Shown: positions 1-64,000 of the stretch, one piece after another
Numbering within the stretch: position 1 is the stretch's first letter
Layout: the number at the start of each line of letters is the position of its first letter
Origin: a virus
Strand: one strand, 5' to 3'
UHGV virus genome: UHGV-0128973
Length of the DNA: 64,000 nt
Notes under the pieces: generated by a model
Database searches by the model: none
What the model was told of the DNA's origin: nothing
The model's input: the letters and a program-made list of their open reading frames with translations, nothing else
Position numbers and translations under genes: made by a program

Positions 1-350
1 TCTGATTACCTGCTTTATTCACGCCCGGCAGGTCGATATTGGCACTACCATCGAATGACACTCCGCCTATTGTGCGTGCTGTTTGCAGTTTTGTTGCAGT
101 TGCAGCATTGCCGGTAGTGCTCTGATTACCTGCTTTATTCACGCCCGGCAGGTCGATATTGGCACTACCATCGAACGACACTCCGCCGATTGTGCGGGCT
201 GTTTGCAGTTTTGTTGCAGTTGCAGCATTGCCAGTAGTGCTCTGATTACCTGCTTTATTCACACCTGGCAGGTCGATATTGGCACTACCATCGAATGACA
301 CTCCGCCTATTGTGCGTGCTGTTTGCAGTTTTGTTGCAGTTGCAGCATTA
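1..350. repeat. Tandem array A of a ~120-bp (40-aa) tail-fibre repeat. It has about 3 copies and continues off the left edge.
   Basis: Positions 1-120, 121-240 and 241-350 are near-identical. They encode GNAATATKLQTARTIGGVSFDGSANIDLPGVNKAGNQSTT on the minus strand. Confidence 0.9.
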
Positions 351-3300
351 CCGTTCAAACTACCATTGATGCCGCCAGTAACAGTGAGTCCATTACCGAT
401 CGTAACAGCACCATTGGCATTGTTAATGATAAGCGGCCTTAAATTATTATAGGTTCCCAGGCTGTTACCCGAATTGGTCAACATGAAACATGTGTTTGAA
501 CCATCGTTTCGGATAAAGAATCCGTAGTTTCCGTAGGCAATGCGCAGACCATTCGCCGATTTTGAAATGATCTCACCAGTAGCCGTTAAACCGCCGTTGA
601 GATTTCCTCCGGTTATTGGTAATGCGCCGACATCCGTGGCGGTCGGTTTAATGTGCGAACTGTAAATTACATATACAGTTCCATCTGTCAGGCCTGTTGG
701 TTTATCCGCTGTATAAGATGGTGATGTATGAATCGTTACGCTGGCGTTACTGGTATAATCCCACTGAATATTAACACGTGTGGTGTAATTACCTATTTCA
801 ACATAAACATCATAGGTATCACCGGATGTATTCACCCATGCAAAATTAGTAAATCCAACCGATGTCCGTCGCCATAACGCACCAGTAAGACCTTTTGGAT
901 TCCCATTTCCCGCACGAAGAACAAGTTCAGATATACCAGCCTGCATAGGGGAGTTAACATTATATCCAGAACCACCAATCAGGCTTATGTAAACCACGGA
1001 ACTGGACTGTGGCATGGTTACAGTTGCCAGCTTGAACCATCCAGTACCACCACTAAAAGACATTGTTGTTGAGTTGATCGTGCCTATAGACCTTGGAGTT
1101 AGCTCAATGTTTTTAGAACCGTCAAACAACACCCCATTTATAGTTCTAGCGGTTTGTAACTTGGTCGCTGTCGCTGCATTACCGGTTGTGTTCTGATTAC
1201 CCGCAACGTTAACACCAGGTAAATTAATATTCGCAGTACCATCAAAGCTAACTCCGCCGATAGTTCTTGCCGTCTGTAGTTTTGTAGCGGTTGCTGCATT
1301 GCCAGTTGTATTCTGATTGCCAGTGGCATTCACACCAGGAATGGAGTCCCTTGATGTATATACCTGCGCCCACGCTGACCATGCCGCATCAGTGTTATCT
1401 CTTCGGGAGCGAATGAAAACCGGCGCATGTGCACCGCTCGTACCACTCCAGCCAATAAGCAACTCGCCTTCACCAGCAGCACTCGCACCTTTCATGTGCA
1501 ATACGTTGCCATACGTGGTCGGGTAGCTATTGTTGTACGCCTCATACATCTGCAATCCAGTAGAAGCACCTTGTGTTTTATCGGTGAGCGCAGTAACACG
1601 CCCTCTGGACGCAATTGTTGGTATCGAAATGTTCGCAGAACCATCAAACTTAACACCGTTGATTGTGCGTGCTGTTTGCAGTTTTGTTGCAGTTGCGGCA
1701 TTGCCGGTAGTGCTCTGATTACCTGCTGTATTCACGCCCGGCAGGTCGATATTGGCACTACCATCGAATGACACTCCGCCTATTGTGCGTGCTGTTTGCA
1801 GTTTTGTTGCAGTTGCAGCATTGCCGGTAGTGCTCTGATTACCTGCTTTATTCACGCCCGGCAGGTCGATATTGGCACTACCATCGAACGACACTCCGCC
1901 GATTGTGCGTGCTGTTTGCAGTTTTGTGGCGGTGGATGCATTACCTGTCAAAGATCCACTAAGAGCCACGGCACTAAGAGACTTAACACTTACATCCTGA
2001 CCCCATCCGGAAACAACAACCTGACTCCACGCTGCCCAGCTTCCATTAACAACAAAGCGAACGTATATACGTTTTGTGTCGCTGTTAATCAGCGTTTGCA
2101 TGTTCGCATAATCTGATCCCGTAGTCTTACGAATCGACTCTACACGAACCAAAAAGTTACCGCTTACGCCGTCAGGCTTATTGGTAATATTTGCACCACC
2201 TGCGACAGTTTTGCATTGATAGTATTTAACGGATCCAGCTTCTGTATTAGCAATAATCAAGTCGTTTAAATCAATAGTCCGGCCGTCAATGGCTTCCGGC
2301 TCGATGGCTCCTGCTATCCCGGCACTGAATGTGGCAGCGGCTGAAAACGCTGTCTTACCTTTGAAAGTCTGTTGAGAACTCCAGGTATTAGCTGTGCTCA
2401 ACAGGGGGATCTTTTCGCCGCTGGTTCCGATTTCTCTTAAACCAAGGTATTGGATAACAGCCAGTGTGCTTGTTTTAGCCAGGATATCGCGACCGACTGA
2501 CGTTAAATCAGTCTGGGAAACAGTGTCTGTACCGGTAAAGTACGGCAATTTATTTGCGCCTGTCGCAAGACCAGCAAGCGCGGTTAAAGTTGCATCCAGA
2601 GGCTGTTTGCCTGCCAGCGCATTTGTCATTGTTGTCGCAAAGTTCGGGTCATTGCCCAGTGCTGCTGCAAGCTCATTCAGGGTATCAAGAGCTTCAGGTG
2701 ATGAGCCGACCAATGCAGAGATAGCAGCTCTTACATAAGCGGTCGTAGCAATCTGCGTGTTATTCGTACCCTGTGCAGCGGTAGGCGCAGTAGGTATTCC
2801 CGTTAATGCAGGACTTGCTAAAGGAGCTTTAAGAGCCAGAGCATTGTTGATAGTTGTGCTGAAATTCGGGTCGTTATTGATCGCAGCAGCTATTTCTTTA
2901 AGCGTATCCAGAGTGCCAGGTGCACCGTTGATAAGTGCCGTTATAGCTGCCTTAACAAAGGCTGTATTTGCGATCTGCGTGCTGTTTGTACCTTGCGCTG
3001 CCGTCGGCGCGGTTGGCGTTCCTGTCAGACTCGGGCTTTCTATTGGCGCTTTGGTATCAGCCAGCTCTTTTACAGACTTAACGGCTTTAGGGGTAGCCGC
3101 CATTGTTTCGCTGTCGCTGTTAGTTGCGCTACTGAGCTGAACTAATCCCTTTTGTGTTGTGCTTGCATCCTGCGCCGTATACTTGCTTTTAGCCAGATCG
3201 TAGGCTTTTTTAACCGCCAGCGAACTTGCAGCGACATCACTTCTGGTACTGGTTACAGAGTCGGAAATTTCAATGCCTATCGCGAGATCGATGCGGTCGG

Positions 3301-3805
3301 ATACATCTATCATTTCCTTAGTAATAGCAGATACGCCAGCAGGGATATTCACCGTACAAACAAGCAGTTCTCCATCTCCTAACTGATATGAATCGGTATA
3401 GGTTCTGGCAACAAATTCAGCCGCATGAATATGTGACGCGGTATTAACCTGATAAGAATCTTCTCCAAGGAGGTATCTTCCCTTCAGCACAATTGCATAT
3501 TTCTTACCTGCGCTAAGTGCAAGAGAAATATCCTTACGCTGCTGAATAGTTACCTGGTAGAATTCACCAATATTCACTGACGCCGCGCCAGCGGTTTTAT
3601 CACCATCCACTGAGGTGATTAACAGGTTCATCCCACCGCCAGGCTTAGGAAAAAAACCGGCATAAAATCCAGGGTCAACAATTCCCCTGAATTTTCGGTT
3701 TAGCGCGGCTGACAGATATGGTTCGTGGTATTGCACATCAGCCACCAGAGCCAACGACTCGGGTGATGGGTAAGTAACCGATGTGACAACTGTAACGTCA
3801 TTCAT
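1..3805 (-). CDS. S: Tail fibre protein S. The N-terminus is complete; the C-terminal end lies beyond the left window edge (at least 1268 codons).
   Basis: The minus-strand frame is open from ATG 3805 (11 nt after the R stop, RBS AAGGAT) to position 1 with no stop, which explains its absence from the complete-ORF track. It begins MNDVTVVTSVTYPSPESL and carries fibre motifs ATPKAVK and GTPTAPTAAQGTN. It follows R-16 as in P1. Confidence 0.85.
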   Translation of the reverse strand, partial: MNDVTVVTSVTYPSPESLALVADVQYHEPYLSAALNRKFRGIVDPGFYAGFFPKPGGGMNLLITSVDGDKTAGAASVNIGEFYQVTIQQRKDISLALSAGKKYAIVLKGRYLLGEDSYQVNTASHIHAAEFVARTYTDSYQLGDGELLVCTVNIPAGVSAITKEMIDVSDRIDLAIGIEISDSVTSTRSDVAASSLAVKKAYDLAKSKYTAQDASTTQKGLVQLSSATNSDSETMAATPKAVKSVKELADTKAPIESPSLTGTPTAPTAAQGTNSTQIANTAFVKAAITALINGAPGTLDTLKEIAAAINNDPNFSTTINNALALKAPLASPALTGIPTAPTAAQGTNNTQIATTAYVRAAISALVGSSPEALDTLNELAAALGNDPNFATTMTNALAGKQPLDATLTALAGLATGANKLPYFTGTDTVSQTDLTSVGRDILAKTSTLAVIQYLGLREIGTSGEKIPLLSTANTWSSQQTFKGKTAFSAAATFSAGIAGAIEPEAIDGRTIDLNDLIIANTEAGSVKYYQCKTVAGGANITNKPDGVSGNFLVRVESIRKTTGSDYANMQTLINSDTKRIYVRFVVNGSWAAWSQVVVSGWGQDVSVKSLSAVALSGSLTGNASTATKLQTARTIGGVSFDGSANIDLPGVNKAGNQSTTGNAATATKLQTARTIGGVSFDGSANIDLPGVNTAGNQSTTGNAATATKLQTARTINGVKFDGSANISIPTIASRGRVTALTDKTQGASTGLQMYEAYNNSYPTTYGNVLHMKGASAAGEGELLIGWSGTSGAHAPVFIRSRRDNTDAAWSAWAQVYTSRDSIPGVNATGNQNTTGNAATATKLQTARTIGGVSFDGTANINLPGVNVAGNQNTTGNAATATKLQTARTINGVLFDGSKNIELTPRSIGTINSTTMSFSGGTGWFKLATVTMPQSSSVVYISLIGGSGYNVNSPMQAGISELVLRAGNGNPKGLTGALWRRTSVGFTNFAWVNTSGDTYDVYVEIGNYTTRVNIQWDYTSNASVTIHTSPSYTADKPTGLTDGTVYVIYSSHIKPTATDVGALPITGGNLNGGLTATGEIISKSANGLRIAYGNYGFFIRNDGSNTCFMLTNSGNSLGTYNNLRPLIINNANGAVTIGNGLTVTGGINGSLNGNAATATKLQTARTIGGVSFDGSANIDLPGVNKAGNQSTTGNAATATKLQTARTIGGVSFDGSANIDLPGVNKAGNQSTTGNAATATKLQTARTIGGVSFDGSANIDLPGVNKAGNQ
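1120..1335. repeat. Diverged array B of the same 40-aa tail-fibre repeat (2 copies).
   Basis: The minus strand encodes GNQNTTGNAATATKLQTARTIGGVSFDGTANINLPGVNVAGNQNTTGNAATATKLQTARTINGVLFDG. The protein repeat is conserved while the DNA has diverged. Confidence 0.7.
1600..1950. repeat. Tandem array C of the ~120-bp tail-fibre repeat (about 3 copies). It is near-identical in DNA to array A.
   Basis: Stretches such as gtgcgtgctgtttgcagttttgttgcagttgc...ggcaggtcgatattggcactaccatcgaa recur at 1663-1935 and match positions 1-350. Confidence 0.85.
2432..2457. other. cix/gix-like Cin/Gin-family recombination site marking the S constant/variable junction.
   Basis: The 26-bp sequence TTCTCTTAAACCAAGGTATTGGATAA resembles my recollection of the Mu gix site (TTCCTGTAAACCGAGGTTTTGGATAA). 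It lies in-frame in S about 456 codons from the start. Confidence 0.6.
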
Positions 3806-3816
3806 CAAGCATATCC

Positions 3817-4251
3817 TTATGCTGTAGTCGTGTTTATGGCCATAACTGCGGTATATGTTTTGCCCACATACAGCGAGTCTTCCTGGACACAAATAATGGC
3901 GATTGGCTTGTTCTCGTTATCCAGAACAACCAGAGTGTTGAATGGGTAGTTTTTCCCTTTCTGCAACTGGCTTTGATCAAGGTCCATTCGGACAGTAATT
4001 ATCCCGCCTGAGTAGGTTGGGACGAGGTTGATGGTGCAAAATTTACTGGTCAGTTCTGCCAGCTCGAAAGCCTTTGGCAGTTCTCCAATCTCATAAGTGC
4101 CATCTCCTTTCTTAGTAACCAGTGAACTGGTACCGAAAACGGCCTTGCTGATTAAAAATCGAGAGCCTTTGTTAATGGACGATTCAGCGCGCCGCTGATA
4201 GTAATAGTCCAACAACTGACTCTTATAGAGGTTTGTTGAGACGTCAGACAT
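3817..4251 (-). CDS. R: Tail fibre assembly/structure protein R (144 aa).
   Basis: Complete ORF directly upstream of S on the minus strand, in the P1 R position. Confidence 0.7.
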   Translation of the reverse strand: MSDVSTNLYKSQLLDYYYQRRAESSINKGSRFLISKAVFGTSSLVTKKGDGTYEIGELPKAFELAELTSKFCTINLVPTYSGGIITVRMDLDQSQLQKGKNYPFNTLVVLDNENKPIAIICVQEDSLYVGKTYTAVMAINTTTA

Positions 4252-4329
4252 GATTTTCCCTAATCAATGTTGTGAAGCCTCATTGTAAGAGAAGTAACTT
4301 GTCACCCCGCCCTGCGGACGGGGTGATTG

Positions 4330-5169
4330 TCAGGCGTCGCTATCCAGCAACAAATCATCTGCGCGTGTGCGATCAAACGTAGGTGTCGCTTTCACAATAG
4401 TGCCACCAGGCGTTGCGGTGATCGGGGCGCTAATCGACGTAACTCCAGTAAGCGAAGTTGTATCCGAAGTTTCAAACCAGCAGTACGCTTTTTCGGTATC
4501 AGAAATCTCGTTCAAAGTGATCATGTCGGCCTGTTCATTCACAACAACCGACAAATAGAGCGTAAGCCCATCAAACACTATATGCAGTGGCAGTAGAGGC
4601 TTTACGAACTGATTAAACTTTCTGAGAATTTCTTCTGTAATTGCGGACTGATCTATCGTGCCAGTAATACCCATTGTCCGGGCCAGGTCGTTTATGGGAA
4701 TACTGATCATCCCTCTGGAAGTCAGAAACATCTCACCGAATGTGCCGCCGGTAGTTTCCAGTGTGCTTTCTGGTATTAGAACTGTGCCATAGGGATGACG
4801 TTCAAGGTCCACCGGTGCATATATCGGATCCCATAAAACAGAAATACCATTAAATTCGCGGTAAATTGTCTGGTTTATAGGGCGTTCAGTCCCCTTAAAG
4901 TGAATCTCATCAAGCCGCTGTTGTAACAACATCGGAACGGAAGATGAGTTTGAGGTTCTGATAGTAAAGAACTGGCCAAGTTCATTTGTCCTGGTCTCCA
5001 GATCCTCCTTGCTCATGGAAAAAATAGACTTCCGGTTGGTAATTCGCTCCAACCATGGGTCAACAAAGGTGTCCATCATTGACTGAACCAAATCAGCCAA
5101 TGATTTATAGAGCAATGACTTTTGCTTAGCTGATGTAAGCCGATTATTAAACCAGGAACGTTGCATCAC
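4330..5169 (-). CDS. 16: Baseplate/tail protein gp16 (279 aa).
   Basis: Complete ORF whose start overlaps the bplA stop by 4 nt (translational coupling). It follows the P1 order bplA-16-R-S. Confidence 0.65.
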   Translation of the reverse strand: MMQRSWFNNRLTSAKQKSLLYKSLADLVQSMMDTFVDPWLERITNRKSIFSMSKEDLETRTNELGQFFTIRTSNSSSVPMLLQQRLDEIHFKGTERPINQTIYREFNGISVLWDPIYAPVDLERHPYGTVLIPESTLETTGGTFGEMFLTSRGMISIPINDLARTMGITGTIDQSAITEEILRKFNQFVKPLLPLHIVFDGLTLYLSVVVNEQADMITLNEISDTEKAYCWFETSDTTSLTGVTSISAPITATPGGTIVKATPTFDRTRADDLLLDSDA

Positions 5170-6599
5170 TCCTCCTCATACGAAATATTAAAGGTGGAGT
5201 TTTCTGTATCCAGATAAACGAAATCGTAAAAGCCGTTGGACTCATTCCACTCGACAAATTCCAGATAAAAGTCGCGGAAATAACCCAGCGTTTCGATAAA
5301 TGCCCAAACGTCTTTTTTCTTGATCAGGATGTACTTGCCGACACCGTTCGGATCAAAGAAATTTGAGTCGCGCCCAAATTTTGTTTCCAGTGCCGACTTC
5401 AACTCATCAGTCACGTTCTCAATAGTCAGGCTTGCCGATATCCGCCCGGTGATGGTTATCTTAAATGGTAGTTTTCTGACCTCTTTATAAGAGAATTTCT
5501 TGTTCAGTTCATTCGGTACCTTCTTAAAGGCAGTCAGGATCATTTCTTCAAGCTCTGACTGGCTTTTATTTGGATGCCATCCTGAAATAAATATCTTATT
5601 GATATTCTGAACATTATAAGCACCATCTAATTTCTCTTGCTGGCCTTCGCCCCATGCCTTTACCCAGGACAGCCCAGGGATGTTACGAACCAGAAAATAC
5701 GTATAGTCCCCGCCCCATACGACCTGATCATCATAGGCAAGGTAATATTGTGCACGGTTACGTGTGATCTCCGTTGTTTCAGCATCGGTACCTGCGGTTA
5801 TAGGTGTCGTTGTCTTAACTGAAATCAAATTAGCTAAATTAGCCGCAGAATCGACAGGCGTCAGGTTTTGGCCAGCAACCAGGGTTATATCGCCGTTGGT
5901 GCACCATACCTTAAGCGTAATTGTCGAACCTTCTGGCGGTATTTGCCCAATTAGCCCATCGCCGAATCGAACCCCCAACTGCTCGGATGGTTTATAAAAC
6001 TCAACGTAGACCTGGCTTTTACTACCGGCTAACCGGAACATAGTGCTGGAAGACCACTGCGTGGTCTTACCATCGGTCGTCACGAATACTTCCAGCTTAT
6101 AGCAGACAGCAGTAAGAGCCTTTGATAACACGACTTCCAGAAATTCTTTGGCTGCCGTAACGGTATATGTCACCTCCTGGATTTCCAACTGTGCCACTTC
6201 TACCGTACCGGTGCCGTCAACCAACCTGCATACATCCATAGTCATGTAAGGGTACTGGTCGTCAGATATTAAAGGCATGTTTTTGGGGATTACCGCTGGA
6301 GCATCTTCACTTGTGGCGGTGATCTCAATCATCCCCGATGACGGTGTTGGCTTGGTACCAACGTAACTATTCGTTTCTGCCGCTGCCAGGATAGAGGAAC
6401 GCCGCGTCGCGGTCGATATAAAGCCTTCAGCCAGCGCCGCATCGGCATACTGAAAGCACCTGTAGACAATCTGGGTAATAAACAATGTCAGCATCGAGAC
6501 AAATTGAGAGCCGACAAACTTCGACCAGAATGAATCTTTCTCGACAAGCTCTTCAAACTCTGCACGAATACTGTCTTTAGTCGGTGTTGTTTTACTCAT
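5166..6599 (-). CDS. bplA: Putative baseplate protein (477 aa).
   Basis: Complete ORF with 4-nt overlaps to both neighbours. P1 synteny pmgA-bplA-16. Confidence 0.65.
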   Translation of the reverse strand: MSKTTPTKDSIRAEFEELVEKDSFWSKFVGSQFVSMLTLFITQIVYRCFQYADAALAEGFISTATRRSSILAAAETNSYVGTKPTPSSGMIEITATSEDAPAVIPKNMPLISDDQYPYMTMDVCRLVDGTGTVEVAQLEIQEVTYTVTAAKEFLEVVLSKALTAVCYKLEVFVTTDGKTTQWSSSTMFRLAGSKSQVYVEFYKPSEQLGVRFGDGLIGQIPPEGSTITLKVWCTNGDITLVAGQNLTPVDSAANLANLISVKTTTPITAGTDAETTEITRNRAQYYLAYDDQVVWGGDYTYFLVRNIPGLSWVKAWGEGQQEKLDGAYNVQNINKIFISGWHPNKSQSELEEMILTAFKKVPNELNKKFSYKEVRKLPFKITITGRISASLTIENVTDELKSALETKFGRDSNFFDPNGVGKYILIKKKDVWAFIETLGYFRDFYLEFVEWNESNGFYDFVYLDTENSTFNISYEEE

Positions 6600-6955
6600 A
6601 GCACCACGTCCTGTGTGATAGTTATATCCCTGATACGAATGGATATTTTCAACTTATCAAAAGCATCTCCCTCGGCTACTGACAAGCCAGAAATCGGTAT
6701 GTCAGGTAAATCTACCGTCAGTTTTTGCAACAGCATTGCCTCAACCGCAATTTGAACATGCGACAAGTTGGTCGGTTCGTGTTTAAACTGCGGTAAAACA
6801 TTGCCCCATGACGGATCTCCGTATACCTCACCCTGATAAGTGTTTAGCCACTCATATAAACGAGCGCCCCAGGCCTCCTCCTGGGACTCATACGTTTTTA
6901 CGCCGGATAACTCCAGCGTCAGCAAAGGATCAATTTCGTTATTGTTGGCCATCAA
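6596..6955 (-). CDS. pmgA: Putative morphogenetic protein (119 aa).
   Basis: Complete ORF coupled to the sit stop and the bplA start. P1 synteny. Confidence 0.6.
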   Translation of the reverse strand: MMANNNEIDPLLTLELSGVKTYESQEEAWGARLYEWLNTYQGEVYGDPSWGNVLPQFKHEPTNLSHVQIAVEAMLLQKLTVDLPDIPISGLSVAEGDAFDKLKISIRIRDITITQDVVL

Positions 6956-9900
6956 TCAACTCTCGCGTAGTCATTCATCAACGGATCATCAATTGACAGT
7001 GGTACCGTGCGCATAACGCCCGGCTGAGGCGTGCTGACCTTTACGACAGTTCCCTGGCCTTTCGCCGAGTCTTTGGTGTGCTCTTCAATCCTGGCAAGCA
7101 ATGAGGTCATCTGCGCAAACAGCCGCTTCGTTTCACCATCAAGTGAAACGGTATTATCAGCCAACTGCATTGTCGGCTTGGCACCGGAACCGCCAAGGTC
7201 ACTAATAACCTGCCCGTCTATCTGCATACGACCGGTTGGTTGCTGCAAATCGTTGGCGGCAGTCGTCACCTTGGACGTGGAGGCTGGTTCAGTCGCATTA
7301 TTTTTCCGCATCCCCGGCGAGTTGCGGAGTTTATCGAATAGTCCATCAATCCCCATTTGTGCGCCGAGTTGGTCAAAGTAACTTGAGTTGCTGGCCACCG
7401 GACGCGCCTCTTCAACTGGCATCGGAGTATCAACATACACATTGCCAGCTGCTGTTGCGGTCCCCTTCCCTCGTGCACGTTCTTCGAGCGTTCCCTGAAC
7501 GACTTCCCGACGCATACCCCGGCCATTCATGAATTTGTTGACCAGATCGTTAACGCCAACAGCATTGCCGATTTTGTCTACCAGACCGCCTTTCTCAAAC
7601 GGGCTATCACCAGGGGTAAACGCCAGGCCAGTAGACTGATCGATAACAGCGTTATCAGGCAGTGGTCCCCTCACTCCATATTGCGCCCCACCCTGTGCTC
7701 CTGCTCCAGGTGTATAGATTTCACCACCTAAATAGCGAGCACGATGAGTATTGACCTTGATCGCGTACTCACGGTTTTCTTTCGATAAGTCACCTGTGCC
7801 TTTTTTCCACTTATTGATAGTGCCAAACCCAGCGTTATATGCAGTGATGGCCTCGTTTAAGTCTCCATTGGCTTGCTTCAGATACTTGCTCATGAGAAGA
7901 GCCGCAGCTTCTGCCGATTTCACAGGATCAAACGATTCACCTTCAGCTAAGCCAGTCTCTTCACGAGCAATCCCCGTGAACTGAAACATTCCCAGAGCAC
8001 CGGTTTGGGATTTTGCATACGGATTACCACCAGATTCAGTTGCAGCAATCGCGTAAAGAGTGCCTTCTGGAAGACCATATTTATTCTCTAGTTCAGCAAA
8101 ATACGGAGCCAACTTATCGAGATTTGCCTTACCTTCAGATCCAAGACTTCCGACTTTTACATCCAAGCGGCCATTGTTGTAGGTATCCGCAGCTTTCTGA
8201 ATGTCATTCCTGGTGCCAGTGGAATTAAGCGACGATGATGACGAGCTATTTTGACCAATAGCTTTATCAATTTTCTGCAACGCGCTATTGCCCGTTTCTA
8301 CGGCATTTGCATTGATAATCTGATTCGCAGTTTCTTTAACTGTTTTATTGCTATCTTTCGCCGTGTCCAGTGCCGCATTTATCACGCGGGTAACAATATT
8401 AGTCTGTTTGGCATCGGATTCAGTTTTAGAATCAGATGTCTCCTGGTGGCTATTAACCGGAGCTTTTAACTCTGGAGTGATTTCTTTCGCATTAGCCTCG
8501 CTCTTAACCGGAGCTTTTAACTCTGGAGCGATTTCTTTCGCATTAGCCTCGCTATTAACCGGAGCTTTTAACTCTGGAGTGATTTCTTTCGCATCAGCCT
8601 CGCTATTAACCGGAGCTTTTAACTCTGGAGTGATTTCTTTCGCATTAGCCTCGCCGATCGGATTGGGTATTTTTGATACAATCATTGCCGCAGGGGTATT
8701 TTTAACGGCATCAACCGCTGCATCTAATGCTTTACCAGGTAAATTTTTAACCCCATCCCAAATATTACCAGCCGCCTCTTTAATGTGTTTCCCTGGGTTC
8801 TTAATGAAATCAATTGCACTATCAATTGCATCACTGAAAACCTGTTTCAGGTTATCAACAGTAAAGAAGTCTTTGATGGCATCCAGCTTTTCAAGCAGCT
8901 TATTAGATGTATCGCTAAACCATGCTGAAACAGCATCACCAATCTTTGCTGTGTAATCTTCGAACTTGGTAGAAATGGTGTCGCCAAGGTTAGAAATATA
9001 TGTTTCTAAGTTGGTAATCCCACTATCAATGGCCTGGGCAATACTTTCCGTCGAAAATGATTGCAACATATTGCCGATATCCTCAAATCCAAGTGATTTG
9101 AGAACCTCACCAATGGCGCTGCTAATACCAGATACCAGTCCCCCCATATCAAGAACATTGGCTAACGTATAAGCGGCTTTTTGCTGGAATGATGGATCTT
9201 GTCCTGATTTAAGCCCAAACGCTCGACGTTGCGCTTCTGTATCATTCCAACCGGTTACCGCATCATAAATACCTCCAGCCACTGTGCCGACTAAGGGAAT
9301 TGCGCGTAACGCCCCTTTACCAACTGCCTTTAATCCAAGTTTACCTGCTGCCCGGGCAGCCAAATCTCCACCTTCATGGGCGATAGTCTTCTTGCCACCA
9401 CCGCGTAGCATTCCTACAAGTTTCTTTGCCCCCAGAGCGCCAAAAGCGAGTGCTCCAGCTTTTTTCAGCATGCCACGCCCCATTAACAACGACGCGACGC
9501 CACCGGCCCCCTTCCCTAACAGGCTAAATAGTTTGGACAGCAAGCCGCCCTTCTTTTTCCCGGTGTTTTTGGCTATCTGATCAAGGGCGCTGAGAATCTT
9601 GTCATTGCCCTCTTTAATTTCGCTGGTCTGCTCCTGAAGTTCCTGAACTGTCCGTTTTTGGGTGTTAACCTGAACGACATCGGCACTATTTTGCGATTTA
9701 CGCCTAAAAAAACCTTTTCTACGGCTGTTATCGTCATTGCCACGAATCACATCGGCAATAGACTTTCTGGCACCATTAAGCGATCCACCAACTTCTTTTG
9801 ATATCCCGCCAAGCTCCTTCCCTGCTGCCCACAATGGACCAGCAACGGCATAACCTAACGCATCAACGGCACGAGTCTCTGAAGGGTTACCTATGCCTTC

Positions 9901-10794
9901 AGCTACTTTTGACAGTTTTTTTAATAAACCTGATTCAGCATTTAGACGCTCATCATCCTCTTTGCGCCTGGCCTTTTCAGCACGTTCAGCACGGGCATCT
10001 TCCGCTGCGGCCTTACTCCCTGACTTTCCAATAAAACGACCACGCGCATCGCGTTGGTTTTGGCTTTTTTGCGCACCGCCTTTTTGATCGAACATTTCGC
10101 GAGCGTGTTCGGCTGCTTCGGTCCGTTGTGCCTTTATATCCTCTGGTATAGCCTTCCTGCGTCGTTTTTTACCCTTTGGTGTAGTTGATTTGGCCTGCTG
10201 TTCCTGTTGAGCAATGCCCTCCTGAACTACACGAGAAACGTCCCCTAAATTAAGCCGTTTCATTGCGTCAACAATAGGGTCTACTGATGGCGCATTGGCC
10301 ACAAAGTCTGGCCGGGAATTTTCGATTGTTCGATTTAATGCCGACACACTGCGAGATACTGGGTCAACCGTTGCAACGCGTTCCCCTTTCAAATCACGAG
10401 CGAGTTTGACCGTTTCTAACCGCTGTGCTTTAACATCCTCTGTTATTGCCTCTCTTCGTCTATTTGGGGGATTGTGCGCTGTTGGTGCAGCCTGCTGTTC
10501 ACGGTTAGTGACTTTGTCCTCCCGTATACGAGAAACGTCCCCTAAATTAAGCCGTTTTATTGCGTCAACAATAGGGTCCACTGATGGCGCATTGGTCACA
10601 AAGTCAGGACGTGAATTTTCGATTGTGCGATTTAATGCCGACACACTGCGAGATACTGGGTCAACAGTTGCAACTCGTTCCCCTTTCAAATCTTCAACAG
10701 CTTCCCGAATACCTGCAAGCTCTTCCAGCTCTTTCGCGCTGGCGGTTTCAACTGTCCTTATAACATCGTCAATATTGGCGTTTTTTCTTTCCAT
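6952..10794 (-). CDS. sit: Structural injection transglycosylase / tape-measure-like protein Sit (1280 aa).
   Basis: Carries a soluble lytic transglycosylase motif (LYAIAATESGGNPYAKSQTGALGMFQF). It is a very long, Gly/Ala-rich, repeat-containing protein in the P1 sit position. Confidence 0.85.
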   Translation of the reverse strand: MERKNANIDDVIRTVETASAKELEELAGIREAVEDLKGERVATVDPVSRSVSALNRTIENSRPDFVTNAPSVDPIVDAIKRLNLGDVSRIREDKVTNREQQAAPTAHNPPNRRREAITEDVKAQRLETVKLARDLKGERVATVDPVSRSVSALNRTIENSRPDFVANAPSVDPIVDAMKRLNLGDVSRVVQEGIAQQEQQAKSTTPKGKKRRRKAIPEDIKAQRTEAAEHAREMFDQKGGAQKSQNQRDARGRFIGKSGSKAAAEDARAERAEKARRKEDDERLNAESGLLKKLSKVAEGIGNPSETRAVDALGYAVAGPLWAAGKELGGISKEVGGSLNGARKSIADVIRGNDDNSRRKGFFRRKSQNSADVVQVNTQKRTVQELQEQTSEIKEGNDKILSALDQIAKNTGKKKGGLLSKLFSLLGKGAGGVASLLMGRGMLKKAGALAFGALGAKKLVGMLRGGGKKTIAHEGGDLAARAAGKLGLKAVGKGALRAIPLVGTVAGGIYDAVTGWNDTEAQRRAFGLKSGQDPSFQQKAAYTLANVLDMGGLVSGISSAIGEVLKSLGFEDIGNMLQSFSTESIAQAIDSGITNLETYISNLGDTISTKFEDYTAKIGDAVSAWFSDTSNKLLEKLDAIKDFFTVDNLKQVFSDAIDSAIDFIKNPGKHIKEAAGNIWDGVKNLPGKALDAAVDAVKNTPAAMIVSKIPNPIGEANAKEITPELKAPVNSEADAKEITPELKAPVNSEANAKEIAPELKAPVKSEANAKEITPELKAPVNSHQETSDSKTESDAKQTNIVTRVINAALDTAKDSNKTVKETANQIINANAVETGNSALQKIDKAIGQNSSSSSSLNSTGTRNDIQKAADTYNNGRLDVKVGSLGSEGKANLDKLAPYFAELENKYGLPEGTLYAIAATESGGNPYAKSQTGALGMFQFTGIAREETGLAEGESFDPVKSAEAAALLMSKYLKQANGDLNEAITAYNAGFGTINKWKKGTGDLSKENREYAIKVNTHRARYLGGEIYTPGAGAQGGAQYGVRGPLPDNAVIDQSTGLAFTPGDSPFEKGGLVDKIGNAVGVNDLVNKFMNGRGMRREVVQGTLEERARGKGTATAAGNVYVDTPMPVEEARPVASNSSYFDQLGAQMGIDGLFDKLRNSPGMRKNNATEPASTSKVTTAANDLQQPTGRMQIDGQVISDLGGSGAKPTMQLADNTVSLDGETKRLFAQMTSLLARIEEHTKDSAKGQGTVVKVSTPQPGVMRTVPLSIDDPLMNDYARVD
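8453..8656. repeat. Four tandem copies of a 51-bp (17-aa) repeat inside sit.
   Basis: Units at 8453-8503, 8504-8554, 8555-8605 and 8606-8656 encode (E)AxAKEITPELKAPVNS. Confidence 0.9.
10099..10692. repeat. Tandem duplication of ~297 bp (99 aa) in the sit N-terminal region.
   Basis: Residues 35-133 and 134-232 both read DLKGERVATVDPVSRSVSALNRTIENSRPDFV.NAPSVDPIVDA.KRLNLGDVSR. The DNA copies are visibly similar (about 10297-10395 versus 10594-10692). Confidence 0.85.
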
Positions 10795-10875
10795 GATCTT
10801 ATCGCCTACCGTTTCGGTTTAAGTTTTTCTTCCAGTTTCTCCAACAGGAAAAACGCATAGGATTCAGTAAGCCTT

Positions 10876-11757
10876 TCAGCGTCCTGAATCGGTATACCCC
10901 CATACAAAACCAGGTTGGACACTAAGGTCTGATAGCTTTTCAATCCCCACCTGTGGAATGAAGTCGGTAGCCCGAAAGGGCACCCACAGACGGGTATATG
11001 CACCCTCTGTGGACTCCTTTTTATCCTGATTTGGGCATTTATGCGGCGGGAGACGAAGACGCATTTCACCTTTATCGATGTAGCACGGTAAACCATGTTC
11101 GAGCTTTTCATGAGCCAGTCGGATGTGTGCCGCCAGCTTCATAAATTCAGTATCAATGGCCATCCGTTTAATCGTTTCATAACGACGCTCAGCCTGATCT
11201 TCACGAGTACCACTAACATCGTTATAAAGCTCACACTGATAAGCGAATTCCCAAAAACGCAAATCAACGATCGCTTCTTTGAATTCCGCGTCGTCTTCAG
11301 GTGGCAATGCTGCACGGCGCATCTCCAGCATTTCCATTGCCCAACCATCAAGCGGCACGATACGCCATTGATAAGGTACTCCCTCTACAGGCACCTCAAT
11401 ATCGTCAATGAACGGTTCCACTTCCAGGACCTGGATATCTTCAGCCAGAGCATTCATATCGCAATCGTAATAATGCTCTTTACCGCAATGTTTACAGGTG
11501 TAGGTGAATGTCTCGACCGGTGTTTCACGGGAGCCGGTAAATATCCACCATAACGCGGTAATCCGGTCCTGCGCCGTCCATGTCAGGGGATCATGTTTCG
11601 CGGGTTCAGCCAGCAAGGCTTTTAAATACGCCGTTGTCTGTTGTTCTTGTTCCTCCGGTGTTATCGAGTTGAAACGCATCGCATCAGCAATATTTGGCTG
11701 ACGGAACTGGATCAATTCAGTTGGCCGCGATGGTAGCGGGAAAAGGGGTAAAAGCAT
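10876..11757 (-). CDS. pmgB: Putative morphogenetic protein upstream of sit (293 aa).
   Basis: Complete ORF in the P1 order tub-pmgB-sit. Its 3' part is overlapped by a second open frame (10806-11111); see findings. Confidence 0.6.
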   Translation of the reverse strand: MLLPLFPLPSRPTELIQFRQPNIADAMRFNSITPEEQEQQTTAYLKALLAEPAKHDPLTWTAQDRITALWWIFTGSRETPVETFTYTCKHCGKEHYYDCDMNALAEDIQVLEVEPFIDDIEVPVEGVPYQWRIVPLDGWAMEMLEMRRAALPPEDDAEFKEAIVDLRFWEFAYQCELYNDVSGTREDQAERRYETIKRMAIDTEFMKLAAHIRLAHEKLEHGLPCYIDKGEMRLRLPPHKCPNQDKKESTEGAYTRLWVPFRATDFIPQVGIEKLSDLSVQPGFVWGYTDSGR

Positions 11758-11771
11758 CCTTGCTCCTTAAT

Positions 11772-12383
11772 TCAAAGAGAAAAACTAAAGCCCAGAAGGG
11801 AAGCCAAAGAACTTGAGGATTGGTTAAACGTGCTGTGCAATGCGAAGGTCATTGGGAATGACTTAAATTCAGTAACCTGATCTCGCGCATAGGTGACATC
11901 GCCGGTAGTGACCGGGAATACCGTCATCTCATTTTCCAGTTTGGTTATGCCGGAAGACAGCAACCGATAAATACGCACATTGAGCAAATATTTAGACGGT
12001 ATATTCCCGGTACCGTCCGGATTGATCACCCGACTTTTTGCCGTCTTAAACCAGTCCAAAACGAGGCCATCAACGGTATCCCTGACCATCATTGTTATCT
12101 GCCCAGGCGAACGCTCCGTTGGCTGAAGGATATTCCCTCCGCCGATTTTAATCGTTTCATATTCGATGCTGTAATCGTGGTAGGTAATGTCTTTAGCAAA
12201 GAAGTCTGCCCCCTCCAGACCATCAACTTCGACAGAGAACTGCCATCCTTGCGCGAACAGCATTTTGTTCATGATGATTGACGTCAGCTTGCCAACTTCC
12301 CGCTCACCAACGCCGGAGCCAAATAATGTCGTCGTTAATGCCGAAGATACATAAGACTTTACTGAAGCAACATTAAGCCCCAT
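11772..12383 (-). CDS. tub: Putative tail tube protein (203 aa).
   Basis: Complete ORF in the position of P1 tub, between pmgC and pmgB. Confidence 0.55.
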   Translation of the reverse strand: MGLNVASVKSYVSSALTTTLFGSGVGEREVGKLTSIIMNKMLFAQGWQFSVEVDGLEGADFFAKDITYHDYSIEYETIKIGGGNILQPTERSPGQITMMVRDTVDGLVLDWFKTAKSRVINPDGTGNIPSKYLLNVRIYRLLSSGITKLENEMTVFPVTTGDVTYARDQVTEFKSFPMTFALHSTFNQSSSSLASLLGFSFSL

Positions 12384-12393
12384 ATCAGCCTCC

Positions 12394-12984
<591 letters not shown>

Positions 12985-13018
12985 TTACCCGATTCTACGA
13001 GTAGTCATTTGTGACAGG

Positions 13019-13495
13019 TCATTTTGCGCGCTTCAGACAGCCATCTTCAGGTGCCGCGTTGAAAAGCTCTGCGGCCTTACGTAGCGTAAATGTTGCTATT
13101 TTTTTTCCGTCTACGTATGCATCGAATGTTTTAACTTCCATATCAGGGGTATCTGACCAAAAACCATACCAGTAACTATCACCCACAGAGGAACCGATAG
13201 AACTGATAGGATATTCATCATCACCAACTTTCAGCGTTATTTGTTCTTTTTTAGCATCAAATGACTCACCGCCAGGTTCTGTTTTCATGAGAGTGAGTAG
13301 TCGTGTTCCTACTTGATTGGGATCCGTATTATTAAATCCAACATCGCACTCAAATGTAAGCGTATAATTATCTTTGCTGGAAACAGCATAAGAACGAACA
13401 CCATGAGTCTCGCCGGTTGACCATTTGCTTACATTTGCCATTGATGAAAATGGAGTAAGCAAAGCAAGAATTAGAAAAAATCGTTTGATGCGCAT
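13019..13495 (-). CDS. Secreted (periplasmic) protein of unknown function in the sim-like locus (158 aa).
   Basis: N-terminal signal peptide MRIKRFFLILALLTPFSSMA, and two Cys residues (C50, C153). It occupies the superimmunity (sim) position between pmgC and c4. Confidence 0.6.
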   Translation of the reverse strand: MRIKRFFLILALLTPFSSMANVSKWSTGETHGVRSYAVSSKDNYTLTFECDVGFNNTDPNQVGTRLLTLMKTEPGGESFDAKKEQITLKVGDDEYPISSIGSSVGDSYWYGFWSDTPDMEVKTFDAYVDGKKIATFTLRKAAELFNAAPEDGCLKRAK

Positions 13496-13556
13496 TAATT
13501 TATCTCCTTTGGATATTAACGATTATCAATATTTTAATTGGTTATCCATAATATAT

Positions 13557-14204
13557 TTACCATTCATAGGGTAAATTAAGCGCTTTTAAACCTTGCTGAA
13601 AGGTATTAAGTGAGCCGTTCTTTTGTTGTTCCATTTGCTCGCGTGCCGCTTTCTCATACTGCTCCATCCGTTGGTTATACTCTTGCAATTCCTCTGGTGA
13701 GAGGTTTCCCATTGGGGAGTTTGTACCCGGCCCCCTGGCCCGCTCTTCAAGCGTACCCTGCACGTTTTGATGGCGCATTCCTGGGGCATTTCTGATTGAG
13801 TCAATGCCATTTCTTCCAACGTCTTCTTTATTAACGGCATTGCTCGCCACCAGCACACCCCAGCTAGGAATAGCAAAATCAGGAGCGGTTTCGCATGCCT
13901 TTACCATATAATCGAAAGAGCTTCGATTGATCTCGTTTGCGTCGGGATTTAACAGGCGAGAATATTGATATTTAGCATTTTCGTTGGTTGCGACTTTATA
14001 CAGTTCTTGCTGCACCATCGCTTCAGAAAGTTTAAGGCGTTTCATATCTGACAGTAACTTCTTGCGCATGGATTCGTCTTGACTGACAGCAAAGCCGTAA
14101 ACGTGCCCAAGGTATTTCGTATAATCGGTACAAATCTCCTTTACGCTTGATGCTGCATTAACAGTCTCAGCCATAAATAATAACGGTAGTAATAGTTTTC
14201 TCAT
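13557..14204 (-). CDS. Secreted protein with a Sit-like peptide motif in the sim-like locus (215 aa from the RBS-supported ATG; the ORF extends to 14231).
   Basis: AGGTGAGG RBS precedes ATG 14204. Signal peptide MRKLLLPLLFMAETVNA. Residues APGMRHQNVQGTLEERARGPGT match Sit GRGMRREVVQGTLEERARGKGT. Confidence 0.6.
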   Translation of the reverse strand: MRKLLLPLLFMAETVNAASSVKEICTDYTKYLGHVYGFAVSQDESMRKKLLSDMKRLKLSEAMVQQELYKVATNENAKYQYSRLLNPDANEINRSSFDYMVKACETAPDFAIPSWGVLVASNAVNKEDVGRNGIDSIRNAPGMRHQNVQGTLEERARGPGTNSPMGNLSPEELQEYNQRMEQYEKAAREQMEQQKNGSLNTFQQGLKALNLPYEW

Positions 14205-14300
14205 TATAACCTCACCTGCCTTATAACTCATTTAGGGTACATATTTTCGCCTTTAAAAAAAAGAGGTTATTAGATCCAATTGTGTATTTATTAAGCATGT

Positions 14301-14317
14301 AATGCTCTAATAAATTT
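14301..14317 (+). promoter_or_regulatory. C1 repressor operator (probably Op51) controlling immI and sim transcription.
   Basis: AATGCTCTAATAAATTT differs at 1 position from the 17-bp C1 operator consensus ATTGCTCTAATAAATTT. Confidence 0.75.
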
Positions 14318-14355
14318 GTATTTTTAAGTCGCGAATGCTATCTTTTCGCATCATA

Positions 14356-14384
14356 TTGACCTTTTAATCGTTCAGGCTTATAGT
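14356..14384 (+). promoter_or_regulatory. Sigma-70 promoter for the c4-icd-ant operon.
   Basis: TTGACC, a 17-nt spacer, then TATAGT, located upstream of c4. Confidence 0.6.
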
Positions 14385-14504
14385 TCCGCCGTCGTAGCAA
14401 ATTCTGCGACCGGGTTTAGCAGCCTGAATGTTAGTGCGGACAACCGCAGATATCCGATATTGCGGTATTTTTGTGTCCGTAAAACCGCGTTACGCCCAAA
14501 TTAT

Positions 14505-14581
14505 GGTGGGGCGTGATGGGGAGGCTTCGGCCTGCTGGTTTCACTAACGCCAGTCTGCTAACCCCGTCACGTCCTGCCACC
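14505..14581 (+). ncRNA. c4: c4 antisense repressor RNA (77 nt).
   Basis: The 5' GGTGGGGCGTGATGGGG pairs with the 3' CCCCGTCACGTCCTGCCACC. Loop sequences CACTAAC and CTGCTAA are complementary to GTTAGTG and TTAGCAG, which occur upstream (14413-14440) and over the icd RBS (14583-14625). The length matches the P1 c4 RNA. Confidence 0.75.
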
Positions 14582-14631
14582 TGTTTAGCAGCGGGTAGCA
14601 GGTTGTTAAACCTGTTAGTGAGGCCGTAACT

Positions 14632-14853
14632 ATGGTTAATGCCAATCCTTGCGCACGCCAAGAATTCATCTGGCGTTTCTATTCCTGTAAAAAACACCAC
14701 TATCACTTCGTTATCGCAGCAACAGAAGACGAAGCACGCTCTCAATTGCCTGATGGCCCCTGCATTTTTACTGCCCGTTTTTCAACTAACTCGCGCAATT
14801 CACTTAGTTACTGGAGCCTCCCCTTCTCTGCCGACGTTCAGGGGGGTTTATGA
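14632..14853 (+). CDS. icd: Icd, reversible inhibitor of cell division (73 aa).
   Basis: A 73-codon ORF whose stop overlaps the ant1 start (ATGA). Its RBS lies within the c4 target sequence, as in the P1 immI architecture. Confidence 0.8.
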   Translation: MVNANPCARQEFIWRFYSCKKHHYHFVIAATEDEARSQLPDGPCIFTARFSTNSRNSLSYWSLPFSADVQGGL

Positions 14854-15884
14854 AAACACCTCTCGTCACCCGTAATGAAATAGCCGAAGCGATCGCCTTG
14901 CATACAATCTGTATGCCGACACGGGAGATCCCCGGCGCAATTGCCAACTATTTCATGATAACCAGGCGTTTTTATACCCGAACAGATAAGGCTGTGATCA
15001 ACAGGCTACTGATAGCCGAGATCAGGGATTATTTGATTGAACAAGGACGTCTACGTTACGCAACAGTGGCAGCAGAAATGAGAAAGGAGGCACATAGAAT
15101 GACCGGTAATAATTTAAATGTTGAAAAACCAGCACCTGTTGCTTCAGCTACGCCAGCACCAGCCCTGAATGTCATCCCCAACACCGGAGACACAATCGAC
15201 AGCCAAACATTGTTGAAGATGGTCAATGAGGCACGGAAATTATGTAGCGAAAAACCAGTTCGCAACAATGATTTCATTGCCAGAGTTAAGGATGAGCTTG
15301 AAGGAGAAACCTACGAAATTTTCGTAGGTCAAAAAAACGGCGCAGAAATAGATATTATAACCATGACCTACAAACAAGCCCTGCGAGTTGCCGCGCGCGA
15401 GTCAAAAGCGGTCCGCCGTTCGCTGATCGACAAACTGGAAGAATTACAGCAGGCAAACTCCCCTACCCCATCGATCCCCCAAACATTACCAGAAGCCCTA
15501 CGCCTGGCTGCCGAGTTGGCAGAACAGAAAATGCATCTGGAACAACAGCTGGTGGCCGCAGCACCTAAAGTCGATTTTGCCGACCGGGTATCAGTGGCTA
15601 ATGGAATCCTGATCGGTAACTTTGCAAAGGTCGTTGGACTTAAGCAAAACGCCCTTTTCTCATGGTTGCGCCAGAACGGCATTCTCATGGCTTTTGGTGC
15701 GCGCAAAAACGTACCGCGCCAGCAGTACATTAACGCCGGGTATTTCACGGTGAAAGAAGTGGTGCTGGATGATGAAAATGGCTATCAGATACGGCTGACG
15801 CCACAATTAACGGGTAAAGGCCAGCAGTGGTTAACTCGCAAGCTACTTGATGCTGGTTTGTTAAAACCAGTAGCAATAGGTTAA
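14850..15884 (+). CDS. ant1: Antirepressor Ant1 (344 aa). The in-frame Ant2 starts at 15099.
   Basis: The C-terminal antirepressor domain is paralogous to the KilA C-terminus (LPEALRLAA.LAEQK...GKGQQWL). An internal AAGGAGG RBS precedes ATG 15099. Confidence 0.85.
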   Translation: MKTPLVTRNEIAEAIALHTICMPTREIPGAIANYFMITRRFYTRTDKAVINRLLIAEIRDYLIEQGRLRYATVAAEMRKEAHRMTGNNLNVEKPAPVASATPAPALNVIPNTGDTIDSQTLLKMVNEARKLCSEKPVRNNDFIARVKDELEGETYEIFVGQKNGAEIDIITMTYKQALRVAARESKAVRRSLIDKLEELQQANSPTPSIPQTLPEALRLAAELAEQKMHLEQQLVAAAPKVDFADRVSVANGILIGNFAKVVGLKQNALFSWLRQNGILMAFGARKNVPRQQYINAGYFTVKEVVLDDENGYQIRLTPQLTGKGQQWLTRKLLDAGLLKPVAIG

Positions 15885-15896
15885 CAAAAGAAAAAA

Positions 15897-15922
15897 ACCT
15901 GCCAGCAAACTGGCAGGTTTCT
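15897..15922 (+). terminator. Rho-independent terminator after ant.
   Basis: ACCTGCCAG-CAAA-CTGGCAGGT followed by TTCT. Confidence 0.6.
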
Positions 15923-15962
15923 GAGCAGATCGTCCAACCCGATCTGGATCGAGTCAGAAAAA

Positions 15963-15979
15963 TTTGCTCTAATAAATTT
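15963..15979 (+). promoter_or_regulatory. C1 operator (probably Op53) upstream of kilA-repL.
   Basis: TTTGCTCTAATAAATTT has one mismatch to the C1 operator consensus. Confidence 0.75.
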
Positions 15980-16048
15980 CGTTTTCTAAGTGCAAAGAAT
16001 CACCATTTCGAGCTGGTGATTGAAGGTTGATGCAAATTTGGAGAAAAA

Positions 16049-16849
16049 ATGCAACAAACATTCAATGCGGATATGAATATATCAAACCTTCATCAAAATG
16101 TCGATCCTTCAACCACTCTGCCCGTTATTTGTGGTGTTGAAATTACGACCGACCGCGCTGGCCGTTACAACCTTAATGCTCTACACAGAGCGAGCGGACT
16201 CGGTGCCCATAAAGCGCCAGCTCAATGGCTAAGAACGCTGTCAGCCAAACAGCTCATCGAAGAGCTTGAAAAAGAAACTATGCAGAATTGCATAGTTTCG
16301 TTCGAAGGCCGTGGCGGCGGCACTTTTGCCCATGAATTGCTCGCAGTGGAGTACGCAGGCTGGATTTCTCCCGCGTTTCGGCTGAAGGTAAACCAGACAT
16401 TTATCGACTATCGAGCCGGAAGATTACAACCTGCTATTCCGAAGAGCCTCCCAGAAGCTCTCCGTTTGGCTGCTGACCTGGCAGAGCAAAAGCAACGGCT
16501 GGAGCAAAAAATGCTGATGGATGCACCTAAAGTCGAATTCGCCGAACGCGTTGCTACCGCCAGCGGGGTTCTAATCGGCAACTATGCCAAAGTGCTCGGC
16601 CTGGGCCAAAACTATCTCTTCACCTGGTTGCGTGATAACGGAATTCTGATCGCAACCGGTGAACGCAGGAACGTCCCCAAACAAGAATACATATCCCGTG
16701 GGTATTTCACCCTTAAAGAAACCGTGATCGATACAAGCAATGGAAGCAGGATTTCTTTCACGACTCGTATAACCGGCAAAGGTCAGCAGTGGCTGATGAA
16801 GCGATTGCTTGATGCTGGTGTGCTGGTACCTGTCGCGGCAACGCGCTAA
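16049..16849 (+). CDS. kilA: KilA (266 aa): KilA-N domain plus an antirepressor-type C-terminal domain.
   Basis: N-terminal RYNLNALHRASGLGAHKAPAQWL is KilA-N-like. The C-terminus is paralogous to Ant1. P1 synteny. Confidence 0.85.
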   Translation: MQQTFNADMNISNLHQNVDPSTTLPVICGVEITTDRAGRYNLNALHRASGLGAHKAPAQWLRTLSAKQLIEELEKETMQNCIVSFEGRGGGTFAHELLAVEYAGWISPAFRLKVNQTFIDYRAGRLQPAIPKSLPEALRLAADLAEQKQRLEQKMLMDAPKVEFAERVATASGVLIGNYAKVLGLGQNYLFTWLRDNGILIATGERRNVPKQEYISRGYFTLKETVIDTSNGSRISFTTRITGKGQQWLMKRLLDAGVLVPVAATR

Positions 16850-16878
16850 CAGACGTAGTAAGAACCACCAGCATTGTA

Positions 16879-17724
16879 ATGCTGGCTAAAGTCACTTTCC
16901 TGAGCTGTATAACGATGAGCGATTTTACTTTTTCTGGCTATGAATTGGCCTTCTTTGTAACACACTCCGGTCTATCCCGTAGCGCCGGGCATATCCTGTC
17001 GCAATGTGCAAATCTCGCGGCAACAACCAGTGAATACTTCATTCACAAGCCCCACCGCCTGATCGCGGCAGAAACTGGTTATAGCCAATCAACCGTCGTT
17101 CGTGCATTCCGTGAAGCTGTAAACAAAGGAATTCTATCTGTAGAGATTGTTATCGGCGACCACCGTGAACGTCGCGCTAACCTGTACCGGTTTACACCAT
17201 CCTTTTTGGCCTTCGCACAACAAGCCAAAAATGCGCTGATTGAAAGCAAATTAAAAATCTCTTCAGCGGCAACCAAGGTTAAAGCTGTTCTCGCTAAGAC
17301 ATTGGCTTTATTTAATTTTTTATCCACACCCCCATGTCAAAATGATACCCCCTCCCCATGTCAGGATGACGTGGCAATAAAGAATAAGAAGTCACAAGTT
17401 AAAAAAACAAAAAGATCAGTTTCCGGCGGTGCCGGAACGATCAGACTCAAAAAATTGACTTCATGGATCGCTGAGACAAAAGCAAAGGCTGACAATCTGC
17501 GGTTATCCAAAAAACGCGCACAAAAACATGAGTTCAAGCAGAAAGTAGAGGCGGCAGCGCGGAAATATGCTTACCTGAAGAACAAGCGTTCTCCTGATAT
17601 TGGCGGGGTATCAAACTTCGATAATCTGCCGCATTGCATGACGGTAAACGAAGCTCTTAATGCGGTTTTAGCCAAAAATAAAGATAACGAACAATGGGGT
17701 ATACCGGCAGGATTCAGAGGGTGA
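16879..17724 (+). CDS. repL: Lytic replication initiator RepL (281 aa). oriL is expected inside the gene.
   Basis: A 281-aa ORF directly after kilA under the same C1 operator, as in P1. Confidence 0.8.
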   Translation: MLAKVTFLSCITMSDFTFSGYELAFFVTHSGLSRSAGHILSQCANLAATTSEYFIHKPHRLIAAETGYSQSTVVRAFREAVNKGILSVEIVIGDHRERRANLYRFTPSFLAFAQQAKNALIESKLKISSAATKVKAVLAKTLALFNFLSTPPCQNDTPSPCQDDVAIKNKKSQVKKTKRSVSGGAGTIRLKKLTSWIAETKAKADNLRLSKKRAQKHEFKQKVEAAARKYAYLKNKRSPDIGGVSNFDNLPHCMTVNEALNAVLAKNKDNEQWGIPAGFRG

Positions 17725-17774
17725 TAGATTGCTCTAATCTGGAGTTACCTGGCGTTTTCAGTTTGAGGTCGGAG

Positions 17775-18020
17775 ATGCAATCTGATTTTTTACAGTTAGC
17801 GATCGCTTTTGCAGGATATGTTTGTATTGGCTTCTGTGTATACATGATCAGCCGAAAAATGCTTGTCGATATCGACCGCAAAGAACAAGCAGAGGAGATC
17901 TTAGTATGGATTTTCTTTGGCGCGGTCTGGCCATTAGGGATCATGTTTGCTGCAACATTTCTTCTGATGTGGATATTCACCCTTCCAGGTGATTTCTATA
18001 GAAAAAAAGCCAGACATTGA
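17775..18020 (+). CDS. Small two-TM membrane protein (81 aa from the RBS-supported ATG).
   Basis: GAGGTCGGAG precedes ATG 17775. Hydrophobic segments LAIAFAGYVCIGFCVYMI and IFFGAVWPLGIMFAATFLLMWIF. Confidence 0.45.
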   Translation: MQSDFLQLAIAFAGYVCIGFCVYMISRKMLVDIDRKEQAEEILVWIFFGAVWPLGIMFAATFLLMWIFTLPGDFYRKKARH

Positions 18021-18084
18021 TACAATCGTTGCGGGTGCTTGAGGCTATCTGCTTCAGGTATTACCCGAAAAGCAGATAGAAGAA

Positions 18085-18152
18085 AGCCCCAGATAACATT
18101 ACGCGTCCTGCAAGACGCTTAACATTAATCTGAGGCCATATCTATGCTTAGC
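18085..18152 (-). ncRNA. sok: Sok-like antisense RNA (approximate bounds).
   Basis: A minus-strand promoter (TTGACC, 18 nt, TAATCT; the -10 is the complement of 18159-18164) is positioned like the R1 sok promoter, opposite the mok translation start region. Confidence 0.4.
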
Positions 18153-18350
18153 ATACGTAGATTAGCCTCTTACCGACCAAAAGGTCAAGGAGAAGCAGGC
18201 TATGAAGCAGCAAAAAGCGATGTTAATCGCTCTGATCGTCATCTGTTTAACCGTCATTGTGACGGCACTGGTAACGAGGAAAGACCTCTGCGAGGTACGA
18301 ATCCGAACCAGCCAGACGGAGGTCACTGTCTTCACAGCCTACGAATCTGA
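18144..18350 (+). CDS. mok: Mok-like overlapping reading frame (68 aa).
   Basis: This ORF overlaps hok in the arrangement typical of hok/mok/sok loci. The leader GCCTCTTACCG...AAGGAGAAG resembles R1 hok mRNA. Confidence 0.5.
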   Translation: MLSIRRLASYRPKGQGEAGYEAAKSDVNRSDRHLFNRHCDGTGNEERPLRGTNPNQPDGGHCLHSLRI

Positions 18351-18357
18351 AAGGTAA
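18202..18357 (+). CDS. hok: Hok/Gef-family membrane toxin (51 aa; below the ORF-track size cutoff).
   Basis: MKQQKAMLIALIVICLTVIVTALVTRKDLCEVRIRTSQTEVTVFTAYESER aligns with R1 Hok (..[26 protein letters not shown]..). The 5' GGTGCTTGAGG is complementary to the 3' CCTCAATGCACC (tac/fbi-like pairing). Confidence 0.85.
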   Translation: MKQQKAMLIALIVICLTVIVTALVTRKDLCEVRIRTSQTEVTVFTAYESER

Positions 18358-18431
18358 GAGACCTGGCGGGGAGAGATCCCCGTCACTCTTCGTGTGTCAG
18401 GTATCCTCAATGCACCCTTTCCTCTCCAAAT

Positions 18432-18458
18432 AAAAAAGCTCCCGAAGGAGCTTTAAAA
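18432..18458. terminator. Bidirectional rho-independent terminator between hok and the convergent tail genes.
   Basis: AAAGCTCC-CGAA-GGAGCTTT, flanked by A-runs and T-runs. Confidence 0.7.
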
Positions 18459-18473
18459 TACAAGGGATGACTC

Positions 18474-18983
18474 TTAATCCCACTCAATCCAGTTGTAGAC
18501 GATACGAAGTGACGGGCGCACAGCGGCAGTCACATCTTCGGTACTAAAGTCGATTGCATCACTGTAGATTTTGCAGTCCAACATTTCAATTGTTGTAGCA
18601 GCTTTTGTCACAGCGTTAACCCCGGAAGATTTGGATTCAGGGGTCGCAGCCATCGTGATATCAACATAGTCCTTCGCCGCAATGCGATCTTTAATGAACT
18701 GAAGAATATCGCCTTCGATAGTCTCCACGCACTGGACCTGGATTTCCCCAGAGTTTCGAATTGGACCGTGCTGGTTGAACTTCACACCATTCGGACCATA
18801 GTCCTCCACATCCTCGCGGGTCATTTCAGGAATTTGCGACGTGCGAACCAGTACGCTGATATCTTCATGGCCTGCAAAAGTGAGCTGGAATTCAGAAGAT
18901 ACCAGTCGTTCGCCTTTGGCCGCGTTGGCAGTATAGCGGCCCTTAATAAATTTACGGTTTCCCTTAGTGTTATTGTGCCCCAT
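18474..18983 (-). CDS. Tail/baseplate module protein (169 aa), one of the P1 pmgF/bplB/pmgG/21 block.
   Basis: Complete ORF, last gene of the minus-strand 23-22-... block. I cannot fix the exact P1 name from memory. Confidence 0.5.
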   Translation of the reverse strand: MGHNNTKGNRKFIKGRYTANAAKGERLVSSEFQLTFAGHEDISVLVRTSQIPEMTREDVEDYGPNGVKFNQHGPIRNSGEIQVQCVETIEGDILQFIKDRIAAKDYVDITMAATPESKSSGVNAVTKAATTIEMLDCKIYSDAIDFSTEDVTAAVRPSLRIVYNWIEWD

Positions 18984-18994
18984 ATAAAATCCTT

Positions 18995-19576
18995 TTACTG
19001 GAACGCCCGAACAATATCGGAGCTGTTATATATCGAAGAACCGGTCAACTGGAGGTTGACGGTGTTTTTCAGGAAATGCCCATTGCTGTCCCTGGGCGCA
19101 TCGAGATCGAAACTTATGTCCTGGATAGCGACATCAATGATGTTGATCCGGCGACCAATGTTTAGCGTCACACGCTCCGGGATTCGACCACCAATGCTGG
19201 CATCTTTAAGTTCCGGGCTAATCATCGCTGACAATGCGGCGATAGCTCCTGAAACCTCAGTGAATGGGTCAAACAAAGCGATGAAAGTTACTGGCAGCGT
19301 GAAAGTCGGCGGTGTTCCCCCCTCCCAAACCATTAAGCTGTTCCAACGGGCCACCGACGTTGTTTCAGTACCAACCTGCGCAAAACCACTGAAAGCACCA
19401 GCAACAGACCCCATGGACATACCGGTAAACGGCGCTTCCCAATTCTGGGCCATGTTCATTGCTGCCCCCTGGCTGATATATCCGGTAACCTGGTACTGAG
19501 AGTTCGTTAAAGTAACTTTCAGAAATGGCGATACACCGTCAGCCTGGCTGTAAACCCCATAAGGTATAGGTGCCAT
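18995..19576 (-). CDS. Tail/baseplate module protein (193 aa).
   Basis: Complete ORF with tight spacing to its neighbours, in the P1 tail-module position. Confidence 0.5.
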   Translation of the reverse strand: MAPIPYGVYSQADGVSPFLKVTLTNSQYQVTGYISQGAAMNMAQNWEAPFTGMSMGSVAGAFSGFAQVGTETTSVARWNSLMVWEGGTPPTFTLPVTFIALFDPFTEVSGAIAALSAMISPELKDASIGGRIPERVTLNIGRRINIIDVAIQDISFDLDAPRDSNGHFLKNTVNLQLTGSSIYNSSDIVRAFQ

Positions 19577-19611
19577 TCAAGTTAAAGGCCGGAGTTCTCC
19601 GGCCTCCTCCT

Positions 19612-20427
19612 TTAGCCAAGGCGCTTACGGCGCAGTTTCATTGACTTTTTGCGGGCAAGTTTTGCCGCGCCGGTCTGGGCTTTTCGACGTGCTTTTTTCA
19701 GCGCCGATTTTTGAGCCGCAGTCAGACGTTTTTTACGCAGGCGTTTACGGATGAGTTTGATCTCACCGTTACGAACAACCTTCTTAAATGCTTCAGTCAG
19801 CATTTCATCAGAAGTGCCAGCAACAACAAACGCCGCTTCCAGTTCGTCGCGGTCGTCGCTATCTAAACCAGCGATAGAGGCACCAACATCAGCAGCAGCG
19901 TCGTCGTCTTCATCGTCAGCCAGTGCTTCGATCAGGTCATCATCTACACCGCATGCTGCGAGGAAGTCAGCAACATTTGCCCATGCTTCGTTATAGGCAT
20001 CGTCCTGTTCTTCTGTAACTTCGGAGTCGTCGTCATCAGAGATACCAGCGATAGCCTGAACGAAACCATCAAGGGAGTCGAAAGTCAGATCACCGCTATC
20101 AGCCCAGGAGAAAACGGCGTCGGCCGCATCACTCAACGCATTCTGCATAGCACTTCGATTTGCAGCTTCCAGAATCATCTGGTGCGCCTGTTCGACGGTC
20201 CATTCTTTACCGTCTTTCCCTTCCAGGATTTGCTCTGGAGCCGGGGCAGATGGAACGTTATCGTTAGTCTGTGCCGCCGGTTCCGGATTATTATTAATAA
20301 CCGGATCTGTTGGCGGTTCGGCGCTTGCTCGGGCAGACTCCATCAGCTGCACAGGATCAGAGTTCAAAGCGAAACGGGACAGTCCATTCCCCAAAAATGC
20401 CCCGGATTGAAAAAAGTTTTTGCTCAT
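19612..20427 (-). CDS. Tail-module protein with an acidic core and a highly basic C-terminal tail (271 aa).
   Basis: Complete ORF immediately downstream of the sheath gene. It has D/E-rich segments followed by KLIRKRLRKKRLTAAQKSALKKARRKAQTGAAKLARKKSMKLRRKRLG. Confidence 0.5.
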   Translation of the reverse strand: MSKNFFQSGAFLGNGLSRFALNSDPVQLMESARASAEPPTDPVINNNPEPAAQTNDNVPSAPAPEQILEGKDGKEWTVEQAHQMILEAANRSAMQNALSDAADAVFSWADSGDLTFDSLDGFVQAIAGISDDDDSEVTEEQDDAYNEAWANVADFLAACGVDDDLIEALADDEDDDAAADVGASIAGLDSDDRDELEAAFVVAGTSDEMLTEAFKKVVRNGEIKLIRKRLRKKRLTAAQKSALKKARRKAQTGAAKLARKKSMKLRRKRLG

Positions 20428-20436
20428 TGTATTCCC

Positions 20437-22026
20437 TTACTTAATAAGCAGCGGTACGCCCTGGATACGACGGGCTACGCCAGTCGGGCAGCAGGCCCAG
20501 ACTACTTCCCATTTATCGAATTCCGCCTGCGTAACTTTCAGCACATACGGTTCTGTACCGTCAGCATCGGGATCACGAGGAGCCACCAGAGCGCCGGAGG
20601 CGACAAAGCGATCTAAAAGTTTGGTCATCCCTTTAGTCAGGCCAGCCGCAGTAATACCGTCCGGGCTATGCTTCATCTGTCGGGCTAACTGGACAAAGAA
20701 ACGGCTGATTGCATTCATCAGGGATGGGACGTGCTGGAAGTGCAGATAGTTATCCTGCGTGCAGCAAGTTAAAGCATCGTCGATGATCATCTGGCCAGAG
20801 GTGCCAACAGATACTTTATTGAGACGGCCCTTGACCATTGCTTCTTCGTCCGGGGTATCTTCCGGATACAGCGGTTGAATTGACGCACGAGCAATGACGG
20901 CACGTTCTTCACCAGCCGGTGAGTAATGCCAACCGCCGACATCAGAGTTTTTCTTGACGCCACGAGCTTTCGCCGCATACGCCGCGCCAGACAGACCGAA
21001 GACCACACGGGATTGGGTCCATTTGTCTTTGCAGGAGAACGGATAGTGATAGACAGAACAGCTTACATAATCGGTACCAAGTAAACCGGTACCCTCAACA
21101 GCTGTTAGTGCTTCTGCGTACCTTAATGTCGGTTTGACATCAAAGAAGCCATCAATCAGGCGATCTGCACAGATTTTACCTAATGCGGTGATAGCCGCAT
21201 TGTCATAGCAGCCCAGGCCAAGAACAGCGGTGTACATGTACGGCGCATTATTCAGCACTTTAACCGCACGCAGGTAAGCAGCGGTTGAGATTTTCGACTG
21301 ATCGCCATTGGTACCGCCAGTGAATGCCACCGATTTTTTGTTTGTTACTTTCGCTGTAGAAATCAGCTCTTCATTAACAACCGCACGCAGATATTTAGAA
21401 CGGGCTTCCAGAGCCGTAGGCAGATAACACAAGCGGCCCATGTCATCTTTCGCTTCTTCCGCCAAAGACACAGTGTGTGTCTCCAGGGTCGTTACCACAC
21501 CGAGCGAAGTCGTCTGGGTCAGTTTTAAGAGGAAGCGTTCATTACCCGCGCTGTCCGCTGTTGCCGTTTCGATGGTTAACTCACGGGTAGGTGAAATACA
21601 CGGATCACCATCATCAACGTAGATAGCAAAGGCTTCGCCGCTATCAAGTTCAATTTCAGAACCGTATGGCAACGCACTGTTAGCCGGTTCGCCTGATTCA
21701 TCGAACATAATAATCGGGAACTTCGCATCATCCGGAACAGCACGGACAACATAACCAGACGTTTGCTGAATAGCTTCGTACACATGGCGAATTGGTTCAA
21801 ACTGTGAGCCGGAAGACGGCTTCAGCGGTTCGCCGAGAACATCTTCGTAATTGGACTCAGTAACCGCAAGAACAGTAAACGGCTTGCCACGCGCAAATAC
21901 GCCAATACCAGCCCATAAGCTGCTATTTAATGCAACACCGGTAGATAACGTCGCATCGGCATTGATCGGGCTAACCGCGACGCTGGATGCATTACCTAAT
22001 GACTGTTGAATTGAATATTGAGACAT
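20437..22026 (-). CDS. 22: Contractile tail sheath protein (529 aa).
   Basis: Its size and its position between the capsid gene and the tail genes match P1 gene 22. The sequence character is sheath-like. Confidence 0.65.
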   Translation of the reverse strand: MSQYSIQQSLGNASSVAVSPINADATLSTGVALNSSLWAGIGVFARGKPFTVLAVTESNYEDVLGEPLKPSSGSQFEPIRHVYEAIQQTSGYVVRAVPDDAKFPIIMFDESGEPANSALPYGSEIELDSGEAFAIYVDDGDPCISPTRELTIETATADSAGNERFLLKLTQTTSLGVVTTLETHTVSLAEEAKDDMGRLCYLPTALEARSKYLRAVVNEELISTAKVTNKKSVAFTGGTNGDQSKISTAAYLRAVKVLNNAPYMYTAVLGLGCYDNAAITALGKICADRLIDGFFDVKPTLRYAEALTAVEGTGLLGTDYVSCSVYHYPFSCKDKWTQSRVVFGLSGAAYAAKARGVKKNSDVGGWHYSPAGEERAVIARASIQPLYPEDTPDEEAMVKGRLNKVSVGTSGQMIIDDALTCCTQDNYLHFQHVPSLMNAISRFFVQLARQMKHSPDGITAAGLTKGMTKLLDRFVASGALVAPRDPDADGTEPYVLKVTQAEFDKWEVVWACCPTGVARRIQGVPLLIK

Positions 22027-22086
22027 AACTTTCCCTGTTATGCGCCCCGCACGGGGGCGCTATGTTAAACGGAGAACTTCCCGTGA

Positions 22087-23793
22087 TTACTCAGAGTCAC
22101 CGGCATCAATCATGTTACCGGTCAGGAAGTTAATTCCGCCATTTTTGGCCATAGTCAGAGTTACACGCGTGAAGTAGTCAGCGCCGTTACGTGGGTGCAT
22201 ATCGTTGATAGCCGAACCCCACAGAGTGGTTCGGTTGACTAGTGCCGGGGTGGTCGGATGCTGGAATGGGACAGCCGGGACTGCATCACCAGTTACGAAG
22301 CCCGCTTTGCCCGGATTTTCATCACGGACGTAGCACAGCACATCCATTGGGCTGAACTGGATACCGTCGGCGGTCAGGTTCGTACAAATACCTTCTGGTA
22401 CTTCGAACACTTTGACGTTGCCGAACAGAGTGCCAATGTAGTGGACGTATGGGGTCTGGATGTAATCTTCTGCTGGCTGGAAGAAATCCTTCGGCAATTG
22501 TTTGAAGAAAGATGCCGCATCAGCACCGGCATACATCCCCATCGCACCAGAAGATTTAATACGCTCAATAATACCGCGATATACCGTCTGGAATTTGCCT
22601 CGAATGATGGTTGCCCACACATCAAAGGACTGGTTAGCTGGCAGTGCAATATCAAAGGAGTCGGTCGCAAGAGTTCGCCAAATCATGATACGAAGACGAA
22701 GCATATCTTGCTCATGGGACAGGTATTCCTTCAGGGTGCGGAACTGTAGGGAGCCAAGATCCAGACCAAATTCACGCTGTGCTTCATACGCCGCCTGTAC
22801 CGTATGCTCAGCCGCGATGACGAACTGGTTTGGGAACAGGGTGTAACTCTTCATTTCGTGGTTGATAAGTGGGATCAGCTCAGGAGCTGCTTCTATATTG
22901 ATCTCCACCTCAATGGCGATCTCAGTGCCTTTATCCGGCGCTTTGGAGAACGACAGGGCAATCTGACCAACGTTGTAATTCAAAGAGCAAGTAACAGTGA
23001 TTTGTTCGCCTGCTTTGTTATTGAATGTGTGAAGCAGAGTGCCGGAGCCGTTATCAACAACAGACTTAATACGGTTAACGTAGATGTTTGTGCGACCTTT
23101 GCGAATCGGGACATTCTGACCTTCGACATCTTCCATCTTGAAGGTTGCAGTTTTGCTGGTGCCGTCGGAGCTTGCAACCAGCACATAGCGGCGGCGCAAC
23201 TGGCTGTACACGCCAACGGATTGCATGTCCAGAACATCACCAATAGCATAAGAGCCAAAAGAAGAACCCGCTACGTTAAAGATTTCATAGATTTCGGACT
23301 TGTCACGCGTAACCGGAATGAATGTACACGCATCAGCGGTAGCTGCCCCCAACTGAACAGGCAGGATCATCGCCAGGAATAAAGGCAGACGCATAACCCC
23401 GTCAGAAACACTCATCATCTCTGCCGCGACTGATTCCAGCATCGCTTTATTGGTGGCGTCCATGCTATTGCGGGTGGACTCAATCAGGCAGTTTTCCAGC
23501 GTCTGGTGGCAGGAGGCCAGAATTTCCGGACGTGGCATAGATTTATGTGTTGCGGCGTAGTCAGCCAGTGCACTTGCCCACGCTGTAGCGATTTGAGCGG
23601 TGGCATTATCAGAGATACCCGCAAAAATTGGGTCTTTACGTGCAGCTTCAAGGATAGATGCGGCACGCGCGGCATCATCTTTAATGAATTGGTTATCAGT
23701 ACCGAACTGCGCAGTGCTTGCCCAGCCAAGCACAGCTTTAGAGCGTTTTGCGATATCTGCAATACGATTCTGGTATTCGCGTAAGTTACTCAA
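22087..23793 (-). CDS. 23: Major capsid protein precursor (568 aa from the TTG start supported by an AAGGAAG RBS; the ORF extends to 23814).
   Basis: Large ORF adjacent to parS/parB, as for P1 gene 23. AAGGAAGAGTAAATTG gives a start reading MSNLREYQ. Confidence 0.65.
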   Translation of the reverse strand: MSNLREYQNRIADIAKRSKAVLGWASTAQFGTDNQFIKDDAARAASILEAARKDPIFAGISDNATAQIATAWASALADYAATHKSMPRPEILASCHQTLENCLIESTRNSMDATNKAMLESVAAEMMSVSDGVMRLPLFLAMILPVQLGAATADACTFIPVTRDKSEIYEIFNVAGSSFGSYAIGDVLDMQSVGVYSQLRRRYVLVASSDGTSKTATFKMEDVEGQNVPIRKGRTNIYVNRIKSVVDNGSGTLLHTFNNKAGEQITVTCSLNYNVGQIALSFSKAPDKGTEIAIEVEINIEAAPELIPLINHEMKSYTLFPNQFVIAAEHTVQAAYEAQREFGLDLGSLQFRTLKEYLSHEQDMLRLRIMIWRTLATDSFDIALPANQSFDVWATIIRGKFQTVYRGIIERIKSSGAMGMYAGADAASFFKQLPKDFFQPAEDYIQTPYVHYIGTLFGNVKVFEVPEGICTNLTADGIQFSPMDVLCYVRDENPGKAGFVTGDAVPAVPFQHPTTPALVNRTTLWGSAINDMHPRNGADYFTRVTLTMAKNGGINFLTGNMIDAGDSE

Positions 23794-23930
23794 TTTACTC
23801 TTCCTTAAACACAAGGCACTTGTGTGAATCCCTTTTCGGAAGAGATTTTATTGAAAGTCACTTGTTGACTTTCTCGTGACAAGCAATTTTTTTATTTTTT
23901 TCGGGAGTAGGGGAGGAAGGTAAAATCCAA

Positions 23931-24015
23931 GGTGAAATCGTGGCGATTTCACCTTGAAATTTTAGATAGATTTACTTTAAAAACAGTAGGTTAATAGTGA
24001 AATTTGAATGGCGAA
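23931..24015. other. parS: parS partition (centromere) site.
   Basis: Box A heptamers (ATTTCAC/GTGAAAT at 23933, 23946 and 23998) and box B hexamers (TGGCGA at 23941 and 24009) flank an AT-rich IHF-type spacer, directly downstream of parB. Confidence 0.85.
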
Positions 24016-24018
24016 AGT

Positions 24019-25020
24019 TTAAGGCTTCGGCTTTTTATCGAGGCTCTTTCTAAGGATATGCCCAATCATCCTGTCGAGTTCTTCCTGTAGCTCTTTTGAA
24101 AGTCGATTAAACTCATAAGAAAATGCACGGCCTTTCACGCGCTTCCTTGCAAAGCGATCCTTGTCCTCAAATTTCCATAATTCAGTAACTACGGACTTAT
24201 CTTTAGAACCTTTATCCGTGAGTAGTGAGGCTTCCTTTGTTATCAAGCGCAGGATTTTATTTTTAACTTCATCTTCGGCCATTTCTTCAATGGATAAGAT
24301 GTCGTTTATTTCCGGGGATATGTTTTGAATAAGCTGATCAAACTCTAAATTCTTGTTCCCCATTTCGTCGCCAACAGCACAAAGCGTTTTGTAGTCCGAA
24401 AAGGTTAATTCCGACTGCACAGGGAAAAGGGCGACTAATTCTTCCGGAGCACTCGCTGCCTGGAGAGCACGCGTGACTTTCGCCTGAGACAGCCCTTCCT
24501 TGGCTGCAATATCCTTCTGACTCATCCCATCATTTTTCATTCGCATTAAACGCAGACCTATTTCTCGAATGCTGTGCTGCAATGCTGTCTGAACGTCTTT
24601 CGCTAAATTTTGCGCTTCCTGAACGCTGATCTCCTGGTCCGTGACTAAAACCCGCAACCCTACGTTCTCTAAGATGGCAGAAGCTCGACGCCGGGAACCA
24701 TCCAAAATTTCAATTTTCCCTGTAGCCCGTCTAACACCTATTGCAGGGTAAAATTGCTGATGCTTAATAGTGCTTCGGATACTTTTTAATGATTTTGGCG
24801 TAAGAGATGCCTGGTCACGCCCGTTGTTATGCTGATCAACAAAGGTATCGCTTTCTACCTGGTTCGGAGGTATTACCTCTTCAATAAATGTGGCCTGGCG
24901 ACCAGTTGATAACTTGAATACCTGCTCGACTCGATCGCCAGAGGATGAAGAACTATCAAATCCGCTTAATATTGAAGGATTAAGGGTTCGCCCAATTGTT
25001 GGTCTGTTTTTCTTTGACAT
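24019..25020 (-). CDS. parB: Partition protein ParB (333 aa).
   Basis: A 333-aa ParB-type protein with an HTH (MSQKDIAAKEGLSQAKVTRAL) between parA and parS. The sequence is recognisably P1 ParB-like. Confidence 0.9.
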   Translation of the reverse strand: MSKKNRPTIGRTLNPSILSGFDSSSSSGDRVEQVFKLSTGRQATFIEEVIPPNQVESDTFVDQHNNGRDQASLTPKSLKSIRSTIKHQQFYPAIGVRRATGKIEILDGSRRRASAILENVGLRVLVTDQEISVQEAQNLAKDVQTALQHSIREIGLRLMRMKNDGMSQKDIAAKEGLSQAKVTRALQAASAPEELVALFPVQSELTFSDYKTLCAVGDEMGNKNLEFDQLIQNISPEINDILSIEEMAEDEVKNKILRLITKEASLLTDKGSKDKSVVTELWKFEDKDRFARKRVKGRAFSYEFNRLSKELQEELDRMIGHILRKSLDKKPKP

Positions 25021-25036
25021 GGGGGTTTCTTACTCC

Positions 25037-26233
25037 TCAGTTAGATCTGATAAATTCAATACGGTCAAAAACTGCTTTAGCAAAATCTTCCGCAGCAATT
25101 CGCGCGTTCTTCAATGCATCAGCACTACCAACATACGTTGCCGGGTTAGCTGAAATAACAGTGTCAAAAGACTCGCCGCAGCGTTCAAAACCGTCAAGGC
25201 GAGGGAGGACAACATCAAGCATATCCCCACCGAACACTTCTTTAGCCAAGCTATGGCAATACTTATGGTCTGCCTTGTTACTCAACTTGGACATAAAACC
25301 AATGTTAGTTGCAAGCTGACACTCGCAGCCTTCATCCGAAATGAGTTTCACCAACTCAGGAAGACGGGCAACGTATTTAAGCGATGAGTGGAAATCAACC
25401 GTTGCAGGCGGCAGAGGTGTAAACAATATATTGGCCGAGGCCAAAGCATTTTTCAGGAAGGCGTCAAGGTGAGGACCACTATCAACGAGGATAAAGTCAT
25501 AATCGCTCTTCAGCTTATCAATCACATTTTCTTTCAGTACTGCATGGATGTTCTGACCCGGTAGATGCTCATTGCACAGCTCTCTCCAATCGGATGCAAT
25601 AAAGGCATCGTCAATCGACGCAGGCATAACGTCAACCCCAGGTACAACAGAAGGAACAATAAACTCCTCTAACAGCTCTTCACGGCTTACATTCTGCAAC
25701 ATAGCCTGTGCAGATGTTGCGTTTACGATACCAATAGAGTGTTTATGGCTTAAAAACATCGTTGCTGAAGATTGCGGATCAAGGTCAATAACCAGAATCC
25801 TTAAATCTTCCATCAGAAGATGAGGGTGAGCACGCATTGCATGCGCCAGAGAAACCGTCGATACAGTTTTTGACACACCGCCTTTAAGATTGGAGATGAA
25901 AATCACATACGCTTCGCTGTAGCGATCCCGGTATTTTGGCACTCCGCGATGTTCATATATGTCGATGATGTTCTGAATTGACATCGCATATTTCATTGAA
26001 GAGCCAGCAGGGCGTTTATCGAAAACATAACCCTTTTCTTCCATTTCACTTACGGCATAGTCAACGTTCGCACGAGTCAGTAGAGGCAATTTTGCCAGTG
26101 CCGCTTTCGCATAGACCTGGTAAAACTCGTTCGCGTGTAGCTCATCCTTTTGCAACTGTACTTGTTCAGTCAGAACATTGAGCATTCTATTTGCTCTTTG
26201 AGCAACCTTGTGAAGCTGGCTGGAATCACTCAT
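25037..26233 (-). CDS. parA: Partition ATPase ParA (398 aa).
   Basis: Deviant Walker A (SNLKGGVSKT) in a type Ia ParA with an N-terminal DNA-binding extension, located upstream of parB. Confidence 0.9.
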   Translation of the reverse strand: MSDSSQLHKVAQRANRMLNVLTEQVQLQKDELHANEFYQVYAKAALAKLPLLTRANVDYAVSEMEEKGYVFDKRPAGSSMKYAMSIQNIIDIYEHRGVPKYRDRYSEAYVIFISNLKGGVSKTVSTVSLAHAMRAHPHLLMEDLRILVIDLDPQSSATMFLSHKHSIGIVNATSAQAMLQNVSREELLEEFIVPSVVPGVDVMPASIDDAFIASDWRELCNEHLPGQNIHAVLKENVIDKLKSDYDFILVDSGPHLDAFLKNALASANILFTPLPPATVDFHSSLKYVARLPELVKLISDEGCECQLATNIGFMSKLSNKADHKYCHSLAKEVFGGDMLDVVLPRLDGFERCGESFDTVISANPATYVGSADALKNARIAAEDFAKAVFDRIEFIRSN

Positions 26234-26373
26234 CGAAAGTCATCCTTTATGCTGTATTTTTGAATTTAATTAAAAATGCTGCATAAAATAATAATGTATG
26301 CGTAGATGCTTGTACATAGCATTCTCTGCATGTTTGGTTCATTTTGCACGATTGAGAGTTACAAGGAGGGCAC

Positions 26374-26394
26374 AAAAAAGCCCCGTTCAGGGGC
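26374..26394 (-). terminator. Rho-independent terminator ending the two-gene cassette.
   Basis: The minus strand reads GCCCC-TGAAC-GGGGC followed by TTTTTTG, 8 nt after the stop of the 26402 ORF. Confidence 0.75.
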
Positions 26395-26401
26395 ATCAGT
26401 G

Positions 26402-26650
26402 TTATTTGCTAAGAGCAGCGAATAATCGTTCGAAATCGATAGTATCTATAGCACGCGTAAGCGCCGGAAGTTCAGCCTCAAAGTACCCATGTCGATCGTA
26501 AAAGAAGGGACCGAAGAGCGAGGCATGTTGGATTCTACTTCGCCCCAGCCCGGACACACAGTTAAGCCCATTACCGGCTAAAAGGCTAAAAAACTTCTCT
26601 GGATTATCGTGGTAAAGCTGGGAATCAATGGTGGCGGTTAACTCTTCCAT
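26402..26650 (-). CDS. Hypothetical protein (82 aa from ATG 26650; the GTG-extended ORF reaches 26662). It is the partner of the T5orf172-like gene.
   Basis: Complete ORF 21-33 nt downstream of the 175-aa gene and followed by a terminator. I recognise no motif in it. Confidence 0.5.
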   Translation of the reverse strand: MEELTATIDSQLYHDNPEKFFSLLAGNGLNCVSGLGRSRIQHASLFGPFFYDRHGYFEAELPALTRAIDTIDFERLFAALSK

Positions 26651-26683
26651 AGGGAAGCACACCCGCCCTGTATCCCAGGGATA

Positions 26684-27211
26684 TTAAGTCCGAAGCATAA
26701 ACATTGCTTTCAGCAATTCACATTGAGCGCGGATCGCGTCCGGTTCATAGCCAGATATGGAGACATAAGCCACGTCCCTCATTCCTGCGTCATCTTTGAA
26801 AGTCACGATAGAAGTAACATCCAGCTCTTTTTCGAAAGAGCAAGCAGCATCTACTGGACGCTGAAGTAAATCATTCGACTTAATGCGCTCGAGAATCCCT
26901 CCCCACATATCATTTAGATATTCGATATGAGCCAAAACCTTATCAAGACACTCTCGTGTAAACCATTCAGTATGCCCGCCACCGGCGCTTTTCTCCCACG
27001 GCGCATTCCAGGGGAAAAAGGTTGCGTGTAAAGCCCGCTCAAGATTAACCATTGCCAAACGCGTACCACGATAGACCCGTGAAAGCGCAAAATCGGGACT
27101 CACTTGTAGCCCTTTAAACCGTGCCAATGGACCACATGAAATGCCGATTTTAAAAGTATCTCCATTCTCCGGCACCAGAACGTAGAGGTAGTGTTGTTTC
27201 TCTTCTTGCAT
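26684..27211 (-). CDS. T5orf172 / GIY-YIG-superfamily-like protein (175 aa).
   Basis: The motifs YLYVL..FKIGIS..R...LE.ALH..F......GGHTEWF fit the T5orf172 (MUG113) domain pattern. A C-terminal domain of about 70 aa is unassigned. Confidence 0.6.
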   Translation of the reverse strand: MQEEKQHYLYVLVPENGDTFKIGISCGPLARFKGLQVSPDFALSRVYRGTRLAMVNLERALHATFFPWNAPWEKSAGGGHTEWFTRECLDKVLAHIEYLNDMWGGILERIKSNDLLQRPVDAACSFEKELDVTSIVTFKDDAGMRDVAYVSISGYEPDAIRAQCELLKAMFMLRT

Positions 27212-27243
27212 ATCAATACCACTGCTTGATGAGAACCGCGCAA

Positions 27244-27471
27244 ATGTTGACTATGCGCGATGTGACTACAGTCAAAAGTTGACTGTAGTCGATTTAACTC
27301 CACCAAAGATCGACTATGTAAGATATTGTCGGGAGAAACGTTGACTATACGCGATGAAATGACCCTAAAATCCATCTCAATAGCGACTTGCAGAATATTG
27401 ACGCCAGCAAAAATCCACCAGCGTCAACGAATGTCGCCTATAGTCAACTTCTCGCTATCGCATATAGTCAA
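27244..27471. repeat. RepA iteron cluster downstream of repA (incA-like control locus), with mixed orientations.
   Basis: GTTGACTAT(G/A)CGCGAT-type repeats occur at about 27246, 27278 and 27340 (forward) and 27431 and 27454 (reverse), plus the palindrome GACTACAGTCAA-AAG-TTGACTGTAGTC at 27264-27290. Confidence 0.75.
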
Positions 27472-27473
27472 TA

Positions 27474-28358
27474 TTATGGATTGCGCTTATGGATCTGGAA
27501 GCCGATTTTTCTGCCGTTTTTTATCTCTGAAAATTTAAGATATTCAATAGCTTCCAAATCTTTCATGGCTTTTCTGATAACGCTATTTTGCACGCTAACG
27601 GATGATTTGAGATTAAGCCTTGCTCTAAGGCGCTCAATGCTGACAGGTGCCGGGTTGGCGGGTAGAGCCTCAAAGAATGTATACAGCACCTTGGCCGTCT
27701 CTTTGCGCCCGAGCTTATCCAGCATCTTCAGCTTCAGGATTCGCTTATAGTCAACATAGTAAAGTTCAGATAGCTGTTTTTGCGGCTGGATCTCGATAAC
27801 ATCAAGCTCGGTATTCAGGCTGCTATATGCCAACAAGTTGACGTTAATGTTATTGAGATGACCTTTTGCCGCCGGGAAGCGGAATTTGACAACTGTCTGC
27901 TGAATGCGTGTCAGAGAGTCATCAATACTTTTACGGAACGCCTTTGAAAGGCGCTTACGTGGATAGCCGCATCGATCGGCAAACTCGGAGAATGGCAGGG
28001 TGATTATGCCGTCATCATCAGGAGCATAGTCAAACAACGCGGAGGTTATGCCCACCCACACCTTAAAATCAGTATCCATATCCAGGCGTGGACCATGAAT
28101 TTCAATTCCCTCATAGCCTTCCTGCTCAACAATTTTGAGGCTTGATAGTTCTTCGGTTGCGTTCGTTGTGTTTGTTGTAACTGACGATCCGCGACGTAGC
28201 GCCACATTGGTAGATTTTAAGGTTGGCACAAACACACCTAAGCGCAACAAAGCTATGGGTTGTATAGTGCTGTTGTTATTGGGCTTCAGGCTGTGGATTT
28301 CTCCTGTATTTCCTGCAACTTCTTCAACGCTAAGGAAGCCTTTACTTTCTTCCGGCAT
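27474..28358 (-). CDS. repA: Plasmid replication initiator RepA (294 aa), an iteron-binding Rep of the P1/F RepE-like family.
   Basis: Family-conserved blocks (QPIALLRLGVFVP, ITGPRLDMDTDFK-like HGPRLDMDTDFKVW) and iterons on both sides of the gene. Confidence 0.85.
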   Translation of the reverse strand: MPEESKGFLSVEEVAGNTGEIHSLKPNNNSTIQPIALLRLGVFVPTLKSTNVALRRGSSVTTNTTNATEELSSLKIVEQEGYEGIEIHGPRLDMDTDFKVWVGITSALFDYAPDDDGIITLPFSEFADRCGYPRKRLSKAFRKSIDDSLTRIQQTVVKFRFPAAKGHLNNINVNLLAYSSLNTELDVIEIQPQKQLSELYYVDYKRILKLKMLDKLGRKETAKVLYTFFEALPANPAPVSIERLRARLNLKSSVSVQNSVIRKAMKDLEAIEYLKFSEIKNGRKIGFQIHKRNP

Positions 28359-28406
28359 CGTGGTTTCTCCATGTGTGGCGCGGCCTGGCGTTAATTTAGA
28401 TGACTG

Positions 28407-28650
28407 TTATCAACAGCTGTGAATATTCAGGCTCTAAAATCGCGTACAGTCAACGTTTCTGTCGCGTATAGTCAACAATAAATCGCGTGCAGTCAACATA
28501 AAATCGCACACAGTCAACATAAAATCGCGTATAGTCAATGTTGATCCCGTTTCAGGCCATGAACGGCGCGGCTTACAGCGATCCGGGATCTTCTTTGGAT
28601 CTTCCTAGGTTCTCTTTGGGATCTGTTTATTGGATCTATGCTGTGGATAA
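28407..28650. other. Plasmid origin (oriR-like): DnaA boxes, five iterons and a GATC cluster.
   Basis: TTATCAACA at 28407 and TGTGGATAA at 28642 are DnaA boxes. Six GATC sites lie between 28543 and 28636, mostly as (T/G)GGATCT. Confidence 0.7.
28436..28539 (+). repeat. Five direct origin iterons (incC-like) upstream of repA.
   Basis: AAAATCGCGT(A/G)(C/T)AGTCAAC repeats at about 21-22 bp spacing: 28436, 28458, 28479, 28500 and 28521. Confidence 0.85.
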
Positions 28651-28692
28651 GTTGAATAAACCGGCCAACATAGCCGGTTGGAAGGAAGGGTA

Positions 28693-29085
28693 TTATTCTA
28701 CGCTTTCGATAAGAAGACCATGTTCATAACATTTAAGCTCATCGCCTTCGTACAGGAATTGGTATCCAATACCACCATATTCAGGCACATTAGGGAATAA
28801 CTCATCACTTACCGAAGAACAAATCACACCAATGCAGCGATCAACGCCTTCTCGTTCTTCAGTGCTGAAAAAATCCTCTTCGGTAAGAACATGAGTACAT
28901 TGCTCATCAGCATAGGTCGGAAATACATGCTCGATGCAATCCGGGTGTTTTAAACCAAGCTGATCGGCAAGCTCGAAAGCATGACGGTATTGTTCAGATC
29001 CTGGCTTGCCAACAGTGATGTGCTCAATTTTGTAGATTGAAGTCGCTTTGTTGATAGTTTGCTTTACTGTTACTTTATCAGACAT
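28693..29085 (-). CDS. upfA: Hypothetical protein (130 aa).
   Basis: Complete ORF in the position of P1 upfA next to oriR. No motif recognised. Confidence 0.45.
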   Translation of the reverse strand: MSDKVTVKQTINKATSIYKIEHITVGKPGSEQYRHAFELADQLGLKHPDCIEHVFPTYADEQCTHVLTEEDFFSTEEREGVDRCIGVICSSVSDELFPNVPEYGGIGYQFLYEGDELKCYEHGLLIESVE

Positions 29086-29096
29086 AAAAATCCCTT

Positions 29097-29408
29097 TTAG
29101 TTACCGCTGATAGCGCGGTTGTAATCATTAACGTTGCGATTCTTCCTGTTAATCCCCTTCAGCATCGTTTCTGTATCGAGGATATACGCTGGCAGATCAT
29201 CAAAATATTCACTGCTAAACTCTGGCATCCTGCACATAAATGCACTTTTGGGGGCAGGGTGGTTAACCTTTGTCGGCGTCGGCGTTAAATTCGCTGATCG
29301 ACTCCCGGAGCAACCGCTGAGTGTCAGCAGGAATGCGCTGGCGAACATTACCCGCCGCAACCAGTTGTTTCTGAACTTCAGCTTTTCGTTCCATTTGCCT
29401 GTCAGCAT
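29097..29408 (-). CDS. mlp: Outer-membrane lipoprotein, o-spanin (Rz1-like). The start is uncertain (29429, 29408 or 29345).
   Basis: Lipobox LTLSG-C preceded by RRVMFASAFL, and a Pro-rich mature part. It begins inside the i-spanin gene in another frame and extends past its stop. Confidence 0.65.
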   Translation of the reverse strand: MLTGKWNEKLKFRNNWLRRVMFASAFLLTLSGCSGSRSANLTPTPTKVNHPAPKSAFMCRMPEFSSEYFDDLPAYILDTETMLKGINRKNRNVNDYNRAISGN

Positions 29409-29685
29409 ATTTGGCTTGTTCTGATTCATTTTTCACTTCCTGGCTGTGAAAATGTTGCTCTGCTTTGTTCATCGTCTCAATGGTCTGGTTAAGATCCATT
29501 ATTGACTTATCACGTTCCTTAATAGCCTGATCAAGACTGCCAATTTTCTCCATGGCTTGCTTTAGCTGATGACGTTCCCATGCAAACCCAGCACCAACAA
29601 GTGCGCAAATCAGAACAAGAACACCAGTAGCAGCAAGTTTCTCCTTCAAAGACAAAGCTGTTTTTAACGTAGAAAAGAATGACAT
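29263..29685 (-). CDS. ppfA: Inner-membrane spanin component, i-spanin (Rz-like; 140 aa).
   Basis: AGGAGG RBS precedes ATG 29685. N-terminal TM LAATGVLVLICALVGAGFAW followed by a charged coiled-coil periplasmic domain. Confidence 0.65.
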   Translation of the reverse strand: MSFFSTLKTALSLKEKLAATGVLVLICALVGAGFAWERHQLKQAMEKIGSLDQAIKERDKSIMDLNQTIETMNKAEQHFHSQEVKNESEQAKYADRQMERKAEVQKQLVAAGNVRQRIPADTQRLLRESISEFNADADKG

Positions 29686-29724
29686 GTCTTCCTCCTGAAG
29701 AAAAATTATCAATGAAGTCCTTTG

Positions 29725-30513
29725 TTACTGTGCCGCTTTGTTTAATTCATCAAGAACAGAATCAGGAACCAAAGCGGCAACTGCGCTGGCTGTGCTGACC
29801 TTATTTGCTGATGCTTCCGCAAGCGCGGTACCGATAGCATGGTTATAAGCAGTTATGGCTACGTTGGCGCTTTCATACGCTCGTTCATACTGCTGTTGTA
29901 ACGCAGTTGTGGGCGCTGTTGTCTGGTTGAAAACAACCCTAAACTGTTCCGTTGCTACTTTCAGAGATTCAATTTGCTCTTCTGTTAGTGCTGGTGGGGG
30001 AGTGGCAGTGCCGCCGCCTGAACCAGAGCCTGACGAGCTTCCTGAGCCAGTGTTAAGGGTCTGGTTAATCTCCCCCATAGCAGCGACTAAACTTGATGTA
30101 TTAAGCGCGTTAACAGCGTCCTCAAGCGATTTAGTAATATTCACATCACCAATGGCAATAGAGATCGGCAGTTCTGAAACTTCTCGCTCATTAGCACGGC
30201 AGTAAACATCCCAACCAATATCGAGTTGAAGCAGCATTGACAGATCTGCATAACCAGCCAACAGGTCCGCGTGCTTAGTTGCCAGTTCTCCAATGTTCGT
30301 TAAGCCGGTTGTGGTTGTTCTGATCGTTGAAACATAGCTGGTAATAGTGTCGGGATAGACAATTGTATCCAGAATTAATCCGGTCAATTCTTCTGCAAGC
30401 AGTTTTGCTGTGTTAGCACTGTTTCGTGCCGATGTTATGGCACCAGGTGTTTTCATCCCACCGGCGGCGGCCAATTTTTTATATGCGGATAACTGGTAGT
30501 CTTTTTCCAGCAT
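29725..30513 (-). CDS. upfB: Hypothetical protein with a Gly/Ser linker, downstream of the PAAR gene (262 aa from the RBS-supported ATG).
   Basis: TAGGAGATATC precedes ATG 30513. It contains GSGSSSGSGSGGG and Ala/Thr-rich helical segments. It sits in the P1 upfB position. Confidence 0.5.
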   Translation of the reverse strand: MLEKDYQLSAYKKLAAAGGMKTPGAITSARNSANTAKLLAEELTGLILDTIVYPDTITSYVSTIRTTTTGLTNIGELATKHADLLAGYADLSMLLQLDIGWDVYCRANEREVSELPISIAIGDVNITKSLEDAVNALNTSSLVAAMGEINQTLNTGSGSSSGSGSGGGTATPPPALTEEQIESLKVATEQFRVVFNQTTAPTTALQQQYERAYESANVAITAYNHAIGTALAEASANKVSTASAVAALVPDSVLDELNKAAQ

Positions 30514-30521
30514 GATATCTC

Positions 30522-30806
30522 CTAACTTACCTGAACCAGGCCGTCTCCGGACGCTACGGTAGATCCGCATGAAACAGGGTCACCAACGCATACGATCCCT
30601 TTACCATTGACGGTAAACCATGCCCTGGTTGATATAGCTTGCCCACCGTGCGTACTGTTTCCATCGGTATGCTGTGCATATTGCTTACCATCAACTAACA
30701 CTTCGACTCCGTTGACTTTAAGTAGTGGTTCACTCTCTACAGGAGGCCTGGATGGGAATCCTCCGTGCCCCGAACAAATGCTGTCTTTTGTTGCAATACT
30801 TGCCAC
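30522..30806 (-). CDS. upfC: PAAR-like spike-tip protein (94 aa).
   Basis: PAAR-type repeats: CSGHGG, THGGQ, VCVGDPVSCG and ASGDGLV. Confidence 0.6.
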   Translation of the reverse strand: MASIATKDSICSGHGGFPSRPPVESEPLLKVNGVEVLVDGKQYAQHTDGNSTHGGQAISTRAWFTVNGKGIVCVGDPVSCGSTVASGDGLVQVS

Positions 30807-30886
30807 GTCATCACCAATTATTTGCTCTGGTTTTCGTTATTTTAACTTAGGTTACTTGTGGTCTACATGGTGTTAACTATTGTATG

Positions 30887-30903
30887 ATTGCTCTAATAAA
30901 TAT
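30887..30903 (+). promoter_or_regulatory. C1 operator upstream of the uhr-hrdC-dmt operon.
   Basis: ATTGCTCTAATAAATAT has one mismatch to the consensus. Confidence 0.75.
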
Positions 30904-30974
30904 TGTTTTTTATGTCGTGTTTTCGGTACCATTCAGCCATCGCCCTTCAATGGGTATTTGTTTGGAGTCGTCAG

Positions 30975-31259
30975 ATGCAGATGGAGCTAATAAGCCGCAA
31001 AGAGTTCGATAGCCGTGTAACCAGCGGTGAACTCGACAACTTGCAGGCTATCAAGGTGAAAGAAGGCTTTTGCCTCATTGGGAATCAGAGCGGAACAAAT
31101 CGCGTTTTTATGCTTCGCCGTACGGATTTGAAGCCATTTGTCTGGAAGAACGAAATTGGTCCCAGCTCATACGCTCAAACTAGGGGGTGCCTCAACCTGG
31201 CCTTTTTCTACAAAAACGAGCTTTCTGTGGTTGATATTCAAGGGTTACAACATGTTTAA
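30975..31259 (+). CDS. uhr: Hypothetical protein upstream of hrdC (94 aa).
   Basis: GGAG RBS 7 nt before ATG 30975. Its end overlaps the hrdC start. Confidence 0.5.
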
Positions 31260-32157
31260 GCACTGGAAAAACATTACTATTTATAAACTTTCTCGTGAAG
31301 CGGATCTGACCGACTTAGAAGATAAAAAGAAAATGATCCTTTTCACGCCATGCGGTAGTCAGGATATGGCCAAGTTCGGTTTTGTATCTCCATTTGGTGA
31401 TAATTCCGAAGTTATCGCTATGCATGGAAATGGTTTTATCCTTGTTGAAGCAAAGCGCGAAACAAAAATCCTTCCCCCGCCGGTTATCCAGCGAGCTATT
31501 CAAGAAAAAATTGAAAAACTCGAGCAAGAACAAGCGCGTAAACTGAAGAAAACAGAGAAGGACTCCCTGAAAGACGAAGTTCTGCATTCTCTTCTGCCAC
31601 GGGCGTTTTCAAAGTTTTCTGTTATCCAGGCGATCTACGACGGTTCAACTAAACGTATCTATATCAATGCCAGCGCGCGGCAGGCAGAGGATATGCTCGC
31701 GCTTATGCGTAAATCTCTGGGTTCTCTTCCTGTTGTTCCCCTAAGTGTTGAAAATCCCATTGAATTAACGCTGACCGACTGGGTACGTGATGGTAGTGCT
31801 CCACAGGGATTTCAAATGGGGGATGCGGCAGAACTTAAGGCAGTGCTTGAGGATGGCGGTATTGCCCGAGTGAAAAAGCAGGATTTGGGAAGCGATGAAA
31901 TTTCCACACACCTGGAAGCTGGCAAGCTCGTTACTAAGTTGGCACTCGACTGGCAGAACCGCATTAAATTTACACTGGACCATAACTTCAGCCTTACCAG
32001 CGTCAAATTTGCGGATGAATTGCTTGAGCAGAACTCTGATATTGATAGTGAAGATGTTGCGCAGCGACTGGACGCAGATTTCTTCCTGTTGACCAGTGAA
32101 ATTTCGTGCCTGGTTGATGCTCTGGTAAATGCCCTTGGTGGAGAGGCTAAGCAGTGA
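31252..32157 (+). CDS. hrdC: RdgC-homologous recombination-associated protein (301 aa).
   Basis: Starts [13 protein letters not shown], which is RdgC-like. Its length matches E. coli RdgC (about 303 aa). The longer ORF-track start at 31138 overlaps uhr. Confidence 0.75.
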
Positions 32158-34418
32158 AAGAGCTGTGCTATGGATCTGTTTGCAGTGGAATTGAAGCCGC
32201 GAGTATTGCCTGGGAACCGTTGGGTATGCGTCCGGCGTGGTTTGCTGAAATCGAGCCTTTTCCATCTGCCGTTCTTGCGCACCGCTGGCCCCATGTCGCC
32301 AACCTTGGCGACATGACAAAACTTGCCAAAAAAGTCCTGGCTGGGGAAATCGAATCCCCTGATGTGCTCGTCGGGGGTACGCCTTGTCAGGCATTCAGTA
32401 TCGCGGGCTTACGTGGTGGGCTTGATGATGAACGCGGCGCGCTAACTTTGAAGTATGTGGAGCTTGCAAATGCAATTGACGACAAACGGTCTGAGTCCTT
32501 CCTCAAACCGACAGTTATCGTCTGGGAAAATGTCCCAGGAGTCCTGTCATCGGCAGATAACGCCTTCGGATGTTTCCTTGCCGGATTGGCTGGAGAAGAT
32601 GCGCCATTTGAACCAGGTGATCGACCTGAATCAGGAAAAAGTAACGCGTTCTGGCGGTGGGATGGCAAAACCGGTTGCCATGCTCCAAAGTGGCCGCAGT
32701 GTGGTTGTATTTATGGACCGCAGCGAAAGGTGGCCTGGAGAATCCTTGATGCCCAATACTTCGGAGTGGCACAACGACGCCGACGCGTGTTTGTTGTCGC
32801 AAGTGCTCGAACAGACCTCGATCCCGCAACGGTACTTTTTGAGTTCGAAGGCGTGCGCCGGAATATTGCGCCGAGCCGAAAAAAGAAGGAAATCGCTTCC
32901 GCCATTATTGCAAATGGCGCTGCAATCAGTGGCGAAAGCCTAAATCCATGCCTACACGCTGACATGCCACCCGGTATGAAATCGACGAAAGCCGTAAACG
33001 CTTTCAGGATGGCGGCATTTGGGGAATATATTGACGATGAAACCGCATCGACAGTAAAGGCAAGAGATTTTAAAGATGCCACTGACCTTGCCGTTTTTAG
33101 CAGCACAGGAGCAGGTTTTTGGTCAGAAGGGCATGGTACATTGCGGGCACGTGAGCAAGAAAGCCATGAGCATCTTGTTACATTGGCTTTTCCTGAGCGT
33201 ATGAGCGGTACACAACATGCTGCAACTAAGAATACTTCACCATCTCTAATGGCTAAAAATCCAACAGCTGTATGCTATGAAGTAAGAAACGCAGAAGTAG
33301 CTGTCCGCCGTCTTACCCCTGTCGAATGTGAAAGGCTGCAAGGTTTTCCTGATGGGCATACGTTGATCCCGACGGAAAAGCGTAAAAAAGTTAATTCAGA
33401 TGAACTGGCATATCTTCGCAATCACTATCCAGATTTAAGCGAAGAAGAGGCCGCGATGCTTGCAGCTGACGGACCGCGTTACAAAGCGATCGGCAATAGT
33501 ATGGCAATACCAGTAATGTGCTGGATTGGCGATCGGATTACTAAGGCCGTATGTCGGCAGAAAGAAGGAAGTGAAACAAAAGAGCGAAAAGTTAAACCAG
33601 CGGCAGAATTCGAACGGTCCATATTCAAATGGGCTGGTGGAAAATTTGGTGTTCTGGAACAAATCTTTCGCTATTTGCCAGAAGGGAAGCGCCTGATTGA
33701 ACCTTTCGTTGGTGGCGGAGCTGTCTTCATGAATGCCGGATACCAGGAAAATCTGCTAAATGATGTGAATGCTGACCTGATTAACTTTTACAAGACTCTG
33801 CAACGCGAGGCGCATTCACTTATCACTCTGGCACATCGTTTCTTCCAGGACTACAACACGCAGGAAGGATACCTGGCAGTACGGAATGCGTTTAACAAAC
33901 AAGTCTATGATGATTTACATCGCGCAGCGGCGTTTTTGTTCCTGAACCGACATTGTTTTAACGGATTGACGCGTTACAACCAAGCCGGTGAGTTCAATGT
34001 CGGTTATGGGAAGTATAAAACTCCGTATTTCCCATTGCAGGAGATGGAAGCCTTCCTTGGTGCGGAAGGGCGTTCTGAGTTTGTATGTGGTGATTTTGCT
34101 GCGGTGATTGAAGCTGCCGGAGAAGGAGATGTCATCTTTTGCGATCCGCCGTATGAACCGCTCCCAAATACAGAGGGATTCACGAACTATTCCGGTCATG
34201 ACTTTAAGTTTGAAGAGCAAAAACGCCTGGTGTCTCTGTTGACGGATGCTCATCGCCGAGGTGCAAAGGTTCTCATTACTAACAGTGGCGCGCCAAACAT
34301 CAGAGAACTTTATCAGGACAGTGGCTTCAGAGTGGAACCTCTTTTTGCCAGACGTTCTGTGTCTTGTAAGGGGGACACTCGAGGTGTTGCTCATGACGTT
34401 ATAGCAATATTGCTCTAA
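32154..34418 (+). CDS. dmt: Bifunctional DNA methyltransferase Dmt (754 aa): an N-terminal C5-cytosine MTase-like domain plus a C-terminal Dam-like N6-adenine MTase.
   Basis: N-terminal motifs [23 protein letters not shown] and QRR.R. C-terminal motifs [16 protein letters not shown] and DPPY. Confidence 0.9.
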
Positions 34419-34436
34419 TAAATTTATTAGTGTAAT
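34409..34436. promoter_or_regulatory. Bipartite, overlapping inverted C1 operators (probably Op72) at the ban operon promoter.
   Basis: ATTGCTCTAATAAATTT (34409-34425) overlaps the inverted AAATTTATTAGTGTAAT (34420-36). A TAATAT -10-like hexamer lies inside. Confidence 0.75.
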
Positions 34437-34444
34437 ATCGCCTC

Positions 34445-34628
34445 AATGAATCGTGATTTATAGAGCGATTTAGCTGTTAGCCGCGACAGGCGCGGCGGCA
34501 AGTATGGCGGGGTAGTGACTCCTTCCCCCTCATGACGCCGAGTTGCCAGGTTGACCATACGCCTAAGTGGCAACACCGAAGTGCGTTACGAGCTTCCAGT
34601 TTGCCCATCTTCGGGTGGGCGTTTTTTT
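34445..34628 (+). ncRNA. Candidate structured leader RNA or sRNA of the ban operon, ending at an intrinsic terminator.
   Basis: No ORF. Successive hairpins (CCGCG-ACAG-GCGCGG; GTTGCCA...TGGCAAC) precede the terminator. The 5' end is inferred from the operator/promoter position. Confidence 0.35.
34603..34628 (+). terminator. Strong rho-independent terminator inside the ban operon leader.
   Basis: GCCCATC-TTCG-GGTGGGC (UUCG tetraloop) followed by GTTTTTTT. Confidence 0.75.
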
Positions 34629-34811
34629 CAGGGTTTTCGTCATGGTTAGCGACTTTGCGGCGGTTTAGAAACTGACCATTAAAGTAAATGCAAACGATGA
34701 TCTGATGATGGTAGCGGCCTAAGAAGCCAGACGCCACGGGGTATGAGTCGTCCCCCGTCAAAAAATCGACCGCAGAGTGTCCCCGTCTGTGTATTAGGGA
34801 ACGGGGAGGCA

Positions 34812-34888
34812 CAACAGGTAAGGGCGCTGGTGTGATTAACCAGATGAACGAGAAGGGGCCATCTGTTGGTCAGCGTCCTTTCCTGTTG
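34812..34888 (+). ncRNA. Conserved long-hairpin element, copy A.
   Basis: CAACAGGTAAGGGCGCTG...CAGCGTCCTTTCCTGTTG. The stem sequence is shared with copies B and D. Confidence 0.4.
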
Positions 34889-35093
34889 CGTCTTCTTTTC
34901 AGCGTAACAGCGGTGCTTAACAGCACTTTGGGTACAGTTCCACGAATTTACGGGTATATCCCGTCATGCTGAAAGCGCTAATCACGCTGGAAGCCAGGGT
35001 TATGCATCCCCTGTTACCGAATTGCAGCCAGGGCGCGGTGCGCCGAAAAGCATACGGAGGTGGAAGCCCTCGCCGGAGACGTACCCGGCAAGT

Positions 35094-35168
35094 GATGGTG
35101 TAGCTCAGCGGTAGAGCAGTTGGCTGTTAACCAACTGGTCGGTGGTTCGAATCCACCCACCATCGCCA
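35094..35168 (+). tRNA. trnA: tRNA-Asn (anticodon GTT), CCA encoded.
   Basis: Acceptor GATGGTG/CACCATC, D-arm GCTCAGCGGTAGAGC, anticodon loop CTGTTAA, T-arm GGTGGTTCGAATCCACC. Confidence 0.9.
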
Positions 35169-35173
35169 ATTTA

Positions 35174-35260
35174 GGGGAGTTAGTCCGTAGGGGTAGCGGG
35201 GTAGACTGTAAATCTACTGTCATTGCGACTCGGGTGGTTCGACTCCATCACTCCCCACCA
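35174..35260 (+). tRNA. Class II tRNA-Tyr-like gene (anticodon GTA, long variable arm), CCA encoded.
   Basis: Acceptor GGGGAGT/ACTCCCC, anticodon stem-loop GTAGA-CTGTAAA-TCTAC, variable arm TGTCATTGCGACTCG (compare E. coli tRNA-Tyr CGTCATCGACTTCG), T-arm GGTGG-TTCGACT-CCATC. The D-stem is weak at 3 bp. Confidence 0.7.
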
Positions 35261-35264
35261 AATT

Positions 35265-35340
35265 GCCGGTTTAGCTCAGTTGGTAGAGCAGTCGCTTTGT
35301 AAGCGAATGGTCAGCGGTTCGATCCCGTTAACCGGCACCA
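35265..35340 (+). tRNA. trnT: tRNA-Thr (anticodon TGT), CCA encoded.
   Basis: Acceptor GCCGGTT/AACCGGC, D-arm GCTCAGTTGGTAGAGC, anticodon loop TTTGTAA, T-loop TTCGATC. Confidence 0.9.
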
Positions 35341-35343
35341 ACA

Positions 35344-35426
35344 CAACAGGTAAGAGCATTTGTAGAGTTCGACTCTCTACCGTGGGCTTTTTCCCGCGAT
35401 GCGAGCCATAAATGCTCTTACCGTTG
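35344..35426 (+). ncRNA. Conserved long-hairpin element, copy B, with an internal T-arm-like hairpin.
   Basis: CAACAGGTAAGAGCATTT...AAATGCTCTTACCGTTG encloses GTAGAG-TTCGACT-CTCTAC and CGTGGG-CTTTTT-CCCGCG. Confidence 0.4.
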
Positions 35427-35573
35427 TGATGAAGTGCAGCTCTTAGAAGCAACCAGAAGATAAGCATCTGGCTTCACAACATAAACCGCAGGAACGACCA
35501 ATAAACGGTAGTCCGTATGGAGAACACCCCGTTGAGGAAGAGGCCTGGCCGGAACCGTAACCGGCACTACAAC

Positions 35574-35655
35574 GTTGAGAACACTGGCGTAACGGGGTCA
35601 TATCCCAATCTACGAATAAATGTTGCGTTGCAGCGTGACAACCAGTGTTCTCAAC
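35574..35655 (+). ncRNA. Long-hairpin element C carrying the ACGGGGTCATATCCCAATCTAC motif.
   Basis: A perfect 14-bp stem (GTTGAGAACACTGG / CCAGTGTTCTCAAC) encloses the motif at 35592-35613. Confidence 0.4.
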
Positions 35656-35846
35656 ATTGTGGTGAATGCACAGGCTGATGTGCCGCAACTACAGTAGTGC
35701 GCGCTTTGCGGGGCTTGCTACAACCCTGTGTCGGAGTTCAGCACCGACCATCACAGTTTGATTCTCTGGCATGAGCATAACGCTGAAATAAGTCCAGCCT
35801 GGTGCGGCCCGATCACCCGCCGTTAGCTCCACGAAACGGAGCACGT

Positions 35847-47991: not shown

Positions 47992-48008
47992 ATTGCTCTA
48001 ATAATTCC
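47992..48008 (+). promoter_or_regulatory. C1 operator (left member of a pair).
   Basis: ATTGCTCTAATAATTCC matches the 5' 13 nt of the consensus. Confidence 0.65.
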
Positions 48009-48016
48009 ATATTTTT

Positions 48017-48046
48017 AAAACGTGATGTACACTCATCACGTTTTTT
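48017..48046 (+). terminator. Rho-independent terminator after pmgQ, located between two C1 operators.
   Basis: AAAACGTGATG-TACACT-CATCACGTTTT followed by TTAT. Confidence 0.7.
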
Positions 48047-48057
48047 ATTAGAGCAAT
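48041..48057 (-). promoter_or_regulatory. C1 operator (right member, inverted orientation) upstream of pmgR.
   Basis: TTTTTTATTAGAGCAAT is the reverse complement of ATTGCTCTAATAAAAAA. Confidence 0.65.
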
Positions 48058-48071
48058 CCATAAGGTGCACT

Positions 48072-48290
48072 ATGTGGCCATTCCGACGGAAATATCACTA
48101 CTGGCTGATCGCCTTTGTTACGCCGTCCGGCGATATCAGGCATGTCATCACCAGGTATCGCAACAAGAGACTCACCTTAGCCAGAATTTTACAGGCTGCC
48201 ATAGGTGAGGGACTGGATACAAATTGCGTAGTCCTTCCTCCTTCATACTTAGGAAAAATGACCGAAGCACAAGCTAATACGGAACTTTGA
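48072..48290 (+). CDS. pmgR: Hypothetical protein (72 aa).
   Basis: Complete ORF after the operator pair. P1 synteny. Confidence 0.45.
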   Translation: MWPFRRKYHYWLIAFVTPSGDIRHVITRYRNKRLTLARILQAAIGEGLDTNCVVLPPSYLGKMTEAQANTEL

Positions 48291-48291
48291 A

Positions 48292-49554
48292 ATGATCACT
48301 TCAGCACAAAACCAATCAATCGAAAATGTATCTATCCCTGACGTCCTGAATGCCGGTATCCCGGCCATTATCCAGAACATCCGGGCCGCGCAACGCCGCG
48401 TTAGTTGTGATGACCTCACAGCGCGTTTTTTTGATAATGCGGTTCAGTCAGCGGAGATGCTTCACGCACAGCTTATTGATGTTTATAACGCAGAAGCTGA
48501 TAGCCATAACTCCCTGGTAGATGCAGCTGAAAATATGCAGTTGGATCTCGGTCTGAAGGGTAAAGAAATTGAAGAGCTTCAGCTACAAATTGAACATTTG
48601 AAACGCCAGCAACAGGACGCGATCGACGATGCGACGCATGACGCCAACCAGCGTGCTGATAATGCCGAACGTATAAGCATTGAGCTGGAAACAAAACTCA
48701 ATGAAATGACCGCGATGGTTGAACTGCGGAACTCACAGATTTCAACGCTAAAATCTCAATATAAAGAGATCATGAAACTTGATCCTTTTAACCTTGAGAA
48801 ACGCTATAACAAAGCTAAAAGCGAGCGACAGGAACTGCGTAAGCAGGTCGCCGACCTTAACCAACAGCTCAAAAAAACTATTAAAGATGCAAGCGAAGCG
48901 CGCGTGGCATTTGCTAATAAAAAAGCAGAGGTTACCGCGCTGGTTAATGAGAATGCCAAATTTGCGACGCTCAAGAAGGAAATGTATGGCATTACTGAGC
49001 GCCGTTTCCCTGCAAGCAAACTTCATCCGACGTTAGGGCAAATCTCCTTCTTCCCGCGCCTCCTGGCTTATGGGATCTCATCGCCTAAAGAGTTCAATAA
49101 CGAGCGTCCTTATATCGTTTCTAAGCTGGACTTTGCTTATCAGTTCTGCTGCGACATGGGCTATGCCATTGATATCCGAATCAACGAATGGTTGATGCCA
49201 AACTTCCAGCCGCTGGCCATTTTCCGCGAGTTCCAGCCGGAAGGTTGGGTAGAGTTCTTCCATGAATTGATCTGTAAAGAGATGGAAAGCCGCCGCCCGG
49301 AACTGGTCCGCCGTGTCGAGTGGGCGCAAGAGGTTATGTTGGCAGATGCAGAGCTGCCGTTCGAACCGGAATTTATTGATGATCTGGCAGCTAAAGGGCT
49401 GCATACCCTGTTTGATGTGGTTACCCGCCGTCATGAGCAGTTGGTTGTCGAATTGGGTTTAGAGGAAACAGCGGCAAGAAGACTTCTCGATGTTTGCTAT
49501 GCACGTAGCGATGCATGGGAAAAAGAGAACGGCGGCACTATTTACGTTCGCTGA
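48292..49554 (+). CDS. pmgS: Coiled-coil protein (420 aa).
   Basis: Complete ORF with a long heptad-like central region. P1 synteny. Confidence 0.5.
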   Translation: MITSAQNQSIENVSIPDVLNAGIPAIIQNIRAAQRRVSCDDLTARFFDNAVQSAEMLHAQLIDVYNAEADSHNSLVDAAENMQLDLGLKGKEIEELQLQIEHLKRQQQDAIDDATHDANQRADNAERISIELETKLNEMTAMVELRNSQISTLKSQYKEIMKLDPFNLEKRYNKAKSERQELRKQVADLNQQLKKTIKDASEARVAFANKKAEVTALVNENAKFATLKKEMYGITERRFPASKLHPTLGQISFFPRLLAYGISSPKEFNNERPYIVSKLDFAYQFCCDMGYAIDIRINEWLMPNFQPLAIFREFQPEGWVEFFHELICKEMESRRPELVRRVEWAQEVMLADAELPFEPEFIDDLAAKGLHTLFDVVTRRHEQLVVELGLEETAARRLLDVCYARSDAWEKENGGTIYVR

Positions 49555-49573
49555 CAGTTACAGTGTCACTTTT

Positions 49574-49608
49574 AATGCTGGTGGAGTGCGCCCACCAGCA
49601 TTTTTTTC
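49574..49608 (+). terminator. Rho-independent terminator after pmgS.
   Basis: AATGCTGGTGG-AGTGCGC-CCACCAGCATT followed by TTTTTT. Confidence 0.75.
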
Positions 49609-49626
49609 GTCCAATGAGGAGGGCAT

Positions 49627-50133
49627 TTGAGTATTTTCAATAAACACGCACACCAGGAACGTCCGTATATCGTCATAGTTGATATTGATGGAACAATATC
49701 AGAGGCAACTGAAGACAGACTGCATTTGCTTCCGCCACCAGGTAAAGGTGCATTAACAAAGGACTGGAACGAGTTTAATCTCGCCTGTGACACCGATACT
49801 CCCATCACTCCAGTTATTGATATGGTGCGCCAGTTATTTAACGTTTACACGGTCTGGTTTGTAACCGGGCGCTGTGAGATCGCAAGGGATAAAACACGAG
49901 CCTGGCTGCGGAAGTACGTAACAAACGGGGCTGAGCCTTTGCTATCTATGCGTCCTGCCACCGATGACAGAAATGACGGCCCAGCAAAGATTGATCTCCT
50001 TAAGAAAATTGGTCTAAGTAAAATCGCGTTCGCGCTGGAAGATAAGATTGAAGTGGCGCGTGTTTTCAGGAGGCACGGCGTGCTTACGTTAATGGTCAGG
50101 GAGTATGAAAATGCGCTTCTTCATCAACAATGA
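49627..50133 (+). CDS. pap: HAD-type phosphatase (168 aa; TTG start).
   Basis: HAD motif I IVIVDIDGTIS. RBS GAGGAGGG upstream. Confidence 0.65.
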   Translation: MSIFNKHAHQERPYIVIVDIDGTISEATEDRLHLLPPPGKGALTKDWNEFNLACDTDTPITPVIDMVRQLFNVYTVWFVTGRCEIARDKTRAWLRKYVTNGAEPLLSMRPATDDRNDGPAKIDLLKKIGLSKIAFALEDKIEVARVFRRHGVLTLMVREYENALLHQQ

Positions 50134-50149
50134 TTGCTCTAATAAATCT
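50133..50149 (+). promoter_or_regulatory. C1 operator upstream of the pmgT-pmgV operon.
   Basis: ATTGCTCTAATAAATCT has one mismatch to the consensus. Confidence 0.75.
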
Positions 50150-50231
50150 TGATTTTTAAAACAGAGAAAGTGAAAATAAAAACATGCCGCAAGGCGCGGC
50201 ATGTATCCAATCAATCACAGGAGCTGAAAAT

Positions 50232-50318
50232 ATGAACACGGCATTCAAAATCATTATGGCCGCGATCTATTTCTGGCTGTTCTCTATCACTTTTGGCGGC
50301 ATCGTCGCACATGGGTAA
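50232..50318 (+). CDS. Possible small hydrophobic peptide (28 aa).
   Basis: AGGAG RBS 8 nt before the ATG. Sequence MNTAFKIIMAAIYFWLFSITFGGIVAHG. Confidence 0.35.
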   Translation: MNTAFKIIMAAIYFWLFSITFGGIVAHG

Positions 50319-50327
50319 GGGGGATGC

Positions 50328-51056
50328 ATGAAAGGCGAAGTGAAAGAGCGCGGCATGATTTTCAACGATGAGATGGTCCGGGCCATCCTCGAAGGAAGGA
50401 AAACGCAGACGCGGCGGATAATGAAAAATCAGCCTGCGGAAGTTGGTCCAGAAGCACCAGTGATGGTTAGAAAAATTGGTGCAGGTTTTCAGTGGTACGG
50501 GGCTGATGGTGTAAGCAGTGTTTTCAATTGCCCATTTGGTATCGTCGGCGATCGAATTTGGGTTCGTGAAACATGGGCGATATTAGGCAATGAGGATGGT
50601 TGCAGTGTGGACTGGAACGACAACCTTTGTCGTGGCGATGAGAAGAACGCAGCAAGGATTTATCGGGCCAGTTGCGAGCAAAAACCTGGTGATTACGGCT
50701 TATGGTCGATACCCGATGATGCCGACTGGAAACCTCACACTGTGAATGAAAAGTTTGATGGTGGGTGGCGTCCATCAATTCACATGCCGCGATGGGCATC
50801 ACGCATTCTGTTGGAAATTACCAACGTGCGCGTTGAACGGTTGAACGATATCAGCGAATGCGATGCAAGGGCTGAGGGCGTTCCGCCTGCTGGAAGTTTG
50901 CTTCCTGATCACCCGGGAACATTCCTTACTCCCAAGGGGGATTTCGCAATGGCCAAGGTTGCGTTCCAGCGCCTGTGGGAATCCATCTATGGTGAAGAAA
51001 GCTGGAACGCTAATCCCTGGGTGTGGGTAATCGAGTTTAAGCGCATTCAGGAATAA
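50328..51056 (+). CDS. pmgT: ASCH-like domain protein (242 aa).
   Basis: MVRAILEGRKTQTRR...GDRIWVRETW is the pattern of ASCH-type phage proteins. Confidence 0.55.
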   Translation: MKGEVKERGMIFNDEMVRAILEGRKTQTRRIMKNQPAEVGPEAPVMVRKIGAGFQWYGADGVSSVFNCPFGIVGDRIWVRETWAILGNEDGCSVDWNDNLCRGDEKNAARIYRASCEQKPGDYGLWSIPDDADWKPHTVNEKFDGGWRPSIHMPRWASRILLEITNVRVERLNDISECDARAEGVPPAGSLLPDHPGTFLTPKGDFAMAKVAFQRLWESIYGEESWNANPWVWVIEFKRIQE

Positions 51057-51059
51057 ACC

Positions 51060-51938
51060 GTGAGTATGCATCAAGTCGTCAGCTTTTCAGGTGGACGAAC
51101 ATCGGCTTATCTCGTTCATCTGATGGAAGCACAGCGAAAAGCTGGCGCTAGCGTCCATTTCATTTTTATGGATACCGGCTGTGAACATCCTCTGACGTAT
51201 CGCTTTATTCGTGAGGTTGTGAAGTTCTGGAACGTACCGCTAACGGTGTTGCAGGTCGATATAAATCCAGAACTTGGGCAGCCAAATGGTTATACGGAAT
51301 GGGAACCAAAGGATATTCAGACGCGAATGCCGGTGCTTAAACCGTTTATGGACATGGTTAAAAAGTACGGTACGCCATACATCGGCGGCGCGTTCTGTAC
51401 CGACAGGCTAAAACTCACCCCTTTCACGAAATATTGCGATGACCATTTTGGGCGAGGGAATTACATCACATGGCTCGGTATTCGTGCGGACGAACCCCGT
51501 AGGCTGAAACCGAAACCGGGCGTCCGGTATCTTGCCGAACTGTCAGATTTTGATAAGTCGGATGTTATCCGGTGGTGGCGAAAACAACCTTTTGATTTGC
51601 AAATCCCGGAGCACCTCGGGAACTGTGTTTTTTGCATCAAAAAGTCAACGCAAAAGCTGGGGCTTGCATGTAAAGACGAACCAGGTCTGATGCGGGTTTT
51701 TAATGAACTGGTTACAGGCAAACACGTCAGGGATGGTCATCGCAGAACAGGTAAAGACGTTATGTACCGTGGCCACCTGACGCTTGACGGGATTGCCAGA
51801 ATGTATGCCGACAGTGACTACAGAAATTTGTATCAGGCGATGGTGCTGGCCAAGCGGTTTGATACTGGTTCGTGTTCCGAATCATGTGAAATCTGGGGTG
51901 ACCAATTGGAGTTGAAATTCGAAGAGGTAGTGGAATGA
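51060..51938 (+). CDS. pmgU: PP-loop ATPase of the PAPS-reductase family (292 aa).
   Basis: PP-loop motif VVSFSGGRTSAYL. Confidence 0.65.
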   Translation: MSMHQVVSFSGGRTSAYLVHLMEAQRKAGASVHFIFMDTGCEHPLTYRFIREVVKFWNVPLTVLQVDINPELGQPNGYTEWEPKDIQTRMPVLKPFMDMVKKYGTPYIGGAFCTDRLKLTPFTKYCDDHFGRGNYITWLGIRADEPRRLKPKPGVRYLAELSDFDKSDVIRWWRKQPFDLQIPEHLGNCVFCIKKSTQKLGLACKDEPGLMRVFNELVTGKHVRDGHRRTGKDVMYRGHLTLDGIARMYADSDYRNLYQAMVLAKRFDTGSCSESCEIWGDQLELKFEEVVE

Positions 51939-52138
51939 CAATCGTAAAAACCCATACCGGTACCGTGATCACCAAAGATGGCCCGAAGGTAAAAAAACTG
52001 CACCAAACAGAGCGGATGTGGGTCGTTGGCAAAAACGAGTTTTACCACAAAGAAACTGGACGCCGCCATTTTGCAGAAAATACGCGCCGCCGACTGCTGT
52101 TAGACACCATCAAGCCTATCGAGGTGAAGCATGTTTAA
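51935..52138 (+). CDS. pmgV: Hypothetical protein (67 aa).
   Basis: Its start overlaps the pmgU stop (ATGA). Confidence 0.45.
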   Translation: MTIVKTHTGTVITKDGPKVKKLHQTERMWVVGKNEFYHKETGRRHFAENTRRRLLLDTIKPIEVKHV

Positions 52139-52370
52139 ACAGAACGAAAAAGCTATCGCTCAAATTGCTGATTATATCCCGCGTGCGTGCCGGGGTATGC
52201 AGTTGCAGGAAGCCAAAGCGCGCCTGGAGAAAAAAATTGCGCTCTATATTGATGACGGCTGTGATTCCGCCGTTCTTAACGCGGCGTTCGCACCAGCTCT
52301 TAACTGTCACACTCGGGAGTCTTTTTTTTCGTGCATCGCAGCGCAACTCCGCCAAGGAGGCAACCAGTGA
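52131..52370 (+). CDS. Hypothetical protein (79 aa).
   Basis: Complete ORF overlapping both neighbours by a few nt (coupled). Confidence 0.45.
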   Translation: MFKQNEKAIAQIADYIPRACRGMQLQEAKARLEKKIALYIDDGCDSAVLNAAFAPALNCHTRESFFSCIAAQLRQGGNQ

Positions 52371-53053
52371 GCGAAATTAATTACCAGGCACTGCGTGAGG
52401 CGGCACAGAACGCGAAAAATTTAGGTGGGATTAAGAATTACAAGCGAGGCGAGCAAGCTGTTGCCGAATTTAAGTCCTTGATAACGCCACATATTGTGCT
52501 GGCGCTTCTGGAAGAACGGGAAAGAAACCAGCAATACATCAAACGCCGCGACCAGGAGAACGAGGATATTGCGCTTACGGTAGGGAAGCCGCTAATCGAA
52601 AACGGCCGGCTTGTTGCCGATACGCTACGCCACTTAGCTGATAACGAAATCGACTCTGATTATTTTGCTATCACCTCAACGAATGAGAACGGTACTGAAA
52701 TTGATCATGAGATGGCTATTACCGATTACGCACTGCAAGCTGCCGGAACTGTAGACGAATTGGTTGCGGCGTTGGAATCCGCAGAGAAGCGCATTGCAGA
52801 ACTGGAAAGCAACGAAGTCCGTGAAGTCGGAAATCAGTTTCTTGTTGTTCGCCATCCTGGGAAAACTCCTGTCATCAAGCACTGCACTGGTGACCTGGAA
52901 GAGTTTCTGCGGAAGTTAATCGAACAAGACCCGTTAGTAACTATCGACATCATTACGCATCGCTATTACGGGATTGGCGGTCAATGGGTTCAGGATGCAG
53001 TTGAGTATCTGCATATGATGTCTGACGCTGGCATTCGCATCAAAGGAGAGTGA
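52367..53053 (+). CDS. Ead/Ea22-like protein (228 aa from the GTG start).
   Basis: AAGGAGG RBS 6 nt before the GTG. N-terminus SEINYQALREAAQNA, typical of the lambdoid Ea22/Ead family. Confidence 0.55.
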   Translation: MSEINYQALREAAQNAKNLGGIKNYKRGEQAVAEFKSLITPHIVLALLEERERNQQYIKRRDQENEDIALTVGKPLIENGRLVADTLRHLADNEIDSDYFAITSTNENGTEIDHEMAITDYALQAAGTVDELVAALESAEKRIAELESNEVREVGNQFLVVRHPGKTPVIKHCTGDLEEFLRKLIEQDPLVTIDIITHRYYGIGGQWVQDAVEYLHMMSDAGIRIKGE

Positions 53054-53054
53054 T

Positions 53055-53204
53055 ATGGCTAAGTACATCGTGACTATCGAAGGATTTAATGATTGCAAGG
53101 TTGTTGAGTTTGAAGCAGACACGCCAGAGGATGCCGAAGAAATAGGCAGAGACATATTCTATGAAGAATGCAACTACGGCGTATCACCTGCTACAGAGGA
53201 CTAA
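53055..53204 (+). CDS. Small acidic protein (49 aa; below the ORF-track cutoff).
   Basis: AAGGAGAG RBS. Sequence MAKYIVTIEGFNDCKVVEFEADTPEDAEEIGRDIFYEECNYGVSPATED. Confidence 0.45.
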   Translation: MAKYIVTIEGFNDCKVVEFEADTPEDAEEIGRDIFYEECNYGVSPATED

Positions 53205-53207
53205 CAC

Positions 53208-54482
53208 ATGACCACTATTACCAAAGAGCGACTGCTGACAATCAAACAGTGGCGCGAAACATACGGACCTGGTAGCAACGTTGTACTGCCAGCAGAAGAA
53301 GCGGAAGAACTGGCACGAATTGCTCTGGCATCGCTGGAAGCAAAACCAATAGGTGCATTCCACATTGCAGAACAGCAAGTTGACGGCACAAGTGACTACC
53401 TCAAGGATGGAGAATGGCCTATTGATAATGGAATTATTGAGGTCTACGCCGCTCCACCCGTTCCAGTAGTACCGGAAGAAAAACCAATGCCTAACGCTCT
53501 AAGCATGCTTGAAAGAGAGATCACACAACTGATTGGTGATGCGCAGGAAGCCACTGTTACTGGCTATGAGTTAATCGCTGAAGCTTGGCGTTTGATGGAT
53601 GGACAAGACCCTAAAACCAGCGATTGGCATAGCAAGGCTTCGAAGTATTTAAATTCCAATATTGTAGAAAAAGTTGATGATGACCGTATTGAGGCTGTTA
53701 AGGCTGTTTTGCGTAGACTGGCTGGCAACTCTCCGGTAATTCCAGGTGAGGTGCTGTCAGCAATTATGAAGGTTGCCAGGGTTCGTGCCGATTTCGATGA
53801 TTTTGACGGTGACAGGCGAGGTATCGGTGATTGTCTGGATGAGGCTGAGCAAGAGCTTATCGTTACCATTAACAAATATGCCAGTCAGTTGGCAGCAGAA
53901 CCGATAGCGACTAATAACGTTCGAGAGCAGCAGACAGCCGTTCCGCCAGTTCCGGAAATACAGGATGATGTCGCGCAAGCAATTGAAAATCTCAAGCAGA
54001 AGTTAGTGGAATGCAATCGCTATAACTACTGCGCAGATGCAGTTAAAGGCGTAGAGGATGCCTGCCACGCTGCCATGCTTCAGGGTAGCCAACCTGTAAG
54101 CCAAACTTACAAGTTGCCAGTTAATACACCTTGCCAAGATGCGCCAGCCCATATCTGGCTGCAAACGGCTGGAGTATGGCCAGAAGATGGCGAGTTAAGC
54201 GAATTAACGTGGTGCAGCCACAATCAGCACCATGATGACACGCTATATGTTCGAGCTGACCTTGTGAATGGCAACTCTCCGGTAACTCCGGATGGTTGGA
54301 TAAGCTGTAGTGAGCGAATGCCCGCTCAAGATGATTGGATTTTAATTTATTCAAAGCACGGCGAGTATATGGCAGGACAGGTACAAGAGGAATACGTGGA
54401 GTTGAGCGACGGCACTTTATCGTGGTTAGGGAACGCCTTGTTCTGGATGCCTCTACCAGAACCGCCTCAGGAGGCAAAATGA
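53208..54482 (+). CDS. Ead/Ea22-like N-terminus with a C-terminal DUF551-like domain (424 aa).
   Basis: N-terminus TITKERLLTIKQWRE. C-terminus GWISCSERMPAQDDWILIY...ALFWMPLPEPP is DUF551-like. Confidence 0.55.
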   Translation: MTTITKERLLTIKQWRETYGPGSNVVLPAEEAEELARIALASLEAKPIGAFHIAEQQVDGTSDYLKDGEWPIDNGIIEVYAAPPVPVVPEEKPMPNALSMLEREITQLIGDAQEATVTGYELIAEAWRLMDGQDPKTSDWHSKASKYLNSNIVEKVDDDRIEAVKAVLRRLAGNSPVIPGEVLSAIMKVARVRADFDDFDGDRRGIGDCLDEAEQELIVTINKYASQLAAEPIATNNVREQQTAVPPVPEIQDDVAQAIENLKQKLVECNRYNYCADAVKGVEDACHAAMLQGSQPVSQTYKLPVNTPCQDAPAHIWLQTAGVWPEDGELSELTWCSHNQHHDDTLYVRADLVNGNSPVTPDGWISCSERMPAQDDWILIYSKHGEYMAGQVQEEYVELSDGTLSWLGNALFWMPLPEPPQEAK

Positions 54483-54739
54483 TGGATGTCAAAGAGAAGA
54501 TTTTGCAGGTGATGCGTTCCCGGGCTGCCCTGCAAGATAAAGCTCTCGGCGGGGAATATCCATTCAGGATGGCAACCTGGAATCTGCGGTTGGCAATGGA
54601 GAAGGAATTTCCTGATGAAGAATGGCGTTCGGCAGATTTGCGCAAAATTCTTATGGAGATGGCTAAAGACGGAACAGTATCCAAAGATACCCATGCCAGC
54701 CGGATTGGTCAGGCGGTATGGAGACTGGAGGTGAGATAA
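54479..54739 (+). CDS. Hypothetical protein (86 aa).
   Basis: Its ATG overlaps the preceding stop (ATGA). The ORF-track version, 54335-54739, has an unsupported upstream extension. Confidence 0.45.
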   Translation: MMDVKEKILQVMRSRAALQDKALGGEYPFRMATWNLRLAMEKEFPDEEWRSADLRKILMEMAKDGTVSKDTHASRIGQAVWRLEVR

Positions 54740-54824
54740 GGAGCTGGCCTGAAGCATTCGCAACGGTAGGAATTGTGATGGCGGCAGCACTGGGTTTGTA
54801 TTCAATTTGTCGCTGGTGGTAACG

Positions 54825-55058
54825 ATGGGAAAAATAACTTTTGTAGTCGAATTTGAGGATGGCAAAGAGCCACCTGTTAGCGCCAATCTTGATGTTGCTG
54901 GTGGCAGGCTTGTTTCGGTTCTATTTGGTGACTACCGAGATGACTTCTTCCAACCAGAAGAAGTTGATGTAGTGCGAGAGGCATTAAACGAGTTAAGTGT
55001 TGATAACGATGATGCTCATGCGGAAATCATCCAAAAAATGGAACTGCTAACTCACTAA
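54825..55058 (+). CDS. Hypothetical acidic protein (77 aa).
   Basis: ATG at 54825 within ORF 54807-55058. Confidence 0.4.
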   Translation: MGKITFVVEFEDGKEPPVSANLDVAGGRLVSVLFGDYRDDFFQPEEVDVVREALNELSVDNDDAHAEIIQKMELLTH

Positions 55059-55106
55059 ATTATCAATTATGGTGCTATCACCTACGACACCGAGAGAAAA
55101 TTTATA

Positions 55107-55229
55107 ATGTCAAAAGTAAATGTTTTGATTTTTTCAGCAATTGTTGGCTTTGGTTTTACTGCCGGAGTGCAGATTTATATTACGTGGGAAAAAATCATCA
55201 ACTACGCATGGAGTTGTTTTATTAAGTGA
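55107..55229 (+). CDS. Possible small membrane peptide (40 aa).
   Basis: MSKVNVLIFSAIVGFGFTAGVQIYITWEKIINYAWSCFIK. The RBS is weak. Confidence 0.3.
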   Translation: MSKVNVLIFSAIVGFGFTAGVQIYITWEKIINYAWSCFIK

Positions 55230-55236
55230 GGTAAGT

Positions 55237-55530
55237 ATGTGGAGAGGTAATAGTCATGGCAAAAGCCAGATGATACTTACCGAATATCAGTTTGACCATA
55301 AAACCAATAAATCACGTTCAGTATATTTGCTTCGGCACAATAGCCGCGTAAGGAATACCGTGCTGGAGCAAAATCTGACTGTTGAAATGGATAATTACGG
55401 GGGCTTCAAGCCAACAATTTCGCTTGATGATTTTCCTCGTGGTTTAAGCGAAAGAGAAGCAATGCTGAAATTAGCAGAATGGCTACAAAGATTAAGCATT
55501 GCTATTGAAGATAACTGGTCTGAACCTTAA
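55237..55530 (+). CDS. Hypothetical protein (97 aa).
   Basis: GAGGTAAGT RBS precedes ATG 55237. It lies within ORF 55141-55530. Confidence 0.45.
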   Translation: MWRGNSHGKSQMILTEYQFDHKTNKSRSVYLLRHNSRVRNTVLEQNLTVEMDNYGGFKPTISLDDFPRGLSEREAMLKLAEWLQRLSIAIEDNWSEP

Positions 55531-55536
55531 ATTTAT

Positions 55537-55911
55537 ATGATGACACTAAAACATTTTCTTGACCGCCCATTATGGGCGGCAGCCGCAGGCTATGACTTTA
55601 ATTATATGGATTGCATGTCTTATACCGCCAATGCATACGACCATTCCTTCAGTCTGCTGTTTAATTCTTTAAGAATATTGCCGCAAACAGAAGTTGGAGA
55701 GCTTCATTTATGGCTATTGGGCTTTATCGCGGCTGTCGTTGGTATTGCTATATGGCCTTTTATTTTCTGGCTGGTGGCTGTTGTAGTGTGGTTTAAGTGC
55801 AAGACATACCGGAAAAAGTATTTCTTAGGTGATGGAATGACTGATATTGCCAAAATGAACATTGAAAAATGGACTAAGGAATGTGAAAAGAAATGGCGCA
55901 AAAAGAAATGA
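55537..55911 (+). CDS. Membrane protein (124 aa).
   Basis: Hydrophobic segment LWLLGFIAAVVGIAIWPFIFWLVAVVVWF. Confidence 0.45.
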   Translation: MMTLKHFLDRPLWAAAAGYDFNYMDCMSYTANAYDHSFSLLFNSLRILPQTEVGELHLWLLGFIAAVVGIAIWPFIFWLVAVVVWFKCKTYRKKYFLGDGMTDIAKMNIEKWTKECEKKWRKKK

Positions 55912-56825
55912 CCCGAATCACTGAAGAGCGTATATCAGAGATTATTTCCCGTATCGAAATGTATGGTCACGGTGCTGGATATACGGCAGATGAAGTATTG
56001 GCACTTGCCCAAATGGCTTTGGCGGCTTGCAAAGATGATAAAAAAATGAAGTTTATCGACTTGTTAGTGGAGGAACTGCCTAAGTGCGGCGGGTGGCCTG
56101 ATGGAATGAGTTATTGTTACCTACCCAGTGTCAATTTAATGGCACCATGCGCGACTTTTGCTTTTGGCTCAGACCACAAAAAAGACACTTTCTTTGGGCG
56201 CAATTTTTGTTGTGAGATTGAGCTTCCAATTGGTGACCTTGATAGCGATGAATACCAGTCAGTTGTCACTCGCGAACAATACGAATCAGCTCTCATAGCG
56301 TCGCAGAAAGTCGAGTTCAATGGTGATGAACTTGAAAGTAAGACTTACAGGTTGGATTTTGGGCAATGGCTGGAACAGCAACGCGGGAAAATCGATGTGG
56401 ACTGTGGTTGTGTGTCCACTGAAACATTCATGCACTGGCTGCGGGTAGCTTACGAGGCTGGCAACTATCCGGATATTCCGGATAGTTCGGTGCCAGCACC
56501 AGGAAAGGGCGTCACCGGTGAACGTATCCGAATTAAGCCGCATGTTTATCGCGAACTGGTTAACCGTCTCCACGATACAGCGATCAAGTGTGCTGGCACC
56601 CAGCAATTACGAGAAAGAATTAGCCGTGTTTTGGGCGACGTTATTACACCAGATCATCATAAACAAGCCGAGAAAAGTGGCCTGGAAAGGTGTCACCTTG
56701 AGGCGGCATTAAACATTAAGCCGGGGCATACGCTTGGCATTATTGATGCACTATTGGTTCATAAGATGGCCAGGGCTTTATTGCCGCTGGTGGATGCTGG
56801 CGATACAAGCGAGGGTGAAGTATGA
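55893..56825 (+). CDS. Hypothetical protein with an Ead/Ea22-like N-terminus (310 aa).
   Basis: Complete ORF. Its N-terminus TRITEERISEIISRIE resembles the 53208 gene. Confidence 0.45.
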   Translation: MAQKEMTRITEERISEIISRIEMYGHGAGYTADEVLALAQMALAACKDDKKMKFIDLLVEELPKCGGWPDGMSYCYLPSVNLMAPCATFAFGSDHKKDTFFGRNFCCEIELPIGDLDSDEYQSVVTREQYESALIASQKVEFNGDELESKTYRLDFGQWLEQQRGKIDVDCGCVSTETFMHWLRVAYEAGNYPDIPDSSVPAPGKGVTGERIRIKPHVYRELVNRLHDTAIKCAGTQQLRERISRVLGDVITPDHHKQAEKSGLERCHLEAALNIKPGHTLGIIDALLVHKMARALLPLVDAGDTSEGEV

Positions 56826-57184
56826 GAGTTGCAGATCACATCAAACACCTTGAAAGAATTATCGAAAACGGTGAACTCTTAAGAGATCAGATGAGACGCA
56901 CGGCAGAAGTCAGAGAGGCGATAATCCGCAGTCAGGCTGGTAAATTAAAGCAATTATCAGAGATTAACGCGCTATACAAGAACAGACGTAACCGGGCGGC
57001 GCTGCGGCTTCAGAAAGCACGTAATGAAATTAAATTGGTGGAGGCAAAACTGAAAAAACAGATTCAGCGTTACGATCAGCAAGATGCTTTTTATGCCGCC
57101 ATCAAGGCGGCTGCTAATGAAATAGGCATCTGGAAGTTGCTGGTGGAGAAAGCAAAGACGAAGTTAAATGCCAACGAAAGCTGA
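56822..57184 (+). CDS. Coiled-coil protein (120 aa).
   Basis: Its start overlaps the preceding stop (ATGA). Basic, heptad-like sequence. Confidence 0.45.
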   Translation: MRVADHIKHLERIIENGELLRDQMRRTAEVREAIIRSQAGKLKQLSEINALYKNRRNRAALRLQKARNEIKLVEAKLKKQIQRYDQQDAFYAAIKAAANEIGIWKLLVEKAKTKLNANES

Positions 57185-57258
57185 ACTACAGATACCCACC
57201 AGCACATACAGAAAATGATTGTTTCCACATCAAGGAGGTTTTAATGTTTCACTGAACA

Positions 57259-57396
57259 TTAAGTAAGCCAGTGCATAATTCCATTTTTTACTGACCTTAA
57301 AAGCAAAATCAAAACGATGATGAGGATGATCGCCAGAATCTGGCTAATAACAGGCGCATCTAAAAATGCACTCAGGAACTGAAAAAAAGCAGTCAT
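57259..57396 (-). CDS. Candidate small hydrophobic peptide (45 aa; below the ORF-track cutoff).
   Basis: MTAFFQFLSAFLDAPVISQILAIILIIVLILLLRSVKNGIMHWLT, with an AAGGAACC RBS-like sequence 7 nt upstream. Confidence 0.35.
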   Translation of the reverse strand: MTAFFQFLSAFLDAPVISQILAIILIIVLILLLRSVKNGIMHWLT

Positions 57397-57844
57397 TAAG
57401 GTGGTTCCTTGTCAAATGTAAAGGAGCACTTGCTCACGTTGACGTAGAAACCCAACCCCTATATAGTTGGATTCGGTGAAAGAAAGTCGTTAACGTGAGC
57501 TTACGGCACATGTTTTCGGAACAACATCAGGGAACGGCTAATTCCTTGATGCGGATGGGGTCTGTAATGCAGACCCTATCTATTAACGTCATGATTGCAT
57601 CTCAAATTTTCTCCTTATCTTCATTAATCAAAATTCATTTCATTTGTGAAACATCACAATATTTAGAAAATGGCCCTCTTGCAAGTGCATAACTTTGTGG
57701 ATAAATCAGGAAGAAAAAAGTTGATTCTGCGCACGGCAAGGCAGATAAGCTGTGCACAAAAATCAATGGGAAAAGAAAAAAATTAAAAGTTACTTTGCTG
57801 GTTAAATAATAGTCGTTACGCAATTGTTCTGGATGGGATTTGAT

Positions 57845-58096
57845 ATGCACGATTGGAATATTGCAGCTAAAAGTCAGGAAGAACGGGATAAGGTTAACGT
57901 TGATCTGGCTGCCAGCGGTGTGGCGTACAAAGAGCGATTGAACATACCTGTCATAGCTGAACAGGTAGCCCGCGAGCAACCAGAGAATCTGCGCACCTAT
58001 TTCATGGAACGGTTACGGCACTATCGGCAGTTAAGCCTCCAGTTGCCAAAAGGGAGCGATCCGGTGTATCAGAACGAGGATGCACCAAAAAAATAA
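57845..58096 (+). CDS. hot: Hot, homologue of the DNA polymerase III theta subunit (83 aa).
   Basis: [36 protein letters not shown] aligns with E. coli HolE ([36 protein letters not shown]). Confidence 0.9.
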
Positions 58097-58181
58097 CGGC
58101 AAGATGGGGGAGAAATGTGATTAGCCCCCAGCGTGGCGCGCCTACAAACCCCGCTTTCACAAACTATGCCTTTTCAATGTA

Positions 58182-58201
58182 TACTGTATGAATAAACAGT
58201 A
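58182..58201 (+). promoter_or_regulatory. LexA (SOS) box upstream of humD.
   Basis: TACTGTATGAATAAACAGTA fits the consensus TACTG(TA)5CAGTA. Confidence 0.85.
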
Positions 58202-58219
58202 TCATTGAGGTAAAACGCT

Positions 58220-58609
58220 ATGGGCTTCCCTTCTCCTGCGGCAGATTATGTTGAAAGCCGAATTTCTCTTGATCAGCAGATAATTAGACATCCTTCAGCG
58301 ACCTACTTCATGCGGGCAGCTGATAGCCATCACCGTGAGGGAATATTGCAGGGTGCTTTGCTGGTGGTTGATTCCTCGCTTACTCCGGTTGATGGTTCTC
58401 TGCTTGTGTGCGCTATGGAGGGTGAATATCGCATAAAGAGATACAGGAAGTATCCGCGCCAGCACCTGGAGGACTTAAGCACCGGGAAGAAAGAGGCGTT
58501 ACCAGTAGACGACGATGGATACACGGGCAGTAATGCTGTTTTTGGTGTGATCACTCATGTCATCAATGATGCCCGAAGTGGGGAATTTGATGATTGTCCG
58601 GTTATTTAA
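58220..58609 (+). CDS. humD: HumD, a UmuD' homologue (129 aa).
   Basis: S24 peptidase/UmuD family (FPSPAADY..., Ser-Lys fold region) preceded by an SOS box. Confidence 0.85.
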   Translation: MGFPSPAADYVESRISLDQQIIRHPSATYFMRAADSHHREGILQGALLVVDSSLTPVDGSLLVCAMEGEYRIKRYRKYPRQHLEDLSTGKKEALPVDDDGYTGSNAVFGVITHVINDARSGEFDDCPVI

Positions 58610-58619
58610 GCTGCAAAGT

Positions 58620-58680
58620 GCTGGTGCTTTATGCCTGTGAAGTTTATAATTGTGTACACATAACGAGTACACGAGGTGTT
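58620..58680 (+). promoter_or_regulatory. phd-doc promoter/operator region.
   Basis: TATAAT at 58645-58650, followed by the palindromic GTGTACAC and GAGTACAC sites. Confidence 0.55.
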
Positions 58681-58681
58681 T

Positions 58682-58903
58682 ATGCAATCCATTAACTTCC
58701 GTACCGCGCGTGGCAACCTTTCTGAAGTGCTCAACAATGTTGAAGCCGGGGAAGAGGTTGAAATCACCCGCAGAGGCCGTGAGCCAGCAGTAATTGTCAG
58801 CAAGGCTACTTTCGAAGCCTACAAAAAAGCGGCGCTGGATGCTGAATTTGCATCCCTGTTTGACACCCTGGACTCCACCAACAAGGAACTGGTTAACCGA
58901 TAA
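58682..58903 (+). CDS. phd: Phd antitoxin (73 aa).
   Basis: [49 protein letters not shown] is recognisably P1 Phd. Confidence 0.95.
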
Positions 58904-59283
58904 TGAGGCATATATCACCGGAAGAACTTATTGCGCTTCATGATGCGAATATAAGCCGCTACGGCGGCCTGCCGGGAATGTCAGATCCGGGTAGGGCAGA
59001 GGCCATTATCGGGAGAGTTCAGGCCAGAGTTGCCTACGAAGAGATCACCGACCTTTTCGAAGTCTCCGCCACCTACCTGGTGGCTACGGCGAGAGGGCAT
59101 ATATTCAATGATGCCAATAAGCGTACCGCGCTAAACAGTGCGCTGCTATTTCTACGCCGTAACGGGGTGCAGGTATTTGATTCACCTGAACTGGCAGACC
59201 TTACCGTAGGCGCTGCGACTGGCGAGATATCTGTATCTTCTGTCGCCGACACGTTACGTAGATTGTATGGTTCTGCGGAGTAG
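58903..59283 (+). CDS. doc: Doc toxin (Fic-fold kinase; 126 aa).
   Basis: [22 protein letters not shown] and the Fic-like motif [11 protein letters not shown]. Its start overlaps the phd stop. Confidence 0.95.
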
Positions 59284-59287
59284 ATTA

Positions 59288-59467
59288 ATGGCACGCAAAT
59301 ACAACAAATTGTCCCGTGAAGCGTTAAAGATGCTTCTTGATGGCGTGAGTCGCCGCAAGGTAAAGCAATACCTGGTTGGTAAGCAAATTGGAGTCAGGAC
59401 CGCTATTGCTGTGTTATGCCGTCAGGAAATGGTTGTGCTTAAACAGAGAATGCCGGGCAGCAGATAA
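59288..59467 (+). CDS. pdcA: Small protein downstream of doc (59 aa).
   Basis: ATG at 59288 within ORF 59267-59467. P1 synteny. Confidence 0.4.
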   Translation: MARKYNKLSREALKMLLDGVSRRKVKQYLVGKQIGVRTAIAVLCRQEMVVLKQRMPGSR

Positions 59468-59494
59468 AGCCCAATCAGTGATTAAAGGTGTGAT

Positions 59495-60538
59495 GTGAAA
59501 GCCATAATTACTCCCTTTGTACAGAAAGAGCTTGGCCTCGCCACGTTCAAAGTGGATCAGGAGGTCAGAAAGCTGGTGGAGGCTGGCCGTAAATTTATTA
59601 TGGAGCCGGTGCCGCGTGAGTTAATCGAGCACATGGAAGACGGCCTCGTTGTTACCGAGCAAACCATGGCAACAAATGAGGCGTTGCAGCCGTTTTTTAA
59701 CAGCGATGAACTGTTTCGCCGTATTGGTGGAATTGACGCGCTGGTGGCGTGGTTGCGTAGGAAAGAGGGTCAATGCCAGGCCGCAGATCGTAGTTGGTGT
59801 GACAACCATATTGTCCACGCTGAACGAGACAATAGCGCTGTGTTGTTGTGCTGGCATCACGATAACCATTACCGGATGCGTGGTTTTAATGAGCTGAAAG
59901 AAACGCTGCACAATAATCGCGTTAACTGGATACTGGATGTCGCCCGTCAGGAAATGGGCCTTTCAAATAGCCATGATTTAAGTATTCAGGAGCTGTGCTG
60001 GTGGGCTTTCATGCGCAACATGATGCACCTGATGCCGGAAGAAGTCTGCCGCATATCAATAAATAAGATGAAGGCTACTCCGCAGGATAGCGGACCTCTG
60101 AAAGAGGCGGATATTCGCCCGTATGACGATCGCGCTACAGCATATGTTCAGATGATGGAAGAACGCGCCGCGCCGATGCGTGCAAAAGTATGCCCTGTGG
60201 ATGTTGACTCCGACCCAGGTATGGCGCATTTCAAAATACCAAAACTTCAATCGCTAAAATTGCCCGAGTACATGGATTTTGTGGCTTCCCGTCCATGCTG
60301 TGGCTGTGGAGCTGCGGGAGCTGGCGCTCACATTACGCCTTATATCGTTCGTCATAGTCGATTATGCGCGCATGACATTTATGCTATTCCTCTGTGCCAG
60401 TCATGCCAGCGTGATATTGAGCGTGACCGCGATAATTGGGAGAAGACGCACGGTAGGTTGGCGATGCATCAACGATTGTTCTTTGATTACGCGCTTGGAG
60501 TGGGCGTTATCACAAGTCATTCGTCGAGTGTTAGATAA
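59495..60538 (+). CDS. pdcB: Cys-rich protein downstream of doc (347 aa, GTG start).
   Basis: Complete ORF with a C-terminal CCGCG...CQSCQRDIE cluster. P1 synteny. Confidence 0.5.
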
Positions 60539-60539
60539 A

Positions 60540-60556
60540 ATTGCTCTAATGTATTG
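60540..60556 (+). promoter_or_regulatory. C1 operator upstream of lpa.
   Basis: ATTGCTCTAATGTATTG matches the 5' 11 nt of the consensus exactly. Confidence 0.65.
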
Positions 60557-60626
60557 CTATTTCTTTAATCGAGGGTATTATATTCCACGTTGATTAGTTG
60601 ACATGGGCTAATCAGTAGGTGACAGG

Positions 60627-61079
60627 ATGTTACTTAACTGGCAGGGACGCCACTTCATGGAAATAAATCACTCACGAATAACATCGTACGAGATTGCGGA
60701 TTACATGATCCGCACTAAATCTCTTCTATCAGCGAAAGAACTCGCAGCAATTCTTGAAAAGGAATACCCGCATCTGGATGTCGATAAGCGCGATGTTTAT
60801 CTGCGCTTAAAGGCTATCGCTGTGTCTAAGTATTCGTCTGTTTTGATTGATGACAGTACACGCCCACGTAGATTTCAGATCCACTCTCTGAATCCTGAAT
60901 TCTTTCGCCGCAGCCGCGCGCCGCGCCGGTTTGATGAAAAACTCCAGAACGAACTCTATATGACGCAGGACGAAAAGGAACGCCGGGAACACCAGCCTTG
61001 GGTAATGGCGCGTCAACTTTTCAATAAGGTAGCCCGTCAGCACCGTCATTACGGTAATGCCACATCCGCACGTATCTGA
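60627..61079 (+). CDS. lpa: Late promoter activator Lpa (150 aa).
   Basis: A C1-operator-controlled ORF directly upstream of pacA, as in P1 (gene 10). Confidence 0.7.
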   Translation: MLLNWQGRHFMEINHSRITSYEIADYMIRTKSLLSAKELAAILEKEYPHLDVDKRDVYLRLKAIAVSKYSSVLIDDSTRPRRFQIHSLNPEFFRRSRAPRRFDEKLQNELYMTQDEKERREHQPWVMARQLFNKVARQHRHYGNATSARI

Positions 61080-61089
61080 TTGATTGCTT

Positions 61090-61108
61090 GCCCGTTCCGG
61101 GCCTTTTG
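61090..61108 (+). terminator. Possible terminator after lpa.
   Basis: GCCCG-TTC-CGGGC followed by CTTTTG. Confidence 0.45.
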
Positions 61109-61164
61109 ACATGTGACTTTCGTTACCCTCGCGTCAAAAAGAGTTTTTACGAAAGGAAGCATAA

Positions 61165-62358
61165 GTGACCTGGGACGATCACAAGAAGAATTTTGCTCGC
61201 CTGGCGCGAGATGGTGGTTACACCATCGCACAGTATGCCGCCGAGTTTAATCTTAACCCTAATACCGCACGTCGTTATCTCCGTGCCTTCAAAGAAGACA
61301 CCAGGACAGCGGACAGCCGCAAGCCAAATAAGCCAGTCAGGAAGCCTCTAAAAAGCATGATCATTGATCACTCTAATGATCAACATGCAGGTGATCATAT
61401 TGCGGCTGAAACAGCGGAAAAACAAAGAGTTAATGCCGTTGTCAGTGCCGCAGTCGAGAATGCGAAGCGCCAAAATAAGCGCATAAATGATCGTTCAGAT
61501 GATCATGACGTGATCACCCGCGCCCACCGGACCTTACGTGATCGCCTGGAACGCGACACCCTGGATGATGATGGTGAACGCTTTGAATTCGAAGCTGGCG
61601 ATTACCTGATAGATAACGTTGAAGCGCGGAAGGCCGCGCGCGCTATGTTGCGTCGGTCCGGGGCCGATGTTCTGGAAACCACTCTTCTGGAAAAGTCTCT
61701 TTCTCATCTCCTTATGCTGGAGAACGCCAGGGATACGTGTATTCGCCTGGTGCAGGAAATGCGCGATCAGCAAAAAGACGATGATGAAGGTACTCCGCCT
61801 GAATACCGTATCGCGAGCATGCTAAACAGCTGTTCCGCGCAGATAAGCAGCCTGATCAACACCATTTACAGCATCCGGAATAACTATCGAAAAGAAAGCC
61901 GGGAGGCGGAAAAGCACGCTTTATCTATGGGGCAAGCTGGCATTGTTAAGCTGGCATACGAACGAAAGCGTGAAAATAACTGGTCAGTGCTGGAAGCGGC
62001 TGAATTCATCGAGGCGCATGGAGGAAAAGTGCCGCCCCTGATGCTGGAGCAAATCAAAGCCGATCTGCGTGCTCCTAAGACCAATACCGATGATGAGGAA
62101 AACCAAACAGCATCTGGCGCTCCATCACTTGAAGATCTGGATAAAATCGCGCGAGAACGGGCCGCCAGCCGCCGCGCTGATGCCGCATTGTGGATTGAGC
62201 ATCGTAGAGAAGAAATTGCCGATATCGTCGATACGGGTGGTTATGGTGATGTCGATGCGGAAGGCATATCAAACGAAGCATGGCTTGAACAGGATCTGGA
62301 CGAAGACGAGGAGGAAGACGAAGAAGTTACCCGCAAACTGTACGGGGATGATGATTAA
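61165..62358 (+). CDS. pacA: Terminase small (pac-recognition) subunit PacA (397 aa, GTG start).
   Basis: A 397-aa ORF that contains the pac hexamer clusters and has an acidic C-terminus. P1 synteny. Confidence 0.9.
61358..61516 (+). other. pac: pac packaging site.
   Basis: Four TGATCA hexamers (61358, 61365, 61377, 61392) and three TGATC(A/G) hexamers (61488, 61500, 61511) flank the cleavage region, giving the 4+3 Dam-methylatable arrangement known for P1 pac. Confidence 0.85.
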
Positions 62359-63842
62359 TGGCCAGAAGTTGCGTAACGGACCCACGTTGGCGCGAGCTGG
62401 TGGCGCTATATCGTTATGACTGGATTGCGGCCGCTGATGTGTTGTTTGGGAAGACACCAACCTGGCAGCAGGATGAGATCATTGAGTCCACGCAGCAGGA
62501 CGGCAGTTGGACAAGTGTGACCTCCGGCCATGGTACTGGTAAATCGGATATGACGAGTATCATTGCAATACTCTTCATCATGTTTTTCCCCGGCGCTCGC
62601 GTCATTCTGGTCGCTAACAAAAGACAGCAAGTCCTTGATGGTATTTTCAAATACATAAAGAGCAATTGGGCTACTGCTGTTAGCAGATTCCCGTGGTTGT
62701 CGAAGTATTTCATTCTTACAGAAACGTCTTTTTTTGAGGTGACTGGCAAGGGTGTTTGGACAATATTGATAAAGTCCTGTCGCCCCGGGAATGAGGAGGC
62801 GTTGGCTGGTGAACACGCCGATCATCTCTTGTATATCATCGACGAAGCGTCGGGTGTGAGTGATAAAGCATTCAGTGTGATAACAGGTGCGCTGACCGGT
62901 AAGGATAACCGTATTCTGCTTCTTTCCCAGCCTACGCGACCTTCAGGCTATTTCTACGATTCACACCACAGACTAGCTATTCGCCCGGGAAATCCTGATG
63001 GATTGTTTACTGCGATAATACTGAATAGTGAAGAATCTCCGCTTGTAGATGCAAAATTTATACGAGCAAAACTTGCGGAGTATGGCGGTCGTGATAACCC
63101 CATGTACATGATCAAAGTACGTGGTGAATTTCCCAAATCTCAAGATGGCTTTCTTCTTGGTCGTGATGAGGTTGAGCGGGCGACGCGGCGAAAGGTCAAG
63201 ATTGCCAAAGGATGGGGCTGGGTTGCATGTGTTGACGTTGCTGGTGGCACAGGACGAGATAAATCCGTTATTAATATCATGATGGTGTCCGGCCAGCGAA
63301 ATAAACGCCGTGTAATCAACTATCGTATGCTGGAATACACAGACGTTACAGAAACGCAGTTAGCCGCCAAGATTTTCGCAGAATGTAACCCAGAACGGTT
63401 CCCGAACATAACCATAGCTATTGATGGCGATGGCTTGGGGAAATCGACGGCTGATCTAATGTACGAACGCTATGGCATTACCGTCCAGCGTATCCGCTGG
63501 GGTAAAAAGATGCACAGCCGTGAAGATAAAAGCCTTTATTTCGATATGCGCGCTTTCGCGAATATTCAGGCGGCAGAAGCTGTAAAATCAGGGCGTATGA
63601 GGCTTGATAAGGGGGCTGCGACTATAGAGGAAGCATCAAAGATACCGGTAGGGATAAATTCCGCAGGTCAATGGAAGGTGATGTCAAAGGAAGATATGAA
63701 GAAAAAACTCAACCTGCACTCACCGGACCATTGGGATACATATTGTTTCGCTATGTTGGCGAACTATGTTCCCCAGGATGAAGTGCTTAGCGTCGAAGAC
63801 GAAGCGCAGGTTGATGAAGCTCTGGCATGGCTTAATGAATAA
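62358..63842 (+). CDS. pacB: Terminase large subunit PacB (494 aa).
   Basis: Walker A-like SGHGTGKS and Walker [11 protein letters not shown]. Its start overlaps the pacA stop. Confidence 0.9.
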
Positions 63843-63866
63843 CTCATTAACCATGCCGGATAGAAA

Positions 63867-64000
63867 CTATTGCGCGCTTTCGGGGTTGTCGTTTACTGGC
63901 TGCCCCTTCTTAGTTTTACGGCTGCGCGTAACTGATGCGGCTGATTTGACCTTTTTCTCTTCGCGAGTGATGGCAATTTGTTTTTTTACATTTTCAATAT
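63867..64000 (-). CDS. c1: C1 repressor, C-terminal 44 codons only (the 5' part lies beyond the right edge).
   Basis: The minus frame reads ...IENVKKQIAITREEKKVKSAASVTRSRKTKKGQPVNDNPESAQ then stop (CTA at 63867-63869). It is in the P1 c1 position, convergent with pacB. Confidence 0.6.
   Translation of the reverse strand, partial: IENVKKQIAITREEKKVKSAASVTRSRKTKKGQPVNDNPESAQ

What the first reader, a model, noticed from the sequence alone, without database searches (positions are those of the whole stretch)
13019..14231. The sim-like locus encodes two secreted proteins, one carrying a copy of a Sit C-terminal peptide motif
Between pmgC and the c4 operator region, where I recall P1 carrying the superimmunity genes simC-simB-simA, there are two minus-strand genes with clear Sec signal peptides (158 aa and about 215 aa).
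- The larger protein contains APGMRHQNVQGTLEERARGPGT (nt 13722-13787).
- This matches GRGMRREVVQGTLEERARGKGT near the C-terminus of the injected transglycosylase/tape-measure protein Sit (nt 7459-7524).
- The DNA of the two copies is well diverged, so the match is maintained at protein level and is not a recent duplication. A weaker third copy (NSPGMRKNN) lies 40 residues further along Sit.

A periplasmic prophage protein that mimics a segment of the incoming phage's injection protein suggests an exclusion mechanism. It might compete for a host or processing partner, or block Sit function in the periplasm. I have a vague memory that a SimB-Sit similarity was noted for P1, so the similarity itself may not be new. 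As far as I know, the mechanism has not been worked out.
Basis: partly seen in the sequence, partly recalled or inferred. Interest (0 to 1): 0.55.

Follow-up and report, generated by a model that had tools for sequence, protein, structure and literature searches.

The report
Exported prophage protein copies tape-measure motif
A P1-like prophage encodes an exported protein whose flexible linker carries a conserved copy of a short peptide from the phage's own DNA-injection (tape-measure) protein, which probably blocks infection by related phages, although this has not been tested.

Summary
Two minus-strand genes lie between pmgC and the C1 operator Oc4: X (13557-14204, 215 aa) and Y (13019-13495, 158 aa). 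Both start with Sec-type signal peptides.

X residues 140-161 match Sit residues 1091-1112 at 16 of 22 positions (BLASTP E 9e-9 over 47 aa), but the DNA is only 67% identical.

The label "sim-like" is only partly right.
- X and Y are not homologues of P1 SimC or SimB.
- P1's 52-aa SimA is a truncated remnant of X.
- No P1 Sim protein resembles Sit.
- Y belongs to the uncharacterised YfjT family.

The motif occurs only in Sit of P1-like phages and in X. It sits in a linker that AlphaFold2 predicts with low confidence, which I read as flexible. It is under purifying selection. In the most distant X clade it is 64-68% identical, against 36-39% for the folded domain.

My best reading (about 45% confidence, inferred) is that X interferes in the periplasm with the Sit of superinfecting P1-like phages, through this shared linear motif. 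Evidence against: 4 of 11 lineages kept only the first half of the motif, co-variation between X and its resident Sit is weak, and nothing shows that X is expressed or has any phenotype. I class it as a new variant of tape-measure-targeting superinfection exclusion.

The parts
13557..14204 (-). Gene X, 215 aa (an alternative upstream ATG at 14231 would give 224 aa). It is the full-length 'SimA-domain' protein, family phrog_3933.
   Evidence: ORF. Shine-Dalgarno GGTGAGG lies before the ATG at 14204. phrog_3933 match E 1e-135, covering residues 10-224 of the long form. 84 of 267 matching P1-like plasmids carry it at 80% coverage or more.
14154..14204 (-). Signal peptide of X (residues 1-17, MRKLLLPLLFMAETVNA, predicted cleavage after VNA).
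   Evidence: Read from the sequence. N16 and A17 are invariant in the family. pLDDT is below 50 for residues 1-15. No SignalP run.
13815..14153 (-). Folded all-helical N-terminal domain of X (residues 18-130), with invariant Cys25 and Cys104.
13701..13841 (-). Sit-like segment of X (residues 122-168). The core motif APGMRHQNVQGTLEERARGPGT is at 13722-13787.
   Evidence: pLDDT is 45-57 over residues 131-170. Motif identity to the distant clade is 64-68%, against 36-39% for the N-domain. pN/pS is 0.2-0.65 with pS saturated.
13581..13697 (-). C-terminal long helix of X (residues 170-208). This module is variable and is replaced by other tails in other lineages.
13019..13495 (-). Gene Y, 158 aa. 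An exported alpha/beta protein of the YfjT family (PF27224) with two conserved Cys. It is the usual downstream partner of X.
6952..10794 (-). sit: the tape-measure / structural injection transglycosylase, 1280 aa.
   Evidence: 90% identical to P1 Sit over residues 119-1280. P1 annotation.
7774..8103 (-). SLT lytic transglycosylase domain of Sit (residues 898-1007).
   Evidence: Pfam PF01464, E 1e-26.
7438..7566 (-). Sit motif copy 1 (residues 1077-1119; core GRGMRREVVQGTLEERARGKGT at 7459-7524), about 70 residues after the SLT domain.
   Evidence: Present in all 11 Sit proteins examined and in P1 Sit. Its core residues are invariant.
7297..7356 (-). Sit motif copy 2, partial (residues 1147-1166, ...GIDGLFDKLRNSPGMRKNN). 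Seen only in the E. coli-type Sit proteins.
14301..14317 (+). C1 repressor operator Oc4 (AATGCTCTAATAAATTT). It marks the right-hand boundary of the variable cassette, 97 bp upstream of X.
   Evidence: P1 annotation. P7 diverges from P1 and from the window immediately to the left of this site.

Best explanation
**What the locus is.** The stretch between the C1 operator Oc4 and the late promoter LPsit/pmgC is a swappable cargo slot of P1-like phage-plasmids. It holds envelope-targeted accessory genes. In this window it holds the two-gene cassette X-Y, in which X is the full-length form of the gene that survives in P1 only as simA.

**What X looks like.** X is exported by Sec. It has a compact helical domain (residues 18-130), probably disulphide-bonded. 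This is followed by a linker predicted with low confidence, which I read as flexible. The linker displays a peptide of about 35 residues that also occurs about 70 residues downstream of the SLT domain of Sit, the tape-measure/injection protein.

**Proposed mechanism (inferred).** When another P1-like phage contracts its tail, Sit is expelled into the periplasm. The motif on X then interferes with what the same motif on Sit must do there. The likeliest route is that X occupies the partner that the Sit motif has to engage. That partner could be a host envelope component or another part of the injection machinery. DNA entry would then fail after adsorption, which is superinfection exclusion.

**Shown versus inferred.**
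- Shown: the gene anatomy, the homology relationships, and the motif's reality, restriction, conservation and location in a low-confidence linker.
- Inferred: export, expression from the prophage, the periplasmic encounter with Sit and the exclusion phenotype.
For: **The motif is real.** BLASTP E 9e-9, profile E 8.5e-8, tblastn against the window E 1.4e-7.

**It recurs independently.** The Sit motif is the best non-self hit of the X C-terminus in loci L010, L014, L016 and L017.

**It is private to P1-like Sit and X.** An exhaustive HMMER search of 1.84 billion representatives found only Sit-family proteins, plus two repetitive proteins whose matches I judge spurious. So X copies Sit, not a host protein.

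**It is selected.**
- Synonymous sites between lineages are saturated (pS 0.6-1.0), while pN is 0.23-0.45 in the motif.
- Within the window, 11 of 16 identical residues use different codons.
- In the most distant clade (P0052-55) the motif is 64-68% identical, against 36-39% for the folded domain.

**It behaves like a linear motif.** It lies in a linker with pLDDT 45-57, between a domain with pLDDT above 90 and a helix. It is retained with three different C-terminal tails: a long helix, a Cys module, or a short tail.

**The compartment fits.** Both proteins have signal peptides and conserved Cys pairs.

**The locus fits.**
- P1 keeps its exclusion gene simC in this slot. [quoted passage not shown]
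- P7 keeps a TraT-like lipoprotein there.
- Other variants carry membrane proteins.

**There is precedent.** Tape-measure or tail-lysin proteins are the targets of T4 Imm (bioRxiv 10.64898/2026.03.06.709160), HK97 gp15 (PMC3594210), TP-J34 Ltp (PMC3952083) and T4 Spackle (PMC7677548).
Against: - No experiment exists on X or Y, and I found no paper that mentions them.
- 4 of the 11 X/Sit pairs (JK004, L016, L017, L018) keep only N-x-x-G-M/V-R-x-Q and replace VQGTLEERARG with an unrelated Cys-containing module. The full motif is therefore not indispensable to the family.
- X shows little co-variation with the Sit of its own genome: 13.8 against 13.1 identities of 38, permutation p 0.04, not significant for sub-regions, and not corrected for phylogeny.
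- Expression is unknown. The only promoter evidence is P1's predicted PsimA, whose -35 differs here and which abuts the C1 operator. The consensus scan found nothing convincing upstream of X.
- P1 itself lost X, yet it excludes through SimC, which has no Sit motif.
- Neither the X nor the Y fold matches a known inhibitor, and PADLOC gave no hit.
- I could not run an X-Sit complex prediction.
Confidence: 0.45

Rival explanations
1. Dominant-negative co-assembly. The motif is a self-association element of Sit, which is multimeric in the tail and may re-assemble into a conduit in the envelope. X's copy would pair directly with the motif on incoming Sit chains and poison their assembly, with the bulky N-domain acting as a cap. 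This is still exclusion, but by direct X-Sit binding and not by competition for a third partner.
For: The sequence evidence is the same as for the main explanation. The direct-binding precedent is T4 Imm bound to the tape-measure protein (bioRxiv 10.64898/2026.03.06.709160). E. coli-type Sit carries two tandem copies of the first half of the motif, as a repeated interaction element would.
Against: There is no evidence that the motif self-associates. It is predicted with low confidence in X. Cognate X/Sit pairs hardly co-vary, although an almost invariant Sit motif would not demand co-variation.
Confidence: 0.2
2. Shared localisation or handling tag, unrelated to exclusion. The peptide would be a docking or processing signal for a periplasmic host factor (chaperone, protease or peptidoglycan) that both Sit and X need for their own separate purposes. 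X-Y would be a lysogenic-conversion cargo with a host-directed function, such as envelope or stress modulation.
For: The slot carries heterogeneous envelope proteins, some without an obvious anti-phage role (an SH3-domain membrane protein and a 116-aa polytopic protein). The YfjT family is named after a chromosomal E. coli gene of unknown function. Type B X proteins keep only the GMR half of the motif.
Against: No host protein carries the motif. A general host docking signal would be expected in other proteins as well. The motif occurs only in the injection protein of the same phage group, which is what a phage-against-phage function predicts.
Confidence: 0.2
3. Evolutionary scar. A fragment of sit, which lies only 3-6 kb downstream on the same strand, was captured once by illegitimate recombination and has no function of its own in X.
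For: The locus is recombinogenic, with many alternative cassettes and C-terminal module swaps. Type B proteins have replaced half of the motif.
Against: A neutral scar would not stay 64-68% identical while the folded domain falls to 36-39%. It would also not keep pN/pS well below 1 at saturated pS, nor keep 16 of 22 residues matching Sit with 11 of them re-coded.
Confidence: 0.07

Closest known systems
P1 superimmunity locus simC-simB-simA (Sim superinfection exclusion)
   Same: Same genomic slot between pmgC/LPsit and operator Oc4, same orientation, and the same upstream region (about 96-97% nt identity in the flanks). The products carry signal peptides. P1 SimA is 83% identical to the first 48 residues of X.
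   Different: X and Y are unrelated to SimC and SimB. simC, the gene annotated 'superimmunity' in P1, is absent here. No P1 Sim protein has the Sit motif. P1 simA is a truncated relic, not the functional counterpart of X.
T4 Spackle (Sp), a periplasmic inhibitor of the tail-spike lysozyme gp5 (PMC7677548)
   Same: A phage-encoded periplasmic protein that acts on the muralytic tail component of a superinfecting phage.
Tape-measure-targeting exclusion proteins: T4 Imm (bioRxiv 10.64898/2026.03.06.709160), HK97 gp15 (PMC3594210), TP-J34 Ltp (PMC3952083)
   Same: The proposed target, the tape-measure protein during genome delivery, and the proposed outcome, a block after adsorption.
   Different: T4 Imm is a small membrane protein and Ltp is a surface-exposed lipoprotein; I recall HK97 gp15 as an inner-membrane protein. 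X has no membrane anchor or lipobox. X contains a copy of a tape-measure segment, a feature not reported for these proteins in the papers read.
YfjT family (PF27224), for gene Y
   Same: The precomputed Pfam assignment for the 99%-identical P0035 and for the X-adjacent genes in six other loci. Size and conserved Cys pair are shared across the X-adjacent members.
   Different: The family has no known function, so membership explains nothing mechanistically.

Membership tests
P1 SimC (Sim exclusion protein, phrog_14355) | Sequence homology to SimC | tested here: not met
   BLASTP of X and of Y against P1 SimC gives E of 0.83 or more. X, Y and SimC fall in different PHROGs.
P1 SimC (Sim exclusion protein, phrog_14355) | Blocks P1 infection after adsorption when expressed | not testable with these tools
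   Needs plating and DNA-entry assays.
SimA-domain protein family (phrog_3933) | Homology across the signal peptide and the helical N-domain with invariant CTDY..YLGH, LSEAMV and PD..IPSW | tested here: met
   phrog_3933 E 1e-135. 28 clusters, and the alignments. P1 SimA equals residues 1-48 of X.
YfjT family PF27224 (gene Y) | Match to the Pfam model | tested here: met
   PF27224.1 is recorded for P0035 (99% identical, full length) and all other hits. The local Pfam copy returned no match for Y, and I did not check whether it holds this model.
PTP-like phytase PF14566 (weak hit in X) | Score above the gathering threshold over the whole domain | tested here: not met
   26.7 bits against a cut-off of 27, covering only profile positions 45-132 of 158.
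PTP-like phytase PF14566 (weak hit in X) | Catalytic Cys-X5-Arg P-loop (the family signature, from my own knowledge) | tested here: not met
   The two conserved Cys are in ICTDYTKY and KACETAPDF. Neither is followed by Arg at +6 (sequence).
Membrane-anchored tape-measure-targeting Sie proteins (T4 Imm, HK97 gp15, Ltp) | Transmembrane helices or a lipobox anchor | tested here: not met
   Apart from the N-terminal signal peptide I saw no hydrophobic stretch and no lipobox Cys in the X sequence. No transmembrane predictor was run.
Membrane-anchored tape-measure-targeting Sie proteins (T4 Imm, HK97 gp15, Ltp) | Physical binding to the tape-measure protein | not testable with these tools
Known anti-phage defence systems (PADLOC-DB) | Match to any PADLOC model | tested here: not met
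   No hit for X, Y, SimC, Upf50.0 or Upf50.5 at E up to 0.1.

The most novel reading that the evidence does not exclude
X is a decoy. It would be a soluble periplasmic exclusion protein that works by molecular mimicry, displaying a short linear motif copied from the invading phage's own tape-measure protein. That would titrate the still-unknown partner Sit needs to open the envelope for DNA. The motif would then mark a previously unrecognised, essential interaction step in genome delivery by P1-type myoviruses, and X would be a ready-made probe to fish out that partner.
Probability: 0.3. Interest if true: 0.75.

Novelty: new variant of a known kind. Interest (0 to 1): 0.55.

Why it matters
P1 is a classical model phage, and P1-like phage-plasmids are widespread carriers of resistance genes in Enterobacteriaceae. 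How Sit delivers DNA, and how the sim region excludes, have not been worked out.

- A conserved Sit-derived peptide on an exported prophage protein gives a precise, mutable handle of about 25 residues on both questions.
- It suggests a mode of exclusion, motif mimicry of an injection protein, that is not described for the known tape-measure-targeting systems in the papers read here.
- It re-interprets P1 simA as a gene remnant.
- It shows that at least 84 of the 267 matching P1-like plasmids in PLSDB carry the intact gene.
- Exclusion specificity in this slot may shape which P1-like elements can coexist or replace each other.

Tried and rejected
- **X or Y as SimC/SimB homologues:** rejected.
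absent.
- **P7 cassette.** Y is not related to Upf50.0 beyond the signal peptide. Upf50.5 has no significant similarity to Sit. The weak hit of Upf50.5 to a 'tail associated lysin' PHROG probably reflects its glycine-zipper region.
- **X as a PTP-like phytase:** sub-threshold, partial and without a catalytic motif.
- **PDB sequence search:** nothing for the Sit C-terminus or X.
- **PADLOC:** nothing.
- **Cognate against non-cognate co-variation test on 11 pairs:** weak or inconclusive. An earlier run was mis-registered by one residue and was discarded.
- **Genome-contig scan:** only 4 loci, of little use.
- **Search for a second mimicked segment:** the type B C-terminal modules match nothing else in their 20-kb loci.
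- **Sit of the distant P0054 element:** could not be retrieved. It has no close relatives in the phage or plasmid collections, so cognate comparison for that clade is missing.
- **Lobocka et al. 2004 (P1 genome paper):** not held, so I could not check whether it comments on simA or Sit.

Full report
**What the window is.** It is a P1-like phage-plasmid (Punavirus). The 2-kb stretch around the finding matches phage vB_EcoM-Ro157c2YLVW at 97% over its full length. It matches P1 and P7 only in the flanks, covering 47% and 36% of the query. The annotated records show why.
- The interval between pmgC with its late promoter LPsit and the C1 operator Oc4 is a replaceable cassette.
- P1 holds simC-simB-simA there.
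- P7 holds upf50.0 (DUF5384) and upf50.5, a TraT-like lipoprotein.
- This window and Ro157c2YLVW hold two other genes annotated 'hypothetical'.
- A survey of 54 representative P1-like phage-plasmids lists simC/B/A as one of eight hypervariable regions (PMC9603915).
- The right-hand boundary is sharp. P7 diverges from P1 and the window immediately to the left of Oc4, which lies at window 14301-14317.

**Checking the observation.**
- The two minus-strand ORFs are 13019-13495 (Y, 158 aa) and 13557-14231 or 13557-14204 (X, 224 or 215 aa).
- The internal start at 14204 has a GGTGAGG Shine-Dalgarno sequence, and homologues that lack the extension begin there.
- Both proteins begin with a basic n-region, a hydrophobic core and a small-x-small cleavage site (VNA|A and SMA|N), with no lipobox Cys. 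Each has a conserved Cys pair. This is what soluble periplasmic proteins look like, but I had no signal-peptide predictor.
- The two peptides sit exactly at the stated coordinates. They share 16 of 22 residues but only 44 of 66 nucleotides, and 11 of the 16 identical residues use different codons.
- BLASTP extends the match to 23 of 47 identities, E 9e-9, and finds the weaker second copy at Sit 1147-1166, E 0.011.
- Against the whole six-frame window, Sit is the only significant non-self hit of X, E 1.4e-7.
- X also hits the Sit-family profile phrog_2533 at E 8.5e-8.

**What X and Y are.**
- Neither is related to SimC or SimB.
- tblastn shows that P1's 52-aa SimA is 83% identical to the first 48 residues of X and then stops. 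P1 simA is therefore a truncated remnant of X, left when simB-simC replaced the rest. Some database records call X homologues 'simA domain protein'.
- In PLSDB, 267 plasmids match X. Of these, 84 match at 80% coverage or more. Others carry a 163-aa form, and about half of the sampled rows carry only the remnant.
- Y belongs to the uncharacterised YfjT family PF27224. A YfjT-family gene follows X in all eleven P1-like loci examined, directly or after one intervening gene, although it is N-terminally truncated in some.
- In other variants the slot also contains a 116-aa polytopic membrane protein and an SH3-domain membrane protein.
- The slot is therefore an island for envelope-directed accessory genes.

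**Structure.**
- AlphaFold2 gives X a confident all-helical domain (residues 21-120, pLDDT 91-96).
- A low-confidence linker (131-170, pLDDT 45-57) contains the Sit-like peptide.
- A moderately confident C-terminal helix spans 170-208.
- Y is a confident alpha/beta fold (pLDDT 80).
- A borderline Pfam hit of X to PTP-like phytase is sub-threshold, partial and lacks a Cys-X5-Arg loop. I reject it.

**The motif across lineages.** I collected eleven X/Sit pairs from the window, phage JK004, three plasmids and six assemblies.
- Every Sit has KF[ML]N..GMR..VQGTL[AE][ED]RA[RY]G.GT about 70 residues after its SLT domain (Pfam SLT at residues 898-1007 here). The SLT domains themselves are of two different types. 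P1 Sit has the same motif.
- Every X has N[AS][PR][GS][MV]R.Q.
- Seven X proteins continue with V[QE]G[TS]L..RA[RL]G ('type A'), attached to three different C-terminal tails.
- Four switch to an unrelated PS....FK.C module ('type B').
- In L010, L014, L016 and L017, the best non-self hit of the X C-terminus within its own locus is again the Sit motif.
- A profile search then found a much more distant X clade (P0052-55, on a 104-kb contig with a different gene order and different exported neighbours). Its folded domain is only 36-39% identical to the window's X, yet the motif is 64-68% identical: NAPGMRHQAVKGSMAERARGDGT.
- Among type A genes, synonymous sites are saturated (pS 0.6-1.0) while pN in the motif is 0.23-0.45.
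- A segment predicted with low confidence that is better conserved than the adjacent fold behaves as a functional short linear motif.

**Where else the motif occurs.** An exhaustive HMMER scan with Sit 1065-1125 against 1.84 billion representatives returned six proteins. They were Sit-family proteins and fragments, plus two highly repetitive proteins whose matches I judge spurious. No host protein carries the motif. The motif is private to the injection protein of P1-like phages and to X, so X copies Sit. The two are not both copying a host protein.

**Mechanism.**
- Established knowledge: Sit is P1's putative tail ruler and structural injection transglycosylase (annotation).
- Tape-measure proteins leave the tail and act in the envelope during genome delivery, and they are recurrent targets of exclusion proteins (T4 Imm; HK97 gp15; Ltp). 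T4 Spackle is a periplasmic inhibitor of the tail lysozyme (PMC7677548).
- The best-supported reading is therefore that X meets the Sit of a superinfecting P1-like phage in the periplasm and interferes through the shared motif.
- I favour competition for the motif's partner (decoy) over direct co-assembly with Sit, but the data do not separate the two.

**Caveats.**
- Type B proteins lack half of the motif.
- Co-variation between X and the resident Sit is weak (13.8 against 13.1 of 38, permutation p 0.04, not phylogeny-corrected).
- Expression is unknown. P1's promoter PsimA is only predicted, its -35 differs here, and it abuts Oc4.
- P1 excludes without X.
- I could not model the complex.

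**Novelty.**
- I found no paper that mentions X, the YfjT family's function or an X-Sit similarity.
- Tape-measure-targeted exclusion is a known kind of system. A soluble exported protein that carries a conserved copy of a tape-measure segment would be a new variant of it.

Noticed in passing
window 6952-10794 (sit); tandem array 8449-8654; N-terminal repeat within about 10130-10750: Sit here is 1280 aa against 1140 aa in P1. It has four tandem 17-aa units (51-bp period, 96% matches). P1 residues 1-139 and 16-1140 align to window residues 1-139 and 119-1280, which implies an N-terminal duplication of about 103 residues. If Sit is the tail ruler, this phage may have a longer tail than P1.
   Followed up: partly
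L001 2897-3055 (P1 simA) against window 14061-14204: P1 simA, annotated as a 'putative superimmunity accessory function', is the truncated 5' end of gene X: the signal peptide plus about 30 residues, 83% identical over 48 aa. It looks like a gene remnant and not an accessory gene.
   Followed up: yes
window 13586-13876 (minus strand, alternative frame inside X): Several database clusters (P0002, P0004, P0007, P0008, P0017; mostly Logan read-run assemblies) are frameshifted versions of X. They switch into this 96-aa alternative frame at different points around the motif. These may be sequencing or assembly errors or real pseudogenes. I did not resolve which.
   Followed up: no
window 12967-13001: A perfect 11-bp inverted repeat (CTCGTAGAATC, 13 nt, GATTCTACGAG) lies between the stop codon of Y and the pmgC start. 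It overlaps the position of P1's late promoter LPsit (-10 at about 12992-12997 by alignment to P1). It could act as a terminator or attenuator for X-Y read-through, or belong to late-promoter control.
   Followed up: no
L010 9704-11662; L012 9581-11147; L013 10768-11121: Other versions of the same slot add a 116-117-aa polytopic membrane protein and a roughly 350-aa protein with a C-terminal SH3 domain and one hydrophobic segment. Neither resembles Sit.
   Followed up: partly
L003 2185-2706 (P7 upf50.5): The P7 lipoprotein in this slot weakly matches TraT, the plasmid surface-exclusion/complement-resistance family (E 7e-5, below the cut-off), and a glycine-zipper domain. RefSeq and PHROG label it 'DNA methyltransferase', which looks like a mis-annotation for an exported lipoprotein.
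   Followed up: no
Sit homologues in L010-L018 and JK004: The SLT domains of Sit fall into two clearly different sequence types (for example ...ATESGGNPYAKSQTGALGMFQF... against ...ESSGGQRxxHPxDKNGxxLSTALGPFQI...). The flanking motif and the C-terminal 100 residues are near-invariant, which suggests mosaic exchange of the muralytic module.
   Followed up: no
L020 10001-11452: The distant X clade (P0054) lies next to replication and DNA-metabolism genes, not next to pmgC. It is followed by a different 123-aa protein with a signal peptide and by a 161-aa protein unrelated to YfjT. X therefore travels without Y in that lineage.
   Followed up: partly

What the first reader, a model, noticed from the sequence alone, without database searches (positions are those of the whole stretch)
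34437..34628. Terminated structured leader RNA directly behind the C1-controlled ban promoter
Right after the bipartite C1 operator (34409-34436) there is about 170-190 nt with no ORF. It folds into several hairpins and ends in a textbook intrinsic terminator (GCCCATC-UUCG-GGUGGGC plus U7, 34603-34628). Every downstream gene of the operon (four tRNAs, tciABC, ban, dbn) lies beyond this terminator. There are two readings. The leader could be an independent sRNA made as soon as C1 repression lifts. Alternatively, expression of the tRNA and helicase operon could need regulated read-through (attenuation, antitermination or a riboswitch-like mechanism). I do not recall either being described for the ban operon.
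Basis: partly seen in the sequence, partly recalled or inferred. Interest (0 to 1): 0.5.

Follow-up and report, generated by a model that had tools for sequence, protein, structure and literature searches.

The report
Mosaic structured leader of P1 ban operon
The untranslated start of the phage P1/P7 ban operon really is a structured RNA ending in a terminator-shaped hairpin. Its core is a conserved pseudoknotted element shared with the DicF small-RNA locus of lambda-like prophages, so the kind of thing is partly known, but the conserved element itself is undescribed.

Summary
The C1 operators and P1ban promoter are followed by about 183 nt with no conserved ORF, ending in GCCCAUC-UUCG-GGUGGGC plus U7 (34603-34628). 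All operon genes lie beyond it.

It is not wholly new. The P1 GenBank record marks a "dicF-like region" there. But Rfam's DicF model does not match.

The homology is to a 105-nt element (34478-34582) lying just upstream of DicF in the Qin prophage. That element occurs in 4412 of 5426 complete E. coli genomes and has no Rfam family. It folds as an H-type pseudoknot with an inserted variable hairpin, supported by compensatory changes between P1, P7 and lambdoid copies.

In every family member examined, a variable hairpin plus U-run follows 40-90 nt downstream.

No riboswitch, no conserved antiterminator pairing, and no homology to HK022/HK639 put RNA was found.

Most likely mechanism, inferred by analogy with Qin DicF: partial termination makes a short early RNA, and read-through expresses the rest.

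The hairpin is also linked, in phage D6, to an unannotated tmRNA-like RNA (tag ANDDLMMVAA*) immediately downstream. That RNA is shared with 293 phage records.

The function of the conserved element is unknown.

The parts
34409..34436 (.). Divalent C1 operator Oban a/b (Op72ab). It overlaps the dmt stop codon (dmt ORF ends at 34418).
   Evidence: An exact 17-mer consensus plus a 14/17 inverted copy. Same position as the protein_bind features of P1 AF234172 and P7 AF503408.
34410..34438 (+). Promoter P1ban: -35 TTGCTC at 34410-34415 and -10 TAATAT at 34433-34438. The transcript start near 34445 is inferred.
   Evidence: Position transferred from the P1 record annotation; sequence read. The generic sigma-70 scan did not pick it up.
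34447..34472 (+). Predicted 5' hairpin of the leader (GAAUCGUG...CGCGAUUU-type stem). Specific to P1-like phages.
   Evidence: RNAfold dG -7 kcal/mol. No covariation data.
34478..34582 (+). Conserved about 105-nt RNA element shared with the DicF-upstream region of lambdoid prophages.
   Evidence: Covariance model R1 scores 98 bits, E 5e-21. It is 82% identical to Qin L003 2501-2597, which ends 25 nt before DicF. No Rfam family matches.
34481..34495 (+). Helix H1, CCGCG/CGCGG, within the invariant GGCGCGGCGG box.
   Evidence: 96.6% of cells are paired, but there are no compensatory changes, several disruptions are uncompensated, and the 5' strand is absent in pPE4. Weakly supported as a helix; the sequence itself is invariant.
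34502..34560 (+). Pseudoknot stem S1: GUAUGG (34502-34507) pairs with CCAUAC (34555-34560), which lies in the loop of S2.
   Evidence: 99.2% of cells are paired. The variable pair is U-A in 60, U-G in 2 and C-G in 2 sequences, never mismatched. P7 has GUAUGG/CCAUAC and P1 has GCAUGG/CCAUGC. The 3' strand was partly fixed by the fishing pattern.
34508..34530 (+). Variable hairpin Hv, with a pyrimidine-rich loop (..CUCCUU..).
   Evidence: Three pairs show changes on both sides. There are at least 7 stem variants (GGGG/CCCC, CUGGG/CCCAG, CCAGGUG/CACCUG and others). P1 and P7 differ here (85% identity against 96% in the flanks).
34542..34574 (+). Stem S2: GUUGCCA (34542-34548) pairs with UGGCAAC (34568-34574).
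   Evidence: C-G in P1/P7-like copies and U-A in lambdoid copies at the same pair (58 U-A, 6 C-G, 0 unpaired). This excludes the put-like mini-hairpin GUC-AGGUU-GAC.
34575..34602 (+). Spacer with a small predicted hairpin (GAAG 34578-34581 / CUUC 34593-34596) and a GUUU run just before the terminator.
   Evidence: RNAfold. Homology with lambdoid copies ends near 34578, and homology with D6 starts near 34600.
34603..34628 (+). Hairpin GCCCAUC-UUCG-GGUGGGC, then G, then U7: an intrinsic terminator by form.
   Evidence: Conserved in all 11 distinct P1-type sequences and in D6, with a U-run of 6-8. Actual termination has not been measured.
34631..34808 (+). Adjacent tmRNA-like RNA module. It is not part of the finding but lies on the same transcript: a 5' GGGUUUUCG.. 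segment, a tag frame at 34690-34722 (ANDDLMMVAA*), and two pseudoknots (34738-34770 and 34773-34806).
   Evidence: 70-85% similar to unannotated DNA in 293 phage records. Alignment A3 shows a conserved tag frame and compensatory pseudoknot changes. Rfam RF04321 hits are sub-threshold. ARAGORN calls it only at lowered thresholds.

Best explanation
The 190-nt stretch is the untranslated head of the C1-repressed ban operon of a P7-like punavirus. It is a mosaic of conserved RNA modules.

Anatomy (shown):
- P1ban with its overlapping C1 operators.
- A small 5' hairpin.
- A 105-nt element that folds as an H-type pseudoknot with an inserted variable hairpin. It is homologous to the element immediately upstream of DicF-type sRNA hairpins in the repressor-controlled early-left operons of lambdoid prophages.
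- A 28-nt spacer.
- A UUCG-capped hairpin plus U7, sitting where the DicF-type hairpin sits.

Mechanism (inferred by homology of architecture with Qin):
1. When C1 repression lifts, RNA polymerase transcribes the leader.
2. A fraction terminates at the U7 tract. This gives an RNA of about 183 nt that carries a typical Hfq-type 3' module (U-rich stretch, hairpin, poly-U). It may be trimmed in the spacer.
3. The remaining polymerases read through into the tmRNA-like RNA, the tRNAs, tciABC, ban and dbn.

So the terminator sets the ratio of an early small RNA to operon expression.

The P1/P7 hairpin is not DicF, so any small RNA made here has a different seed.

The role of the conserved pseudoknotted element is not established. 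I take it to be a constant cis-acting platform for the variable hairpin, acting in biogenesis or in termination control.
For: Identity and annotation: the window is 98.6% identical to P7 and 96% to P1. The P1 record carries the operators, the promoters and a 'dicF-like region'.

Homology: the match is to Qin positions 2501-2597, while DicF is at 2622-2673.

Distribution: 4412 of 5426 E. coli genomes hold the element, up to 8 copies each. 61 phage records hold it, all punaviruses or lambdoid phages.

Structure: 95.8% of cells are paired against 35-53% when the partners are slid. Six pairs have changes on both sides (shuffle mean 2.1; 1 of 500 shuffles reaches 6).

Constant architecture: all of about 93 distinct copies have a hairpin plus U-run 40-90 nt downstream, in at least 10 hairpin types. 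Nearly all are preceded by a YUUU run.

Context: the element is always on the strand of the early operon and downstream of the repressor gene.

Need for read-through:
- The scan of 33800-37400 found no sigma-70 consensus promoter at all, and it also missed P1ban.
- The P1 record annotates no + strand promoter between P1ban and the P2dbn promoter inside ban.
- The P7 record states that Op(ban) controls the tRNA genes.

Qin precedent: DicF arises by early Rho-independent termination plus RNase E cleavage, and read-through transcripts are processed by RNase III (PMC9438474).

Circumstantial: in an hfq mutant host, ban, dbn and trnA are over-expressed during P1vir infection, while the neighbouring dmt operon is under-expressed (bioRxiv 10.64898/2025.12.28.696737).
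Against: No transcript ends have been mapped for P1 here. Termination efficiency and any processing are inferred.

The P1 hairpin is a 7-bp UUCG hairpin with no room for a seed in its loop. Rfam DicF gives no hit.

In D6 the same hairpin travels with the downstream tmRNA-like module and without the element. Other phages have an unrelated hairpin, without a U-run, at the same distance upstream of that module. So the hairpin may belong to the right-hand module rather than being a DicF-type sRNA.

Covariation rests on few independent events in a closely related set. Part of the pseudoknot's 3' strand was fixed by the search pattern.

In the hfq data, trnI goes down, which does not fit a simple operon-wide effect.
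Confidence: 0.5

Rival explanations
1. The conserved pseudoknotted element is a cis-acting read-through device: a factor-independent antiterminator or anti-Rho RNA. It would be functionally like HK022 put but structurally unrelated. It modifies the transcribing polymerase so that it passes the hairpin-U7 and the more than 1.6 kb of untranslated RNA that follows. The short terminated RNA would then be a by-product.
For: Position: the element is promoter-proximal in repressor-controlled early operons and always lies just upstream of a terminator that blocks the operon.

In cdtI-type phages it sits in a 600-nt non-coding leader after PL.

No N-type antiterminator was recognised among the flanking ORFs.

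The GGCGCGGCGG box is invariant, and helix H1 does not explain that invariance. The same 9-mer occurs in HK022 putL, where mutation of GCGGG abolishes activity.

In P1, the first + strand ORF (tciA, 36073) is more than 1.6 kb from the promoter.
Against: Model R1 does not detect HK022 putL or putR, nor the annotated HK639 putL-like RNA, even at E<=10.

The put signature GGCGGG-YUC-AGGAW-GAR-CGGCAAU is absent. Covariation favours S2 over a put-like apical hairpin.

D6 has the same terminator and downstream genes without the element.

The strict 40-90 nt adjacency to one hairpin is not needed for processive antitermination. No further strong + strand terminators were found in the operons scanned.
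Confidence: 0.2
2. The element is a processing or stability domain, or a trans-acting RNA in its own right. For example, it could guide RNase E cleavage, block exonucleases, or bind a host protein or RNA through the pyrimidine-rich loop of the variable hairpin. The terminator would simply define its 3' end.
For: Mature DicF (53 nt) is cut away from the element by RNase E, so the element belongs to a precursor or to a separate product.

The loop of the variable hairpin keeps a UCCU/CUCC motif while its stem changes.

P1 and P7 differ specifically in this hairpin.
Against: In P1 and cdtI-type phages there is no upstream mRNA to stabilise.

The complement of the loop has no other site in the 64-kb window.

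No target or partner was identified, and no experimental data exist.
Confidence: 0.15
3. The hairpin-U7 is an efficient terminator that insulates the operon. The tRNAs, tmRNA-like RNA and ban would then be transcribed from an unrecognised promoter downstream of 34628.
For: The hairpin looks strong (dG -13, U7). The generic promoter scan is insensitive: it missed P1ban itself.
Against: No promoter-like site was found in 33800-37400, and the P1 record annotates no + strand promoter between P1ban and the P2dbn promoter inside ban.

The records assign control of the tRNAs and ban to Op(ban).

From my own knowledge, not checked here: the ban-constitutive bac mutation maps to this operator/promoter region.
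Confidence: 0.05
4. The element is a functionless relic carried along by recombination between lambdoid and P1-like phages.
For: There are mosaic joints on both sides of it.
Against: It shows about 82% identity with compensatory changes across divergent phages, and it is retained in 81% of E. coli genomes in a fixed architecture.
Confidence: 0.05

Closest known systems
dicF locus of the Qin prophage (ydfABC-dicF-dicB operon) and DicF sRNA (Rfam RF00039)
   Same: Both are repressor-controlled early operons. They share the same 100-nt upstream element (82% identity), followed by a hairpin plus U-run preceded by GUUU. Downstream genes need read-through. The P1 record already calls the region 'dicF-like'.
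   Different: The hairpin itself is unrelated. Rfam DicF scores 76.7 bits on Qin and gives nothing at E<=1 on the window. In P1 the module is the very first thing transcribed (35 nt from the start), not the 3' UTR of ydfC. It is followed by stable-RNA genes rather than dicB.
HK022 putL/putR and HK639 putL-like antiterminator RNAs
   Same: Both are promoter-proximal structured RNAs in the early operons of lambdoid phages that lack N, placed upstream of terminators. They share a GCGCGGCGG 9-mer and a UCAGG(A/U)UGA motif with HK022 putL.
   Different: There is no detectable homology with model R1. The architecture differs: a pseudoknot with an inserted hairpin versus two stem-loops. The shared motifs are 45 nt apart instead of adjacent. 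No functional data exist.
Promoter-proximal terminated phage leader sRNAs (StxS of Stx phages, IsrK of Gifsy-1)
   Same: A short RNA is made by termination just downstream of a phage promoter, and read-through gives the operon mRNA (abstracts of PMC7547250 and PMC4825925).
   Different: Those lie in late or antiterminator-gene contexts, with a known protein antiterminator (Q). There is no sequence relation, and no evidence yet that the P1 leader RNA accumulates or acts in trans.
tmRNA (for the neighbouring module at 34631-34808)
   Same: It has a resume-codon context AUAAAU-GCA, a 10-codon tag ending in AA-stop, and pseudoknots after the tag. The 5' segment resembles the E. coli tmRNA 5' end (that last point is from memory).
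   Different: No convincing tRNA-like domain was found in P1. It scores below the Rfam gathering score and is not called by ARAGORN at default settings.

Membership tests
Intrinsic (Rho-independent) terminator | G+C-rich stem-loop immediately followed by a U-tract of at least 5-6 | tested here: met
   A 7-bp stem with a UUCG loop, dG -13 kcal/mol, and U7 one base after the stem. Pair probability is 0.97 in the leader.
Intrinsic (Rho-independent) terminator | Transcript release at the U-tract, in vitro or in vivo | not testable with these tools
   No transcript-end data for P1 were found in the searchable literature.
DicF sRNA (Rfam RF00039) | Match to the family covariance model at or above the gathering score (48 bits) | tested here: not met
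   No DicF hit at E<=1 in 33500-38000. Positive controls: Qin 76.7 bits and an O111 prophage 75 bits.
DicF sRNA (Rfam RF00039) | Placement downstream of the conserved upstream element in a repressor-controlled early operon, ending in a U-run | tested here: met
   The hairpin is 21 nt after the element's end, and the U-run is 43 nt from the reference point used. The same layout holds in all copies.
DicF sRNA (Rfam RF00039) | Base-pairing with ftsZ (and xylR, pykA, manX) mRNAs | not tested
   Host mRNA sequences were not fetched. There is no sequence similarity to DicF, so no reason to expect the same seed.
DicF-upstream conserved element (no public family; defined here by model R1) | Match to the model built from P1-like and lambdoid copies | tested here: met
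   98.1 bits, E 5e-21 at 34478-34582, and the only hit in the window. The window sequence was in the seed alignment. P1, SJ46 and lambdoid copies score 91-130 bits, though most of those copies, or identical ones, were also in the seed alignment.
DicF-upstream conserved element (no public family; defined here by model R1) | H-type pseudoknot (S1, S2) with an inserted variable hairpin, supported by covariation | tested here: met
   Support is limited: one compensatory pair each in S1 and S2, three in Hv, and none in H1.
HK022/HK639 put antiterminator RNA | Two-stem-loop RNA with the conserved stem II core GGCGGG-YUC-AGGAW-GAR-CGGCAAU | tested here: not met
   The core is absent. Covariation supports S2, which is incompatible with a put-like apical hairpin (broken in P1/P7: GCC versus GAC). 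Model R1 does not hit put RNAs at E<=10. put is not in Rfam.
HK022/HK639 put antiterminator RNA | Antitermination that depends on the beta' zinc-binding domain of RNA polymerase | not testable with these tools
   Needs genetics or biochemistry.
Riboswitch or other curated cis-regulatory RNA | Match to any Rfam 15 family | tested here: not met
   Nothing in 34437-34616 at E<=1. There are only weak tmRNA-type hits starting at 34592 and 34617. There are no hits on the homologous regions of other phages.
Transcription attenuator with mutually exclusive terminator and antiterminator | A conserved alternative pairing that sequesters the 5' strand of the terminator | tested here: not met
   The only alternative (GGCAA 34497-34501 with UUGCC 34601-34605) gains 1.7 kcal/mol in the truncated transcript. 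It has no counterpart in lambdoid copies, whose hairpins differ.
Lambda-type nut site (boxA plus boxB, with N protein) | boxB hairpin with a GNRA-like pentaloop, and an N gene nearby | tested here: not met
   The H1 loop is ACAGG in P1/P7 and AAAUGG in lambdoid copies. None of the 10 flanking ORFs matches a PHROG annotated as antiterminator N. The boxA-like GUGCUCUC upstream in lambdoid copies was seen by eye only.
tmRNA (adjacent module 34631-34808) | Tag reading frame with a GCA resume codon, ending in AA-stop, followed by pseudoknots | tested here: met
   The tags are ANDDLMMVAA*, ANDNEFKVAA* and ANDDVVLMAA**, in 6 phages of 4 kinds. Pseudoknot stems change in a compensatory way.
tmRNA (adjacent module 34631-34808) | tRNA-like domain (acceptor stem plus T arm), and family score above threshold | tested here: inconclusive
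   ARAGORN at default settings calls nothing. At 80% thresholds it gives two inconsistent domain assignments. Rfam RF04321 scores 24-33 bits against a gathering score of 47. A motif search found no convincing 3' half. Bp4 has a plausible 3' T arm.

The most novel reading that the evidence does not exclude
The conserved pseudoknotted element (34478-34582) is a new class of factor-independent, cis-acting read-through RNA. It would be functionally analogous to HK022 put but structurally unrelated. It would license RNA polymerase to pass the hairpin-U7 terminator and the long untranslated stable-RNA cluster of the P1 ban operon. It would do the same job in the N-less DicA/DicC- and cI-type lambdoid prophages present in about 80% of E. 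coli genomes. The variable hairpin sRNA would be the terminated by-product.
Probability: 0.15. Interest if true: 0.85.

Novelty: new variant of a known kind. Interest (0 to 1): 0.5.

Why it matters
P1 is a workhorse phage, and DicF is one of the oldest known bacterial small RNAs. Yet neither the curated RNA library searched here nor the papers I could read describes the structured element next to DicF.

The comparison suggests a cassette: a constant pseudoknotted platform followed by a swappable hairpin with a U-run, placed at the head of repressor-controlled early operons. P1 and P7 carry a version with a non-DicF hairpin.

If the platform controls termination or small-RNA biogenesis, it sets how much of the replicative helicase, tRNA and division-related genes is made right after induction.

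It also gives an easy test system, because compensatory mutants can be designed directly from the P1/P7 differences.

Finally, the head of the ban operon turns out to be a stable-RNA cluster that includes an unannotated tmRNA-like RNA.

Tried and rejected
- **Known RNA families.** An Rfam E-value scan of the window and of homologous loci found nothing on the leader.
- **DicF membership.** Rejected.
- **put homology.** I fetched HK022 and HK639, read their put regions and searched them with model R1. There was no hit. The shared 9-mer is noted but judged insufficient.
- **Attenuator model.** No conserved alternative pairing.
- **nut-like reading of H1.** Rejected on loop sequence and on the absence of a recognisable N.
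- **Protein-coding readings.** No Pfam match, and the frames are broken in relatives.
- **Target of the variable-hairpin loop inside the window.** None found.
- **Wider homologues.**
  - The genome contigs pattern scan was swamped by chance hits in G+C-rich genomes and added only E. albertii and E. ruysiae copies.
  - A second BLAST walk from the most divergent member returned the same 61 phage records.
- **By-eye similarity of the cdtI PL leader to the P1 tmRNA-like module.** Not significant (z 1.4) and dropped.
- **tRNA-like domain for the tmRNA-like module.** Inconclusive.
- **Papers not held in the library.** Lobocka 2004, King 2011 and Faubladier & Bouche 1994. I could not see what they say about this region.
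Full report
**What the window is.** Positions 34380-35100 are 98.6% identical to phage P7 and 96% to P1. A 100% identical copy of the leader lies on E. coli plasmid pSA186_4. The P1 record places these features at the coordinates equivalent to the finding:
- the end of dmt;
- the divalent C1 operator Obanab (Op72ab);
- promoters P2ban and P1ban;
- a misc_feature 'dicF-like region', at about 34533-34634 in window coordinates.

The P7 record says that Op(ban) controls the tRNA genes.

**Observation check.**
- Operators: 34409-34425 is the exact C1 operator 17-mer. The reverse complement of 34420-34436 matches it at 14 of 17 positions.
- Promoter: the P1ban hexamers are TTGCTC (34410-34415) and TAATAT (34433-34438). 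A start near 34445 is inferred.
- Terminator: stem 34603-34609/34614-34620, loop UUCG, U7 at 34622-34628, dG -13 kcal/mol. In the ensemble of the full leader the hairpin has probability 0.97.
- ORFs: the short ORFs over the region are not genes. The ATG of the 47-aa + ORF lies in a hairpin that differs in P1. The 111-aa minus-strand ORF, which some pipelines annotate, has no Pfam match and is frameshifted in P1, P7 and SJ46.
- Downstream genes: the four tRNAs and the ORFs matching tciABC, ban and dbn all lie downstream.

Thermodynamic stability alone is not remarkable (z -1.84). The case for a real structure comes from comparison with relatives.

**What the 'dicF-like region' really is.** A BLAST of the leader against complete E. 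coli genomes matched 4412 of 5426 genomes, with up to 8 places per genome. The chromosomal matches cover only window 34481-34578, at about 82% identity. In K-12 this site lies between ydfC and dicB of the Qin prophage. Rfam places DicF at L003 2622-2673, whereas the homology to P1 is at 2501-2597, ending 25 nt upstream of DicF. Rfam's DicF model finds nothing in the window at E<=1. So P1 and P7 share the element that precedes DicF, not DicF. No Rfam family matches this element in P1, or in the cdtI, F1055 or pPE4 copies.

**Structure of the element.** From P1-like and lambdoid copies I derived the following layout:
- an invariant GGCGCGGCGG box, partly in a weak helix H1;
- stem S1, GYAUGG with CCAURC;
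- a variable hairpin Hv inserted after S1's 5' strand;
- stem S2, GUUGYCA with UGRCAAC, whose loop contains the 3' strand of S1.

This is an H-type pseudoknot. P7 has GUAUGG/CCAUAC and P1 has GCAUGG/CCAUGC, and two sequences are U-G intermediates. P1/P7 have GUUGCCA/UGGCAAC where lambdoid copies have GUUGUCA/UGACAAC. Hv occurs with at least seven different stems.

On a model-based alignment of 64 distinct sequences:
- 95.8% of cells pair, against 35-53% when the partners are slid;
- six pairs show changes on both sides (shuffle mean 2.1; 1 of 500 shuffles reaches 6);
- H1 has no compensatory support.

Caveats: the set is closely related, and part of S1's 3' strand was fixed by the pattern used to collect the sequences. 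Model R1 hits the window only at 34478-34582 (98 bits).

**Family architecture and context.** In all of about 93 distinct copies, a hairpin followed by a U-run lies 40-90 nt downstream of the element. At least ten unrelated or partly related hairpin types occur: DicF, the cdtI, F1055 and pPE4 types, the P1 type and others. Nearly all are preceded by a YUUU run. By my own knowledge of Hfq-binding modules, that is the usual sRNA 3' module.

The element is confined to 61 phage records, all punaviruses or lambdoid coliphages and Salmonella phages, and a second BLAST walk returned the same set.

In lambdoid genomes it lies on the early-left operon strand, in one of two arrangements:
- after dicA and small ORFs and before dicB, exo, xis and int;
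- in cdtI-type phages, within a 600-nt non-coding leader after a strong PL (TTGACA-16-CATAAT) and before the first ORF.

In P1 and P7 it starts 35 nt after the inferred transcript start.

- Riboswitch: no Rfam match.
- Attenuator: the only alternative pairing that touches the terminator's 5' strand is 5 bp, gains 1.7 kcal/mol, and is not conserved in the family.
- Processive antitermination like put: I read HK022 putL and putR and the annotated HK639 putL-like RNA.
  - They share a core (GGCGGG-YUC-AGGAW-GAR-CGGCAAU) that the element lacks.
  - Model R1 does not detect them at E<=10.
  - Covariation contradicts a put-like apical hairpin.
  - A shared GCGCGGCGG 9-mer and a UCAGG(A/U)UGA motif remain as an unexplained resemblance. 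The GCGGG part is essential in putL (PMC9378689).
- nut-like site: rejected on the loop sequence of H1 and because no flanking ORF matches an N-type PHROG.

**The terminator has two affiliations.** Homology with lambdoid copies ends near 34578. In phage D6 the element is replaced by unrelated sequence carrying another hairpin plus U-run. Yet from about 34600 onward, D6 matches P1: the same hairpin, a U-run, and everything downstream.

That downstream sequence is itself conserved. Window 34632-34808 is 70-85% similar to unannotated DNA in 293 phage records of very different kinds: Ackermannviridae, N4-like, T1-like and Aeromonas phages. It has these features:
- an invariant AUAAAU-GCA-AAC-GA. 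context;
- a 10-codon frame ending in AA-stop: ANDDLMMVAA* at 34690-34722, ANDNEFKVAA* in phiEa2809, and ANDDVVLMAA** in Bp4, Madison and Sa179lw;
- two pseudoknots whose stems change in a compensatory way: GUCG:CGAC, CCAG:CUGG and CCGA:UCGG in the first, and CCCCG:CGGGG, GCCCUGA:UCAGGGC and GCCC:GGGC in the second.

Rfam's permuted-tmRNA family hits the tag region below threshold (24-33 bits against a gathering score of 47). ARAGORN calls these tags only at lowered thresholds, and for P1 it gives inconsistent tRNA-like domains. I found no convincing acceptor or T-arm partner.

Several of these phages have an unrelated hairpin 10-20 nt upstream of the module. Only P1 and D6 follow it with a U-run.

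So the P1 hairpin sits where a DicF-type hairpin sits relative to the element, but it is genetically linked to the tmRNA-like module.

**Mechanism.**

Shown:
- the anatomy;
- the homologies;
- the covariation;
- the constant pairing of the element with a hairpin plus U-run;
- the lack of a detectable or annotated promoter between the terminator and the operon genes.

Established elsewhere: at Qin, early Rho-independent termination plus RNase E cleavage yields DicF, and read-through RNA is processed by RNase III (PMC9438474).

Inferred: on derepression, a fraction of P1ban transcripts ends at U7 and gives a leader RNA of about 183 nt. The rest continue into the tmRNA-like RNA, the tRNAs, tciABC, ban and dbn.

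I give this 0.5. The main rival is that the element itself promotes read-through (0.2). It fits the position, the invariant box and the more than 1.6 kb of untranslated RNA that follows. It is weakened by D6, by the strict adjacency to one hairpin, and by the absence of any homology to put. A processing, stability or trans-acting role gets 0.15. A hidden downstream promoter and a functionless relic get 0.05 each.

A preprint reports that ban, dbn and trnA are over-expressed in an hfq mutant host while the neighbouring dmt operon is under-expressed. This is compatible with Hfq acting at this leader, but trnI moves the other way.

**Novelty and score.** The finding is a real feature and is partly known as a 'dicF-like region'.

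New here:
- the homology concerns an undescribed, widespread pseudoknotted element rather than DicF;
- the hairpin after it is a swappable part;
- P1 and P7 carry a non-DicF version fused to a stable-RNA cluster.

I could not read Lobocka 2004, King 2011 or Faubladier & Bouche 1994, so some of this may have been noted there. I rate it a new variant of a known kind, with interest 0.5.

Noticed in passing
window 34631-34808 (conserved part); whole gap 34629-35093: The 465-nt 'non-coding gap' between the terminator and tRNA-Asn begins with a tmRNA-like RNA. It has a tag frame GCA..UAA at 34690-34722 (ANDDLMMVAA*) and two covarying pseudoknots. It is shared at 70-85% identity with unannotated DNA in 293 phage records (Ackermannviridae, N4-like, T1-like, Aeromonas). 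No feature under the matches in the listed records marks it as an RNA gene (a few list hypothetical proteins), and the P1 record and the PGAP record of an identical plasmid show no tmRNA or ncRNA gene in this gap. The tRNA-like domain is unresolved.
   Followed up: partly
L256 (Escherichia phage Bp4) 657-949: At 90% thresholds ARAGORN calls a compact tmRNA with tag ANDDVVLMAA**. Its 3' tRNA-like domain is the T arm of the gene annotated as 'tRNA-Cys(aca)'. Rfam tmRNA also matches that T arm (15.5 bits). The annotated tRNA may be part of a phage tmRNA.
   Followed up: partly
window 34813-34825, 35345-35357, 35847-35859 (+ strand): The motif AACAGGTAAGRGC occurs three times on the operon strand (0.14 expected by chance). 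The first copy is the 5' strand of an 18-bp stalk (34812-34829 with 34871-34888). The same motif follows the tmRNA-like module in Madison and Sa179lw, where the stalk encloses a tRNA-like insert. These may be processing stalks that punctuate the stable-RNA cluster.
   Followed up: no
window 35174-35260: An extra 87-nt tRNA with a long variable arm lies between tRNA-Asn and tRNA-Thr (ARAGORN: Tyr, anticodon GTA; Rfam tRNA 41.9 bits). In P1 and P7 those two genes are adjacent and this tRNA is absent.
   Followed up: no
window 35919-36039; L250 2803-2923; L006 2754-2938: Sub-threshold matches to Rfam STnc100 (38-40 bits against a gathering score of 47) lie just upstream of tciA in the window and in D6, and upstream of kil in the lambdoid phage pPE4. 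This is another non-coding piece shared between the P1 ban operon and lambdoid early-left operons.
   Followed up: no
L250 (phage D6) about 1400-1530: D6 keeps the P1 hairpin plus U6 and everything downstream. It replaces the conserved element with unrelated sequence that ends in a second long hairpin plus U-run (GAAGCCGACU...AGUCGGCUUCUUUCUU), giving two tandem terminator-like hairpins. The mosaic joint lies at about window 34597-34600.
   Followed up: partly
L258 (Sa179lw) about 925-972 versus L008 about 2471-2519 and L003: In the T1-like phage Sa179lw, the sequence after its tmRNA-like module (GTGCTCTTTCCGTTGTGGTAATGCGG..) is significantly similar (z 6.8) to the sequence just upstream of, and running into, the conserved element in cdtI. 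The comparison with Qin was weaker (z 2.6). By eye it also resembles the stretch after DicF in Qin. This suggests mosaic exchange of RNA pieces between virulent and temperate phages.
   Followed up: partly
window 34622-34628 and homologues: The U-run after the hairpin varies between 6, 7 and 8 T among P1-like sequences. This shifts the frame of the spurious minus-strand ORF that PGAP and other pipelines annotate here.
   Followed up: yes
window 34508-34530 versus L001 (P1): P1 and P7 are 96% identical around the leader but only 85% identical inside the element. The variable hairpin is replaced wholesale (GGCGGGGUAGUGACUCCUUCCCCC versus GGCUGGGCCUAGUCCUCCCAG). This could be a specificity determinant that differs between these two heteroimmune phages.
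   Followed up: no
L008 (phage cdtI) 29-217, minus strand: Rfam C4 antisense RNA (68 bits) and isrK (60 bits) lie side by side next to the antirepressor gene of this lambdoid phage. This is a P1 immI-like arrangement.
   Followed up: no

Follow-up and report, generated by a model that had tools for sequence, protein, structure and literature searches.

A tRNA-Tyr gene of the T5/T6 type in the tRNA block of a P1-like phage-plasmid

The virus genome UHGV-0128973, analysed here as a single window of 64,000 nucleotides, contains a genuine tRNA-Tyr(GUA) gene at positions 35174 to 35260, packed between tRNA-Asn and tRNA-Thr in a gene layout that otherwise follows phage P1. Its sequence places the gene in the T5/T6-type lineage of phage tRNA-Tyr genes, including the distinctive 5-nt variable loop. 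The three-tRNA haplotype to which it belongs is the commoner form in nature, and the two-tRNA haplotype of laboratory P1 is a minority in E. coli. The gene itself is ordinary. The useful outcome is comparative, as about three-quarters of the complete E. coli genomes that have the locus carry a tRNA-Tyr of the T5/T6 type, and the variable arm found in the window is exactly the one studied in recent work on retron-Eco7 and Septu.

The tRNA-Tyr gene and its place in the ban operon

The gene order in the window is that of P1, with Dmt followed by the tRNAs, TciA, TciB and TciC, trnI and Ban. The features that matter here are the following.

32154-34418, bifunctional Dmt methyltransferase, in a gene layout as in P1
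34409-34438, + strand, C1 repressor operator Op72ab/Obanab, overlapping the ban promoters P1ban and P2ban (coordinates inferred from the alignment to annotated P1)
34602-34628, + strand, terminator-like hairpin with a T run, at the end of the P1 "dicF-like" region (terminator scan, P1 annotation and alignment)
35094-35168, + strand, tRNA-Asn(GUU), 75-nt allele (ARAGORN, gtt; Rfam, 75.5 bits; allele comparison)
35174-35260, + strand, tRNA-Tyr(GUA), class II, 87 nt, encoded CCA (ARAGORN, Rfam, MFE cloverleaf, covariation, identity to annotated genes)
35265-35340, + strand, tRNA-Thr(UGU) (ARAGORN, tgt; Rfam, 67.2 bits; allele comparison)
36073-36769, + strand, tciA (TerB family), tciB (DUF3927) and tciC (Pfam TerB, 28.4 bits; DUF3927, 104 bits; P1 annotation)
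36773-36848, + strand, tRNA-Ile2 with a CAU anticodon, labelled Met by ARAGORN and corresponding to P1 trnI (ARAGORN; Rfam, 59.1 bits; P1 annotation)
37129-38499, + strand, ban, a DnaB-type helicase and the distal gene of the operon (Pfam DnaB_C, 360.7 bits; DnaB, 120.9 bits; P1 annotation)

ARAGORN found four tRNA genes in the window, and the same four were matched by the Rfam tRNA model. The original prediction of a class II tRNA-Tyr(GUA), 5 nt downstream of tRNA-Asn and 4 nt upstream of tRNA-Thr, agrees with both programs: ARAGORN, the predictor used for checking it, called tRNA-Tyr(gta) at exactly 35174-35260 on the + strand, and RF00005 scored the gene at 41.9 bits (gathering score, 29; E = 1.7e-5 over the 64-kb window). 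The acceptor stem, anticodon loop, T loop and CCA end that had been described can all be read in the sequence. The acceptor stem is GGGGAGU/ACUCCCC with discriminator A73 and an encoded CCA, the 7-nt anticodon loop CUGUAAA contains the GUA anticodon together with U33 and A37, the T loop is UUCGACU, and the variable arm forms a long hairpin, GUC-AUUGC-GAC. The canonical positions are intact (U8, A14, G18-G19, A21, U33, A37, T54-Psi55-C56, G53-C61, A73 and CCA). The identity set of bacterial TyrRS consists of G1-C72, discriminator A73 and G34/U35, and the sequence reads G1-C72, A73 and G34-U35-A36, in addition to the long variable arm.

Covariation was assessed in a set of 14 sequences (the window gene, three plasmid alleles, T6, RB18, the rV5-like LL12, two T5-type genes and five metagenomic viral genes). 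Pairing in the cloverleaf reaches 97.9% across this set, and 16 of its 24 pairs are changed on both sides, which none of 500 shuffles reached; the five metagenomic sequences were chosen for fitting the tested model, a choice of which the compensatory change in T5 is independent. The variable-arm helix is paired in 92.9% of cases in the 14 relatives, and two of its pairs vary on both sides. The thermodynamic z-score of the fold is -0.67, a measure that is uninformative for tRNA. We consider that the gene very probably encodes a functional tRNA-Tyr.

Over the 700 bp that precede tRNA-Asn, a stretch that spans the C1 operator, the ban promoters and the "dicF-like" region, identity to P1 is about 98%. 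Over ...ATTGCTCTAATAAATTTATTAGTGTAATAT... the operator and promoter region of the window is the same as that of P1 in the alignment, the operator and promoters being placed by the P1 annotation. By its sequence context, the tRNA cluster is thus assigned to the C1-repressed ban operon, with tciA, tciB and tciC among its downstream genes. Because it lies behind the C1 operator and the ban promoter, the cluster would, as judged from P1 biology, be silent in lysogens and expressed upon infection or induction. The terminator-like hairpin is located between the ban promoter and the tRNAs. No dedicated tRNA promoter was detected in 34350-35500 by a scan that also missed the annotated ban promoters of P1 and is therefore insensitive, and there is no homing endonuclease adjoining tRNA-Tyr in the window.

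D arm and lineage

The D stem has 4 bp, CCGU/GCGG, with one U-G pair, and it is preceded by a 4-nt connector, UAGU, after the acceptor stem instead of the standard 2-nt connector (positions 8-9). It had been described as a weak stem of 3 bp with a G-U, but Infernal places a 2-nt insert after position 9 and then finds the CCGU-GCGG pairing and a canonical loop, A14-G-G-G18-G19-U-A21; unconstrained MFE folding arrives at the same cloverleaf, and covariation also favors the 4-bp stem. CCGU/GCGG is 100% paired across the 14 sequences, and one pair varies between C-G, G-C and U-A, with U-A in T5. The 2-bp D stem drawn by ARAGORN (G10-C, U11-G), which is paired in only 57% of cases across the relatives, was rejected. 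When 117 viral tRNA-Tyr genes were scanned, the standard 2-nt connector was present in 85, and 10 were fitted only by the 4-nt connector model, among them those of T5-like phages and of T6. The unusual D arm is therefore a conserved and covarying trait of the lineage, common to T5 tRNA-Tyr, and not a sign of decay.

More than 1,500 phage records contain a relative of the window gene. Identity is highest to the rV5-like phage LL12 (93%), followed by RB18 (92%), T6 (89.7%) and T5 (about 84%), compared to about 71 to 74% for E. coli tyrT. The variable hairpin GUC-AUUGC-GAC is common to the window, T5, T6, RB18 and LL12, and its loop is 2 nt longer than that of the host hairpin GUC-AUC-GAC (5 nt versus 3 nt). 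The genes of T6 (AP018814, 66468-66554) and RB18, both 87 nt long, have an identical variable arm (GUCAUUGCGAC), the GUC|A context at positions 46-49 that is also present in the window, and the D arm with the 4-nt connector. In RB18 the tRNA-Tyr adjoins a tRNA-Asn (order Ile-Tyr-Asn), so that the Asn neighbor is as in the window. T6 is, however, a virulent phage whose tRNA-Tyr has the SegB homing endonuclease as its neighbor and undergoes amplification under selection, whereas the window represents a temperate phage-plasmid in which the gene lies in a repressor-controlled operon.

The D arm of T5 tRNA-Tyr (NC_005859, 35340-35427) is built in the same way, one C-G pair being replaced by U-A in a compensatory change, and the stretch that runs from the variable arm through the T arm (UGUCAUUGCGACUCGGGUGGUUCGACUCCAUC) does not differ from the window. 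The two tRNAs differ in their acceptor and anticodon stems, and in T5 the gene has its own very strong promoter and is part of a large tRNA-rich region. According to the annotation of the T5 record, changing its anticodon turns this tRNA into an effective amber suppressor, which is indirect evidence that members of the lineage are charged in vivo. The host genes tyrT, tyrV and tyrU have the CUGUAAA loop, G1-C72, A73, the class II long variable arm and the GUC|A cleavage context in common with the window gene, but their connector has the standard 2 nt, and their D arm consists of a 3-bp stem (CCC/GGG) and a loop of 11 nt.

Two haplotypes of the tRNA block and their distribution

P1 has three tRNAs, trnA (Asn), trnT (Thr) and trnI (Ile), as had been stated at the outset; this is the annotation of NC_005856, in which ARAGORN calls Asn, Thr and Ile(CAU) and no further tRNA. 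They occupy the same operon and position as in the window, with flanks about 98% identical that include the C1 operator and promoter. In P1, Asn and Thr are only 2 nt apart, and the Tyr gene and spacer of the window align to a clean gap of 91 nt. By sequence comparison, tRNA-Tyr is likewise absent from P7, D6, SJ46 and others. The question of whether the gene is overlooked or extra can thus be answered in favor of extra, as it is absent from P1 and is labelled by PGAP in hundreds of plasmids.

The difference between the two forms goes beyond the Tyr gene. The window block, Asn75-Tyr87-Thr76, is a distinct allele of the whole tRNA block: its tRNA-Asn, nearest to an N4-type Asn, has 8 differences from P1 trnA, its 76-nt tRNA-Thr has about 10 from P1 trnT, and many of these are paired stem changes. 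A simple 91-nt insertion into a P1 background was rejected, since the flanking Asn and Thr alleles differ too. This indicates that tRNA-Tyr arrived through replacement of the entire tRNA block. The upstream flank of the window is identical over 300 of 300 positions to that of the P1-type plasmid pDETEC1, which has the two-tRNA block; pCP53-113k has a mosaic Thr allele, and the three-tRNA block is present on the differing backbones of pB2C_96 and CMS-2020a. To judge from these alleles, two whole-block haplotypes circulate and recombine. We also considered whether the P1 form could be a microhomology deletion. The junctions have ATT/AATT in common, but the product to be expected misses by one base, and the alleles are different in any case.

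The same three-gene layout is found in N4-like phages, as an Asn-Ser-Thr cluster whose spacers are again of 5 nt and 4 nt (AATT) and whose tRNA-Asn is identical to that of the window at 72 of 75 positions. Their middle class II gene, however, is a true tRNA-Ser(UGA) and no homologue of the Tyr gene. The idea that this middle gene is an anticodon-switched homologue of tRNA-Tyr was rejected, as its stems are unrelated.

The full Asn-Tyr-Thr block occurs in 262 of the 356 complete E. coli genomes having the locus (about 74%), and PGAP labels its middle gene tRNA-Tyr. Among PLSDB plasmids the tRNA-Tyr is present in 244 (230 from Escherichia, 7 from Shigella, 6 from Salmonella and 1 uncultured), and it occurs in none of the 211 Klebsiella plasmids that match the Asn/Thr block. 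Substitutions in the plasmid alleles affect the D loop, position 26 or the variable loop, or they leave a pair intact (C to U, so that G pairs with U); the allele of p2018-11-1BCC_2 has the variable-arm change C48U. The window gene is 100% identical to the annotated tRNA-Tyr of phage MH160767 and of plasmid NZ_CP035876, and an identical copy is annotated as tRNA-Tyr in the Punavirus vB_EcoM-Ro157c2YLVW. Identical copies are thus already on record as tRNA-Tyr for one Punavirus and for hundreds of RefSeq plasmids. A search of the accessible paper library for tRNA-Tyr in P1-like elements found no description of it.

What the gene may do for a P1-like element

The role of a related tRNA in counter-defence, to which the original prediction had pointed, is published. 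The retron-Eco7 PtuAB effector depletes E. coli tRNA-Tyr, and T5 and SP15 escape by means of their own strongly expressed tRNA-Tyr; host tRNA-Tyr under a phage promoter rescues as well, and the rescue in T5 relies on a very strong promoter (PMC11555353). The Septu system Ec-B88 cleaves E. coli tRNA-Tyr in the variable arm, at C48/A49, and also cleaves the tRNA-Tyr of T6 itself, at C48 (PMC13096335). Infection under Septu is restored by over-expression of T6 tRNA-Tyr or by SegB-driven amplification, which is a dosage effect, and the resistance of T5 tRNA-Tyr to retron-Eco7 has been ascribed to its distinctive variable loop (PMC13096335). The window gene comes from the same lineage and has the same variable arm as T5 and T6, and Tyr codons are not enriched in the window; a counter-defence supply is therefore plausible. 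As the near-identical T6 tRNA is cleaved, intrinsic resistance is not implied, and any benefit must come from dosage.

Our preferred account of how the gene would work is the following. Once C1 repression is lifted by infection or induction, the tRNA cluster would be transcribed as one precursor, which RNase P and 3' trimming would cut at the 5-nt and 4-nt spacers; with an encoded CCA, no CCA addition would be needed. Host TyrRS, for which the identity set is present, would presumably charge the phage tRNA, and the tRNA-Tyr pool would be enlarged during lytic growth. The likeliest advantage would be the one seen in T5 and T6, where tRNA-Tyr is replenished, or a decoy is provided, against a PtuAB-type nuclease (Septu or retron-Eco7) that would cleave the variable arm of tRNA-Tyr to abort infection. 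By analogy with these phages, we give such a benefit in a P1-like element an even chance. The dosage needed for rescue in T5 and T6 weighs against it, as here there is a terminator-like hairpin upstream and the insensitive promoter scan detected no dedicated promoter. P1, which has no tRNA-Tyr gene, is widely used as a laboratory phage on E. coli, and we know of no tRNA-Tyr-targeting system that is triggered by P1-like phages. Retron-Eco7 has been described as T5-specific, and Septu Ec-B88 restricts mainly Demerecviridae and some T-even phages. The main text of the Septu paper makes no mention of P1 or of temperate phages (PMC13096335).

A broader version of the counter-defence reading concerns the whole group. 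According to this version, wild P1-like elements of Escherichia, Shigella and Salmonella took up a tRNA-Tyr from a lineage of virulent phages (T5, T-even and rV5-like phages). Thanks to it, they would evade PtuAB-type immunity (Septu or retron I-A), or a still unknown immunity that cleaves tRNA-Tyr, while growing lytically. As a corollary, the interval between Asn and Thr would be a conserved site for a class II tRNA in unrelated phage families, filled by Tyr in P1-likes and by Ser in N4-likes. The proposal is tentative, and we consider it somewhat less likely than not.

The alternative that survives best is a general translational supply, in which tRNA-Tyr is raised during lytic growth to serve codon demand or to offset host tRNA decay, without any specific defence being involved. 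Codon compensation is the classical account of phage tRNAs (PMC10264068, PMC11555353). In the 51 long ORFs of the window, on which codon usage was computed, ACA and ATA occur at 14.4 and 11.3 per 1000, about 2 to 2.6 times the host values, and several ORFs of late-gene size contain 4.6 to 6.3% Tyr. Tyr codons are used at 29.7 per 1000, and the E. coli average is about 28.6. Codon compensation thus fits the neighboring Thr(UGU) and Ile(CAU) tRNAs and not tRNA-Tyr, in agreement with the earlier suggestion that the gene may not be an adjustment to codon usage. Moreover, a tyrT query was matched at 100% in all 5,426 complete E. coli genomes, with a median of three copies, and as both Tyr codons are read by a single isoacceptor, there would be no rare codon to rescue; P1 also copes without the gene. 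We consider this explanation rather unlikely.

A near-neutral passenger is less probable still. In this case the Tyr gene would have come along with a block exchange through the conserved Asn and Thr sequences and would persist without much benefit. Several of the observations described above are what such an exchange would leave, namely, a distinct haplotype on flanks that are identical to pDETEC1, Asn and Thr alleles differing from those of P1 at 8 to 10 positions, the mosaic Thr allele of one plasmid, the block on different backbones, and a tRNA-Ser with the same spacers in the same slot of N4-like phages. The persistence without benefit is harder to reconcile with a haplotype found in about 74% of the E. 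coli genomes with the locus, with allele substitutions that avoid stems or preserve pairs, and with the intact canonical features. The absence from all 211 block-matching Klebsiella plasmids suggests selection linked to the host, although shared ancestry could also explain it.

The anticodon-nuclease route that had been proposed for the counter-defence supply fares far worse than the one through variable-arm nucleases of the PtuAB type. It held that a Tyr/Asn pair next to the tci genes counters nucleases such as colicin E5, with the odd D arm marking a resistant variant or a decoy. The tRNAs for Tyr and Asn are, along with those for His and Asp, targets of colicin E5 (cited in a passage of PMC10264068), the two genes adjoin both here and in T-even phages, and the annotation of P1 tciA mentions colicin resistance. 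That mention was transferred by homology, however, and TciA is a protein of the TerB family. The CUGUAAA loop is that of E. coli tyrT and has no escape mutation of the kind found in the anticodon loops of nuclease-evading phage tRNAs (van den Berg et al. 2023), and the known defences that target tRNA-Tyr cut the variable arm and not the anticodon (PMC13096335). In addition, it is lysogens that are exposed to colicin, and in them the C1-repressed operon would be silent. The D arm does not help this explanation, as it is conserved and covarying in a lineage that includes the tRNA-Tyr of T5, recorded as an amber suppressor when its anticodon is altered, and the near-identical tRNA of T6 is cleaved (PMC13096335). 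We regard the colicin explanation as very improbable. That the gene is a pseudogene or a nonfunctional tRNA-like remnant, for which one could cite its Rfam score (41.9 bits versus 59 to 75 bits for its neighbors), the 2-bp D stem drawn by ARAGORN and the unremarkable z-score, is the least credible of all, as the long variable arm and the 2-nt insertion explain the lower score, the 4-bp D stem is fully paired with compensatory changes, all canonical positions are present and the gene is conserved across hundreds of plasmids.

The comparative result, that most wild P1-like elements carry a tRNA-Tyr of the T5/T6 type and laboratory P1 does not, gives the counter-defence reading the form of a directly testable hypothesis of moderate interest. 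If it were true, this would be the first tRNA-based counter-defence in a temperate phage-plasmid, and it would account for the haplotype of laboratory P1 being a minority in E. coli. Temperate phage-plasmids matter as vehicles of resistance genes, and the hypothesis bears on the question of whether they, too, evade immunity by means of tRNAs. Host-range results obtained with laboratory P1 may under-represent what wild P1-like elements are capable of.

D-arm architecture and alleles of the tRNA block

The tRNA-Tyr of the window (35174-35260) combines a long variable arm with a class I-like D stem of 4 bp, which is joined to the acceptor stem by a 4-nt connector. In this gene and its relatives the D loop has 7-8 nt. 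The 4-nt-connector architecture is common to this gene, to T5 and T6, and to five retrieved sequences (L045, L069, L072, L098 and L059). Ten of the 117 viral tRNA-Tyr genes fitted the 4-nt-connector model and not the standard one, and a 4-nt connector with a 4-bp D stem and a long variable arm is a minority architecture among these genes.

Two plasmids carry different alleles of genes in the block. The first of these affects the variable arm of tRNA-Tyr.

L134 (NZ_AP027904, p2018-11-1BCC_2), 115-201: variable-arm variant of tRNA-Tyr, one plasmid allele, GUCAUUGCGAC replaced by GUUAUGGCGAC

In this allele C48, which is the reported Septu cleavage site (PMC13096335), is changed to U, with pairing retained as G-U. 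It could be an escape variant, or the change could be due to chance. The tRNA-Thr allele of pCP53-113k (L136, 206-281) is a mosaic, with an anticodon arm of the P1 type and a T arm and acceptor of the window type, and therefore recombination must have taken place inside the tRNA block.

RNA elements in the window

Other RNA elements in the window
35339-35430: long inverted repeat CAACAGGUAAGAGCAUUU...AAAUGCUCUUACCGUUG, directly 3' of tRNA-Thr (sequence and folding)
18033-18207: full-length sok antitoxin RNA of the hok/sok type I toxin-antitoxin system (Rfam, 114 bits)
14378-14430 and 14499-14584: C4 antisense RNA and the a1/b1 sites that it targets (Rfam)

The hairpin next to tRNA-Thr folds with -44.4 kcal/mol (z = -6.6), a stability equalled by none of 200 shuffles, and contains an element that resembles a T arm, GUAGAGUUCGACUCUCUAC. 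The hairpin may be a signal for processing or termination, or it may be what is left of a tRNA. A second long hairpin, in the stretch from the tRNAs to tciA, is suggested by miRNA-precursor-type Rfam matches on both strands of 35554-35674, all of them below threshold. A match to the STnc100 sRNA at 35919-36039 is also below threshold (37.8 bits, with a gathering score of 47).

The C4 RNA and its target sites represent immI, an immunity region that P1 and P7 typically have. Reference P1 is known for phd/doc rather than for hok/sok. The alignment also revealed a short patch (34508-34537), just upstream of the dicF-like region or at its start, where the window differs strongly from P1 as well as from the Punavirus Ro157c2YLVW, with nearly identical flanks.

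The block in other phages and plasmids

A tRNA-Tyr with 93% identity is present in records labelled as Campylobacter phage (MG065644, Campylobacter phage A147, 87419-87505), and the 137-kb "plasmid" pRHB39-C03_2 (L135) has an rV5-like Arg-Tyr arrangement. Probably the Campylobacter-labelled records and pRHB39-C03_2 are genomes of rV5-like coliphages under a wrong label or classification.

N4-like podoviruses (phage 3HA13, L004, 1501-1750) have the same 5-nt and 4-nt (AATT) spacers as the window and a near-identical Asn allele, but the gene between their Asn and Thr tRNAs is tRNA-Ser UGA instead of tRNA-Tyr. The gap between Asn and Thr behaves like a slot for class II tRNAs that is common to unrelated phages. 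Plasmid pB2C_96 (L003, NZ_CP035876, 5001-7321) carries the identical Asn-Tyr-Thr block in another backbone, with SNF2 and VRR-NUC genes. Because an extra tRNA-Ser and a Thoeris anti-defence gene of the Tad2 family lie about 1.5 kb downstream, there is a hint that this region gathers counter-defence cargo.
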